From the NCBI GenBank assembly GCA_017612805.1, contig JAGAFD010000002.1:287-64286 (forward strand): a stretch of 64,000 nucleotides of DNA. The letters run 5' to 3'. The notes under the pieces are model-generated. The model searched no databases. It was not told where the DNA came from and saw only the letters and a list, made by a program, of their open reading frames with translations. Shown piece by piece: positions 1-64,000 of the stretch (its first letter is position 1; every line of letters begins with the position of its first letter). Origin of the DNA: Bacilli bacterium (GTDB lineage: Bacteria; Bacillota_I; Bacilli_A; RF39; UBA660). Position numbers and translations under genes: made by a program.

Positions 1-1670
1 ATATTTTCAATACCGCGATAAATAATTGGACTTCTACTATTTGTTAAACAGCCAGATTTCATTCCTAAAGAATCCGTAGTACCACTTCTCTGACCCGATG
101 ACCAAATAACATTATCAACCGCTATATCTACAGGATTTCCATCAAAATATATGGCAGTTCCAATTATGGTTCCGTCGTCATAAGCCTCTTTAGAAGTAAC
201 ATTTCTAAAACGTGCTACGCCAAAATTACCATTAGCTGAAGTTCCGATTGATATTTGTTGACCAATTATAAAATTATTAGCTACCGCAGTATCAACGATA
301 ATACGATTAACATTATTTTCCGCTAATAACGCTTTATCATTAGTATTATTTCTAAAATTAGTAGCTCCAGTACCTAAAGTAGTTTGAGAGTTATAATCCG
401 CATATTCAACTAAATAAAGCATTTGTAAAGCAAAATAATGGTAATCTAACTGACCAAAGTTAGTTCCTACTGCTCTTGATAAAGTTCTAAATGATGTAAT
501 ATTACGATTAACTTCTGGTTCAGTACCACTATATGAATGAATTTGTGTTCCATCATAAGAACTATCATATCTTCCAACACTAAAAGCATTCATTTTAGTA
601 AAACCAGCTACCGGATATTTAGATATTTGGATATATTCATATTCACTATCTTGATATCTTTTATAATAAAATTCAGGAATTTTAGTTAATACTTCCCCAT
701 TAGTACCATCAAATTTAAAGTTTGAATCGCCAATCTTTGCTGTATCTAAACCTGATGTACGATCATAATTATAAGAATAAATTTCTGACCAAGGGGCAAT
801 ATTATCAAAATCATTAACTACCGCAGTACCATCATGGGTCGCATTAGCTACCTTACCAACACTATCATCAGTTCTTTCCCATGTACTTGAAGAAGTAATT
901 AAACTTCTTTTAACCCCATAGATTGGTTTCTTATCAAATATCGCTTTTAAAGTATGATTACTTGCTGTAGTTACTTTAGTTGATGAATCAACATAATACG
1001 GTTCGTAAGGAGTTGCAGTAGAACCTTCTTCTAATTGAATTCTATATATACCATCATATGATTTAATAAATATTCCAATTGCGGTAGTTTCTGATAACGT
1101 AAATGTTGAACTTATGTTAGTTACATTTGTAATATCTTTACTAACAATACTTGTATTATCGCTTTTATATACCATTAAAGTTGCGTATGATTCACTTGTC
1201 GGATTTTGACCAAAATCAAGGCTTATATTATATGTACCAGCATTTAATGATAGCAGCCAATTGGAATTACTATATTCCCAGATTCTTGAATCGGTGGTTG
1301 GTGTTGAATCGCTTATATATCCATTTTCATCCACATTAATACCAAAGTCTATTGCAACACTTGTTAATTCTACCGGATTTAATAAGTTTTTTCCATTCCA
1401 TCCATCAAAGACATAACCAGAAGGTACAGTTGGTTCACATAATTCACCATATTCTTTTCCAAGTTTAACACTTTTAGAATTACAATTAGCATCATCATAA
1501 CTTAAAGTATATGTATTACCAGGAAAATAGCCACCAATAATATTGCCAAAGTTTTTAACAGCTGTAAAGTTTGCTAATGAAACCCCAATAAGCATCACAA
1601 AAACTACCAATAAAACAATTGGTATTAAAAATATTTTTTTATGAGTATTAAATATTTTTATTTTAGCCAT
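1..1670 (-). CDS. Cell-surface protein, partial (C-terminus runs off window start); N-terminal signal-anchor, contains Listeria-Bacteroides (Flg_new-type) repeat signature
   Basis: ATG at 1668-1670 on the minus strand. Hand translation gives MAKIKIFNTHKKIFLIPIVLLVVFVMLIGVSLANFTAVKNF..., open to position 1. Contains ...CEPTVPSGYVFDGWNGKN..., the GY(T/V)FxGW hallmark of the Listeria-Bacteroides repeat. Absent from the ORF track only because it lacks an in-window stop. Confidence 0.55.
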   Translation of the reverse strand, partial: MAKIKIFNTHKKIFLIPIVLLVVFVMLIGVSLANFTAVKNFGNIIGGYFPGNTYTLSYDDANCNSKSVKLGKEYGELCEPTVPSGYVFDGWNGKNLLNPVELTSVAIDFGINVDENGYISDSTPTTDSRIWEYSNSNWLLSLNAGTYNISLDFGQNPTSESYATLMVYKSDNTSIVSKDITNVTNISSTFTLSETTAIGIFIKSYDGIYRIQLEEGSTATPYEPYYVDSSTKVTTASNHTLKAIFDKKPIYGVKRSLITSSSTWERTDDSVGKVANATHDGTAVVNDFDNIAPWSEIYSYNYDRTSGLDTAKIGDSNFKFDGTNGEVLTKIPEFYYKRYQDSEYEYIQISKYPVAGFTKMNAFSVGRYDSSYDGTQIHSYSGTEPEVNRNITSFRTLSRAVGTNFGQLDYHYFALQMLYLVEYADYNSQTTLGTGATNFRNNTNDKALLAENNVNRIIVDTAVANNFIIGQQISIGTSANGNFGVARFRNVTSKEAYDDGTIIGTAIYFDGNPVDIAVDNVIWSSGQRSGTTDSLGMKSGCLTNSRSPIIYRGIEN

Positions 1671-1808
1671 TTTTATATACTCTCCCAATTTTAATTATAA
1701 CATAAAAAAACTAACTTTAAAAGTTAGTTTCATGTATTATCCTTTAATATCCCTAACATCTTAGTAATATTAAAAATAACGGAACACGAGTTAATACATG
1801 TGTGTCCG

Positions 1809-2741
1809 TTATTTATTTTGCTTATTTTTATTGGTTTTTATATTAGCAGTTTTTTCCAACTCTTCTTCTTTTCTAATTTCTTCTAATGGTTTCATTTTAG
1901 TAGTAATTTCTAAATCAAGGGTTTCTTTACGTTGATTTAGAGCCATACCAATCACGAATACATATGATATTAAGTATAACCATAATAATAAAATAATAAT
2001 ATTAGCGGCACCACCATAGAAAGCATTATAATTAGCAATATGATTAACATATAATGAATATAATCCCGTTACAATGATAAAACCAACCGTAGAAAAGATT
2101 GCACCATAAGTTGTGGTTGTACCATACATTTTACGATCTGGAGCAATAACATACAGAATCTTAATTAGAATAAACATAATAAACCATGATATTGGTCCTT
2201 TTAAGAAGTTAATTGTAAATGAAATACGATTAATTATTTTAGCTGATATATTTAAATATCCAATTAGAACAATTATCTTTGAACCAAATACCGGAATAAT
2301 AAGAATAAATAATACTAGCGTTATTAAAATAATTTCCATTAAAATTGCTTTTACTTTACGATAGAAGTAATTTCTATTCTTAATACCATAAATTGTATTA
2401 GAAGTAACAATGATTGATGCCGTACCATTAGATGCTACAAAGTAACCTACAACTAAATAAATAATAAATTTAAGACCGGGGTTACTAGTAATTGTAGGAA
2501 TAATAATACCTGCAAAATTTTCATTAAATACGTTAGTGAAAAAATCATTTATTGAATTAATATCAAGATTTAATAAACTACCAACATAAGCCACTAAAGA
2601 AAATGTTGGAATAATAGAAAGGCCTAAGAAGAAGGCTAATTGTCCTGGTAAGATACGCATTTCACGACGCATGAGAATTTCAAAAAAGTTTTTTACGTAT
2701 CTTTTAATTTGCTCTTTTAACTTTTTTAGCTCGTTTTTCAT
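1809..2741 (-). CDS. YihY/BrkB-family (ribonuclease BN-like) integral membrane protein
   Basis: 310 aa, multi-TM. N-terminal ...RREMRILPGQLAFFLGLSIIPTFSLVAYVGSLL... is typical of the YihY/virulence-factor BrkB family. Lies 16 nt downstream of the GGDEF-like gene. Confidence 0.65.
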   Translation of the reverse strand: MKNELKKLKEQIKRYVKNFFEILMRREMRILPGQLAFFLGLSIIPTFSLVAYVGSLLNLDINSINDFFTNVFNENFAGIIIPTITSNPGLKFIIYLVVGYFVASNGTASIIVTSNTIYGIKNRNYFYRKVKAILMEIILITLVLFILIIPVFGSKIIVLIGYLNISAKIINRISFTINFLKGPISWFIMFILIKILYVIAPDRKMYGTTTTYGAIFSTVGFIIVTGLYSLYVNHIANYNAFYGGAANIIILLLWLYLISYVFVIGMALNQRKETLDLEITTKMKPLEEIRKEEELEKTANIKTNKNKQNK

Positions 2742-2757
2742 AAGCCTCTCCTTTCTT

Positions 2758-4782
2758 TTATTCTTTTGTTTCTTCTTTTTGATTTTTCATATCATCAATA
2801 GCTTCATTTAAAGCATCATCAACACTCTTAAGTTCGCTAGTGATGAAACTCTTTCCGATTGTTGCACCATATTCATATGGTAAATATTTAAATTCTTTAT
2901 TTAATTTTCTAATATAACTTGCAATTTGTTTTTCGGAATAACCAATCGTATAAACCATGAATTCATTACCATCAGTTCGAATAATTTCTGAATTATCAAG
3001 TTGTGTTTTGATTAAGATATTCGCAGCAGCTTGAATTTGCTTATCGCCTTTTTCATAACCTAACGTATCATTAATTTCATGAACATGATTTAAATCAATA
3101 ATCAAAATACTTTGTGGATAAATTGTGTTTTTATTCCAACTTGATACGTTTTCCGTAAAGTAATTACGATTCTTTAATAAAGTTAATTGGTCAATATAAC
3201 GAATCTTATCTTCTTTTTTAATACGTTTAGATACTCTTACTTTTTTACGTAAACGATAAGAAGCTAACCAACCTAAAACATATACTAATACTGCTAAACT
3301 AATATATTTAATAATTTGTTTATAAACGTTACCTTGTCTTATTAATTCAGTATGATTCATAATACCTTCTTGATAAGCAACGTTTGGATCAATCGTTTTT
3401 AAATAGTTGGTAAACATACGATTTAAAACATCATTATCCGTTATTTTAAATGAATAAGCATCTTTAATTGTACCTTTATAACGTGATGTATAATTATCTA
3501 ATTTATCTTTTTGGTAATAATCATAAATCTTACTATCTAATACAATTAATACATTTTTACGATTAAGTCTAAATAATTCCCTATTATCTTTATAAGTCTT
3601 AACATTAATGCCTCTACTTCTTAAATAAGCAGCAATTTTTGAATTATTTAAAGCATATACATCATAATTTTTTAAACCGTTTAAACTACTTAACACTAAA
3701 TCATTTTTAAGTGATGATATAACATCATATTCAATATAATTTAGGGTTGGAATAGTTGCATATGGAGTTTCTAAATCATAATAATTAAAGTAAATATCAA
3801 CTTCTTTATTACTTAGTGCCTTACTAAATTGATTAAAGTTTTTATATCTTTTAAAACTAAAATCTAAATCAGCAAATTTACTAAATTCTGAAATATAATA
3901 ACTTACAATACCACCATAATTGCCGGAAGCAATTACTTCATATGGAGATTGATTAATAAAACCATATGTGTAGTTTTTGGAATTAATTTTATCAATTTCA
4001 ACACTTGATAAATGTAATTCTTGAATAAATAAATCATATTGATTCTTTTTAATAGATTTATCCAAGTTTTCATCTTTCCATTTATTAAAGAACTTAACCA
4101 TAATATGATATAAATCACTATTATCATCACCAGTGATAATATAATAAGTATTTAAATCACTAATATGATATAAAACATTATAATCTTTACCAATGATGGT
4201 TTCTAGAGATTCATTTAATGGTATAATTGCATAATTAATCTCATTATTAGCATCAAGTGCTTGTTTTAAAGTATCCATTGAATCAAATACTCTAAAATTA
4301 ACATTTTCAATCGTTTCAAAATACTTAGTTATTAAATCAGTATAAGAAGCGATAATACCAACATTTTTATCTTTTAAATAAGATTCATCAGGAATATAAT
4401 GACTTCCTTTACCAATAACTACAAAATGATCACGATAAATAATATTATAATCTTTATTATAATCGGTTACTTTCTTAAAAATTACTGGTGAAGTTGCTTC
4501 TTCCCCACTTTTATAAGTTACTGGATTAATTTTTAATTCATGTTCTTCTGAAATGGCATCAATAATATCATAGAATACGCCTGATCCATTTTTACCAAAT
4601 ACATCTAAATCATCTAATACTGATACATTAGATACATTATTTTTATTTTCACTAATCCACTTTTTTTCAAAAGTAGTTAATTTATTTTTATCGCTAACAA
4701 ATCTAATTAAGTAAAATAAACCAATACCTAATACAATTAAAGCAATAAATATAACTGCATATCTTTTATAACCTGGTCTCAT
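2758..4782 (-). CDS. Membrane sensor protein with large extracytoplasmic domain and C-terminal degenerate GGDEF domain (GNEFM instead of GG[D/E]EF)
   Basis: 674 aa. TM near residue 10 and a second TM near residue 480 (IIKYISLAVLVYVLGWLASY). C-terminus LIIDLNHVHEINDTLGYEKGDKQI...RTDGNEFMVYTIGY...TIGKS aligns to the GGDEF fold, but the GHxxGD His is Tyr and the active-site motif is DGNEF. Confidence 0.6.
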   Translation of the reverse strand: MRPGYKRYAVIFIALIVLGIGLFYLIRFVSDKNKLTTFEKKWISENKNNVSNVSVLDDLDVFGKNGSGVFYDIIDAISEEHELKINPVTYKSGEEATSPVIFKKVTDYNKDYNIIYRDHFVVIGKGSHYIPDESYLKDKNVGIIASYTDLITKYFETIENVNFRVFDSMDTLKQALDANNEINYAIIPLNESLETIIGKDYNVLYHISDLNTYYIITGDDNSDLYHIMVKFFNKWKDENLDKSIKKNQYDLFIQELHLSSVEIDKINSKNYTYGFINQSPYEVIASGNYGGIVSYYISEFSKFADLDFSFKRYKNFNQFSKALSNKEVDIYFNYYDLETPYATIPTLNYIEYDVISSLKNDLVLSSLNGLKNYDVYALNNSKIAAYLRSRGINVKTYKDNRELFRLNRKNVLIVLDSKIYDYYQKDKLDNYTSRYKGTIKDAYSFKITDNDVLNRMFTNYLKTIDPNVAYQEGIMNHTELIRQGNVYKQIIKYISLAVLVYVLGWLASYRLRKKVRVSKRIKKEDKIRYIDQLTLLKNRNYFTENVSSWNKNTIYPQSILIIDLNHVHEINDTLGYEKGDKQIQAAANILIKTQLDNSEIIRTDGNEFMVYTIGYSEKQIASYIRKLNKEFKYLPYEYGATIGKSFITSELKSVDDALNEAIDDMKNQKEETKE

Positions 4783-4784
4783 AA

Positions 4785-5267
4785 CTATTCTTCACTTTCA
4801 CTAAATTCAGTATTGTTATTCCAAACAAGACCGTTACCTAATACATTTTTACTACCCATTATTTTAATTTCAGGAGTCTTTTCGGTTTTTTCTTGAATTA
4901 AAATAAATTGAATATCATATTTTTTTTGTACATCTTCAGAAATAGCATTTAATGGATTAATTGCTTTACCTTCAGCTTCTAAAACACTTGATACTCCATC
5001 AAGATAAAGGGTTATATAAATAATTTTTCCACTTACATGAACATTTGTATCTAATACATTATTATCTTTATTTGCTTCTGCAATAATAGTATCTTTCATT
5101 TTTTCGGTTACTTTAACGTCTTTAACATTATTTAGACGATCACCGTATTTATCTTTACCACTTTTAAAGAATAAAGATATTGCAAAAATCCCCATTGCAA
5201 TCATACAAAGTAATACGATTCCCATTAGGATAATAAAGATACGATATTGACGCCAAAATTTCTTCAT
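4785..5267 (-). CDS. Small membrane-anchored extracytoplasmic protein, unknown function
   Basis: 160 aa with an N-terminal hydrophobic helix (IFIILMGIVLLCMIAMGIFAISLFF). Its stop is 3 nt upstream of the GGDEF-like gene start, implying an operon. The motif SLFFKSGKD after the TM resembles the SLAFFKSEEE of the TasA-like protein at 20672..21922. Confidence 0.45.
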   Translation of the reverse strand: MKKFWRQYRIFIILMGIVLLCMIAMGIFAISLFFKSGKDKYGDRLNNVKDVKVTEKMKDTIIAEANKDNNVLDTNVHVSGKIIYITLYLDGVSSVLEAEGKAINPLNAISEDVQKKYDIQFILIQEKTEKTPEIKIMGSKNVLGNGLVWNNNTEFSESEE

Positions 5268-5382
5268 AAATGACCTCCATAAGTATTCATAATTATACTA
5301 CAATCCAGGTTTAAGTTCAATTAACACAATTTTGTAAAAGCAAAATTAAGTTTACTGTTTTTATTACAAACTATACACTAAC

Positions 5383-5411
5383 TTGACATATTTAGTGAAT
5401 TATGGTATTAT
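5383..5411 (+). promoter_or_regulatory. Sigma-A-type promoter (TTGACA-17 nt-TATTAT) for the SpoIVB-like gene
   Basis: ttgaca at 5383-5388, a 17-nt spacer, tattat at 5406-5411. RBS gaggggga lies ahead of the ATG at 5438. Confidence 0.5.
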
Positions 5412-5437
5412 AGCCCTACTCTGAGGGGGAGAGTAAA

Positions 5438-6391
5438 ATGATGGGGGTTTTTAAAAAATTAATTGTTGCATTCTTAATGGTTCCAACATACATTGGTTTA
5501 AATTATGGAATGCAAAATAACTATGTTAATATTAATGCACCAAAACCAGTAGTTACTAATGAACCAGCGGTTTATCTTGGTGGTGAGGCAATTAGCATTA
5601 ATATGGACGCTAGTGGTGTGATTATAACTAAAGATAAAGGGATTGTTTCAGCTGGTGATATACTATACAAAATAAATGATCAAGCAGTAAGTAATCGTAC
5701 TCAATTAGATTCAATTAAACAAACAATTAATGTTTCCGATATTTCAATTACTTATTTACATAACAATGAAATCATAACTACGACAATTTCTAGTGAAGAT
5801 TTAAAAAATATTGAAGGTATTAATAAATTAGTTGGTAATGCAACTATTACTTATATTAATCCATCAAACTTTAAATATGCTGCGGTTGGTCACAGTATTA
5901 TTGAAAATGTCAATATTAAAAATAATCATATTGGTACCATTAACCATAACTATATTAATAGTATTATTAAAAGTGAAGGTAATACCGTTGGTAAGTTTAT
6001 TACTACTAGAAAAAATGAAATTGGTACGATTGATACCATTAATGAAACCGGATTATATGGAACATATACTTCCAAAAAATTACCAACGCTTATTAACGTA
6101 GGTCGATCTAAAGTTGGTAAAGCTTACATTGTTACTACTCTCGATACTAATCAAAAAGCTTATTACGAAATTAATATTACTAATATTATTAATCGTGATG
6201 CGATGCAAATTGAATTTAAAATTAAAGATCAAAATCTAATCAATAAAACTAATGGTATCTTAAAAGGAATGAGTGGATCACCAATCGTTCAAGATGGTAG
6301 ATTAGTTGGTGCTGTATCCCATGCCGTTAACGGTGTTAATGATGCGGGTTATGGTTTATTAATTGATAAAATGTTAGTTAATACCAATTAA
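5438..6391 (+). CDS. SpoIVB-like PDZ-domain serine peptidase (S55 family)
   Basis: 317 aa with a signal-anchor and a PDZ-like segment (YLGGEAISINMDASGVIITKDKGIVSAGDILYKINDQAV). The C-terminal GMSGSPIVQDGRLVGAVSHAVNGVNDAGYGLLIDKML closely matches the catalytic-Ser region of SpoIVB ([21 protein letters not shown]...GYG). Confidence 0.6.
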   Translation: MMGVFKKLIVAFLMVPTYIGLNYGMQNNYVNINAPKPVVTNEPAVYLGGEAISINMDASGVIITKDKGIVSAGDILYKINDQAVSNRTQLDSIKQTINVSDISITYLHNNEIITTTISSEDLKNIEGINKLVGNATITYINPSNFKYAAVGHSIIENVNIKNNHIGTINHNYINSIIKSEGNTVGKFITTRKNEIGTIDTINETGLYGTYTSKKLPTLINVGRSKVGKAYIVTTLDTNQKAYYEINITNIINRDAMQIEFKIKDQNLINKTNGILKGMSGSPIVQDGRLVGAVSHAVNGVNDAGYGLLIDKMLVNTN

Positions 6392-6393
6392 AA

Positions 6394-6424
6394 AGATGAA
6401 TCAATGATTCATCTTTTTTATTTT
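6394..6424. terminator. Bidirectional intrinsic terminator between convergent genes
   Basis: Hairpin agatgaatc-aat-gattcatct (9-bp stem, 6394-6414) flanked by an A-run upstream and tttttattt downstream. Lies between the stop at 6391 (plus strand) and the stop at 6418 (minus strand). Confidence 0.55.
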
Positions 6425-8763
6425 ATATAAGCTTTAGCAGCATCAAGTAATGCTTTAGTATCATAAATACCAATTTTATAGAATTTATCAGCTTTCTTTA
6501 ATATAACTTGATTATGTTTTTTATCTAAACCTACTAAATAAGCAATTGATGCAATCTTTTCATAATCTTTGTTTAGAACGATACCTTCAGTATCATTAGT
6601 GATATAAATATTATTATTTTTATCAATGCCTACAAATCTAGTAATATTGGTTGCATTCTTAACCGTATTTAATAATTTCTTAGTTTTAGTATCATAGATT
6701 TCTAAAGTATTATCTTTAAATGAGAAAATAATAAGATCTTTTTCTTTAATATTAACATAACCGGTTGCTAATTCTTTTTTAGTAGATGGATATTTATTAA
6801 CAAGTTTTTCTAAATCATTACTATTAATAAATACCGCTTTATATTCATATTTATCTAATTTATCAACCTTATTATTGATTTTATCATAAATAACTACCCT
6901 GTTATCTTCACTTGGAATAGCTAAGATACCATTATCCGTATATTCAAATTTGGTATAGTTAGTAATATTTAAATCAAATAATTCCATATTTTGGATAGCA
7001 TCTTTCATTTTGGCACCACAAGCATAATAATTACCATTACTAGTAAAGATCAAGAAATTATCCGTATCTAAATACACTAATACTTTAATAGTAGATGAAC
7101 CAATCGCATAATTTCTTAATTGTTCACCATCTTTAGTATCCAAGATATAACCAGATGAACCAGCAGCAACATATAAAGCATTGTGATTATCACTTAAAGC
7201 AATTAAATTACTGAAATTATTGTTATATTTTTTATCCCAGATTGTTTCCATGGCTTTTAAATCCATTTTATAAATATGGGCATTATCAGCACCAGTATTA
7301 TAAGTATTATTTAATAAATATAATTCATCTTTATAAATAATATATTGTTCTCCTAATAAAGCATTAAACTTAAGTTCTTTGACTTTTAAAGTTTTTAAAT
7401 CAACAATGTTAACTATTTCTTCGGTTTGCTCTTTACCACTTATCAGCGATATCTTAACGGAAAAAATTAAATAATCATCAGTAATAGCCGTTGTTGAATT
7501 ATATAAATGATCTTTATCAATTTTATGATCATATATTTTTTTGAAGTCTAAATCATATACTTCTAAGAAAGAACCACTATAAATTAAAATATATTTATCA
7601 GAAGAGTTTATATAAGAACCATCTTTAAAAGTTTTAACTTCTTTACCTTTTAAATCTCTGATAATTACTTTGTTTTTATTATTGTAATAAGCAATATATT
7701 TATCAGCAATAAAATCAAAATAGTGTTCATTACTTACGTAATTATATAAATCTTTATATTCTTTTAATACTTTGTTATTTTTTAAATCATAAAGCGTTAA
7801 AGTACTAGAAGTATCCGCAATTAATACTTTATCCCCAGCCTCATTAGCTTTCATATATTTAGCAATTCCTAAAGTATTAATTTGATTAATGGCTTTAATC
7901 GTACCACCTAAATCATATACCCCTAAAGCGGCTGTTAGGCTATCAATAGCTTCACTAGTTTTAGGCATTTTCATACCATCATACTTTGTTAAGGCTTGGT
8001 ATGATTTAGTAATTGCTCCTAGGCGATCATCTTTTTTAAGGTCCATATTAGCTTCTTCGGCTAATTTTAATGACCATAAGTTTAAAATCGTACTTTGTTT
8101 ATTTTTAATAATTACTAAATTAGCAGTTGCATAAATTAAGAAAAATAATAGTACCGAAGTTAATGCCCCAAAGATACGAATCATGTTTTTTACTTTACGT
8201 TCATGATGTCTTCTTTTTAAATCGTCATAATTTAAATTTAACATTGGTGCAATTAAACGTAATAATTCTTTTTTAATATTAGCTAATACGGCTTTTTTAG
8301 AATTACCACGAACATCTAATGCTAATGGTTCAATTAAAACTTTTTGTTTTTTACCATCAATAATTTCTTCTTTTTCTAATAGTTCTTTAGGGAATGAATC
8401 CGCTGGTTCCCCTTCTACTAATACCGCTAATACATGTTTTCGACCATGAAGCTTAATGAAAGTTTCAATTTCTTTTTTACACCACATTGATTCTTTTAAA
8501 CGTGGTGAACAAATAACTATTAAGAAATCGGAATTTTTTAATGCTTCAACAATTGGATCTTCCAAAGAACTAGCAAGTGGTAATTCTTCTTGATCTCTAA
8601 AAACACGATTTATTTTATTTTTTTCTAATTGAAAACTTTTAAGAATTGATTTAGGAACTTTATAAGTTTCTAACAAACGATGAATATTAGTTGCTACAAA
8701 CTTATCTAAATCGTTGTGACGATAACTAATAAAAGCATCATAATGCAATTCTTTCTTTTCCAT
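6418..8763 (-). CDS. TIR-domain protein with single TM helix and C-terminal beta-propeller-like repeat domain (TIR-TM-propeller)
   Basis: 781 aa. N-terminus YDAFISYRHNDLDKF...FLIVICSPRLKESMWCKKEIETF is a TIR domain with the SxWCxxE glutamate motif. TM at about residues 195-218. The remainder has recurring ...(L/V)x(V/I)YD(L/T)K... blades (TLTLYDLKNNKV, LEVYDLDFKKI, VVIYDKINNKV, LEIYDTKTKKL, IGIYDTKALL), typical of a WD40/YD-type propeller. Confidence 0.6.
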   Translation of the reverse strand: MEKKELHYDAFISYRHNDLDKFVATNIHRLLETYKVPKSILKSFQLEKNKINRVFRDQEELPLASSLEDPIVEALKNSDFLIVICSPRLKESMWCKKEIETFIKLHGRKHVLAVLVEGEPADSFPKELLEKEEIIDGKKQKVLIEPLALDVRGNSKKAVLANIKKELLRLIAPMLNLNYDDLKRRHHERKVKNMIRIFGALTSVLLFFLIYATANLVIIKNKQSTILNLWSLKLAEEANMDLKKDDRLGAITKSYQALTKYDGMKMPKTSEAIDSLTAALGVYDLGGTIKAINQINTLGIAKYMKANEAGDKVLIADTSSTLTLYDLKNNKVLKEYKDLYNYVSNEHYFDFIADKYIAYYNNKNKVIIRDLKGKEVKTFKDGSYINSSDKYILIYSGSFLEVYDLDFKKIYDHKIDKDHLYNSTTAITDDYLIFSVKISLISGKEQTEEIVNIVDLKTLKVKELKFNALLGEQYIIYKDELYLLNNTYNTGADNAHIYKMDLKAMETIWDKKYNNNFSNLIALSDNHNALYVAAGSSGYILDTKDGEQLRNYAIGSSTIKVLVYLDTDNFLIFTSNGNYYACGAKMKDAIQNMELFDLNITNYTKFEYTDNGILAIPSEDNRVVIYDKINNKVDKLDKYEYKAVFINSNDLEKLVNKYPSTKKELATGYVNIKEKDLIIFSFKDNTLEIYDTKTKKLLNTVKNATNITRFVGIDKNNNIYITNDTEGIVLNKDYEKIASIAYLVGLDKKHNQVILKKADKFYKIGIYDTKALLDAAKAYIK

Positions 8764-8840
8764 AAGATCACCTTCGAATGTATTATATCATAATTATAAA
8801 CAAGATAGCATTTTTAAATTATTTTTGTCAATAAAGTGGC

Positions 8841-8879
8841 AAAATAAAAAAGACACCTAACTAGTAATAGTTAAGTGTC
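8841..8879 (-). terminator. Intrinsic terminator downstream of ligA
   Basis: Hairpin gacacctaact / agttaagtgtc (10 of 11 bp) at 8852-8879, followed on the minus strand by a T-run (complement of aaaataaaaaa at 8841-8851). Confidence 0.5.
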
Positions 8880-8985
8880 GACCCAATTAAGGTAGGCATT
8901 CAGCAATTAACTAAATGCTCTCCTTTTATTTTATGAAGTTTCCTTCATGTAAATACATATTAACATATAATTATTAATTAATCAA

Positions 8986-13052
<4,067 letters not shown>

Positions 13053-13153
13053 ATAATCATCACCATTCTTATATTATTATATCAAAATTAGTGGTTAAAA
13101 ACTATTACTTTACATCATTTTTAGACATTAAAAAAGATAACTTTTTGGTTATC

Positions 13154-13378
13154 TTAATTGTATTTTTCTTTAAATAAATTTAATGCCTCATTGTATTCAT
13201 CATCTTCAATAACTTCTAAGTATTCACTTGTACCAAGTTTTTTTACTTTACGAATTAAAAAGTTATTAGGATTATCAACATCAATAAGATAAACATAATC
13301 TAAAATACGATGTGATATTAAATAATCAATGCCATTAATCATTACAAAGCTAACTTTATTCATGTTAACCTCCAACAT
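13154..13378 (-). CDS. DUF1292-family small protein (YrzB-like)
   Basis: 74 aa. ...YLIDVDNPNNFLIRKV...LEVIEDDEYNEALNLFKEKY fits the DUF1292 pattern (acidic DDEE-x-F C-terminus). Confidence 0.5.
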   Translation of the reverse strand: MLEVNMNKVSFVMINGIDYLISHRILDYVYLIDVDNPNNFLIRKVKKLGTSEYLEVIEDDEYNEALNLFKEKYN

Positions 13379-23359: not shown

Positions 23360-24934
23360 TTATTTTAATTTTATAAAATAGCTTTTATTTCTTAAACTAA
23401 TTACTAAACGAATATCACTACTATTTAAGAAACGTTTATCAACTTGTAAAATGGTGGTATCTTTTAAATCTTTTGGAGTAATATCAATTACATCGGCCAT
23501 TATGTATTTGTCACCATATTTAAAGTATAAACTACCATGATTATTATATAAGATCTTTTTGGTAATAGTTTTAGCATAATAAGATTTTTTATCAGTCTTT
23601 AATTCATCTTTTAATGCAATAATAGCATAGCCAAAACCATAGTTTGAATAATCAGGAGTAACAATTGTTTTACCGTTTTGACTATTATATTCAAAATAAC
23701 CAGTTAAGTTTACTTCAGTTACTTTTAATGATACGCCATCTAAAATTGAATTAGTAAATTCTAATTTTTTATTAATCTTAACTTCATTTACTTTGTTACT
23801 AGTTAATAAGTATTCTGGTTTAATACGAATGGTTTTCTTAGTAGCTACTAAATCATTATGATGAACATTATATTCATTAAAGATTACTAAACTCATTTTT
23901 TTATTAATTTCTTTTTTAGGTATTTCATAAACAATTACATATGTATTAAGAACATGTGGTTTTAATTTTTCACCACGGTATGCAATTCCTAAATCATTAT
24001 AATAATCGCCACGATCATATATTGGATAATAATACTTACCACCAACATCTAGTGTTAAATCTTTTTTAGCTATTTTTAATGAGTTAGTTGTTATATTAGT
24101 AATATCCATACTAATTGCTAAATAATATTTATTTTCAATTAGATTACCACGATAATCCATATTCGTTAAAATACTATTATTAACAGTATAACTAAAGCCA
24201 TTAATATTAACAACTTGCATTTCTTTGTAGGTACGATGATAGATCATAATGTTATAGAAAATAATAGCACCACTAATTACTATTAAAATCGCCCCAATAA
24301 TCGAAATAATAAATTTGTTTTCAAAATAATAATATTTAAATTCACGAAGATATCTTCTTATTTTCCTTTTTAATTTATAATTATCGTGTTCAAAAGTAAT
24401 TTCAACTTCTTCGTTATCTTTTTCTTCAATTTCTAATTCTTTTAAATCTTTATTAAAATCAAATCTTTTTAAATCAAACCCTATACCACGAATCAAACAA
24501 TAAACTAAGAAGAAAAATTGTGGTAAATATAGAATTAAGGAAACATCACGATAAATTCTGACTTTAGTGATTTCCATAATTTCATCTTCTAAACCAGCTA
24601 GGGCACTATAACAGATGGTAAAACCAATAAATAATATTAAGTAATAAATGATTATTCCTAAATATAGACGAATTGATTTTTTCTTGATAATAAATAAATA
24701 TGTAATTATAACAACTACTAATAAAATTAAAATAATTGCTAAGTACATCCAGATATTTATATATTGACTTGCAATGTTATTTGCATAATCGTAAGTTCCA
24801 CTACTAGCAAAGCCATTAAAGAATTTGACAATTTTATTAGATTGAATCAACAAGTATATAATTGGAGCAATTAATAATAAATGGATTAAACGGAAATGTT
24901 TAATTAAAAATGCATAGGGCTTTTTTAATACCAT
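23360..24934 (-). CDS. Polytopic membrane protein with large C-terminal extracytoplasmic beta-rich domain
   Basis: 524 aa. About 6 N-terminal TM helices, an acidic linker, one more TM (IISIIGAILIVISGAIIFYNIMIY), then a roughly 300-aa extracytoplasmic domain. Confidence 0.45.
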   Translation of the reverse strand: MVLKKPYAFLIKHFRLIHLLLIAPIIYLLIQSNKIVKFFNGFASSGTYDYANNIASQYINIWMYLAIILILLVVVIITYLFIIKKKSIRLYLGIIIYYLILFIGFTICYSALAGLEDEIMEITKVRIYRDVSLILYLPQFFFLVYCLIRGIGFDLKRFDFNKDLKELEIEEKDNEEVEITFEHDNYKLKRKIRRYLREFKYYYFENKFIISIIGAILIVISGAIIFYNIMIYHRTYKEMQVVNINGFSYTVNNSILTNMDYRGNLIENKYYLAISMDITNITTNSLKIAKKDLTLDVGGKYYYPIYDRGDYYNDLGIAYRGEKLKPHVLNTYVIVYEIPKKEINKKMSLVIFNEYNVHHNDLVATKKTIRIKPEYLLTSNKVNEVKINKKLEFTNSILDGVSLKVTEVNLTGYFEYNSQNGKTIVTPDYSNYGFGYAIIALKDELKTDKKSYYAKTITKKILYNNHGSLYFKYGDKYIMADVIDITPKDLKDTTILQVDKRFLNSSDIRLVISLRNKSYFIKLK

Positions 24935-24974
24935 ATTAATTCCTCCTTATTCTTCATTATTTATTATAACATAG

Positions 24975-25325
24975 CTATAATTTTTTTTGTACCATTATTT
25001 GGCCAGGTAATAGATAAATAGTTGTATTATTTTTTATTAAATCGTTCATTGAAGTATCAAATGCATTTTTTACTAAATCCAGCGTATCGCCTTCTTTAGT
25101 TATATAATAATTAAAATCTTTTTTAGGAATTAATAAAACATCCCCAGGATAGATATAATCATCTAAATTAATACCATTAATACTAGCTATTAAATTAGGA
25201 TTAGAGTTTACTTTACTAGCAATTTTAGTTAATGTATCACCATTATTAATTAAATATTTGTCGAAATAAATAACTTCATTGCTGGGATTTATTGATCTTT
25301 TATTTTTCTCATATTTAAAAAACAT
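24975..25325 (-). CDS. Tandem LysM-domain protein
   Basis: 116 aa. Two LysM signatures (YFDKYLINNGDTLTKIASKV...NLDDYIYPGDVLLIP and YYITKEGDTLDLVKNAF...LLPGQIM). Confidence 0.65.
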   Translation of the reverse strand: MFFKYEKNKRSINPSNEVIYFDKYLINNGDTLTKIASKVNSNPNLIASINGINLDDYIYPGDVLLIPKKDFNYYITKEGDTLDLVKNAFDTSMNDLIKNNTTIYLLPGQIMVQKKL

Positions 25326-25372
25326 ATTTCAAAGTCTCCTTTACTTTAAAATATGTTTCTATTTTAATTATG

Positions 25373-26488
25373 TTAATAAATTATAATATTATTATTTTTA
25401 TTAAATTGCCATTCACTATAAGATAATACTTTTGTTTCTAAATTATTAGGATCAAAATGATATAAAGTGTCTCCTACTAAATAATAAACTCCTAAATTAT
25501 CTTGATAATTAATTTTATCAATTTTTAAATCACTTACTCTAATTGCTAAATCGTTATATTTCATGTATAAATTATTATCCATAATAAAGTATGTTATTAA
25601 ATAATCATTAAGCCATACTACTTCTTCGTTAATTAGTTTTTTAATAGTCGTTTCTTTTAATCCTTGGTTATAATAAACTGGTGTTTTTAATAAACGATAT
25701 TTTAAATATTCCGGAACAATTTCATATTCTCGTTCATTTTTCTTATCAAGTAAATAAACACTCTTATTATTATTTCCTAAGATCTCACTATTAAATGATA
25801 TTTCTTTATTAACCGATATTTTAGATTCTTTATTCTTCTTCATATCATAAACAATAAATTTTTTAAAATAATATTGATTATCATAATCAGCTATCAAAAT
25901 ATAGTTATCTAGTTTAGTTAATAAAGTTGCATCATATGTATCATTTTTAAATAAACGAATTTCTTTAAAAGAATTATTCTTTTTGATTAAAGTAAAACCA
26001 TGATAATTCCATAAATAATAATTTTTATTTAATAAATTATAAGTGGTTATCTTTTGATGTTTGTTACTTTTTTCTTTAGGTTCTTGATAACCAATTTCCT
26101 TTTTAAATTCATTATCTAATAAATTAGGACTGATAATATTATTATCTTCGTAACAAATAACTTCTAAGTTAAGTCGAGAAGTTGGTTTAATACAAGTAAT
26201 ATTATCTTTTTGATAAGTTTTTATTTTAGTAATATTGGCATGTTCATATTTTTTATCAATGCGTTTATATAAATAATTAATGTTATTAACATTAATGGTT
26301 ATTTCATATAAATCTTTTTTGGTATCGTAAGTTTCTTTTATTTGATATTTATTAACTTGATATTTATTATGGTATATTTTTGGTTTAATTAAATGATAAA
26401 TTACTAATAATACAATTAAAAAAAGAAAAAAGAAAAGACATATAGTTTTTTTTCGAGGTTTCAATAGTCTCTTTTTTCTATTTTTCAT
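25373..26488 (-). CDS. Membrane-anchored hypothetical protein
   Basis: 371 aa. Basic N-terminus, single TM (ICLFFFLFLIVLLVIYHLI), Asn/Tyr/Lys-rich ectodomain. Confidence 0.4.
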   Translation of the reverse strand: MKNRKKRLLKPRKKTICLFFFLFLIVLLVIYHLIKPKIYHNKYQVNKYQIKETYDTKKDLYEITINVNNINYLYKRIDKKYEHANITKIKTYQKDNITCIKPTSRLNLEVICYEDNNIISPNLLDNEFKKEIGYQEPKEKSNKHQKITTYNLLNKNYYLWNYHGFTLIKKNNSFKEIRLFKNDTYDATLLTKLDNYILIADYDNQYYFKKFIVYDMKKNKESKISVNKEISFNSEILGNNNKSVYLLDKKNEREYEIVPEYLKYRLLKTPVYYNQGLKETTIKKLINEEVVWLNDYLITYFIMDNNLYMKYNDLAIRVSDLKIDKINYQDNLGVYYLVGDTLYHFDPNNLETKVLSYSEWQFNKNNNIIIY

Positions 26489-26939
26489 GATCTTTAACCT
26501 TATATTTTTTCTTTTCTTCCATCATAAACTCTGTTACATTAGTTTCAATTTCCGCTAATGAACGTTTGTCTAAGTTAGTTAAGAATACTTCTTCTTTAAT
26601 TGTATCAATTTCTACTTTACCCCAAATAATACCAGAATAAACACTTAAATCATTAAATAAGTCAGGAGTTATTACGGTTAAGAAATAACCAAAAAATACT
26701 CTTTTACGACCAATAATAATACGTTTATTAGTTAATGCTATTACGGATGTTGAAAAGAAATCAAAAAAGTTATTATTTTTTTGACCAACAAATGCATATT
26801 TTACAAATTCACCTGGATTTAAATGGCGTTCAACAATATCCGCATGTTTTCTTACACGCCACCAATAAACTCCACAAGGATATTTTTTGCAGAAAGCTAT
26901 CGCTTTTTCATAAACGCTCATAAAATCACCTAATTTCAT
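26478..26939 (-). CDS. Bacterial PH-domain (YokE/bPH-like) protein
   Basis: 153 aa. ...SVIALTNKRIIIGRKRVFFGYFLTVITPDLFNDLSVYSGIIWGKVEIDT... fits the bacterial pleckstrin-homology fold pattern. Confidence 0.4.
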   Translation of the reverse strand: MKLGDFMSVYEKAIAFCKKYPCGVYWWRVRKHADIVERHLNPGEFVKYAFVGQKNNNFFDFFSTSVIALTNKRIIIGRKRVFFGYFLTVITPDLFNDLSVYSGIIWGKVEIDTIKEEVFLTNLDKRSLAEIETNVTEFMMEEKKKYKVKDHEK

Positions 26940-26973
26940 TATATATTATTTTAATCATTAATTCTAGTTTTTA

Positions 26974-28155
26974 TTAAGAAACAAGGATATTTTTAACCGT
27001 TAAATTATCTTGACTATCATATAAATATACATACCAATTTCCCGTTGATGAGAAAGATTCAGTAAAGGTATATTCTTTTACTTTATCAGAAATATCAATC
27101 CATTCCGCATCATCAGGAAGCGTTGATAATTTAGTTATAAAATATTTTTGTAATCCAACATTATCTTTAAATGTTAAAGTAACATTTCTTCCACTAACTG
27201 TATAAGTAATCGTTGGAACAGTAAATTCAACAACTATTTTTAAATAAGTACGATTATTATAATAATCAACCGCATGAAGATAATAGGTTGCCGCCGTTGT
27301 ATATGGGTCAGATGTTATCTCTTTGGTATCACCACCACTTGGAATATCCGCAGTAGTTAATACTTTATTATAAAACATTGTATATGAAGATGGTTCAGAA
27401 GTTGATTTAGTAATTGTATAACCTTTTAGTTTAAGATCATCTTGAAGGGTTGCTTTTATAACACCCCTTGAAACACTATCTAAAGTAATAACTGGTTTAG
27501 TAGTATCAATATCAGCAGCCGCAACCGTAAATGTTGGATGCGTTGGATTTGCTGAACTAATAATTGCTTGATTACCAAATTGATCTACGGCATGAACATA
27601 ATAAGTACCAGCATATTTTGGTTCATAATATACAGTAGCACTCTTTTTATTAGCAGCAAAATTTGTTGGATTATTCATATTGGTTGGACTGGTATTGATT
27701 TCATATTTACCTAAATAACTGGTATCACTAAAGGTAATTTTTACCATACCATATTGTTTAGTAATAGTTACACTAGGTCCGATAAAATCATAACTACCAT
27801 TATCTTCACTATAGTAGCAAGTTCTTTTACCATTTTCATATTTAACATAAACATTAACACTAGTATCTACTTCTGTTTGGGTTTTAGGATTAACCACATA
27901 ATCTTCAATTAAACCTTCCGAAATAAGCGTTCCTACAGATACAATACATGTTTTATTACCACACTCAGCATTATTTTCGTCTAAGCCAGCATAAACACAT
28001 GCTGCTTTCTCAACACGGGATTTAAATTCTTCATATTCTTTTTCATCTTGACGATTAGATAAAGCAACAACATTATTAACAATTATTAATCCCATGATAG
28101 CAATTAAACCTAAAGTTACTAAAAGTTCTGCTATCGTAAAACCATTTTTTTTCAT
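26974..28155 (-). CDS. Type IV pilin/pseudopilin-like protein with C-terminal Ig-like repeats
   Basis: 393 aa. N-terminus MKKNGFTIAELLVTLGLIAIMGLIIV is a class-III prepilin signal (G|FTIAE, Glu at +5). A Cys-bracketed pilin-like core (CGNKTC...C) and two fn3/Ig-like repeats (TKPVITLDSVSRG..., TVPTITYTVSGRNVTL...). Confidence 0.7.
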   Translation of the reverse strand: MKKNGFTIAELLVTLGLIAIMGLIIVNNVVALSNRQDEKEYEEFKSRVEKAACVYAGLDENNAECGNKTCIVSVGTLISEGLIEDYVVNPKTQTEVDTSVNVYVKYENGKRTCYYSEDNGSYDFIGPSVTITKQYGMVKITFSDTSYLGKYEINTSPTNMNNPTNFAANKKSATVYYEPKYAGTYYVHAVDQFGNQAIISSANPTHPTFTVAAADIDTTKPVITLDSVSRGVIKATLQDDLKLKGYTITKSTSEPSSYTMFYNKVLTTADIPSGGDTKEITSDPYTTAATYYLHAVDYYNNRTYLKIVVEFTVPTITYTVSGRNVTLTFKDNVGLQKYFITKLSTLPDDAEWIDISDKVKEYTFTESFSSTGNWYVYLYDSQDNLTVKNILVS

Positions 28156-28201
28156 ATTCTTGCTACCCTTCTATAATCTATAATAAGTATAAAATTAAAC
28201 C

Positions 28202-28232
28202 AAAATAAAAGCAAGATATAATCTTGCTTTTT
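28202..28232 (-). terminator. Intrinsic terminator/attenuator between the giant pilin-like gene and the downstream pilin-like gene
   Basis: Hairpin gcaaga-tataa-tcttgc (28211-28227), followed on the minus strand by ttttatttt (complement of 28202-28210) and preceded by TTTTT. Lies 9 nt after the stop at 28236. Confidence 0.5.
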
Positions 28233-28235
28233 GTT

Positions 28236-31200
28236 CTATGGACAAACCGTAATACTATAAACTCTGAATCCAATAGTATCCATATAATAAGATGACTCAA
28301 ATTCAATAGCAACCGTTTTATTTCCTTTACCAGTTGAATATTGGAATGTATGAGTAATCTCACCAGTATTATAAGCATTACCATGACCAGCCTTACAGTT
28401 TGGACTATTAGTTCTAGGAGAAACGTTACAGTTACCAGCACAATTGTTTCCATTTGCATCACAATATCCCGTGATACCTAAAGTATGGTAATAAGTCATA
28501 TTTGGACAGTCCCCTTCATTAATAAGTCCGATAGTACCAGCCAATGTTTGTTTTTCATCACCAACTTTTAAGTATAAATAACGAGTTGGATTACATGTAC
28601 CTCCGGTTCCATAATAACTATTAATAGTATTTAATTTAAATTTAATTGTTACGCTACCATAAGTATTAGTATTTATTGTTCCAAAATTCCATACTTGATG
28701 ATGACGTGCATAACATTCAGATTCTGATAAGTCTGAAGTACATACACCATTTAAGGTATGGCTATAATTGGTTCCATTACTACTAAATAAGGTAGTACAA
28801 TTTTTAATCCAGTTCGCCATGTAACTCTTATTACCTTTTGAACCTTTAGCAATTGTAACTGACGAACTTAATGCATTAATTATTTCATTTGTAACCGTTA
28901 CACCATTTGCTTTAGGAATAGCAATTTCAATTCCTGAAGATGTTGCATTACCAACTGCTTGAACAATTGCAACCGCATGGGTACTAGATAATACTGATAC
29001 ACCCCTTAATACAACATTACTTGTGTTGTTTTCATATGCATTAAAGGTAGCTTTATCTAAATTGGTTCCATAAATATCAACTCGATAATAACCAGCATTT
29101 GCTTTATAATATGGTCCATAATAAGTGGTTGAATTATTATTTGGACTAGTTGTTGAATAATTACTTGTTCCAGTTAAATCAACAATCGATATATCAGCTA
29201 AATTCCATGTAGTAGTGATGTTGTCATTAGTTTGTTCCATTTGTACATAAAATCTAGCTTTAGATTTTCCAGCAGGAACAACAACATCTTTATAATATCT
29301 TCCATAACCGTCACTTAAAGTATCCATTAACTGATAATCACCGATATGTCCATCCCAAGCATTACCAGAAGATTGTGCTGTATATACCAATCCACCACGC
29401 ATATTTAGTGATCCCTTAGTTCTTTTAGCCGTAACAAATACACGATATACCCTTCCAGGTGAAACACTAAACTCATTACCTAAAATAGTATCTCTTGTAT
29501 TAGCATTATATGGACTAGAAGTTGTATATGCCGTTAAACCAGTATCAATAACATCGCCGCCAGTCCATCCAACAAATGTATAATTTGCTTTAGTTGGATT
29601 AGCTAAAGTAATATTATTTGATGCGATTGTATAAGTTGATGTATTTGATGCCGAACCACCATCTAAAGTGTAATAAATTCTAAAATTAGTATTAAATGGT
29701 AAACCGACACTAACTCTTGCGTTATCAATAATACCACTATAAGAAGAAGAGCCAACATAAACCTTTCCAGTAGCAGTCTTTATATTCTTAATTTCATAAT
29801 TAGTTCCAGATGGCCATTGAGTACAATAATCAGTAGCACCAGCACGTTTAGATACACCATTAACATATACATCAGCAGTACCAAATCCATCAATGCTTCC
29901 GTTGCTTGAACCATCTAATACTCCGTTTAAATCAAGATAATATAATGGTGACCATACCGCATATAAATTTACAGTTGAACCATTAGATGTAGTTAAGTTT
30001 TTAACGCTTTGTCCATCTTCATATGCATTTGATCCAGACGATACTTTCTTTAATCTAACATTCTTTATAGTTGCTGAACATCCTGGGAATGCTCTAAATA
30101 AAATATATTTTTTAACACTACCATCACCAGTACTAGATAATGTAAATCTTACACTATAGTGTGTATATGAACTAGTTAATGGTATTTGGTTACTTCCATC
30201 AGTGTTTGTTCCAGTACTTCCATTAGAGTTTTGCCAACTAGCTACTCTTAAGTAGTTAGTATCACCATAGAAATAATTAACTAGTTTTCCGCTACCTTTG
30301 ACATCAACATCCAATTGATAAACTTCACCAGCAGCAAATGGAGCTAGGATACCAAATTGTTTAAAATCACTATACCCACTTTCGCTACTACCTTTAGAAC
30401 CAGAATATTCACCAGTATCATATAATTTTGAAGTATCAGATGAAGAAGTTGACCATCCTGTAAAGATATATCCAGAACGAGTATATGTGTTAGCCGTTAA
30501 TGCCTTAGCAGTGTTATATGTCATACTAATATTAGACATTTGGGTACCTTCACCACCGTTAGCATTAAGCTTAACGGTATAAGTAATTGGTTCAAAAGTT
30601 ATCGTACAAGTTGTGTCGGCAGTAACACTAGCTACTTTAGCCGTAGTACCTGATACAGTACATCCTGTACTAACACTCTTATATTTATAACCGGCTTTAG
30701 CACTAAAGGTTGTTGATGCAGTCTCACCATAATTAACTGCTTTACTAGCATCAGTAACACTACCCATGCTAGAGTTATTAACAGCAAAAGTAACAGTATA
30801 TGAATTTATTGTATATTTTTTAGATGTAGTATGATTAGTTATATCATATAATTTTACGGTATAGGTACCAGCAACGTTTTGTTCATAAGTTGTGGTTGAA
30901 GAAGTTCCTGATAAATTAACCGTTTTTATAATATTAGAATCTTTAATAATTTCATATTTTAGTAATCCAGCGGTATCACTAGCAGTTATTGTAGCCGTTT
31001 TTTTACCATCAAATGATACTGATAAAGTTGGTGCTTTATTATCTATGTATACATTGGCTGGACCAGAACAAGTTGTTTTATTACCAGCATAATCCGTGAT
31101 AATATAGCTTGTTAAAAGGTTAGCACTACCATAAGTTTTACCATCATCTGGGAATGCGGCTTCGTATGGTCTAGTTACACATCCTGATCCATTAGCACCA

Positions 31201-32411
31201 TCATCACATTTAACAATAATGGTATGAGCACCAGATTTCCATGTTGTGTTTTGATTTTCATATACACAATTTGGTCCTGTAGTATCAATATTTCCAACAA
31301 CTACACGAGCAGCATTAAGTGACCAGTTACCTACTTTATCAACAGCCCAAATGTAATATGTACCAACTGGTTTTGATACTTCAGCTTTATTAGTACTCTT
31401 CGACTTTAATTGAACGGCATTAGCACTAGTTTTACTACATTGGTGATTAGTTGCTTCGTTATCATAGATACAGAAATAATCAATTCCTGATCCTTGTTTA
31501 TCATTACCAGTAATAAATATCTTTTTATTAGCTTTAGTCCAGTTAGTATCTACACTAGCGGTAACGGTTGGTAATTCTTTATCAATTCTTACTACAAGGT
31601 ATGTAGTTAAAGTTTCATTAATTTTCTTACCAGCATCATCAATATAGTTAACCGTTAATGATATTTTAAATTTAGTATCATTCATAATGGTAGATGTTGA
31701 TACACGATAAACATTTTTATATTCAGTAGCTTGATTATATGAAGTGATGTTATCTAACCAACCAATAGTTGTCCAGTTAGCATCTTTATTAGAATAATTT
31801 TTATTTTCGTTAACAGCATCCCAATTAATATTTACGATTTGTTCATTACGACGTGCATTTAAATTAGCATCAAGAATTTTAAGCTTTAATACAACATCTT
31901 CTTTTACCCAGAAAGTACGATTGTTTTCAACAGTAATCTTAGACCCTTCAGTTAAACTAGAAGCTTTATATGCATCTAATTGAATTAGTTTTTTAACTTT
32001 TAAATCATCTAAGATACATACACCATCTTGGTTTTGAACTTTTTCATCAATAAATTTAGGAATTGGTTTACCATTTTCAAAATCAATTCTTACTTGATAA
32101 CAAGTTATATCGTTACCAAAAGCATCGATAACCTTTGTTCCCGCTTTATTATCTGCTTCGATATAACCATTTTGTAAAAGTGTTTGAACGGTAATTGAGG
32201 TTTGGTCAATATCACTATAAAGGTTATTCTCTGAAGCGTATTTTGAAGCTTGCGTTTCAATATAACTGAAAATATTTTTGTTTTGACGCTTCTTTAATGT
32301 ATTAGAAATAGCTGAGTAAGCAGGGATTGCTATTAGGACCACTATACCTAATATAACAATGGTTGCTAATAACTCAACTAATGTAAAACCTTTATTCTTT
32401 ATTTTCATCAT
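28236..32411 (-). CDS. Giant (1391 aa) type IV pilin-like surface protein with Listeria-Bacteroides repeats and Cys-rich C-terminal domain
   Basis: N-terminus MMKIKNKGFTLVELLATIVILGIVVLIAIPAY is a canonical prepilin leader plus hydrophobic helix. Internal Flg_new-type repeats (TRSGYIFTGW, ANYTFVGW). The last roughly 200 aa contain about 14 Cys. No sortase or LPXTG signal. Confidence 0.75.
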   Translation of the reverse strand: MMKIKNKGFTLVELLATIVILGIVVLIAIPAYSAISNTLKKRQNKNIFSYIETQASKYASENNLYSDIDQTSITVQTLLQNGYIEADNKAGTKVIDAFGNDITCYQVRIDFENGKPIPKFIDEKVQNQDGVCILDDLKVKKLIQLDAYKASSLTEGSKITVENNRTFWVKEDVVLKLKILDANLNARRNEQIVNINWDAVNENKNYSNKDANWTTIGWLDNITSYNQATEYKNVYRVSTSTIMNDTKFKISLTVNYIDDAGKKINETLTTYLVVRIDKELPTVTASVDTNWTKANKKIFITGNDKQGSGIDYFCIYDNEATNHQCSKTSANAVQLKSKSTNKAEVSKPVGTYYIWAVDKVGNWSLNAARVVVGNIDTTGPNCVYENQNTTWKSGAHTIIVKCDDGANGSGCVTRPYEAAFPDDGKTYGSANLLTSYIITDYAGNKTTCSGPANVYIDNKAPTLSVSFDGKKTATITASDTAGLLKYEIIKDSNIIKTVNLSGTSSTTTYEQNVAGTYTVKLYDITNHTTSKKYTINSYTVTFAVNNSSMGSVTDASKAVNYGETASTTFSAKAGYKYKSVSTGCTVSGTTAKVASVTADTTCTITFEPITYTVKLNANGGEGTQMSNISMTYNTAKALTANTYTRSGYIFTGWSTSSSDTSKLYDTGEYSGSKGSSESGYSDFKQFGILAPFAAGEVYQLDVDVKGSGKLVNYFYGDTNYLRVASWQNSNGSTGTNTDGSNQIPLTSSYTHYSVRFTLSSTGDGSVKKYILFRAFPGCSATIKNVRLKKVSSGSNAYEDGQSVKNLTTSNGSTVNLYAVWSPLYYLDLNGVLDGSSNGSIDGFGTADVYVNGVSKRAGATDYCTQWPSGTNYEIKNIKTATGKVYVGSSSYSGIIDNARVSVGLPFNTNFRIYYTLDGGSASNTSTYTIASNNITLANPTKANYTFVGWTGGDVIDTGLTAYTTSSPYNANTRDTILGNEFSVSPGRVYRVFVTAKRTKGSLNMRGGLVYTAQSSGNAWDGHIGDYQLMDTLSDGYGRYYKDVVVPAGKSKARFYVQMEQTNDNITTTWNLADISIVDLTGTSNYSTTSPNNNSTTYYGPYYKANAGYYRVDIYGTNLDKATFNAYENNTSNVVLRGVSVLSSTHAVAIVQAVGNATSSGIEIAIPKANGVTVTNEIINALSSSVTIAKGSKGNKSYMANWIKNCTTLFSSNGTNYSHTLNGVCTSDLSESECYARHHQVWNFGTINTNTYGSVTIKFKLNTINSYYGTGGTCNPTRYLYLKVGDEKQTLAGTIGLINEGDCPNMTYYHTLGITGYCDANGNNCAGNCNVSPRTNSPNCKAGHGNAYNTGEITHTFQYSTGKGNKTVAIEFESSYYMDTIGFRVYSITVCP

Positions 32412-32449
32412 ATTATCACTATCCTATTCCATTATAAAATATTATTAAC

Positions 32450-32475
32450 AAAAAAACAATTCTTTTAGAATTGTT
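32450..32475 (-). terminator. Intrinsic terminator after the M23 peptidase gene
   Basis: Hairpin aacaattc-tttta-gaattgtt (8-bp stem, 32455-32475), directly after the stop at 32476 and followed on the minus strand by T7 (complement of 32450-32456). Confidence 0.55.
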
Positions 32476-33693
32476 TTAATATCTTCGATAGAACCATGTT
32501 CCACGTGCTGGGAAATATTTACCAGGATCAATCATATTTGCTTTAAATTTTGAGAATGATGAATAACCATTTGCTCCACCACCTAAATAATAACCTTTAG
32601 ATATTGAGTAATGTAAATGTACCCCAGTAGAACACGTATCCCAACCACCATTTTTCTTTAATGTTGAACCAGCGCCACCAACATAACCAATTACACTTTG
32701 GTTAGTTACAGTATCACCTACTTTAACATTAACGCTTAGTAAATGGGCATATTGAGTAGTATAAGCAACGCCATTAACGTTATGATGAATATAAACGATG
32801 TTACCACCACATGAACTTTTTAAAGTTACTGCAGCAACCATTCCGTTAGCAGCTGAATATACTTTAACACCCATCGAAGTTGTTGATAAGTCAATGCCGT
32901 AGTGGAAAGAAGAGGTCTTTCCAGTTAAAGGATTAACACGCATACCAAATGGTGATGTTACAACACCTTTTTCAAGCGGTCTAATTAATGTAGAAGAAGC
33001 TAGTACTTTAACACAGTCAGATAATAATTGGGTATCCGAAGTACATATACTCTTATAGTACTTAATTAACGCTTCTTGGTTTTTAATTTGTTCATTAATA
33101 TCATCACCAACATCTTCAAGTTCATCCATATAATTATCTAGCGCTACTATTGCATTACTATAATTATTAATGGCCACATCTAGTTGGTTTTGTTTTTCTC
33201 TTAGTTCTTCTTTTAAACGTTGATTTTCAATTATTAAATCATTTAAGGTTTGTAATTGATCTTGATTATAACTAGTTATCAATGATATAGCCTTACTACG
33301 CATTGACATATCAGCAATACTTTCTGCAGCCATTAAATATTCTAAATAAATATTCTCGTTACTAGTTAATTCATTAAATTTTAATATTTCAGCAGTTTCA
33401 CCTTTAGTTTTTTCGATACTTGCTTCACATTCAGCTATTTTATTAGTTGCTGCATTAATGTCATTTTCTGCTTGTTGTTTTTCATTATAAGCATTATAGA
33501 TAGCTTGTTTCTTTTGATTAATTGAACTTCTCGTTGCATTTTTATTTTGAACATTAATATTTTTTTGCCTTTTTAGTTCTTCTAATTCGGCATTTAATTC
33601 TTTAATGTTTTTCGCTTTTGAATCTGCTTTAATATTAAGAGGAACTAAAATTACAACTAAAATTACTAAGATTGTTACAACTTTATTTCTCAT
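32476..33693 (-). CDS. M23 (LytM-type) metallopeptidase with N-terminal coiled coil (EnvC-like, FtsEX-associated)
   Basis: 405 aa. Signal peptide, roughly 200-aa coiled coil, C-terminal M23 motifs (HYGIDL, ...GGNIVYIHH..., HLHYSI). Start overlaps the ftsX stop by 4 nt. Confidence 0.8.
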   Translation of the reverse strand: MRNKVVTILVILVVILVPLNIKADSKAKNIKELNAELEELKRQKNINVQNKNATRSSINQKKQAIYNAYNEKQQAENDINAATNKIAECEASIEKTKGETAEILKFNELTSNENIYLEYLMAAESIADMSMRSKAISLITSYNQDQLQTLNDLIIENQRLKEELREKQNQLDVAINNYSNAIVALDNYMDELEDVGDDINEQIKNQEALIKYYKSICTSDTQLLSDCVKVLASSTLIRPLEKGVVTSPFGMRVNPLTGKTSSFHYGIDLSTTSMGVKVYSAANGMVAAVTLKSSCGGNIVYIHHNVNGVAYTTQYAHLLSVNVKVGDTVTNQSVIGYVGGAGSTLKKNGGWDTCSTGVHLHYSISKGYYLGGGANGYSSFSKFKANMIDPGKYFPARGTWFYRRY

Positions 33694-34583
33694 ATCTTTA
33701 AATACTTTCTAACTGCTCTAATAGATGAAATCATACCCATCAAAGCCCCTAATACTAATACAAATAATGAAGCATAGAAAATAAATGGGAATGGTTTAAC
33801 CATCTTGATAACATTACTATAAATGTATCCATTAGTACGATCATATAAAATTAAATAACCATAAATCATAATAATTATTGGAATGATTGATCCTAAAACA
33901 CCTAAGATAAATCCTTCAAATAAGAATGGCAATTTAATAACAATATTAGAAGTTCCTACTAAACGCATAATTTCAATTTCGGTTTTTCTCGAAAAAATGG
34001 TTAATTTAATCGTGTTACCAATTAAGAAAGCCGTTACTACAAGTAGTGCAATTACTAAAATTATTGATACTTTTTCAACAATATCAAAGATTACAGCGAT
34101 CTTTTCAACCAATCCTTCATTGTAATCGACTGATTCAACATAATCACTATTACCAACATAATCAGCAACTTTTTTCATATTTTTAATATCATCAACTTTG
34201 ATAGTATATGAATCAAGTAATGGATTATAACTTAAACTATCTAAAGCATTTAATAAGATTTGACTGTCATCTTGGCATTCTTTTTTCCAATCTTCTTTAG
34301 ATTTATATTTATATTCTACAATATTTTTATTCTCTTTTAATAATGCATCATATTCTTTAATTTGCTCTTCATTAGTATCATGAAATAAATAAGCAACAAT
34401 CGTTAATTCATTTTCATATTGTTTAGTTAAATAATTAACATTAAAACTAATAATTAAGGCAATTGCTACTAATAAAAGGGTGATTGCCGAACAAGTAATA
34501 GATGCAAAGCTTAAACTAAAATTACGGAAAACACTTTTGAAAGCGTCTCTAATATTTCTAATTATTACTCTTATCGCTCTCAT
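33690..34583 (-). CDS. ftsX: Cell-division ABC transporter permease FtsX
   Basis: Four-TM FtsX topology with a large extracellular loop after TM1. Start set at the second Met (MRAIRVIIRN...) rather than the track start 34607; this is uncertain, and either start overlaps ftsE. Confidence 0.75.
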   Translation of the reverse strand: MRAIRVIIRNIRDAFKSVFRNFSLSFASITCSAITLLLVAIALIISFNVNYLTKQYENELTIVAYLFHDTNEEQIKEYDALLKENKNIVEYKYKSKEDWKKECQDDSQILLNALDSLSYNPLLDSYTIKVDDIKNMKKVADYVGNSDYVESVDYNEGLVEKIAVIFDIVEKVSIILVIALLVVTAFLIGNTIKLTIFSRKTEIEIMRLVGTSNIVIKLPFLFEGFILGVLGSIIPIIIMIYGYLILYDRTNGYIYSNVIKMVKPFPFIFYASLFVLVLGALMGMISSIRAVRKYLKI

Positions 34584-35265
34584 AATATTTTCCTTTCTCT
34601 TGATCATAAACGACTACACCATTTTCAATCGCAATAACTCTTTTTTTCATTTTATCAACAATTTGTTTATCATGAGTTGCCATAATAATAGTAGTTTTTA
34701 ATTCTTTGTTAATAGTTTCTAGTAATTTAACGATTTCAAGTGATAGTCCTGGGTCTAAGTCTCCAGTAGGTTCATCGCAAATTAATACTTTGGGATTATT
34801 GACAATTGCACGGGCGATACATACACGTTGTTGTTCGCCACCAGATAATTGATTTGGGAAAGCTCTAACTTTATCTTTTAAACCAACATGTTCTAAAGCT
34901 TTTAATACTTTTGTTCTAATTTCATCACTTTTAGTTCCGATTGATTCCAAACCAAAAGCAACATTTTCATAAACGGTTAATTTTGGTAATAGTTTAAAAT
35001 CTTGAAATACTACCCCAATTTTTCTTCTTAATTTATAAACCGAACTATTTCTTAATTTAGCAACATTAATACCACCAACATAAACTTCACCTTTTGTTGG
35101 ACGTTCTTCACGATATAATAGTTTAACCAATGATGATTTACCAGAACCAGAGTTACCGATAATAAAAACAAATTCACCTTTACCAATCGTAAGATTAGTA
35201 TCAACTAAAGCGGTTACGCCATTTTGATAAACTTTATATACATTTTTTAATTCAATAAACTTCAT
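34558..35265 (-). CDS. ftsE: Cell-division ATP-binding protein FtsE
   Basis: 235 aa. GNSGSGKSS Walker A, LSGGEQQRVCIARA signature, ICDEPTGDLD Walker B. Confidence 0.9.
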   Translation of the reverse strand: MKFIELKNVYKVYQNGVTALVDTNLTIGKGEFVFIIGNSGSGKSSLVKLLYREERPTKGEVYVGGINVAKLRNSSVYKLRRKIGVVFQDFKLLPKLTVYENVAFGLESIGTKSDEIRTKVLKALEHVGLKDKVRAFPNQLSGGEQQRVCIARAIVNNPKVLICDEPTGDLDPGLSLEIVKLLETINKELKTTIIMATHDKQIVDKMKKRVIAIENGVVVYDQEKGKYYESDKSNN

Positions 35266-35301
35266 TTAATCACCTACATTAATTATATATAAATTTTATT
35301 C

Positions 35302-36198
35302 TTAGATAAATGGTAATTTATCCCTCTTTACACCGCCAGATACTTCATAGCAATCGCTAATAACGAAGAATACTGTTGGATCTACTTTTAATAACACTTC
35401 TTTAAAGAAGACATAATCTTTATTAGGGACAACACACATGATTAATTGTTTGTTTTCTTTTAAATAACCACCTTGAGCATTTAAAAGGGTTACCCCACAA
35501 TTTAATTCTGTAATAATAAAATCTTTGACTTTTTCAACGTTTTGGGTATGGACAAAGAATAATTTAGAATCACTAATACCAATCATGATTTTATCAATTA
35601 AGGTACTACCAATATAAATAATAAAGATACCATAAATCATTTTCATAAAACCAAGTTTATAACCAGATATAACAATAATAATACCGTTAACAATTAAGTT
35701 AGCTTTACCAGTAGGGATTTTTAGATATTTCGATAATATGGCATTCATGATATCGCTACCACCAGAACAAAAACCATACTTATATAAAACTCCATATCCA
35801 ACACCATCTAAAATAGATGATAATAAAACCATAACTAAAATATTATCAAAAGCAAACCATTTTAAAATATATGGTACTAATGGGCTAGTAAAACGAATAA
35901 CTAAGGGAACTAATAAAGCCCCGATAACTGCATCTTTAAAATATTTTTTACCTAATAGGAAATAAGCTAATATTAATAAAATGACGTTACCACAAAAGAT
36001 AAAGGTTGATGGTTCAATTTGATTTTTTAATACAATCGCAATACCTGATAAACCTCCAGCAACGATATCATTATGAAGTAAAAAAACATTATAATTGATA
36101 GCAATTACAAATGCACTAAATATTAACATTAGATAACGAATAAGAAATTCTTTATTTCTAATTCGACGTATAAAGCTTTTATAAGTATTTTTCTTCAT
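35302..36198 (-). CDS. YitT-family (DUF161/DUF2179) membrane protein
   Basis: 298 aa, about 5 TM helices and a C-terminal soluble domain. ...NAQGGYLKENKQLIMCVVPNKDY... is typical of YitT. Confidence 0.65.
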   Translation of the reverse strand: MKKNTYKSFIRRIRNKEFLIRYLMLIFSAFVIAINYNVFLLHNDIVAGGLSGIAIVLKNQIEPSTFIFCGNVILLILAYFLLGKKYFKDAVIGALLVPLVIRFTSPLVPYILKWFAFDNILVMVLLSSILDGVGYGVLYKYGFCSGGSDIMNAILSKYLKIPTGKANLIVNGIIIVISGYKLGFMKMIYGIFIIYIGSTLIDKIMIGISDSKLFFVHTQNVEKVKDFIITELNCGVTLLNAQGGYLKENKQLIMCVVPNKDYVFFKEVLLKVDPTVFFVISDCYEVSGGVKRDKLPFI

Positions 36199-36282
36199 AA
36201 CGCTACTCTCCTATTATTACAATATTCATTATAACATGGATAGAGTTTTTAATAAAGATATTAGTTTAAAAAGTTTTAAATT

Positions 36283-36309
36283 AAAAACATCTAATTGTTA
36301 TTAGATGTT
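36283..36309 (-). terminator. Intrinsic terminator after ychF
   Basis: Perfect 10-bp hairpin aacatctaat-tgtt-attagatgtt (36286-36309) abutting the ychF stop; a T-run follows on the minus strand (complement of 36283-36287). Confidence 0.55.
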
Positions 36310-37410
36310 TTATACATTAAATCTAAAATATACGATGTCGCCATCTTGCATTAAGTATTCTTTACCTTCAAGTCTAACTTTACCGGCAGCTTTAACACTT
36401 ACTTCTGATTTATAAATTTTTAAATCATCATAACTCATTATTTCTGCACGAATAAATCCTTTTTCAAAATCAGTATGAATAATACCAGCACATTGTTTAG
36501 CTGTCATGCCATCTTTAAAAGTCCATGCTCTTACTTCATCAGTTCCGCAGGTAAAGAAGGTTTTTAAACCTAATAAATAGTAAGTTGCAAAAATCAATTT
36601 ATCCAAGCCACTGTTTCTAATACCTACATCAGATAAGAAAATGTCACGTTCTTCATCAGTCAAACCGGCTAGCTCAGCTTCTAATTTAGCACACATTACG
36701 ATAACTTCGGATCCTTCATTTTTAGCATACTCTCTTACCTTAAGGGTATACTCATTATCACCAACAGCAGCATCTTCTTCATTAACATTAGCACAATAAA
36801 TAATTTTTTTATTAGTTAAGAAATTAAAACCGGCTAATACTTTTTTCTCATCTTCATCAAACTCTAAACGACGAATCGGAATTTCTTTTTCTAAAGCTTC
36901 CTTGCATTTTCTTAAAACATTAACTTCAAATAATGCTTCTTTATCTTTAGATGTTTCGGCTTTCTTAGCAATTTTATCAATACGGTTATTGATAATTTCT
37001 AAATCGGCTAAAACAAGTTCGATGTTAATAACTTCAATATCTCTAATCGGATCAACAGAACCTTCAACATGAATAACATCAGGATTATTGAAACATCTTA
37101 CTACTTCAACAATACAATCTACTTCTCTAATATGACTTAAGAATTTATTTCCAAGTCCTTCACCTTTAGATGCACCTTTTACTAATCCAGCAATATCAGT
37201 AAATTCGAAAGTCGTTGGTACCCTACTTTTGGGTGTATATAGGTTATATAAAAACTCTAATCTTTGATCAGGTACAATAACTACCCCAACATTAGGTTCG
37301 ATTGTTGCAAAAGGATAATTAGCAGCTAAAATGTTTAGTTTAGTAATTGCATTAAAAAGCGTTGATTTACCAACATTTGGTAAACCAACTATTCCCGCTT
37401 TTAAACTCAT
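36310..37410 (-). CDS. ychF: Ribosome-binding ATPase YchF (Obg-family GTPase)
   Basis: 366 aa. GLPNVGKSTLFNAIT P-loop, DIAGLVKGAS, C-terminal TGS domain. Confidence 0.9.
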   Translation of the reverse strand: MSLKAGIVGLPNVGKSTLFNAITKLNILAANYPFATIEPNVGVVIVPDQRLEFLYNLYTPKSRVPTTFEFTDIAGLVKGASKGEGLGNKFLSHIREVDCIVEVVRCFNNPDVIHVEGSVDPIRDIEVINIELVLADLEIINNRIDKIAKKAETSKDKEALFEVNVLRKCKEALEKEIPIRRLEFDEDEKKVLAGFNFLTNKKIIYCANVNEEDAAVGDNEYTLKVREYAKNEGSEVIVMCAKLEAELAGLTDEERDIFLSDVGIRNSGLDKLIFATYYLLGLKTFFTCGTDEVRAWTFKDGMTAKQCAGIIHTDFEKGFIRAEIMSYDDLKIYKSEVSVKAAGKVRLEGKEYLMQDGDIVYFRFNV

Positions 37411-37429
37411 CTTATTTCCCCCTCAAATA

Positions 37430-39007
37430 TTATAATTTAATAATACCATTGATACCAATTGGTAAACCAATGATGTAAGCAATGACAATTATTATAACAA
37501 AGAAGATTATTGTAAACAAGATATATGGTAATTGATATTTAATAGATGAGAAAATACCAATTGGTTTTTTATCTTGATTATATTTTTGTAAAAATGCTAA
37601 GTAAATTACAAAGTATGCAAATAATGGTGTCATTGATAGAGTACAAGCTTCTGCAGCTTTATAAACAAATTGCGTAAATTCTGGTGAAATACCAGCATTC
37701 ATCATTACTGGCATAACACTACCAACTAAGATTTGCCATCTAGTTGCTGATACTGGCACTAAAATAGTTGATATTAAACCAATAATAAAGAATAAAATCA
37801 CTAGTGGAAGACCACTAAAGTTAATAGCATCAATAAGGTTAGCTAATTTAGCAACTAATACTGACCCAATATTAGTATATTTAAAGAAGCCAATAAATGC
37901 AGAGGCAAATAAAATTAATACTAATGTTTTACCAATACCATCTAATGAATGACCTAAATTATCACAAACATCACGATTGTTTTTAATTGTTTTGGCACCA
38001 ATACCATATAATAATCCAGCAATGACAAATAATACTAAAACAATAAATACGAAACCATTACTAAAGAATGAATCATAACTGAATAACTTATCAATATATA
38101 AAACTTGTGAATCATCTAATAATCGACCTGAGAAAGGAAGGCCTGGAACAATATTATATAAGAAGAATAATAAATAAATACTACTTCCAATAATACTGAA
38201 TTTTAAACCTCTTTTTTCATAAGTATCAATAACTTTATCTTCTTCAACGATATTTGCTAATGATTTATCAACTTCCGTAGGTTCATCATTAAGTTCATAT
38301 TTACCAAAGAATGGCGCTGTAACTCTTTCACTAATGTTTGTAATAATGAAAGCCATCGCTATTACTGAAATAGCACTAATAAATAACATACACCAAATAC
38401 CTAAAGTATAATTAGAATCTAGAATATGCGCACCTTCTAAAGTTAAAGTTAAAATAGTTGAATCTTTAGCAGTAAATAAAATATTTATACTACTACCAAA
38501 AGTTAAAGATGCAAAAGCTACAGTTATACCAGCAAGAGGATTTCTTCTACCATGCAAATATAATAAAGCACTTAATGGTATTAAAATAACATATGATAAA
38601 TCACCAACTATTGATGATAAAATACATATTAATACTAAATAGAAAGTAACCGTATTTTTCTTAACGTTTCTTGTTAAAAGGGTGAAAATGGTTTTTAAGA
38701 AACCACTCTTTTCCATAATACCAATACCAATTAATGAAATTATTAATGTTGATAAAGGAGTAAACGCTACGAAGTTAGAAATCGTATTACTGAAAATATA
38801 CTTTAACCCTTCAACGGATAATAATGATTCAATAGTAACCAAAGTATTTACAAACTCTTTAGTATTTGGATTTACTTTTACATAATTAGCATCTAATCTT
38901 AAAAGTGCAAGTAACACACTAAATAACATCATTACTACAATCATAATGACAAAAGTCATTATGGGATGTAAATGTACCTTTTCCTTAAATATTTTCACTA
39001 TTATCAC
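37430..39007 (-). CDS. AbgT-family transporter
   Basis: 525 aa polytopic. The N-terminus ...HPIMTFVIMIVVMMLFS...VNPNTKEFV...LLSVEGLKYIF...NFVAFTPL...GIGIMEKSGFL aligns with AbgT/MtrF. Confidence 0.75.
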   Translation of the reverse strand: MIIVKIFKEKVHLHPIMTFVIMIVVMMLFSVLLALLRLDANYVKVNPNTKEFVNTLVTIESLLSVEGLKYIFSNTISNFVAFTPLSTLIISLIGIGIMEKSGFLKTIFTLLTRNVKKNTVTFYLVLICILSSIVGDLSYVILIPLSALLYLHGRRNPLAGITVAFASLTFGSSINILFTAKDSTILTLTLEGAHILDSNYTLGIWCMLFISAISVIAMAFIITNISERVTAPFFGKYELNDEPTEVDKSLANIVEEDKVIDTYEKRGLKFSIIGSSIYLLFFLYNIVPGLPFSGRLLDDSQVLYIDKLFSYDSFFSNGFVFIVLVLFVIAGLLYGIGAKTIKNNRDVCDNLGHSLDGIGKTLVLILFASAFIGFFKYTNIGSVLVAKLANLIDAINFSGLPLVILFFIIGLISTILVPVSATRWQILVGSVMPVMMNAGISPEFTQFVYKAAEACTLSMTPLFAYFVIYLAFLQKYNQDKKPIGIFSSIKYQLPYILFTIIFFVIIIVIAYIIGLPIGINGIIKL

Positions 39008-39179
39008 CTATTATTCTTTTTAATTTTTTTTCAAATTCTAATCGATCAAGCATTATTTCATGATTACAATTAACACATTTGATTTTAATATCAACGCCTA
39101 CTCTAGTAATAGTCCATAGATTAGTACCACAAGCATGGTTCTTTTTCATAATAACTTGATCGCCAATTTTATATTTCAT
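38985..39179 (-). CDS. DUF951-family small protein
   Basis: 64 aa with two Cys pairs (HACGT...CVNCNH). Conserved position between ychF and parB as in Bacillus. Confidence 0.55.
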   Translation of the reverse strand: MKYKIGDQVIMKKNHACGTNLWTITRVGVDIKIKCVNCNHEIMLDRLEFEKKLKRIIGDNSENI

Positions 39180-39188
39180 AAAATCTCC

Positions 39189-40076
39189 CTAATCGTCAAT
39201 TTTAACATTTAATATTTCTAAAATTCTTTCCAAGTCTTTTTCAGAATCAAAAGGAATTTCAACTTTTTTGTTTGAAATTTTAACTTTCGTACCAACTAAT
39301 TCACGCATTGTATTTTCATATATTTGATAACGTGGATTAACGCTTGGTTTAACACGGGTAATAGGATTATTCTTCTTAACGCTGTTACCACTAACTAAAT
39401 CTTCAATTTCACGAACACTTAATTTTTCATTAATGATTTTTTCCGCTAATTCGGTTATTTTTTCTTTATCTTCAATTTTACTTAAAACACGTGCATGTCC
39501 CATTGAAATAGATTTATCTTGAACATACTTTTTAACGTTTTCTGGTAATCTTAATAAACCTAATAAATTGGTAATATAACTTCTGCTTTTACCGAATTTT
39601 TTAGATACTTCTTCTTGCGTTAAACCAAGTTTAATAATAATTGCTTCATATCCTTTAGCTTCATCGATTGGATTTAAATCCTCTCTTTGAATATTTTCAA
39701 TTAACGCAATTTCCATCATTTGTTCATCATTAAAGTTTCTAATAATTGCTGGAATGGTTTTTAAACCGGCTAAACGTGAAGCTTTGGTTCTTCTTTCACC
39801 AGCAACTAATTCATAACCTTTAATACTTTCTTTAACAATGATTGGTTCGACAACACCATGTTCTTTGATAGATGCTGCTAATTCATTTAATGATTCTTCA
39901 TTAAAGGTTTTTCTTGGTTGATATGGATTACTACGAATCTCATCTAAATTAATTTCTTTAATATCATTTTTACTAGTATTTCTTACAATATCTTTTTCAA
40001 AGTTATCAAAGTTAATTCTTTCATTAGTAAATAATTGTTCTAATCCTTTGCCTAAAGCTTTTCTCTTAGTTTCCAT
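39189..40076 (-). CDS. parB: Chromosome partitioning protein ParB/Spo0J
   Basis: 295 aa. ParB box GERRTKASRLAG and an HTH (LTQEEVSKKFGKSRSYITNLL). Confidence 0.9.
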   Translation of the reverse strand: METKRKALGKGLEQLFTNERINFDNFEKDIVRNTSKNDIKEINLDEIRSNPYQPRKTFNEESLNELAASIKEHGVVEPIIVKESIKGYELVAGERRTKASRLAGLKTIPAIIRNFNDEQMMEIALIENIQREDLNPIDEAKGYEAIIIKLGLTQEEVSKKFGKSRSYITNLLGLLRLPENVKKYVQDKSISMGHARVLSKIEDKEKITELAEKIINEKLSVREIEDLVSGNSVKKNNPITRVKPSVNPRYQIYENTMRELVGTKVKISNKKVEIPFDSEKDLERILEILNVKIDD

Positions 40077-40851
40077 CTCTACTAATCACTTCCTTTGCTA
40101 AATTATCGTAGGCTTCGGTAGCTCTACTAGTTGGTTCATAATAACAGATTGGTTTACCATGTGATGGTGCTTCAACTAATCTTACTAATCTTGGAATAAT
40201 AGTATTAAATACTTTATTCTTAAAGTAACTCTTAATTTCTTCAATTACTTCCAATCCAATATTTGTTCTACCATCTAACATGGTTAATAAAACCCCTTCT
40301 ATTTGAAGTCCCGGATTAATATCACTTTGAACCATCATAATAGTTACTAATAATTGGGTAATTCCTTCAAGAGCATAATATTCACATTGAACAGGAATAA
40401 TTACTGAATCAGATGCTACTAAAGCATTCATCGTGGAAATACCTAATGATGGTTGGCAATCAATAATGATATAGTCATAATAATCACGAATTGGTTTAAG
40501 CTTGTTTTTTAATTGTTCATTTTGATGAAAAGTATTATCATCTAACATCTTTTTGACAAATTCAACATCAATACCAGCTAAATTAATAGTTGCTGGAATC
40601 ATATCTAAATTATCAAATGGCGTTCTAATTATGGCTTCTTCAGCAGTTATATCAAGCGTTATTAAATCATAAACATCATGATTTATTTGAGAATTAGTCA
40701 CACCTAATCCAGTAGTAGCATTACCTTGACTATCTAAATCAATTAGTAAAGTCTTTTTGCCTAATTTACCTAAAGCAGCAGCTAAATTTATTGATGAAGT
40801 AGTTTTACCAACGCCACCTTTTTGATTAACTAATGATATAATTTTTGCCAT
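40066..40851 (-). CDS. parA: Chromosome partitioning ATPase ParA/Soj
   Basis: 261 aa with the deviant Walker A KGGVGKTTSSINLAAAL. Confidence 0.9.
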   Translation of the reverse strand: MAKIISLVNQKGGVGKTTSSINLAAALGKLGKKTLLIDLDSQGNATTGLGVTNSQINHDVYDLITLDITAEEAIIRTPFDNLDMIPATINLAGIDVEFVKKMLDDNTFHQNEQLKNKLKPIRDYYDYIIIDCQPSLGISTMNALVASDSVIIPVQCEYYALEGITQLLVTIMMVQSDINPGLQIEGVLLTMLDGRTNIGLEVIEEIKSYFKNKVFNTIIPRLVRLVEAPSHGKPICYYEPTSRATEAYDNLAKEVISRDGN

Positions 40852-40908
40852 AACTTCACGTCCAATCTACTCACCTATATATTTTAACACATAGATATTT
40901 TTTTGTCT

Positions 40909-41658
40909 TTATAAAAATAGTATTCCTAAAATAAATACAATTAATTGTGATAAAAAGTTAACCATATTATTATCAATAATAGTTAACCCTTTAACTTTTT
41001 TAGTTTTACGTTTACAATGAATTTTTTCTTCAACTTCTTTTTTGCATTTAGGGCATACATATGCAACTTGAAGATATGCACCTAAAACGCTATCAATAAA
41101 TGCTCCTAAAGTTCCTAAAAAACCAATTAAGAAAAATGCATAACAATTATGATTAATAAAAGCATAATAAACAATTGCAATTATTAATGATCCAAATAAA
41201 GAACCAAGGATTCCTAACAAACTAATATTGCCACTAATATTAGTTTGATCTTTTTTAAATGTTCTTAAATTAAAGTGATGTTTTGCTGGTTCACCAATTG
41301 TTGAAGCAAGTGAATCGGCTAAGCATTCGGCTAAACTTATTGCAGCCACTACTAAATACATGTCTTTGTATGAATAATAATATAGTAATACTGCAATGTA
41401 AGGCAATAATAAATTGCAAAGCATTTGAATTTCATTACGGGTGCCTTCACCACTGGTCTTAGTGATTTTACTAAATATTAAATCAACAAAGAAAACTAAG
41501 AAAATCATTAAGTATAGTGGATAACCGCCATAATATGTTGCCCCATATGTAATAACCCCAGCAATTAAAGTCCCTAAAAGATTAATAGCTTTTTTAGAAT
41601 AGGCATAATACATTAATAATAATGTTGCTAATAAACAAATAAATATTTTCATAATCAA
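40909..41658 (-). CDS. DUF92/TMEM19-family integral membrane protein with C-terminal zinc-ribbon
   Basis: 249 aa polytopic. ADSLASTIGEP matches the DUF92 ADTxASExG motif (B. subtilis YyaD-like). C-terminus CPKCKK...HCKRK. Confidence 0.5.
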   Translation of the reverse strand: MIMKIFICLLATLLLMYYAYSKKAINLLGTLIAGVITYGATYYGGYPLYLMIFLVFFVDLIFSKITKTSGEGTRNEIQMLCNLLLPYIAVLLYYYSYKDMYLVVAAISLAECLADSLASTIGEPAKHHFNLRTFKKDQTNISGNISLLGILGSLFGSLIIAIVYYAFINHNCYAFFLIGFLGTLGAFIDSVLGAYLQVAYVCPKCKKEVEEKIHCKRKTKKVKGLTIIDNNMVNFLSQLIVFILGILFL

Positions 41659-42275
41659 TAAAATAGGATATACACTAGCAATGATGTACTTAATGGAAGT
41701 AGTATATTATCCAACCCTTTCTTACTATATAATTCAATAAATGTGGCAAATACTGCCGTTAATAATAAATAAACATAATTAGGAGACTTTAAAGTAAAGA
41801 ATAATAAAAGTACTGCAATCATAAATATGGTTAAGCTTCCTGATAATGTTTTATCATTAACAATTTTCTTAGTTTTTATTAATGAGGCAACTACCGGAGC
41901 AAGACCATCACCAATGGCCATTAAGAAAAAGCCAATGAAATACGCATCACGAAAATCATTAAAGAAATACGTTATAATTGATAGAACCGTCATACTAATT
42001 GCATAAAAGACTGTTCCTAAAGTATTATTCTCTTCTCTTTCCATTCCCTTAAAAATATTAAATTTATAAGAAAGAAAATTAATAATAATAAATGTAGCAG
42101 GAATAATCATGATATGAAAAGAACACTTAAAGAAATAGAAAATAATGAAATATGCAAATGCTACAAAAATATGGATGAACTTTCTACTATATTCTACTTT
42201 CTTAAAAAGTTTACTAATAAAAATTATTATGAAAACGTATAAGTATGTTAAGACATACCCTAATAATATATCCAT
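41655..42275 (-). CDS. Polytopic membrane protein, CarS/dolichol-kinase/CTP_transf_1-like
   Basis: 206 aa. RKFIHIF...GDGLAPVVASLIK resembles the polyprenol-kinase and CDP-diglyceride-synthase superfamily. Overlaps the DUF92 gene start by 4 nt. Confidence 0.4.
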   Translation of the reverse strand: MDILLGYVLTYLYVFIIIFISKLFKKVEYSRKFIHIFVAFAYFIIFYFFKCSFHIMIIPATFIIINFLSYKFNIFKGMEREENNTLGTVFYAISMTVLSIITYFFNDFRDAYFIGFFLMAIGDGLAPVVASLIKTKKIVNDKTLSGSLTIFMIAVLLLFFTLKSPNYVYLLLTAVFATFIELYSKKGLDNILLPLSTSLLVYILFY

Positions 42276-42354
42276 ACTACCACCATTATTATTTTAACAA
42301 AAAATTAATATTTAAACAATTAAAAAACTAACTAAAATAGTTAGTTTTTATTTT

Positions 42355-43728
42355 TTAAATATTATATAGTTTATTACGTTTTTTAAGAATAACAATTGAT
42401 GTAATTAATATTAGTAATAATGAAGATGAAATAATTATCGAAATAAACATACCAGTATTAGGATTTTTAATATCTTCGGTCGTAGTTGATGTTTCTTCAC
42501 TTACATCACTAGCTGGGGTAGTTGGTGTTTCAGTAGTTGTAGGTTCAGTTGTTTCTGGTTCAGTTGCTTCAGCTGCTAAATAAGCAGTAATTGATGAATC
42601 AGCATTAGTATCATATTTAATATAATAACCAGTAGGAATAGTAATATCCGTTAAATTAAATCTTGTTCCTGTAGTTCCATCAATTTTGGCTTTTTGAATA
42701 ACAGTACCATCATAGAATTCTAATACATCATTGTAATATCCAGAACCAAGACTACCATTTGGAATATTAATAGTTGGACTATCATTAGTAACCGTACCAT
42801 CATTTTTACCAATAATTAATTTGTTACCACTATAAATAAATATTCCACTACTATTCGTAGCATTAATTGTACCACCAGTAATAGTTACTGTTCCAGCAGT
42901 TCCACCATAAACACCAGGATCAGCAGAAATGGAAATATTAGAATTAATAATCTTTTCTGTTGAAGTTGAATTAATTGTACCACCATTAATTTCAATTGCT
43001 GAAGTTCCATCTAAGTTAGTAAAGGCAGTTTGATAAGCATTAAATACACCATCGTTAATAACAATCTTACGTAAGGTTGTAGTTGAAGATGTACCACCTA
43101 TAGAATATGAATATGTTGTATTTTGGAATAAGTTTTTAGCAGTGGTAGTAGCAATGAAATTACCACCGTTAACCGTTATTAAACCAGCATTAGTGAAAAT
43201 CATATTATGTTTAGTATCTTCTGTGAAGGTACCAGAATTAATGGTCATTGTTCCACCATTATTCTCAAATGTACCAACATACGTACCACCATTAACAGTT
43301 AATAATGAGGCATCAGAATTATTTCTAAAAACAAATGTATATGTATCACCATTTGTTCTAGTATTAACATTACTAAATTCTACTGTATCATTATTTAAGA
43401 AAGATATCCCATTACTTGGATTATATAAAGTACCATTTTTAATAGTAACCGTACCATTGTTTAAAATATAACCAGTATAAGAATGATCATTTAAATTAAT
43501 GATAATGTTCTTATCCGCATAAATGGTAGTAGTACCATCTGGAGCACTATAATCTAAAACAATATCATCTTGTAAAATGATTTCTGCACCAGTAGTTGCA
43601 GCTGTAATTGCTTCTTGTAAGCTTTCATACTCATCAGTACCAATCTTAGCAACCGTTTCAGCACTAGCAAAAACCGGTAAGATAATAGCTAATACTAATA
43701 AGTATTTTAAATTTTTTAAGATCTTCAT
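42355..43728 (-). CDS. Secreted beta-helix repeat surface protein with Thr/Pro/Glu linker and sortase-like C-terminal sorting signal (NPNTG + TM + KKRNK)
   Basis: 457 aa. Signal peptide (…VFASA|ET). Repeated GGT-containing beta-solenoid units (NGGTY, GGTMTINSGTF, ITVNGGNF, IEINGGTINST, VTITGGTINAT). C-terminus TEPETTEPTTTETPTTP...IKNPNTGMFISIIISSSLLLILITSIVILKKRNK. Confidence 0.55.
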   Translation of the reverse strand: MKILKNLKYLLVLAIILPVFASAETVAKIGTDEYESLQEAITAATTGAEIILQDDIVLDYSAPDGTTTIYADKNIIINLNDHSYTGYILNNGTVTIKNGTLYNPSNGISFLNNDTVEFSNVNTRTNGDTYTFVFRNNSDASLLTVNGGTYVGTFENNGGTMTINSGTFTEDTKHNMIFTNAGLITVNGGNFIATTTAKNLFQNTTYSYSIGGTSSTTTLRKIVINDGVFNAYQTAFTNLDGTSAIEINGGTINSTSTEKIINSNISISADPGVYGGTAGTVTITGGTINATNSSGIFIYSGNKLIIGKNDGTVTNDSPTINIPNGSLGSGYYNDVLEFYDGTVIQKAKIDGTTGTRFNLTDITIPTGYYIKYDTNADSSITAYLAAEATEPETTEPTTTETPTTPASDVSEETSTTTEDIKNPNTGMFISIIISSSLLLILITSIVILKKRNKLYNI

Positions 43729-43805
43729 TAAATCCCTACTCTCTATTCTAAGAATACCATATTATACTTTTTAAGTAAACAAAAAGCATAATGGTTTACT
43801 TATTT

Positions 43806-44750
43806 TTACTGTGGCTTAAATAAATAGGCATTACTAGCTTCTTTTGCTTCTTTTTCCATCTCTTCTTCGTCAGCCGGAATACCATAATAATCTACATCGT
43901 AATTTTTTGTGGGCTTATCACCATAAAGTGTTTTAATATCATCTTCATCAAGTTCAAATTCATCTTCTAAAGAATGATATTTATTTGGGATAAATTTACG
44001 ATTACTAGATATTCTTATATTACCCATTTTACTAGTAGCAATACTATAAGTATAGCTATCTTTAGCTTCATTTAATTCTACTTTAATATTAGTAATATTA
44101 TCATCTTTAATAATATCCGCTATTTTTTCAAAATCTTGTTCATATATTTTTAAGAATAAATAAGCATCTCTAAAAGTATCATATTTTTTTAATGAATTAA
44201 ATAAACGTTCTCTTGCATCACCATATAACTTACGATTTATTTGATAACCACATTCATAAGCTAAATCAGTAGAACTTTCAAAAACAGCTTGTAAGTGATA
44301 TGATTCTACTTCTTGATATTTTAAAGAATATAAGGCTCTAAACACTTTTCTTTCATTAGAACTACGATATATTTCAAAATAACGATTAATCGTTTTATTT
44401 AATAAATATTTACCTACTTCGCAATTATCAATTCTAGCTTTTTTAACACTATCAATTTTATCTTTAATCAGATAACCAGTTAATTCATGAAGTTTTTGAT
44501 CATTAAAACAAACTAATTTATTTTTAGTTTGAAGAGTACCTACGGTAACATTTTTAATATCAAAAGGAATAAATTGATTAACTTTATTTTTAATAAAATC
44601 ATCTTGTGACCAACAACCTGATAAAAGATAATCAGCTTCCCATAAATAAAATTTATCTGGTTTTGCACCTAAATTATCTAATACTTCAGTACTTAACGAT
44701 ACTGATTGATTGTTATCACCATTTAAATAAATTTTAAAACATCTACTCAT
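43806..44750 (-). CDS. Hypothetical cytoplasmic protein
   Basis: 314 aa with no TM. Start overlaps the upstream ORF stop (ATGA). Confidence 0.4.
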   Translation of the reverse strand: MSRCFKIYLNGDNNQSVSLSTEVLDNLGAKPDKFYLWEADYLLSGCWSQDDFIKNKVNQFIPFDIKNVTVGTLQTKNKLVCFNDQKLHELTGYLIKDKIDSVKKARIDNCEVGKYLLNKTINRYFEIYRSSNERKVFRALYSLKYQEVESYHLQAVFESSTDLAYECGYQINRKLYGDARERLFNSLKKYDTFRDAYLFLKIYEQDFEKIADIIKDDNITNIKVELNEAKDSYTYSIATSKMGNIRISSNRKFIPNKYHSLEDEFELDEDDIKTLYGDKPTKNYDVDYYGIPADEEEMEKEAKEASNAYLFKPQ

Positions 44751-45100
44751 TTAAAACCCTCCGTTTTATATTTTCCACAATCAATATAAACATTATAGGT
44801 ATATTCAAGATTAGTTTTTTCAACGATGATGTAACCCTTACATTTATTCTTATTTACTTTTAATTCATCAATATATTTTTCTTCTTTTAGAGTTTTGATA
44901 TCCACTTTTAATTTGTTTTTTTCCTCAGGGTATAAATCATTATCTGTAACATACTTTTCACAAGCATTACCTAATTCTTTTTCAAAATCATTATACATTT
45001 TCAACTTTTTATTATAGGTAATTCCAATAAAAGTTAATGTACCAACAATCATAAAAATCATTAAACCCCAAATAATTGTCATAGATTGCATCTTTTTCAT
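44747..45100 (-). CDS. Small membrane-anchored protein, paralog of 45110..45448 (pseudopilin-like C-terminal Cys pair)
   Basis: 117 aa. N-terminal TM. C-terminus NKCKGYIIVEKTNLEYTYNVYIDCG parallels NNCVGYVLVKNVDGKTVIKNNITCD of the neighbouring gene. Confidence 0.45.
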   Translation of the reverse strand: MKKMQSMTIIWGLMIFMIVGTLTFIGITYNKKLKMYNDFEKELGNACEKYVTDNDLYPEEKNKLKVDIKTLKEEKYIDELKVNKNKCKGYIIVEKTNLEYTYNVYIDCGKYKTEGFK

Positions 45101-45109
45101 ATCATCACT

Positions 45110-45448
45110 CTAATCACAAGTAATATTGTTTTTTATTACTGTTTTTCCATCGACATTTTTTACTAAAACATATCCAACACAGTTATTAGCTATATTTAAG
45201 TCAGTTTCTTCTTTTAATTTTTCTAACGAAAGCATTATATCATAAGGAGCATCATATGTACCAAATTTATCATATAAATATTCATTAACTGCTGCTTCGA
45301 CATTATTACTAGTATTATCTTTTGCAAAACCATTATATAATCTAGCAATATAGAAAATAGCAATTAACAAAAAGACTAGTAACAATGCTATTAAGAGTAG
45401 CATTTCTGCTAAGCCCCAACCATGATTGTTTAATTTCATAGTTATCAC
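45110..45448 (-). CDS. Prepilin-type N-terminal signal protein (minor pseudopilin-like)
   Basis: 112 aa. MKLNNHGWGLAEMLLLIALLLVFLLIAIFY fits G|WGLAE with Glu at +5, the class-III signal consensus. C-terminal Cys pair. Confidence 0.5.
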   Translation of the reverse strand: MITMKLNNHGWGLAEMLLLIALLLVFLLIAIFYIARLYNGFAKDNTSNNVEAAVNEYLYDKFGTYDAPYDIMLSLEKLKEETDLNIANNCVGYVLVKNVDGKTVIKNNITCD

Positions 45449-45459
45449 CTATATTCTAA

Positions 45460-45744
45460 TTATTTACTTTGACTTGATTTTAATTCTTCAATGGTCTTTT
45501 CTTCAATAAAGAATGGTCCAAATTGAGTGGCTTTAATACCATCACGATCATACTTATAATATTTATAACCTAAACCATTACAATAATATACTGTGCCATC
45601 ATCATATTTTTTAGTACCATCTTTTAAACAAAATTTTAAATCTTTATCATTAACAGCAAGATAGTAGTCAAAAACCGTTATACCTACCCAACAAATAACT
45701 ACTATACTTAATAATAATCCAAATATTTTTTTTACCCTTTTCAT
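45460..45744 (-). CDS. Small membrane-anchored hypothetical protein
   Basis: 94 aa. N-terminal TM (IFGLLLSIVVICWVGITVF), Tyr/Lys/Gly-rich ectodomain with a Cys pair. Confidence 0.4.
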   Translation of the reverse strand: MKRVKKIFGLLLSIVVICWVGITVFDYYLAVNDKDLKFCLKDGTKKYDDGTVYYCNGLGYKYYKYDRDGIKATQFGPFFIEEKTIEELKSSQSK

Positions 45745-45779
45745 ACTTACACCTCTAATTGTATTATAAGTAATAACAT

Positions 45780-45808
45780 AAAAAAAAACAATAGATTAAA
45801 TCTATTGT
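45780..45808 (-). terminator. Intrinsic terminator after rplL
   Basis: Hairpin acaatagat-taa-atctattgt (9-bp stem, 45788-45808) followed on the minus strand by T8 (complement of 45781-45788). Confidence 0.6.
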
Positions 45809-45820
45809 TTACATTAGCAA

Positions 45821-46192
45821 TTAAGCTAATTCGATTGTAGCACCAGCTTCTTCGAATTGTGCTTTTAAAGCTTCAGCTTCAGCAGCAGGAATGTTTTCTT
45901 TAATATTTCCACCGTTATCAGCGATAGCTTTAGCTTCCATTAATCCTAAACCAGTAACTTCTTTAATAACTTTGATAACACCAACTTTGTTATCACCAGC
46001 AGCTTTTAATACTACAGTTTTAGTAGCACTACCAGCGTCTTCAGCAGCACCAGCAGCAGGAGCAGCAGCAACTGCTACAGCACTAGGATCAACACCTAAT
46101 TCTTCTTTCATTAAATCTACTAATTCTTTGCATTCAAGAATAGTCATTTCTTTTACTGAATCAATAATTTCTTTTGCACTTAATTTTGCCAT
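45821..46192 (-). CDS. rplL: 50S ribosomal protein L7/L12
   Basis: 123 aa. MAKLSAKEIIDSVKEMTILE..., an Ala/Pro hinge, C-terminus KEVTGLGLMEAKA. Confidence 0.95.
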   Translation of the reverse strand: MAKLSAKEIIDSVKEMTILECKELVDLMKEELGVDPSAVAVAAAPAAGAAEDAGSATKTVVLKAAGDNKVGVIKVIKEVTGLGLMEAKAIADNGGNIKENIPAAEAEALKAQFEEAGATIELA

Positions 46193-46210
46193 TTAAAATC
46201 TCTCCTTTTC

Positions 46211-46705
46211 TTATTTACTTTCTAACCCTTCAGCATAAAGGTTAACTCCAATTGCAAATTCTTTTGCATATTGCATTAAACCAGCAGCAAACATTGTAAG
46301 TAAGCCGTCTCTTGATGGAATACTTGCATATTCTTTAATTACATCTAAAGAAGCAACGTCGCCACTAATTACACCAACACGAATATTTAATAATTCATGT
46401 TCTTTTTGATAATCTGCTAACACCTTGATTGGTTCTAATAAGTCTTTACCAAATAGCATAGCATTTGGGCCTTCTAAGAATTCATCAACGTTGTAGTTAA
46501 GTTCATCCATAGCACGTTTAACAAGGGTGTTTTTATAAACTTTAACTTTACCATTAGCATCTCTTAGTTTTTTTCTTAAATCACTAATATCATCAACTGT
46601 TAAACCTTGATATGTAAAAATAATAACAGATTCACTATTTTTAATATTATCAATAATCTCATTAACAGTGTCAGTTTTTTGTGCTAAGACTTTTTGACTT
46701 GCCAT
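46211..46705 (-). CDS. rplJ: 50S ribosomal protein L10
   Basis: 164 aa. Conserved position between rplA and rplL; L10 fold motifs (LRKKLRDANGKVKVYKNTL). Confidence 0.9.
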   Translation of the reverse strand: MASQKVLAQKTDTVNEIIDNIKNSESVIIFTYQGLTVDDISDLRKKLRDANGKVKVYKNTLVKRAMDELNYNVDEFLEGPNAMLFGKDLLEPIKVLADYQKEHELLNIRVGVISGDVASLDVIKEYASIPSRDGLLTMFAAGLMQYAKEFAIGVNLYAEGLESK

Positions 46706-46873
46706 ATCTTTCCTCCTTATTAGGTATATAATAAAAAGCTTTCACATAGGAAAGCTTAGTTTAAACACATTAAAAAGTTTAAATAAGATTTCCTCGGTAA
46801 GATAATTTTTAAGCTTGCGCTCTTACTGTCTTTGGTAATCGCTTTTTATATCGTTATTATAATAATTTAGTTA
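46706..46873 (-). promoter_or_regulatory. rplJ (L10) leader region, probable L10(L12)4 autoregulatory leader
   Basis: 168-nt untranslated gap between rplA and rplJ, as in Bacillus. Structure not folded here. Confidence 0.4.
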
Positions 46874-47572
46874 TTAATTGTCAATTGCATTTTTATCAAT
46901 TTTGATACCAGGACCCATAGTAGCACTAATTGAAATATTTTCAATATAAGTACCTTTTACAGTTGTTGGTTTAGCTTTAACAATTGCGTTAATAACATAT
47001 TGTAAGTTTTCAGCTAACTTAGCTTCATCAAATGATACCTTACCAATAATTGTATGAACATTACCATAAGTATCAGTTTTATATTCAACCATACCTTTTT
47101 TAATGTCTTCAATTGTTTTGGCTGGAGTCATTGTTACAGTACCAGTCTTAGGATTTGGCATTAAACCTTTAGGTCCTAAAACTTTACCAATTTTACCTAA
47201 AGCAGGCATCATTTCTGGAGTAGCAATAATTACATCATAATCAAACCAGTTTTCAGTTTCGATTTTTTGAATTAAATCTAATTCTCCAACAAAATCAGCA
47301 CCAGCAGCTTTTGCATCAGCAGCAGCGTCACCTTTAGCTAAAACTAAAATTCTTTTAGTTTTACCAGTACCGTTAGGTAATACTAGTGAACCTCTTAATT
47401 GTTGATCAGCTTTTTTAGGATCAACATTTAATTTGAATGCTACTTCAACAGTTCCGTCAAATTTAGAAAAAGATGTTTCTTTAACTAATTTAACTGCTTC
47501 ATTAATAGTATAAGCTTTATTTCTATCTACTTTACTAGAAGCTTCCACATATTTTTTACTAGCCTTTTTCAT
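46874..47572 (-). CDS. rplA: 50S ribosomal protein L1
   Basis: 232 aa. ...[22 protein letters not shown]... Confidence 0.95.
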
Positions 47573-47631
47573 TTTAATTTCCTTTCTAATTGTGGTTTAT
47601 TAGCGGATATTCATAATATATATTTATCAAA

Positions 47632-48225
47632 TTATTCTTCAGTTGTTTCTTCTTGTTTTTCATTGATAACTTCAACTTCAGCAGGAGCACTACCAGCTTT
47701 TGCTTCTTCTTCCATTTTTTCGAATTCAGCATCACGTTTTTCTTGTTCTCTTGCTTCAATTTCAGCTTCTTTAGCTTGTTCTTTTAATTCTTCATCATTG
47801 ACACCTTGAATAGCAACACCCATATTACGAGCAGTACCTTCAATAATTGCCATAGCTCCTTCAATATCGTAAGCGTTTAGATCAGGTAATTTAGTTTCAG
47901 CTATTTTTCTTAAATCTTCTTTAGAAATAGTAGCAACTAATTCATTAGCACCCTTACTAGAACCTTTCTTAATCTTAGCAGTCTTCTTAATTAAGAATGC
48001 TGCAGGAGCAGTTTTTAATACGAAATCAAATGATCTATCATCATAAACAGAGATTTCTACTGGAATAATATCTCCCATTTTATCACGAGTTGCATCATTA
48101 AATCTGGTACAGAATTCACCTAAGTTGATACCTGCAGGACCTAAAACAGTACCTACTGGTGGAGCTGGAGTAGCTTTACCAGCTTCAACTTGAAGTTTAA
48201 TTTTCTTTACGACTTCTTTTGCCAC
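47632..48225 (-). CDS. rplK: 50S ribosomal protein L11 with ~55-aa acidic C-terminal extension; GTG start
   Basis: Start reassigned to the GTG at 48223-48225 (VAKEVVKKIKLQVEAGKATPAPPVG...), preceded by AGGAGG. The track ATG at 48288 lies in the leader. The L11 core ends around ...TARNMGV; an E/K/A-rich tail follows (…EELKEQAKEAEIEAREQEKRDAEFEKMEEEAKAG…EETTEE). Confidence 0.85.
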   Translation of the reverse strand: MAKEVVKKIKLQVEAGKATPAPPVGTVLGPAGINLGEFCTRFNDATRDKMGDIIPVEISVYDDRSFDFVLKTAPAAFLIKKTAKIKKGSSKGANELVATISKEDLRKIAETKLPDLNAYDIEGAMAIIEGTARNMGVAIQGVNDEELKEQAKEAEIEAREQEKRDAEFEKMEEEAKAGSAPAEVEVINEKQEETTEE

Positions 48226-48394
48226 GAAAACACCTCCTATATGTTTTTGCGATAGTGGTACAGGCAAGTCCGCTTCTTTCCTTTCCACTAATAATTATAT
48301 AAATATATATAATCGCAATGTAAATTATACCATAAAGTACAAAAAAAGCAAGATATTTCCTGCATTTTTTTATTGTTTGATAATTAGTGTCAAA

Positions 48395-49255
48395 CTAAGG
48401 TTTTTTAACAAAATAATTATCCCATTTTAAATTGGTATTATCCCTTAAAACTTTATTTACTAAAGACGTATTATCATAACAATCTTTACAGATATTATCG
48501 GCAGCGAATTTTCTTAAATTAGTTGCTTCATTAATATCAATTGCTAAATAATCAGCATCAAAAATATTAGAATTTTCACCATTTAATTCCATTAATAATG
48601 TTTGGCTTGGTCGTTTTTCATTTTTACCATTAAAAACGATATCTGGATTAAGTGATGTACATACATAATAATTAGACATTGCATCAGCACCAACAAAATC
48701 AATATTAAAATTAAAACTATTGATTACATTAAAATTTACATCAGATTCACTTATAAAGCTTGTTAAAGATACTAAACAATCATTTTTATAACAATGATAT
48801 TCAAAACTATCTAAATTATGGACTGGTTTTCCAATAATACGATAAATATCTTTAGTATTATTATCTAAAACATTATCGCATTTATGACTAAGCGTTAAAA
48901 CATCTTTAATCGCCATTAAACGAATATGTCTTCTAATTCCATAATAATTAAAGGTAATAATAATTTCATTTTCATCAAAAAACATTTTCATTGATAAATT
49001 ATCATTCTTAAAAAGAATTTCTCGATTACCAAAACGAATATTAGTTGATAAAATAATTAATGCTTCTAAAATATCATTAATACGTGATGAAGCAAAATTG
49101 CGGAACGGTTTAAAATACTTAGTATATTTATTAGTTATTTCATTAGTAGCAACATAAATTTTATCAACATTAATAATTGCATCACTAATAATATAATTAA
49201 CTAATTCTTCCTCAATGCCAAATATTTGGGATGTTTTTTCAATTAATTCATCCAT
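48395..49255 (-). CDS. Hypothetical cytoplasmic protein
   Basis: 286 aa with no TM or recognisable motif. Inserted between nusG and rplK. Confidence 0.4.
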   Translation of the reverse strand: MDELIEKTSQIFGIEEELVNYIISDAIINVDKIYVATNEITNKYTKYFKPFRNFASSRINDILEALIILSTNIRFGNREILFKNDNLSMKMFFDENEIIITFNYYGIRRHIRLMAIKDVLTLSHKCDNVLDNNTKDIYRIIGKPVHNLDSFEYHCYKNDCLVSLTSFISESDVNFNVINSFNFNIDFVGADAMSNYYVCTSLNPDIVFNGKNEKRPSQTLLMELNGENSNIFDADYLAIDINEATNLRKFAADNICKDCYDNTSLVNKVLRDNTNLKWDNYFVKKP

Positions 49256-49326
49256 AGCTATCCCCCATTTAAATTATGTATACTCTAACACAAAACTCCT
49301 AAAAAAACAATAAAAAGACTAGTTGC

Positions 49327-50565
49327 CTAGTCTTTTACATACATAATATCAATATCAACATTACCATTAATACCATCTATTTTACCATTATCACATATTT
49401 GTAGATAATCATATAACCCACGATAATCTAGGATAGTATTAGTATATTGGGCAACCCAAATAGGATATTTAATATTTAACCATATTTTATCTAAGTAAGT
49501 TTTACTACCATAAAGCATTCCTTGATAGCCTTCTTTACTAACGGTATCTAAAAAAGCATTAGCATTGTTATTTAAGGTATAAAAACTATTATTAAAGGCA
49601 TTATAGAAAGACCAGTTTTCCCAATCATATACTACTGGTAAATCTACTTTATATGGTTTAATTTGTTCTAATACCCAATTAGCATCTTTAATAGCACTTT
49701 TTTTAGTGGCAGCATATGAATAAAAATATACTCCTACGGGAATACCTACACGATTAAAGCCTTCCATGTTTCTTTTAAATTGTTTATCTAAGAAATATTC
49801 CTTATCAATTCCTTTAGTACCACCAACACGAACAAAAGCAAATTCTACGCCAGCATTCTTTAAAGCATCAAAATCAATTTCTCCTTGCCATTCTGATACA
49901 TCAATTCCAATTTTCGTATCATCTTTTTTATAATTATCATAAGCTTCTTTAATAGGAGTTCTAATGGTACTACCACCACTTTTATTACCAGATGATTTAA
50001 CTGGTTCTTTGACGTATAAAACAAAGTTTTTAGACTCGGTATTTCCACTTCCATCAACGGCTTCAAATACTAAATTATAAGCACCAACGGTATTTAAATC
50101 ATAATCACCAATAATACTACATTTAGGATTATCATCAACATCATCAGCACACATTATCTTTTCTAGTAAATCAACGTTACTTCCTTTAGTTGTGGAATAA
50201 CTTGCGCCTAACCAAATCGTTGGTTTAGTAATATCAATTACTTCATAATCTAGAGTTAGTGTTACTTCTTCATTATTACTACTAAGATATTGATATGTAA
50301 CTGTATTCTTACCTAAATTAGTAGTATTTACTTTAACATTATCAACTACCTTACCCTTAGCAGTACTAATTAAATCTTTAATATTAGTTTCACTGTTAAA
50401 AGGAATTTGTAAATTTTCCACATAAGTTACTTCATTAAGAGCCTCTTTATATTGACGTTTTGATTTGAAATGATTAATGGTAAATAATGTCACAATAATT
50501 GCAATAATTAAGATAATTGCCCCTACTATTAAAAAACGTAAGCGTTTTCTTCTCAATTTTATCAC
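49327..50565 (-). CDS. Membrane-anchored GH25-family muramidase (lysozyme) with Ig-like N-terminal domains
   Basis: 412 aa. TM (FLIVGAIILIIAIIVTLF). The C-terminus GIDVSEWQGEIDFDALKNAGVEFAFVRVG...GVYFYSYA...DWENW matches the GH25 catalytic-domain signatures. Confidence 0.7.
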   Translation of the reverse strand: MIKLRRKRLRFLIVGAIILIIAIIVTLFTINHFKSKRQYKEALNEVTYVENLQIPFNSETNIKDLISTAKGKVVDNVKVNTTNLGKNTVTYQYLSSNNEEVTLTLDYEVIDITKPTIWLGASYSTTKGSNVDLLEKIMCADDVDDNPKCSIIGDYDLNTVGAYNLVFEAVDGSGNTESKNFVLYVKEPVKSSGNKSGGSTIRTPIKEAYDNYKKDDTKIGIDVSEWQGEIDFDALKNAGVEFAFVRVGGTKGIDKEYFLDKQFKRNMEGFNRVGIPVGVYFYSYAATKKSAIKDANWVLEQIKPYKVDLPVVYDWENWSFYNAFNNSFYTLNNNANAFLDTVSKEGYQGMLYGSKTYLDKIWLNIKYPIWVAQYTNTILDYRGLYDYLQICDNGKIDGINGNVDIDIMYVKD

Positions 50566-50594
50566 CCTTCTTATTAAAAAAAGCAGCTAATGTA

Positions 50595-51134
50595 TTAGTC
50601 TGCTTTTGTTACTTGGAATAACTCTACTTCTACAGGAGTTTCTTGACCAAACAAATCGATTAAAACATTTAAACGATTATTTTCATTATCAATATTATCA
50701 ACTTTACCCATCATACCTTTGAATGGTCCATCAACAATATTAACTTTATCACCAACGCTTAATTCAGTATCCACATTTAATCTACTCATACCCATGTTAG
50801 TTAAAATACGATCAATTTCTTGTGGTAATAAAGGGGTTGGTTTAGCTCCTTTTCCAGAAGATCCGATAAATCCAGTTACACCTGGTGTATTACGTACAAT
50901 ATACCAAGCTTCATCACTCATAATCATTTCTACTAAAATATAACCAGGAAACATTTTATGAGTTTTTTCTTTAGTAGTACCATCTTTTAATGTTTCAACT
51001 TCTTTAGTTTCAGGAATAATTACTCGGAAGATATAATCTTGCATACCCATTGATTCAGTACGTGCTTCAAGTTTTTCTTTTACTTTGCTTTCATGTCCTG
51101 AATAAGTATTAACTACATACCATTCTTTATCCAT
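50595..51134 (-). CDS. nusG: Transcription termination/antitermination factor NusG
   Basis: 179 aa. WYVVNTYSGHE NGN domain and KOW motif (VGDKVNIVDGPFKG). Confidence 0.95.
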   Translation of the reverse strand: MDKEWYVVNTYSGHESKVKEKLEARTESMGMQDYIFRVIIPETKEVETLKDGTTKEKTHKMFPGYILVEMIMSDEAWYIVRNTPGVTGFIGSSGKGAKPTPLLPQEIDRILTNMGMSRLNVDTELSVGDKVNIVDGPFKGMMGKVDNIDNENNRLNVLIDLFGQETPVEVELFQVTKAD

Positions 51135-51322
51135 TAGTTAAATAACCCCCTTATAATAGAAGAAACGAAATCTAAGCCTTGAAAATAAGCTACTAAAATT
51201 AAGCAAAATACTAAAGTTGCTAGAAAGTATTTAGTAACATTTTTAAATTCAGGCCATTTTACTTTTTTCATTTCTGAAATAACACCTTTAAAAAAGTTAT
51301 CTTTTGATTTACTCTTTTTCAT
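51134..51322 (-). CDS. secE: Preprotein translocase subunit SecE
   Basis: Start set at the internal Met (MKKSKSKDNFFKGVISEMKKVKWP...), giving a 62-aa single-TM protein of typical SecE size. The track start at 51397 is probably too far upstream. Confidence 0.7.
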   Translation of the reverse strand: MKKSKSKDNFFKGVISEMKKVKWPEFKNVTKYFLATLVFCLILVAYFQGLDFVSSIIRGLFN

Positions 51323-51404
51323 TAAATCACCTTTTTCCAAATAAAAAACACGTCCTCGTGTTAAATATAATTTAACACAATTTACTAAATTAAGCAACTG
51401 TTTT

Positions 51405-52022
51405 TTATTTATTTATAATACCTTTCACTTTATTTTTAATTCTTTGAATGGTATTATCAATTTGTTTTGGTTCTTTACCTAAAATATTAGCTATTTCTTG
51501 ATATGAATAATTTTCTTTCATTAATTGATATACTTCTACTTCATTTTTAGATAAATTATCGATTATTTCTTTATTTAATTCTTTTATATATTCTTGATCA
51601 CTTATCTCATCTAAAGGATCTTTTGAACTTTCATCTTTAATTAAATCTTTAAGCGTTAAATAATCATCATACTCATATTCTAAAGATACTGTATCACTAA
51701 TTGTTTTATTCTTAATAGTTTGAGCATTTCTTAAAGCCGTTTTAATTCTTCTGTCAACACAAATGGTTGCGAATGTTGCAAAAGACGCATCACAATCTTC
51801 ATGATAACGATTAATACTATCCGTAAAACCAAGTAATGCTTCTTGAAAAAGATCAGATGGTTCAATTGATAAAGCTAATGCTCTTTTATAATACTTCTTA
51901 AAAATAATATCAATAATATAATGATACTTTTGATAGATGATATTCCTGGCATCATCGTTATTTTCACTAATTAACATGATAAGTTCGTGATCATTATATT
52001 CATTATAATCCAACTTAATCAC
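51405..52022 (-). CDS. RNA polymerase sigma factor, SigH-like (sigma-70 regions 2 and 4)
   Basis: 205 aa. Region 2 (DLFQEALLGFTDSINRY...), C-terminal HTH (YSYQEIANILGKEPKQIDNTIQRIKNK). Position upstream of secE-nusG as sigH in Bacillus. Confidence 0.7.
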   Translation of the reverse strand: MIKLDYNEYNDHELIMLISENNDDARNIIYQKYHYIIDIIFKKYYKRALALSIEPSDLFQEALLGFTDSINRYHEDCDASFATFATICVDRRIKTALRNAQTIKNKTISDTVSLEYEYDDYLTLKDLIKDESSKDPLDEISDQEYIKELNKEIIDNLSKNEVEVYQLMKENYSYQEIANILGKEPKQIDNTIQRIKNKVKGIINK

Positions 52023-52702
52023 CTATCCATTATTTCATATATTAATAATGCTGCCGCAACTGAAGCATTTAAAGAATTAACTCTTCCACGCATTGGTATA
52101 GAAAGTACAATATCGGTATTTTCTTTAACTAAACGGGATAAGCCAAAACCTTCACTACCAATTACAAGGGCGACCTTTTTAGGATAAGTTTCACTTTTAT
52201 AGTTAACACCATCCATATCCGCAGCATAAATAAAGAAATTATTTTTCTTTAAATCTTTAATCGTATTTACCAAGTTATTAACCATAATAACTTTAACATG
52301 TTCTAAAGCACCAGCTGATGTTTTCATAACGGTTGCATTCACTCTTACGGAGCGATCTTTAGGAATAATAATTGATTTAATACCAGAAGCTTCGCAAGTA
52401 CGAATAATAGCTCCTAAGTTATGAGGATCTTCTAAGTGATCGAGAATAACTACTGTATCTTCATCACCTAAAGCTTTTAAATCATAATATTCATAATCTT
52501 TCATTTCAATAATAATACCTTGATGTAAGCCTTTTTCCATATTATCTAATACTTTATTATCAACAATTTGATAATTAATATTATTCTCTTTAATAAATGA
52601 TAAAGTCTCTTCATCTTTAAAAGTATTACTTAAATAAACTTTAATAATTTTTTGATAATCATTTTTTACTTCATTAAATACATTTTTACCATAAACACGC
52701 AT
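52019..52702 (-). CDS. TrmH-family RNA 2'-O-methyltransferase (RlmB/YacO-like)
   Basis: 227 aa. SpoU motifs (LDHLEDPHNLGAIIRT, LVIGSEGFGL, PMRGRVNSLNASVAAAL). Confidence 0.8.
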   Translation of the reverse strand: MRVYGKNVFNEVKNDYQKIIKVYLSNTFKDEETLSFIKENNINYQIVDNKVLDNMEKGLHQGIIIEMKDYEYYDLKALGDEDTVVILDHLEDPHNLGAIIRTCEASGIKSIIIPKDRSVRVNATVMKTSAGALEHVKVIMVNNLVNTIKDLKKNNFFIYAADMDGVNYKSETYPKKVALVIGSEGFGLSRLVKENTDIVLSIPMRGRVNSLNASVAAALLIYEIMDR

Positions 52703-53058
52703 TAGAAACTCACCACCTTATTCATTATTTCTTCAATACGTTTTTCTTTATGATCATAATATAATTTGCCAATTAAACATTCAAAACCAGTCGCATAACG
52801 ATAAGTAATAATATCACAGCTTTTAGAAGATGTTTTATTAGAACTTTTACCATATCTTACAATATCTAATTCTTCTTCTGTCAAAAAGTTCTCTGCAATT
52901 AATTGTTCTAATAATCTGCGTTGACTAGTTGCACTAACATATTTAATTGAAGCTGCTTGTAAATCACCAGGTTTATTAATATTTTTACTTAAGAGATATT
53001 TTCTAATATAAAATTCATAAATAGTATCACCTAAGTATGCATATTGTAATGCATTCAT
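52702..53058 (-). CDS. mrnC: Mini-ribonuclease 3 (MrnC/YazC)
   Basis: Start set at MNALQYAYLGDTIYEF... (ATG at 53056-53058), preceded by GGAGGGG. The track Met at 53100 lacks an RBS and sits inside the lgt terminator hairpin. AYLGDTIYE matches the Mini-III catalytic box. Confidence 0.75.
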   Translation of the reverse strand: MNALQYAYLGDTIYEFYIRKYLLSKNINKPGDLQAASIKYVSATSQRRLLEQLIAENFLTEEELDIVRYGKSSNKTSSKSCDIITYRYATGFECLIGKLYYDHKEKRIEEIMNKVVSF

Positions 53059-53100
53059 TAAAAACCCCTCCAAACTGGCTTTATAATAGCATAGATACAT

Positions 53101-53135
53101 AAAAAAAACAATAATTAAGAAATCTTAATTATTGT
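53101..53135 (-). terminator. Intrinsic terminator after lgt
   Basis: 12-bp hairpin acaataattaag-aaat-cttaattattgt (53108-53135), with T8 on the minus strand (complement of 53101-53108). Confidence 0.6.
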
Positions 53136-53140
53136 TAAAA

Positions 53141-53977
53141 TTAAAAGTGAATATTATCAGCATTCTTTTCGCTATATAAATCTTCAAATTTAGTTTTTTT
53201 GCTTAAAATCATAAAAATTAACATACCAACAATAAATAAAATAATTGATACGATTTGGGCAACTTTAAAACCACCTAACATTAATGAATCAGTTCTTAAT
53301 CCTTCAATGAAGAATCTTCCTAAGCTATACCACATTAAATAAATAGCTGTTAATTGACCAACTTTTAAATATTTATAATGTTTAACTATCATTAATATGA
53401 TAAAACCGATTAAACACCATACAGATTCATAAAGGAACGTTGGCGTGTAATATAGTCCATCATCTAACATCCCATCAATAATAAATTTTGGTAAATGGGC
53501 ACTTTGTAATTTAGCTAATGAAGTTACTGGACCGTGAGCTTCATTATTAAAGAAGTTTCCCCAACGGCCTAATGCTTGAGCAATTAATAATGGTACTACA
53601 GCAATATCAGTCATCCTTAAAGTTCTAGCGGCATATTTTTTACAATACAATATAATTGTTATTAAACCAGCAATGATACCACCATGAATAGCAAGACCGC
53701 CTTGCCATATTTTTAATATTGATATTGGGTCATTAGCATAATCACTAAAGTTAAATAATACATAATATAGTCTTGCCCCAATAAAACCAACAATAATCGT
53801 CCAGAATGCTAAATTAAAATAGAAATCCCAAGAAATATTATATTTTTTTGTTTCTAATTTACAATAAATAAGGGCAATTACAATCCCAATTAAAATAAAT
53901 AATGAATACCATTTTATTGATACTTTGCCAATCGAAAAAATCACTGGATTCATTTTAAGTAAATACATTTTATCCAC
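53141..53977 (-). CDS. lgt: Prolipoprotein diacylglyceryl transferase
   Basis: 278 aa polytopic. Lgt signatures IGARLYYV and GGLAIHGGIIAG. Confidence 0.85.
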   Translation of the reverse strand: MDKMYLLKMNPVIFSIGKVSIKWYSLFILIGIVIALIYCKLETKKYNISWDFYFNLAFWTIIVGFIGARLYYVLFNFSDYANDPISILKIWQGGLAIHGGIIAGLITIILYCKKYAARTLRMTDIAVVPLLIAQALGRWGNFFNNEAHGPVTSLAKLQSAHLPKFIIDGMLDDGLYYTPTFLYESVWCLIGFIILMIVKHYKYLKVGQLTAIYLMWYSLGRFFIEGLRTDSLMLGGFKVAQIVSIILFIVGMLIFMILSKKTKFEDLYSEKNADNIHF

Positions 53978-54044
53978 CCTCTAATCTAAAAGTATTATAG
54001 CACATATTAAAAAAATTATATAAAAAATCGTACATTGTACGATT

Positions 54045-56420
54045 TTATTTATCTCTAATTGAACATTCAAACTTAGTAGTTACTTTATTAATGATGTTTT
54101 CAAATACAGAAGTTACTTCTTCATCACTAAGAGTTCTAGTATCATCTTGGAATGTTAAATTAAAGGCAATTGATTTATAACCAGCATCAACATTTTGGCC
54201 AGTATATACATCAAAAATATCAATGTTTGTAAGTAGTCTGCCACCACTTCTTCTAATTTCATCAATTAAAGTATCAGCACTTACTTCATCTTTAACAATG
54301 AATGCTACATCTTTTTTAATTGATGGATATTTAGATACTTCTTTAAACTTAATATTCTTAATTGGCTTTACAATACCATTTAGGCTAAGTTCAGCTACAT
54401 AAATATCATTTTTATTAATACGAGGATTAACTTTACCAATAACTCCTACTACTTCACGGTCAAGAATAATGTTAGCACTTACTCCTGGATGTAAATCTTT
54501 AATAGTAGCTTTTTCAAATGAATAACGATTCTTTAATCCCATATAATCTAAAATATTACAAACAATACCTTTGATTAAATAAAAATCTACTTTAATGCCA
54601 TTATTTTGCCATCCACCATTTATATAATTACCACTCATTAAAATACCAATCTTAGTAGTTTCTTCATAAGTATTGTTATATGTATTACTTATTTCATAAA
54701 TATTAACATCATTAACTTTACGGGTTTTATTATATTCATAAACCCCTAATAGTGATGGTAAGATACTAGTTCTAATAACTGATTTATCAGAACTAAATGG
54801 ATTAGGTAAAATAACTGGATTAGCATTATTATAATTAAATAATTTTTGAGTTTCAGGATTAATTAACGTATAAGTCTTAACTTCATTTAAACCTAAACTT
54901 CTTAAACGTGATGATAACATCTTACGATATTTAACATTACCAACATATTCACCTTTTTTCGTTTCCGCAATTGGCAAGGTATTTTTTAAGTTATGGTAAC
55001 CATATAAGCAGCCAATTTCTTCGGCAATATCATTAACATTACCTTCAATATCTAATCTACGATTAGGAATAGTTACAATAAATTTACCATCTTGGAATTC
55101 ATATTTAAAATCAAGACGATCTAATTCATGAGCCATATCTTTATCCGAAATATTAATACCTAACATTTCATTAATTTCATTTGGTTTAAAAGTAACCACT
55201 TTCTCTTCTTTATTTAATTCATCATGAACAACCATATCTGAAAGAATTGTTGCATCAGCATATTTTTCTAATAATTGACAAGCACGATCAATCGCTTTCT
55301 TAGTATATTCATAATTTAAACCTTTACCATAACGAATTGATGCTTCACTTTTTAAATCTAGTTTATTAGCAGTATTTCTAATACTTACGGCATCAAAGAT
55401 GGCACTTTCAATAAAGATGTTTTTAGTATTTTCATCAACTTCAGTATTTAAACCACCCATAACTCCAGCAATACATACAGGATTATCACCATCAGTAATA
55501 ACAATATCATCTTTAGATAATACTCTTTCCTTTTCATCTAGAGTCATCATTACTTCAGTATCTAGAGCATCTCTTACTAAAACGGTGTTACCTAATTTAT
55601 CATAATCAAAGAAGTGCATTGGTTGACCGTACTCTAACATTACATAATTAGAAATATCAACAACGTTATTAATTGGACGCATACCAACAGCTGTTAATCT
55701 CTTTTTAATAAAATCTGGTGATTCTTTAATAACCACATTACGTGCCATCTTACCTAAGTAATATGGACATTTAGATGTTTTAACATCTAATTTAACATAG
55801 TTATTAACATTATCAGTAATTTCACTATAACTAATTGTTGGTTCTTTAACACGTTTATTTAAAATAGCCCCAATAATATATGAAAAACCAATATGATAGA
55901 AGCAATCATTATTACGATGTTTGTGAATATCTAATTCTAAGATTGTATCATCATAGCCAAGAATTGCTAAAGGATTAGTTCCAACTTCAGCATCTTCTGG
56001 TAATTCATGAATACCTTTATTATAATTTTCTTCAGTTTTTTCTTCTAAACCTAATTCAAATAAAGCACATAACATACCATTTGATTCAACATCACGAATA
56101 ACGCCTTTTTTGATTTCAAAATCACCAGGAAGAATTGCTCCAGGTAGTGCTACAATTACTTTTAAGTCTTTACGAACATTAGGAGCACCACATACAATTT
56201 GAATAGTATCAGATGCACCAATATCTACTTGGCAAATATGTAAGTGATCACTATTTGGATGATTAACACAATCAATAACTTTACCAACCACTAAATTTTT
56301 TATGTCATAAGTAATAACTTTTTCAACATTAACCCCAAAATTAGTAATATCAGTAGCTAGTTTTTCTGGATCAACACCAGTTAAATCAATATAATCTTTA
56401 CACCAATTTAAACTAATCAT
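54045..56420 (-). CDS. pheT: Phenylalanine--tRNA ligase beta subunit
   Basis: 791 aa. tRNA-binding N-terminus, B3/4, B5 and FDX-ACB domains. Overlaps the pheS stop. Confidence 0.95.
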   Translation of the reverse strand: MISLNWCKDYIDLTGVDPEKLATDITNFGVNVEKVITYDIKNLVVGKVIDCVNHPNSDHLHICQVDIGASDTIQIVCGAPNVRKDLKVIVALPGAILPGDFEIKKGVIRDVESNGMLCALFELGLEEKTEENYNKGIHELPEDAEVGTNPLAILGYDDTILELDIHKHRNNDCFYHIGFSYIIGAILNKRVKEPTISYSEITDNVNNYVKLDVKTSKCPYYLGKMARNVVIKESPDFIKKRLTAVGMRPINNVVDISNYVMLEYGQPMHFFDYDKLGNTVLVRDALDTEVMMTLDEKERVLSKDDIVITDGDNPVCIAGVMGGLNTEVDENTKNIFIESAIFDAVSIRNTANKLDLKSEASIRYGKGLNYEYTKKAIDRACQLLEKYADATILSDMVVHDELNKEEKVVTFKPNEINEMLGINISDKDMAHELDRLDFKYEFQDGKFIVTIPNRRLDIEGNVNDIAEEIGCLYGYHNLKNTLPIAETKKGEYVGNVKYRKMLSSRLRSLGLNEVKTYTLINPETQKLFNYNNANPVILPNPFSSDKSVIRTSILPSLLGVYEYNKTRKVNDVNIYEISNTYNNTYEETTKIGILMSGNYINGGWQNNGIKVDFYLIKGIVCNILDYMGLKNRYSFEKATIKDLHPGVSANIILDREVVGVIGKVNPRINKNDIYVAELSLNGIVKPIKNIKFKEVSKYPSIKKDVAFIVKDEVSADTLIDEIRRSGGRLLTNIDIFDVYTGQNVDAGYKSIAFNLTFQDDTRTLSDEEVTSVFENIINKVTTKFECSIRDK

Positions 56421-57466
56421 TATTTATTCTCCCTTCTATCAAAGGTTTTTAATTCTCTTAAATCTGTATAATAGAATGTTCTAATATCATTAATACCATA
56501 TTTAAGCATTGCCATACGTTCTGCTCCAAAACCAAATGCAAAACCATGCCAAATTTTAGGATCGTAGCCACATCCAGCTAATACATCAGGATGAACAATA
56601 CCAGCTCCACCAATAGTTATCCATCCACTATTTTTACAAATGTTACATCCACTACCTTTACAATTAAAGCAACTGATATCCATTTCTACAGATGGCTCAG
56701 TAAACGGATAATAACTAGGTCTAAAACGTGATACGGTGTCACTACCAAATAATTCTTTAGCTAATACTTCAAAAGTACCTTTTAAATCGGATAAACTAAC
56801 ATGTTTGTCTACTAACAAACCTTCAATTTGCATAAATTGATGTGAATGTGTTGCATCGTCAGCATCTCTTCGATAAGTTTTACCAGGGCAAATAATACGA
56901 ATCGGAGTCTTATCTTCATTAGCAAGCATTACACGAGCTTGAACACTGGAAGTTTGACTTCTTAATAATACTTCATCATCTTTAATATAGAAAGTATCTT
57001 GTGCATCACGAGCTGGATGCCCTTTTGGTAAATTTAATAATTCAAAGTTATATTTATCTAATTCAATTTCAGGCCCTTCAACGACATCATAACCCATTGA
57101 CATCATAACATTTTCAACTTCTTCAATAACATGTTCCAAAATATTTGGAGCACCACAAGTTACTTCAGTAGCTGGTAGCGTAACATCAATTGATTCTTTA
57201 GATAGCTTTCCATTAAATTCTGCTTCTTTAATTTCATTTAATTTGTTATCAATTAAATTATTTAATTCATTTTTTAAATCATTAATTTTAGAACCATATA
57301 CCTTCTTATCTTCAATTGACATATCTTTTAAAGATGTTAATAAATCATTAGTTTCACTTTTCTTTCCTAATAATTCACTTTTAACATTCATTAAATCAGC
57401 TTCTTTAGATACACCAGCAACTAATTCTTTAGCATGATTTAAGATACTTATAATTTTTTCTTCCAT
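56420..57466 (-). CDS. pheS: Phenylalanine--tRNA ligase alpha subunit
   Basis: Start set at MEEKIISILNH... (ATG at 57464-57466), preceded by GGAGGA. Class II motifs (FRPSYYPFTEPS, GFAFGFGAERMAMLKYGINDIR). Confidence 0.9.
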   Translation of the reverse strand: MEEKIISILNHAKELVAGVSKEADLMNVKSELLGKKSETNDLLTSLKDMSIEDKKVYGSKINDLKNELNNLIDNKLNEIKEAEFNGKLSKESIDVTLPATEVTCGAPNILEHVIEEVENVMMSMGYDVVEGPEIELDKYNFELLNLPKGHPARDAQDTFYIKDDEVLLRSQTSSVQARVMLANEDKTPIRIICPGKTYRRDADDATHSHQFMQIEGLLVDKHVSLSDLKGTFEVLAKELFGSDTVSRFRPSYYPFTEPSVEMDISCFNCKGSGCNICKNSGWITIGGAGIVHPDVLAGCGYDPKIWHGFAFGFGAERMAMLKYGINDIRTFYYTDLRELKTFDRRENK

Positions 57467-57727
57467 AATTATTCCTCCAATAAAAAAAATTCTATTACTA
57501 AGGGACGAAATTAGCTTCCGCGGTACCACCCTAATTCTAGAATTCTAGCACTCTTTTTGATATATCGGTCAACACCGAGTTTTTGCTATACATTTGAATT
57601 TCATTAAATTATTTTCTTTAAATGCTTTCAGCCGGTGACATTTAATTTCTAATTAGGTTTATAATTTAATTACTTAAGGATGTAATCATCGCTTAACTAC
57701 CGTTAGTTTAGCATAATAAATAATTTT
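57467..57727 (-). promoter_or_regulatory. T-box riboswitch leader of pheS-pheT
   Basis: The minus strand carries AATTAGGGTGGTACCGCGG (complement of 57518-57536), the canonical T-box/antiterminator sequence. It is followed by a hairpin-forming segment, a T-run (aatttttttta) and the RBS. A UUC triplet in a candidate specifier region corresponds to the complement of 57596-57598. Confidence 0.7.
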
Positions 57728-57758
57728 TTTCAATAAAAAAGCATCAAATTGATGCTTA
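57728..57758 (-). terminator. Intrinsic terminator after 57756..58574 gene
   Basis: Hairpin gcatcaa-ttt-gatgc (57741-57755) immediately after the stop, with T6+ on the minus strand. Confidence 0.55.
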
Positions 57759-58574
57759 GTTATTTTTAATATTAATTGTATCTAAATAATAGTTATTAGA
57801 TGTATCTTTTTTGAATGTATAAGTATAAGTACGATTAATGGTTGCAGATTTACTACCATCACCATTTACGCCTTGGTAAGTAGCTTTAATATCATAAATT
57901 ACTTTTACGTTATCACTTTCTTCTTTTAATGAAACTTTATCTGTAACTTCAAGATCAAATGCTACACTGCCTCCATACGTGAATAAGTAATTATTGTTAT
58001 ACACGCGATCACCAAAAATTGTTTTTGGATTTGTTTTAATGTTTAATACTTTAGCTATTTTGGCATAATCATCAAATGCTACCGATGTACACCATCCAGC
58101 TCCCGCTTCACAATTAGCATAATCTTCTCCTAAAACTTGGCCAACTAATGTTTTATCTAATGCATAAGTTAAAATAATTTCTTCTATTGTATCAACAGGG
58201 AGGTCATCTATTTTAAATGTTCCTGTCTTATTTAATCTTCTCATTACATATTGAAATGAATAGTAATCAGTTGTTTTATGACCAGCAGAATCTTCCTTAT
58301 TAATTCCATTTTCAGTTAATCCGATAATATCTAATAATTCTTTTTTTTCATCATCAGTTAATTTAATTATTTGTTGATTATTATCAGTCTTTTTATCAGC
58401 ATCAGTTACTTCATTACTAACTTCACTACTATTAGAACCGTTATTATTACCATTATTTTTATCAGAATATGCTTTATAAACTAAAAAGCTTAATAATCCA
58501 ATAATAATTAATAGTGCAATTACTAATAGAATATAACTAATATTTGATCCTTTCTTAATATTATTTTCTTCCAA
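57756..58574 (-). CDS. Membrane-anchored extracytoplasmic protein, unknown
   Basis: 272 aa. N-terminal TM (ISYILLVIALLIIIGLLSFLVY), Asn/Gly/Ser-rich linker, globular domain with CEAGAGWC. Confidence 0.4.
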   Translation of the reverse strand: MEENNIKKGSNISYILLVIALLIIIGLLSFLVYKAYSDKNNGNNNGSNSSEVSNEVTDADKKTDNNQQIIKLTDDEKKELLDIIGLTENGINKEDSAGHKTTDYYSFQYVMRRLNKTGTFKIDDLPVDTIEEIILTYALDKTLVGQVLGEDYANCEAGAGWCTSVAFDDYAKIAKVLNIKTNPKTIFGDRVYNNNYLFTYGGSVAFDLEVTDKVSLKEESDNVKVIYDIKATYQGVNGDGSKSATINRTYTYTFKKDTSNNYYLDTINIKNN

Positions 58575-58692
58575 ACGATATCAACCTCTTTCCTACCTTA
58601 ATAATAACATAGGGATTACTATTTGTTATTAATAAAAATTATTGGTATACACATAATTTGTAAACAATAAAAAAGTACTGTTTGAAACAGTA

Positions 58693-60330
58693 CTATTTAA
58701 TTAATTCAATACGTTTTTTAATACGTTGTGTTCCTAATAATTTTAAGATTTCATATAAATCTGGAGTCATTGACTTAGTAGTAATAGCTACTCTGATAAC
58801 CGTAGATATATCCGCTACATTACCTTTATAATTATCAGGATTTTCTTTATAAGCTTTCATATCAGATGTATAACCATCTAATGAATCAGTTAATTCTTTA
58901 ACTTTATTAAACCAAGTATCTTTATCATCATTAATATCATAATAATTACTAAAGTATTTGTCTAAGATCATTTTAATTTCATCTAGGTTATTGATCTTAC
59001 CCCATTCATATGAATCATTATTAAATAATTCATCATACATATACCATAAAGATGCTTTTACATCTTCCCATTTAGCAAAGTCTTTACGAGGTTTTTGTTG
59101 TTCTCTTTCAATGTTTAAAATAGCTTTAGTATAATCAGCATATTTAGTAATAAGAGCTGCAAATTCTTGATCAAATTCATTAGCCCATTGTAATAAAGCA
59201 TTGTATACTTCATCTTTAGTTAAACGTGAAATATAGTTTTTAGAAATGTTAATAATCTTTTCTAAATCAAATAATGCTCCATTCTTACTCATCTTACTAA
59301 ATGAGAATTCAAAATCACGATATGATGATGTAGGATTTTGTAAATACCAACCATCAAAGTTAGAGTTCATTAATGTTGCAAAATATAACTTAATCGCTTC
59401 AACTGGAACTCCTTTTTCATGATAATAAGTTGCAGCAGCTTCCGGATCTTTTCTTTTACTAATTTTTCTAACCGAATTACCATCTTTAATATTAAGTGGT
59501 AATAAGTGTGCAAATTTAGGTGGTTTAAACCCACAAGCATTCCATAATTCTAAATGATATGGTACTGATGAAATATATGAATCATCTCTAGTAACAATTG
59601 TTACACGCATAAAATGATCATCACATACATGAGCAAAGGCATATGGTGGAATACCATCAGATTTAATTAATACTTGATCAATATCATTTTCCGGTAATTC
59701 AATGGTACCTTTAACTAAATCTTTAAAGATAAACTTCTTATCACAGTTACCGGTTGATTTTAATCTTAATACCCATTTTTCACCATTAGCTATCTTTTCT
59801 TTGATTTCTTCTAAAGAAAGATTACGACATTTAGCATAACGGCCATAATAACCAATTGGTTCTTTTCTTCTTTCTTGATTTTCACGCATTTTAGTTAAAT
59901 CATCTTCAGAACAAAAGCATGGATAAGCACGACCAATTGAAACTAAATATTTAGCAACGGTATGATAAATCTCTAAACGTTGTGATTGAATATATGGTCC
60001 ATAAGCTCCACCTTTAATAGGATGCTCATTAACCGTATAATTAAAATGCTCCAAATCAGCAATTCCTAGTTCAATACCGTTTTCTATTTTACGTTTTTGA
60101 TCAGTATCTTCAATACGAACAATAAATACACCATTAGTTTGTTTAGCGATAACTTCGGGAATAAAAGATGCATATAAATTTCCTAAATGCATTCTTCCGG
60201 TAGGACTTGGCGCAAAACGAGTTACTTCAACACCTTCACCCAAGTTTCTTTCGGGATACATTTTTTCTAAATCGGCAATCGTTTTAGTTACATCAGGATA
60301 TAATACATTTGCTAATTCTTCATAATTCAT
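58693..60330 (-). CDS. gltX: Glutamate--tRNA ligase (GluRS) with C-terminal extension
   Basis: 545 aa. RFAPSPTGRMHLGN (HIGH-class motif), IVRIEDTDQKR, KISKRK (KMSKS). About 60 aa longer than typical GluRS. Confidence 0.75.
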   Translation of the reverse strand: MNYEELANVLYPDVTKTIADLEKMYPERNLGEGVEVTRFAPSPTGRMHLGNLYASFIPEVIAKQTNGVFIVRIEDTDQKRKIENGIELGIADLEHFNYTVNEHPIKGGAYGPYIQSQRLEIYHTVAKYLVSIGRAYPCFCSEDDLTKMRENQERRKEPIGYYGRYAKCRNLSLEEIKEKIANGEKWVLRLKSTGNCDKKFIFKDLVKGTIELPENDIDQVLIKSDGIPPYAFAHVCDDHFMRVTIVTRDDSYISSVPYHLELWNACGFKPPKFAHLLPLNIKDGNSVRKISKRKDPEAAATYYHEKGVPVEAIKLYFATLMNSNFDGWYLQNPTSSYRDFEFSFSKMSKNGALFDLEKIINISKNYISRLTKDEVYNALLQWANEFDQEFAALITKYADYTKAILNIEREQQKPRKDFAKWEDVKASLWYMYDELFNNDSYEWGKINNLDEIKMILDKYFSNYYDINDDKDTWFNKVKELTDSLDGYTSDMKAYKENPDNYKGNVADISTVIRVAITTKSMTPDLYEILKLLGTQRIKKRIELIK

Positions 60331-60380
60331 TTAAATCACTTCTTTACTTTGTTTATTATAACATGAAAAGAGAATAATAA

Positions 60381-60905
60381 CTATCCTCTTTTAAGTTTCT
60401 TAGCTTCTTGATAATAAGGTTCAACTTTACTTGGTTTACCAGTACTATAATTATACATATTTTTAATACTATAAAAAATAGCTGGATCAACTGAACATAA
60501 AGCACTTTGTAATAATTCATAATAATATCCAAAACGAACAATCCCAAATAAATGTAATTTTTTATCTAAATAATTAGTTTTAATTAATTGACGATATATT
60601 TTTTTCAAATCGTTTTGTTCTAATTCTTCAGGATAATTTAATGCTGATAATAAAGAACCAATGTTAATAGCATCACAAATAATAAATGGGCCTTTATTAG
60701 AATTAGAACGATTATATATTGGATATTTAACTGGTGTAGAATAGATTAAATCTTCAGCTAATAAATCATCATTAATCGTAAATAACATAGTACGACATAA
60801 ATTATCGCCAAAGGTTGCTTCACCACGTTTATCTTCATCAATAGTGTTTTGATATAATGAACCAATATAGATTGTATTACGATTGATTTTAGAATGATTA
60901 CTCAT
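60381..60905 (-). CDS. Hypothetical protein
   Basis: 174 aa with RBS GGAGGGG. No recognisable domain. Confidence 0.4.
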   Translation of the reverse strand: MSNHSKINRNTIYIGSLYQNTIDEDKRGEATFGDNLCRTMLFTINDDLLAEDLIYSTPVKYPIYNRSNSNKGPFIICDAINIGSLLSALNYPEELEQNDLKKIYRQLIKTNYLDKKLHLFGIVRFGYYYELLQSALCSVDPAIFYSIKNMYNYSTGKPSKVEPYYQEAKKLKRG

Positions 60906-60930
60906 TAAAACCCCTCCTTAAGTACCGTGT

Positions 60931-60958
60931 ATTATAGCACGTATTTATAATTTGTCAA
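60931..60958 (-). promoter_or_regulatory. Near-consensus extended -10 sigma-A promoter (TTGACA-16-TGcTATAAT)
   Basis: On the minus strand: ttgaca (complement of 60953-60958), a 16-nt spacer, tgc-tataat (complement of 60931-60939). Drives the 60381..60905 gene. Confidence 0.5.
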
Positions 60959-60990
60959 ACTAGCGTCATTAAAAAATCAAATAAGCTAAC

Positions 60991-61590
60991 TTATTTGATT
61001 GTACAGGTATGTTGATATTTAGTTTTTTCACTTTCTAAATCAAGATTAGCCATATCAGAAATAAATTTATCAACTAAATCTACCTTTAAAAAGCGAATAT
61101 CTCCAACACCTTGTAAGTCGGTAAATTTCTTTGCTTCTGGTGGTACTATCAATTGATACTTTTCAATTAAAATTGGCGTTATTAAACTATAATCATTATA
61201 ACCAATTTTAATAGCTTCCATTAACGGTAATTGCGCGATTGATTCATCAAAGATATAATCGCCGAAGAAATAATAATCACATAATAAATGTAAGAAATAT
61301 GCTCTTAGAAAAGAATTATTAATATCATTTTTTGATAAAAATAAACCTAAATCAACTTTTCTTTTCATATAATCGATAATATTATCCGTATTTTGGTTTA
61401 ATCCAAAATGACGGGCATTCTTATCATCAGAATCTATTTTAATATAATTACTAATATCTATTTCGTTAATATCAACACCTAAAGTTCCTAACATAAAAGC
61501 TTTTTTATCTTCTTCAGGATGATTTTCTAAATACTTTTTAGCTACTGCTAAATGAATTGATATACAAGGCATATAAATCCTCCTTAACAA
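60991..61590 (-). CDS. Hypothetical protein
   Basis: 199 aa; the true start may be the second Met (MPCISIHLAVAKKY...). His/Asp-containing but not assignable. Confidence 0.35.
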   Translation of the reverse strand: MLRRIYMPCISIHLAVAKKYLENHPEEDKKAFMLGTLGVDINEIDISNYIKIDSDDKNARHFGLNQNTDNIIDYMKRKVDLGLFLSKNDINNSFLRAYFLHLLCDYYFFGDYIFDESIAQLPLMEAIKIGYNDYSLITPILIEKYQLIVPPEAKKFTDLQGVGDIRFLKVDLVDKFISDMANLDLESEKTKYQHTCTIK

Positions 61591-61598
61591 AAAAATAA

Positions 61599-61675
61599 TG
61601 GTGACCCGTACGAGATTCGGACTCGTGAATGTAACCTTGAGAGGGTTATGTGTTAAACCACTTCACCAACGGGCC
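61599..61675 (-). tRNA. tRNA-Glu (anticodon read as CTC)
   Basis: The minus-strand 77-mer GGCCCGTTGGTGAAGTGGTTTAACACATAACCCTCTCAAGGTTACATTCACGAGTCCGAATCTCGTACGGGTCACCA folds as a cloverleaf. It has a 7-bp acceptor stem, an anticodon stem TAACC/GGTTA with loop CTCTCAA, a T-arm ACGAG/CTCGT and an encoded CCA. The acceptor and T-arm are near-identical to B. subtilis tRNA-Glu. Confidence 0.8.
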
Positions 61676-61707
61676 ATCAATAAACGTATTGTATCATAAA
61701 AATAACA

Positions 61708-61738
61708 ATAAAAAAAGTTGTTTATTTAAATAAACAAC
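61708..61738 (-). terminator. Intrinsic terminator overlapping gap stop
   Basis: Palindrome gttgtttattt/aaataaacaac (61717-61738) spanning the stop codon, followed on the minus strand by T7 (complement of 61710-61716). Confidence 0.5.
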
Positions 61739-62726
61739 CTAAAGTTCTTAACATCTGACAAGTATAACCATATTCATTATCATACCATGCTACTAATTTA
61801 ACAATTTGATGTCCTTCAACATCTAATACATTAGTAGATAATAAATCAACTAAACAACCAGTAGATTTTCCAATAACATCACTTGATACAATTGGATCAT
61901 TAGTAACCCCTAATACTTTAGATTTATTAGCCATTAAGGTATTATTAATATCTTCTTTAGTAGTACGGTTACCTAAGATTAGTGTACAATCTACTAGTGA
62001 TCCATCAGATACTGGAACACGGTAAGCAATTCCGTCCATTTTACCTTTTAAACTTGGAATTACTTCACCAATAGCAGATGCAGCACCAGTAGATGCTGGA
62101 ACAATATTAGCAGCACAAGCTCTACCACGTCTAGCATAGATTCCTTTTTTATGAGCAATATCAAGTGTAGCTTGATCATTAGTATACGCATGAATTGTAG
62201 ACATAAAACCTTGTTTGATTTGATAATGATCATTAATCACTTTTAACATTGGCGCTAAACAATTAGTAGTACAAGATGCCGCACTAATAATCTTTTCACT
62301 ACCATCTAGAGTATCTTCATTTACTCCATAAACAATCGTTTTCATATTACCCTTACCAGGAGCACTAATTAAAACTTTTTTAGCGCCTGCTTCAATATGT
62401 TTATAAGCATCTTCATATTTAGTATAATGCCCAGAGCATTCTAATACGACATCAACATCTAGATCAAACCATGGTAAGTTATGTGGGTCGGTTTCTTTAT
62501 AAACAGGAAAGAATAAACTATCATTAATAATAATATTTTTTTCATTAAAACTAATAATGTTTTCGTGAAATGAACGATGATTAGTATCATATTTCAATAA
62601 ATAAGCTAATTCTTCAGGAGTAGATAAATCATTAATAGCAACAACTTTAAAATTAGGATTAACTAATAATTCGCGAAAAGCAAGTCTACCAATTCTACCA
62701 AAACCATTAATTGCAACTTTAATCAT
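61722..62726 (-). CDS. gap: Glyceraldehyde-3-phosphate dehydrogenase
   Basis: 334 aa. NGFGRIGR Rossmann motif, ASCTTNCLAP catalytic Cys, WYDNEYGY. Confidence 0.95.
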   Translation of the reverse strand: MIKVAINGFGRIGRLAFRELLVNPNFKVVAINDLSTPEELAYLLKYDTNHRSFHENIISFNEKNIIINDSLFFPVYKETDPHNLPWFDLDVDVVLECSGHYTKYEDAYKHIEAGAKKVLISAPGKGNMKTIVYGVNEDTLDGSEKIISAASCTTNCLAPMLKVINDHYQIKQGFMSTIHAYTNDQATLDIAHKKGIYARRGRACAANIVPASTGAASAIGEVIPSLKGKMDGIAYRVPVSDGSLVDCTLILGNRTTKEDINNTLMANKSKVLGVTNDPIVSSDVIGKSTGCLVDLLSTNVLDVEGHQIVKLVAWYDNEYGYTCQMLRTLGCLFK

Positions 62727-62736
62727 TTTTTACCTC

Positions 62737-64000
62737 CTATTCAAATATGGATCCACCAATGAATTCACGAATTACGGAATCATTTGGAACACATTCATTG
62801 TTAATACTATAAAATATTTTTAAGAAATCCAATAATCTTCTAGCGTCTTCATAGAATTTCGAATTAACATCAACACTTAATAATAGCGGTTCTGTTAATA
62901 CTTTTAATACCCCTATTTCATAAGGTAAGGCGGTATTAATAACGATATCTGCTTGATGAATATATGGGAAAATATATTTTTCTTCGCCATTTCTTACATC
63001 GCGCCATGAATCAAAGATGAAATCAATTGAACGATTTCTTTTTTGAACATCACGAGCAAGTCTTCTTAAGAATCTTAAATCTAATGTTGAGATATAATTA
63101 TGTGAATCGATATTAAGTGGAATAAATGGACTTAAATAAATACGATATTTTAACTCATCTGGTATATCAGGAGTTAAATCATTATTTAAAGTATGTAATC
63201 CTTCAATTAAAACAATACTGTTTTCTTTTAACGAAACTGGTTCACCAACATATTCTCTTTTATGAGTCATAAAATTATATCTTGGTAACATTACTTCTTT
63301 TTCATCCATTAAATCTTTTATATTTTGATTAAATAAATCAATATCTACTGCTTTGATACTTTCTAAGTCCGGTTTACCAGTTTCTGGATCAATTGGTGTA
63401 TCTTCTAAGTTAAAGAAGTAATCATCAGTAGAAAGAATAATTGGTGATAACCCCTTACTCTCAAGAGCTAGTGCAATCTTTTTGGTAGTAGTTGTTTTAC
63501 CACTCGAAGATGGACCAGCAATCATAATATATTTAATATTATCATTTTCAATAATATTATCCGTAATACGACATATTTGATTATCAAAATTCATTTCACA
63601 AGTTCTTATGAAATCGCCGATTTTTAATTTAGCAATTATCTCATTGATATTTGCAGCATATGGAACATTTAATAATTTTAACCAATTCTTATTAGCTTTA
63701 AAACATTCAATAACTTTTTCATAATGAATATATTCTGGAACTTGCCCTTTAGTTAATTTAGATGGATATAAAAGGGCTAGATGGTTATGTCCTAAATCTA
63801 CAATATCAAATTTAGAAATTGAACCGGTACTATAAGGCATTTTTGAATAATAATAATTTAAGTTATTCTTTAATTTATATAAAGTAATTGTCGTAGCATT
63901 AATATTTTTAATATTTTGAGCTTTTTCTTTTTGATTGATCTTATTAAAATAGTTTATTGCTTCAATAGCATTTATTTCATAACGAATAAATGGAATATCT
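62737..64000 (-). CDS. Uridine-kinase-family nucleoside kinase with N-terminal extension; reading frame remains open to window end (possibly partial)
   Basis: P-loop IAGPSSSGKTTTTKKIA. First in-window Met at 63840 (MPYSTG...), but the same frame has no stop between 63841 and 64000 (…YEINAIEAINYFNKINQKEKAQNIKNI…). The true start may lie beyond the window; 550-aa TGS-Udk fusions are known. Confidence 0.65.
   Translation of the reverse strand, partial: DIPFIRYEINAIEAINYFNKINQKEKAQNIKNINATTITLYKLKNNLNYYYSKMPYSTGSISKFDIVDLGHNHLALLYPSKLTKGQVPEYIHYEKVIECFKANKNWLKLLNVPYAANINEIIAKLKIGDFIRTCEMNFDNQICRITDNIIENDNIKYIMIAGPSSSGKTTTTKKIALALESKGLSPIILSTDDYFFNLEDTPIDPETGKPDLESIKAVDIDLFNQNIKDLMDEKEVMLPRYNFMTHKREYVGEPVSLKENSIVLIEGLHTLNNDLTPDIPDELKYRIYLSPFIPLNIDSHNYISTLDLRFLRRLARDVQKRNRSIDFIFDSWRDVRNGEEKYIFPYIHQADIVINTALPYEIGVLKVLTEPLLLSVDVNSKFYEDARRLLDFLKIFYSINNECVPNDSVIREFIGGSIFE

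Follow-up and report, generated by a model that had tools for sequence, protein, structure and literature searches.

The ORF at positions 28236..32411 of the 64-kb window (i.e. the whole stretch of DNA that was analysed) lies on the minus strand, begins with ATG and encodes 1391 aa plus a stop; a sequence-only reading made beforehand had given coordinates and length exactly, leaving the strand unstated. The product is identical to the deposited protein MBO4245186.1, carrying the NCBI name ‘InlB B-repeat-containing protein [Bacilli bacterium]’, and has relatives at 55–81 % identity. A chance open frame can therefore be dismissed: this modular pilin-like ORF is a real gene, whose source is an uncultured rumen bacterium. 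Its features and those of its flanks are the following:

32412..32477, minus strand: intergenic region 5′ of the giant gene (read by eye; RNAfold −11.9 kcal/mol)
28236..32411, minus strand: complete ORF of the modular type IV pilin-like protein (identity to MBO4245186.1)
32388..32411, minus strand: leader MMKIKNKG, residues 1–8 (sequence, N_methyl and TIGR02532 above cut-offs, invariant residues)
32007..32387, minus strand: pilin module, residues 9–135 (AlphaFold, profile and sequence matches)
30582..31991, minus strand: conserved stalk, residues 141–610 (AlphaFold, Foldseek, conservation)
29952..30581, minus strand: Flg_new (Listeria-Bacteroides) repeat 1, residues 611–820 (Pfam best stretch 611–669; BLAST module map)
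30027..30419, minus strand: insert 1, residues 665–795, a beta module nested in Flg_new repeat 1
29694..29951, minus strand: ‘YYLDLNG’ beta domain, residues 821–906 (model pLDDT about 75–84)
28803..29690, minus strand: Flg_new repeat 2, residues 908–1203 (TIGR02543 match, module map)
29157..29540, minus strand: insert 2, residues 958–1085, a beta-sandwich (model pLDDT about 64–80)
28896..29135, minus strand: insert 3, residues 1093–1172, a small beta domain (low-confidence model)
28239..28802, minus strand: C-terminal Cys-rich domain, residues 1204–1391 (alignment, Cys count, searches)
28207..28231, minus strand: terminator-like hairpin plus T-run, 5 nt past the stop codon of the giant gene
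26974..28155, minus strand: neighbouring pilin-like protein of 393 aa with the leader MKKNG/FTIAELL (N_methyl 17.7 bits, below the cut-off)

Within the upstream intergenic region, a hairpin plus T-run (32450–32477) ends the preceding M23-peptidase gene and is followed by TATAAT and then an AGGA ribosome-binding site; the giant gene therefore looks like a transcription unit of its own.

The leader is short and basic, with Gly at −1 and Phe at +1, i.e. a canonical class III (prepilin) signal peptide, MMKIKNKG/FTLVE (residues 7–32 being KGFTLVELLATIVILGIVVLIAIPAY), with prepilin-peptidase cleavage predicted between G8 and F9. The mature sequence, FTLVELLATIVILGIVVLIAIPAY, has a hydrophobic alpha1N with Glu5, Gly14, Pro22 and Tyr24 (mature numbering). 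Such a leader had already been recognised by eye, and both Pfam N_methyl (PF07963; 29.3 bits, cut-off 21.2) and TIGR02532 (27.1 bits, cut-off 16.3) bear this out. In fact, G−1, F+1, T+2, L+3 and E+5 (G8, F9, T10, L11 and E13) are invariant in 12/12 close relatives, even where the remaining protein is only 40–60 % identical; G, F, T and E do not vary in a 17-member set including distant relatives, N_methyl is found at the extreme N-terminus in 58 of 60 more distant relatives, and E5, G14 and P22 are conserved across the pilin-like family. Loss of the G-F-T-L-x-E leader from homologues had been named as grounds for abandoning the pilin-like identity; since the leader is conserved in all three sets, that objection does not apply.

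According to AlphaFold (mean pLDDT 83.7 for the model covering helix, head, linker and Ig-like domains), the pilin module consists of an alpha1 helix of ~50 residues (11–61) and a small beta head (70–124) with Cys104/Cys132, pLDDT being 60–85 in this part; this predicted lollipop fold is the one expected of a pilin. The N-terminal 65 residues resemble solved pilins by sequence (9egp, 8tj2), the largest of the solved major pilins matched having 208 aa. Residues 7–88 also match the ComGC profile NF040999 (E = 1.7e-9), at 37.7 bits, i.e. well under the 75-bit equivalog cut-off, and comG genes are absent nearby, so that an assignment to the ComGC competence pilin was rejected. The pilins of classical Tad systems are small proteins of the Flp kind, made as prepilins of ~50–80 aa and processed by TadV, whose Flp motif G/xxxxEY is unlike GFTLxE; with 1391 aa, a mature FTLVEL having Leu rather than Tyr at +6, and an N_methyl-type leader, the protein was not assigned to the Flp/Tad (type IVc) pilins either. 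[quoted passage not shown]

A flexible, low-confidence linker is predicted at 136–140, between the pilin module and a stalk (141–610) modelled as about five all-beta Ig-like domains (pLDDT mostly 80–95) with D-x-x-x-P linkers between them. The motifs D-x-[AV]-G-N and GSG recur in the stalk, Cys314/325/382/402/411/448 are conserved, and its Foldseek matches are adhesin rods of tandem Ig/FN3 domains, e.g. GhpA and the ice-adhesin extender. The five-domain rod has been kept throughout a large family. From residue ~62 onwards, both AlphaFold models consist of beta structure only, and the protein contains 12.0 % Thr, 9.6 % Ser, 9.3 % Asn and 8.4 % Gly, in line with its initial description as a series of Thr/Ser/Asn/Gly-rich beta modules.

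Beyond the stalk, Flg_new (PF09479) matches two stretches (54.4 bits, cut-off 27) and TIGR02543 matches residues 939–964 (34.1 bits, cut-off 20.95); the motifs by which these repeats had been spotted, SGYIFTGW and ANYTFVGW, lie at 646–653 and 942–949, respectively. The same reading had them shared with a partial ORF (3..1673, minus strand), which holds only as far as a single sub-threshold Flg_new match (20.8 versus 27 bits). Repeat 1 is interrupted by one inserted module and repeat 2 by two nested inserts, placed between the G-W motif and the last strand. Insert 1 is also found on the non-pilin Flg_new proteins P0030, P0031 and P0033 and on the pilin-like P0074, insert 2 is common to P0042, P0150, P0032 and P0041 (50–63 % identity), and insert 3 occurs besides only in P0006 and P0150 (69 % identity). 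The nested inserts and the ‘YYLDLNG’ domain are common to many InlB B-repeat proteins at 40–70 % identity, the latter having 40–66 % identity to its counterparts within the family and in other Flg_new proteins.

Insert 1 resembles Pfam CBM_4_9 (PF02018) weakly (E = 0.027, 15.3 bits, below the cut-off of 25.9), and Foldseek on the distal part returns CBM4-2 and CBM22, a search that does not report which domain was aligned. By its predicted fold, insert 2 is probably CBM-like, with the same limit on what the fold search indicates. Since profiles built from inserts 1 and 2 retrieved nothing significant from the PDB sequences, ‘carbohydrate-binding’ is a fold-level hint only, and an assignment to CBM4/9/22 by sequence was rejected. 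The C-terminal domain is Cys-rich, as had been proposed, with 10 rather than about 14 cysteines in the last 200 aa (positions 1205–1390; 22 in the whole protein), eight of which are conserved in the alignment. It is restricted to the pilin-like relatives P0002, P0003, P0005 and P0008 (30–55 % identity) and gave 0 matches among Pfam or PDB sequences; the AlphaFold model of the C-terminal part of the protein is weak (mean pLDDT 57), and the Cys-rich loop 1293–1349 is not confidently modelled.

About a dozen relatives retain the first ~560 aa (55–81 % identity) with the C-terminal modules swapped. A phmmer search with residues 1–560 returned 2664 cluster representatives, most of which align from their own residue 2–6; they are mostly pilin-like proteins of 500–1500 aa from uncultured gut Bacilli/“Tenericutes”. 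Pilins this large had been called rare. As a general statement this is true, but the present lineage is an exception, with 27 of the 138 pilin-like ORFs in related loci having at least 500 aa and eight at least 1000 aa. Ordinary 180-aa GFTLVELL pilins are encoded in the related loci L003, L006, L007 and L023.

Within the 64-kb window, searches for a type IV filament ATPase, a platform gene, a prepilin peptidase (Peptidase_A24) motif or gene and a comG operon found none. Genetic linkage to assembly genes is given by the paralogue P0004, which shares 81 % identity with the giant protein (P0001) across the N-terminal 570 aa and is encoded directly downstream of CbiA/TadZ-like, TadA-like and two T2SSF (TadB/TadC-like) genes. 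The TadA-like ATPase scores 298 bits with TIGR03819, below the cut-off of 373, and 132.6 bits with the bindosome ATPase BasE, likewise sub-threshold (cut-off 1000). Both paralogues probably belong to the same MAG, given that they come from the same samples, have NCBI accessions 976 apart and lie in sequence of similar composition (GC 27.7 vs 27.2 %, tetranucleotide r = 0.978). In L023, four TadZABC-like genes are interleaved with five GFTLVELL pilin genes, and in a related gut MAG (L036) PilC and PilD (A24 peptidase) are encoded beside an 871-aa pilin. Whether homologues always co-occur with comG/pil loci had been named as a check; any type IV filament gene lay within 10 kb in only 8 of the 80 related loci. 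The paralogue's position beside Tad-like genes favours filament display, the pairing with a Tad-like machine being putative. In the minimal monoderm Tad set, the peptidase is encoded at a separate locus (PMC6916266).

With N_methyl (IPR012902) and Flg_new on one polypeptide, and with further domains of Ig-like and beta-sandwich type in the models, the giant protein is an unusually large member of an already described class, the ‘modular pilins’ (PMC8179133). A precedent is given by Streptococcus sanguinis PilB and PilC, in which a short pilin module having Glu5 is combined with vWA modules or with Ig-like and lectin modules; both are believed to lie at the tip, and their ligands are host proteins and glycans (PMC8179133, PMC9934059). 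The giant protein is like them in its monoderm host, its canonical class III signal peptide with Glu5, and a pilin module of unusually small size to which non-pilin modules are grafted after a linker (in PilC, Ig-like then lectin); a direct adhesive role of the extra modules and a tip location are likewise presumed. In contrast, it is ~3 times larger than PilC (1391 aa versus ~53 kDa for processed PilC), has at least 10 domains instead of two or three, includes the family-wide five-domain rod, and carries Flg_new repeats, nested beta-sandwiches and a Cys-rich domain rather than vWA or ConA-like effectors. Moreover, its gene lies outside a pil operon, and the sole linked machinery (that of the paralogue) is Tad-like and not T4aP.

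The P0004 locus itself resembles the Tad (type IVc) locus of Bifidobacterium breve, tadZ-tadA-tadB-tadC-flp-tadE-tadF (PMC6916266), in its minimal gene set and order, i.e. a ParA/CbiA-like TadZ, a TadA-like ATPase, two T2SSF platform proteins with one domain each and then pilin(s), as well as in the peptidase being outside the locus and in the gut commensal host. It differs in that its ATPase stays under the TIGR03819 cut-off and in that the pilin-like genes have a GFTLxE (N_methyl, T4a/Com/T2SS-type) leader and encode proteins of 180 to >1000 aa, whereas Flp pilins have ~60 aa and the Flp motif.

Taken together, we consider the gene product to be a modular type IV pilin, i.e. a minor pilin/adhesin carried on the type IV filament of a monoderm, with a probability of about 0.55. 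A pilin ‘carrier’ would be fused to ‘effector’ modules, inserted into the membrane via its N-terminal hydrophobic helix and cut after Gly8 by a prepilin peptidase whose gene lies in another part of the genome, after which the mature N-terminus (F1, E5, G14, P22) would dock the small pilin module into a filament most likely made by the TadZ/TadA/TadB/TadC-like genes flanking the closest paralogue. Because of its bulk, this low-abundance subunit would most likely sit at or near the tip, where the Ig-like rod could keep the distal modules tens of nanometres off the filament for ligand binding. The effectors would be the two Flg_new repeats with their nested CBM-like beta-sandwiches, one more beta domain and a terminal domain rich in disulfides, an architecture that fits the adhesin role suggested at the outset; the probable ligands are glycans from plant material, from mucus or from other cells in the rumen. 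Paralogues that share this carrier but differ in their tips would equip the cell with several binding specificities served by a single machine.

The scarcity of nearby machinery in related loci and its absence from the window count against a filament pilin, as do the need for a roughly 150-kDa protein to cross the cell wall to reach a pilus tip, the weak C-terminal model and a shared genome of P0001 and P0004 that is inferred rather than proven. Possibly, though we doubt it, the protein is a pilin-anchored surface protein that never polymerises, its class III signal peptide serving only membrane insertion and perhaps cleavage, with the N-terminal helix or a very short pseudopilus as anchor and the rod, ~20 nm long, spanning the cell wall to bring the binding modules outside, similar to the bindosome of archaea, in which sugar-binding proteins carry such signal peptides. 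A monocistronic gene with terminator-like hairpins on both sides and no adjacent assembly genes, the 72 of 80 related loci without machinery genes within 10 kb and the BasE match all suit such an anchor, which would moreover need just such a conserved rod; the protein is also far larger than the pilins known to be incorporated. However, E5, G14 and P22, which matter for filament packing and not just for cleavage, are all kept, the closest paralogue is the gene immediately 3′ of tadC, such pilins interleave with assembly genes in L023, and the modular pilins studied by experiment, PilB and PilC, occur in filaments. That the leader merely resembles a prepilin signal by chance in an ordinary Sec-dependent surface protein or adhesin is highly improbable: the NCBI name refers to the InlB B-repeat only and the C-terminal modules also occur on Flg_new proteins without N_methyl (P0030, P0031, P0033, P0042), but the motif exceeds two curated cut-offs, stays invariant while the rest of the protein diverges, sits at residue 2–6 in 58/60 distant relatives, and is followed by 120 residues that fold as a pilin module in the model and match ComGC/PilA-type sequences.

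If the protein does enter a filament, it could instead be a major or frequent body subunit, giving a ‘bottle-brush’ whose shaft is decorated by Ig-like rods and binding modules. Type IV pili gain a subunit with every ~1-nm rise, where packing 1391 aa is sterically implausible; this reading is therefore unlikely, the more so as the 180-aa GFTLVELL pilins are better candidates for a major subunit and several paralogues with differing tips point to accessory rather than structural subunits. Nevertheless, with Glu5 in place a further subunit can stack on top of the giant protein, and no small canonical major pilin gene adjoins the giant gene in the window. Tip-capping subunits typically lack Glu5 (PMC9934059), and the linker at 136–140 fits the case of Raynaud et al., in which a flexible linker makes a location in the filament body possible (PMC8179133).

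A minor pilin/adhesin, as we prefer to see it, also shares traits with other systems. As in the monoderm competence major pilin ComGC, the leader and first ~80 residues align, including L-x-x-L-x-x-G-Y-[IL] after alpha1; ComGC, however, has about 100 aa without extra modules. CofB/TcpB-type minor pilins of type IVb pili and GspK are also large, have extra beta domains linked after the pilin module, and are believed to sit at the tip and mediate partner binding. These proteins of diderm Proteobacteria have about 500 aa and form a trimeric tip or insert into an HIJK-type complex, and show no sequence or detected fold relationship to the giant protein. The two above-threshold Flg_new repeats are shared with the InlB B-repeat surface proteins of Bacillota/Bacteroidota, which have ordinary signal peptides and other anchors, whereas in the giant protein a pilin carrier bears these modules. 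Finally, the pilin modules of the giant protein and of the neighbouring 393-aa protein share 32 % identity; the neighbour also has Ig-like domains and may be a partner subunit.

The gene encoding the giant protein is an ORF of 1391 codons with an ATG start (28236..32411), exactly of the position and length given by the sequence-only reading, and lies on the minus strand. The N-terminal sequence of the protein is MMKIKNKGFTLVELLATIVILGIVVLIAIPAY, with cleavage predicted between G8 and F9, after which the mature N-terminus shows Glu5, Gly14, Pro22 and Tyr24, i.e. the residues tied in type IVa pilins and pseudopilins to subunit packing and alpha1N helix melting. A cut at this position is predicted to yield the semi-tryptic peptide FTLVELLATIVILGIVVLIAIPAYSAISNTLK. 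The canonical prepilin leader claimed earlier was borne out by Pfam N_methyl (29.3 bits, cut-off 21.2) and TIGR02532 (27.1 bits, cut-off 16.3), and the Flg_new repeats by Pfam Flg_new (54.4 bits in two stretches, cut-off 27) and TIGR02543 (34.1 bits, cut-off 20.95), with both quoted motifs located at residues 646-653 and 942-949. The Thr/Ser/Asn/Gly-rich composition was likewise confirmed. Within the last 200 residues, 10 cysteines were counted rather than about 14, and the repeats said to be shared with the partial ORF at 3..1673 (-) came down to a single Flg_new match below threshold.

Terminator-like hairpins on both sides of the gene, together with a TATAAT box and an AGGA ribosome-binding site upstream, make it look like its own transcription unit. 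The window has a G+C content of about 27 % and contains housekeeping genes, i.e. parA/parB, ychF, ftsE/ftsX, an M23 PcsB-like peptidase and genes for ribosomal proteins and tRNA synthetases, while the flanks of relatives include gyrase genes. An identical protein is deposited as MBO4245186.1 (‘MAG: InlB B-repeat-containing protein [Bacilli bacterium]’), and the giant protein is present on ruminant gut metagenome contigs of up to 133 kb.

An AlphaFold2 model of the N-terminal half (residues 1-610; alignment of 17 sequences; mean pLDDT 83.7) consists of a helix (11-61), a small beta head (70-124), a low-confidence linker (136-140) and about five all-beta domains up to residue 610. Residues 1-65 match solved pilins by sequence and residues 7-88 are ComGC-like with a score under the family cut-off, while Foldseek against the PDB returned only tandem Ig/FN3-like rods for this model, such as the GhpA grappling hook, the ice-adhesin extender and alpha2-macroglobulins. 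The C-terminal modules (611-1391) were mapped by BLAST against about 150 collected relatives, as follows.

Residues 611-820 (window 29952-30581, minus strand): Flg_new repeat 1, split by a nested insert
Residues 665-795: insert 1, of about 130 aa, nested in Flg_new repeat 1
Residues 821-906: ‘YYLDLNG’ beta domain
Residues 908-1203 (window 28803-29690, minus strand): Flg_new repeat 2, with two nested inserts
Residues 958-1085 and 1093-1172: inserts 2 and 3, nested in Flg_new repeat 2
Residues 1204-1391: Cys-rich terminal domain

Both Flg_new units are thus interrupted, by about 130 and about 230 aa, with the inserts sitting between the G-[YF]-x-F-x-G-W motif and the last ‘...LYAxW’ strand. The same nesting is found in four Flg_new proteins that are not pilins (P0030, P0031, P0033 and P0042), and Flg_new therefore seems to serve as a scaffold into which binding modules are inserted. 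Profile searches of inserts 1 and 2 against PDB sequences gave nothing significant, and hhalign did not demonstrate homology between the two (probability 2.8 %). A homology search with residues 958-1391 returned one protein alone, P0150, without even the self-match, from which no more follows than that these modules are either rare or badly covered by the index. Alignments A3-A7 for the C-terminal half were discarded, since a check in Python showed that MAFFT had stacked fragments of different modules; the C-terminal model was built on the collinear alignment A8 only (residues 821-1391, with insert 1 outside).

Twelve close relatives of 780-1391 aa have the first ~560 residues in common at 39-81 % identity. 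Retention of the leader in homologues, on which the sequence-only reading had made its proposal depend, was observed in nearly all of those tested: G8, F9, T10, L11 and E13 are invariant in these 12 proteins, and N_methyl matched 58 of 60 more distant relatives tested. The latter came from an exhaustive phmmer search with residues 1-560, which yielded 2664 cluster representatives at E <= 1e-3 (383 at E <= 1e-10), mostly of 500-1500 aa and aligning from their own residue 2-6. In a scan of one genome per species, the relatives were overwhelmingly from uncultured gut ‘Bacilli’ and ‘Tenericutes’ MAGs, and some are already annotated in the database as prepilin-type proteins.

The C-terminal modules vary among the 12 close relatives (Flg_new, ALK_LTK glycine-rich and others), and the Cys-rich end domain is confined to four of them; DUF7743, TSP1, Big_13, HYR and ALK_LTK_GRD recur among the 60 tested. 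Inserts 1 and 2 and the YYLDLNG domain occur also in Flg_new proteins without a pilin leader, so surface proteins borne on pilins and those exported conventionally exchange modules. When compared with the gene of its closest paralogue, P0004 (MBO4246162.1), the giant gene shows 85 % DNA identity across the first 1587 nt and abrupt divergence thereafter. In other rumen MAGs, relatives are encoded in tandem arrays, with three or four large pilin genes in a row. Two of these arrays (L003 3826-13093 and L006 5760-16583) encode pilins of 670-1313 aa upstream of gyrB/gyrA-like genes; neighbouring paralogues are identical in the first ~36 residues and differ in their C-terminal modules (Flg_new versus ALK_LTK glycine-rich domain), which suggests carrier duplication or gene conversion combined with tip exchange.

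No genes for an assembly ATPase, a platform protein or an A24 prepilin peptidase were found in the 64-kb window, including by a motif search for the peptidase. P0004 comes from the same samples as the giant protein, with an accession number 976 apart, and the two contigs are nearly identical in G+C and tetranucleotide usage. Its gene directly follows a CbiA/ParA-like gene, a gene for a 434-aa ATPase with TadA as best match (TIGR03819, 298 bits; next VirB11 and FlaI) and two single-domain T2SSF genes. This is the minimal monoderm Tad arrangement of Bifidobacterium breve, in which the peptidase is likewise encoded elsewhere (PMC6916266).

The same four Tad-like genes are interleaved with five GFTLVELL pilin genes (180-504 aa) in a deer-rumen MAG. 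At the P0004 locus (L004 6189-13270) and in this MAG (L023 6327-17466), pilins with a T4a/Com-type rather than an Flp-type leader, of sizes including 463, 504 and 1089 aa, are genetically coupled to a minimal Tad-like gene set (CbiA/TadZ-like protein, TadA-like ATPase and two T2SSF proteins of a single domain each). No description of such a pairing of a Tad-like motor with GFTLVELL-type pilins was found in the literature searched. In the uncultured ‘Tenericutes’ gut MAG UMGS592 (L036 4655-12761), PilC- and PilD-type genes lie 2.5 kb from the gene of an 871-aa pilin, so that components of T4a/Com type, not of Tad type, are used by some related lineages of the source organism. These 8 kb hold a PilC-type platform (two T2SSF domains), a PilD-type peptidase (A24_N_bact and Peptidase_A24), the 871-aa N_methyl/Big_3_2 pilin and an ALK_LTK glycine-rich-domain protein. 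As to co-occurrence with filament genes, a question raised by the sequence-only reading, a type IV filament gene was present within 10 kb in only 8 of 80 related loci; therefore, most of the large pilin genes are dispersed.

On every criterion that can be tested in sequence, the giant protein qualifies as a type IV pilin and also as a modular pilin in the sense of Raynaud et al. 2021 (PMC8179133). Among the analogues that have been studied, PilC of S. sanguinis comes closest; it has a canonical leader with Glu5 and a very short pilin module followed by an Ig-like module and a lectin, binds glycans and, with PilA and PilB, is presumably located at the pilus tip (PMC9934059). Because of these pilin and modular-pilin features and the analogy to PilC, we favour a role as a minor, adhesive subunit in a type IV filament, probably close to its tip (probability about 0.55); the Ig-like rod of the protein would present glycan-binding modules. 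For the giant protein we infer cleavage, incorporation into a filament, a position therein and a ligand.

The main rival is a pilin-anchored, wall-spanning adhesin that is never polymerised, to be weighed with the machinery-free window and the dispersed genes on one side and the Tad-like set beside P0004 on the other; we consider it possible but rather unlikely. Such a protein would parallel, in bacteria, the surface proteins that archaea equip with class III signal peptides. A subunit of the filament body appears improbable, and a chance likeness of the N-terminus to a prepilin leader, set beside the invariant leader residues of the relatives, very improbable indeed.

The kind itself, i.e. 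modular pilins, is already known and is the current explanation for many functions gained by simple type IV filaments, but to our knowledge detailed studies exist for just two of them, S. sanguinis PilB and PilC. What differs here is the scale of the giant protein (1391 aa, at least ten domains) and a multi-Ig stalk conserved within a large family, as yet uncharacterised, in genome-reduced gut Bacilli; the shuffling of tips is evident, and N_methyl-type pilins are likely to use a Tad-like motor. The concept of modular pilins would thereby extend to far larger, multi-module subunits, with a conserved rod that could act as a spacer across the Gram-positive wall or past it, effector tips for which shuffling with ordinary surface proteins is visible, and a minimal Tad-like motor as likely partner. 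It is tempting to speculate, although we hold this only tentatively, that genome-reduced, uncultured gut and rumen Bacilli (‘Tenericutes’/RF39-like MAGs) possess an undescribed family of stalked pilins, each made of a ComGC-like module and a conserved Ig-like rod with about five domains, whose C-terminal tips would be swapped through recombination with ordinary Flg_new surface proteins, and whose paralogues, tandem or dispersed, a single minimal monoderm Tad-like (TadZABC) machine would display despite their T4a/Com-type GFTLxE leaders. If true, this hybrid type IV filament of Tad motor and N_methyl pilins would be an exchangeable adhesin rack for glycan-rich substrates. Pilus-mounted CBM-like modules would offer a testable hypothesis of how these bacteria attach to plant fibre, mucus or partner cells.

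Further genes of the window were noted, as follows.

26974-28155, minus strand: 393-aa pilin-like protein, leader MKKNG/FTIAELL (N_methyl 17.7 bits, just under the cut-off)
44747-45100 and 45110-45448, minus strand: adjacent small genes for 117-aa and 112-aa proteins with the look of pilin modules
21935-22669, within 20672-23328, minus strand: archaeal/SipW-type signal peptidase I (TIGR02228, 104 bits, cut-off 51.85)
42355-43728, minus strand: 457-aa secreted protein with Thr/Gly/Asn-rich beta-repeats and a Thr/Pro/Glu-rich spacer

The 393-aa protein, encoded directly downstream of the giant gene, shares 32 % identity with the giant protein in the pilin module, carries Ig-like repeats, three or four in number, with the same D-x-x-G-N and D-T-T-K-P motifs, and may be its partner subunit; no orthologue was seen beside any relative of the giant gene. 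The genes further downstream (bPH, LysM, membrane-protein and SipW-like peptidase genes) were also considered as members of a conserved operon with the giant gene, which was rejected, as none recurs beside relatives.

By BLASTP, the 117-aa protein matches GFTLxE pilin N-terminal modules at three loci of relatives (L084, L065 and L048; 27-33 % identity, E 1e-7 to 6e-5). Its N-terminus, MKKMQSMTIIWGLMIF, is without Gly(-1) and Glu5, in which it resembles S. sanguinis PilA and GspK, nucleating or capping subunits devoid of Glu5. The 112-aa protein starts ...NNHG/WGLAEM, where G(-1) and E5 can be recognised by eye; there is no Pfam or NCBIfam match for either protein.

The SipW-type peptidase gene is flanked by genes for 194-aa and 416-aa proteins whose N-termini look SipW-dependent (TasA/camelysin-type) by eye (...AFFKSEEEAGSVEIGTGSF...), and the partial Flg_new protein at 3-1673 (-) has a similar N-terminus (...SLANFTAVKNFGNI...); no NCBIfam family model confirmed a TasA/SipW-substrate signal in these proteins. 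The peptidase and the flanking proteins may constitute a second, TasA-like surface-fibre system. Finally, the 457-aa protein ends in ‘NPNTG’, a hydrophobic stretch and a basic tail and weakly matches sortase-dependent surface proteins (NF053819, E = 1.8e-4, under cut-off); it may be a substrate of sortase whose sorting motif is non-canonical.
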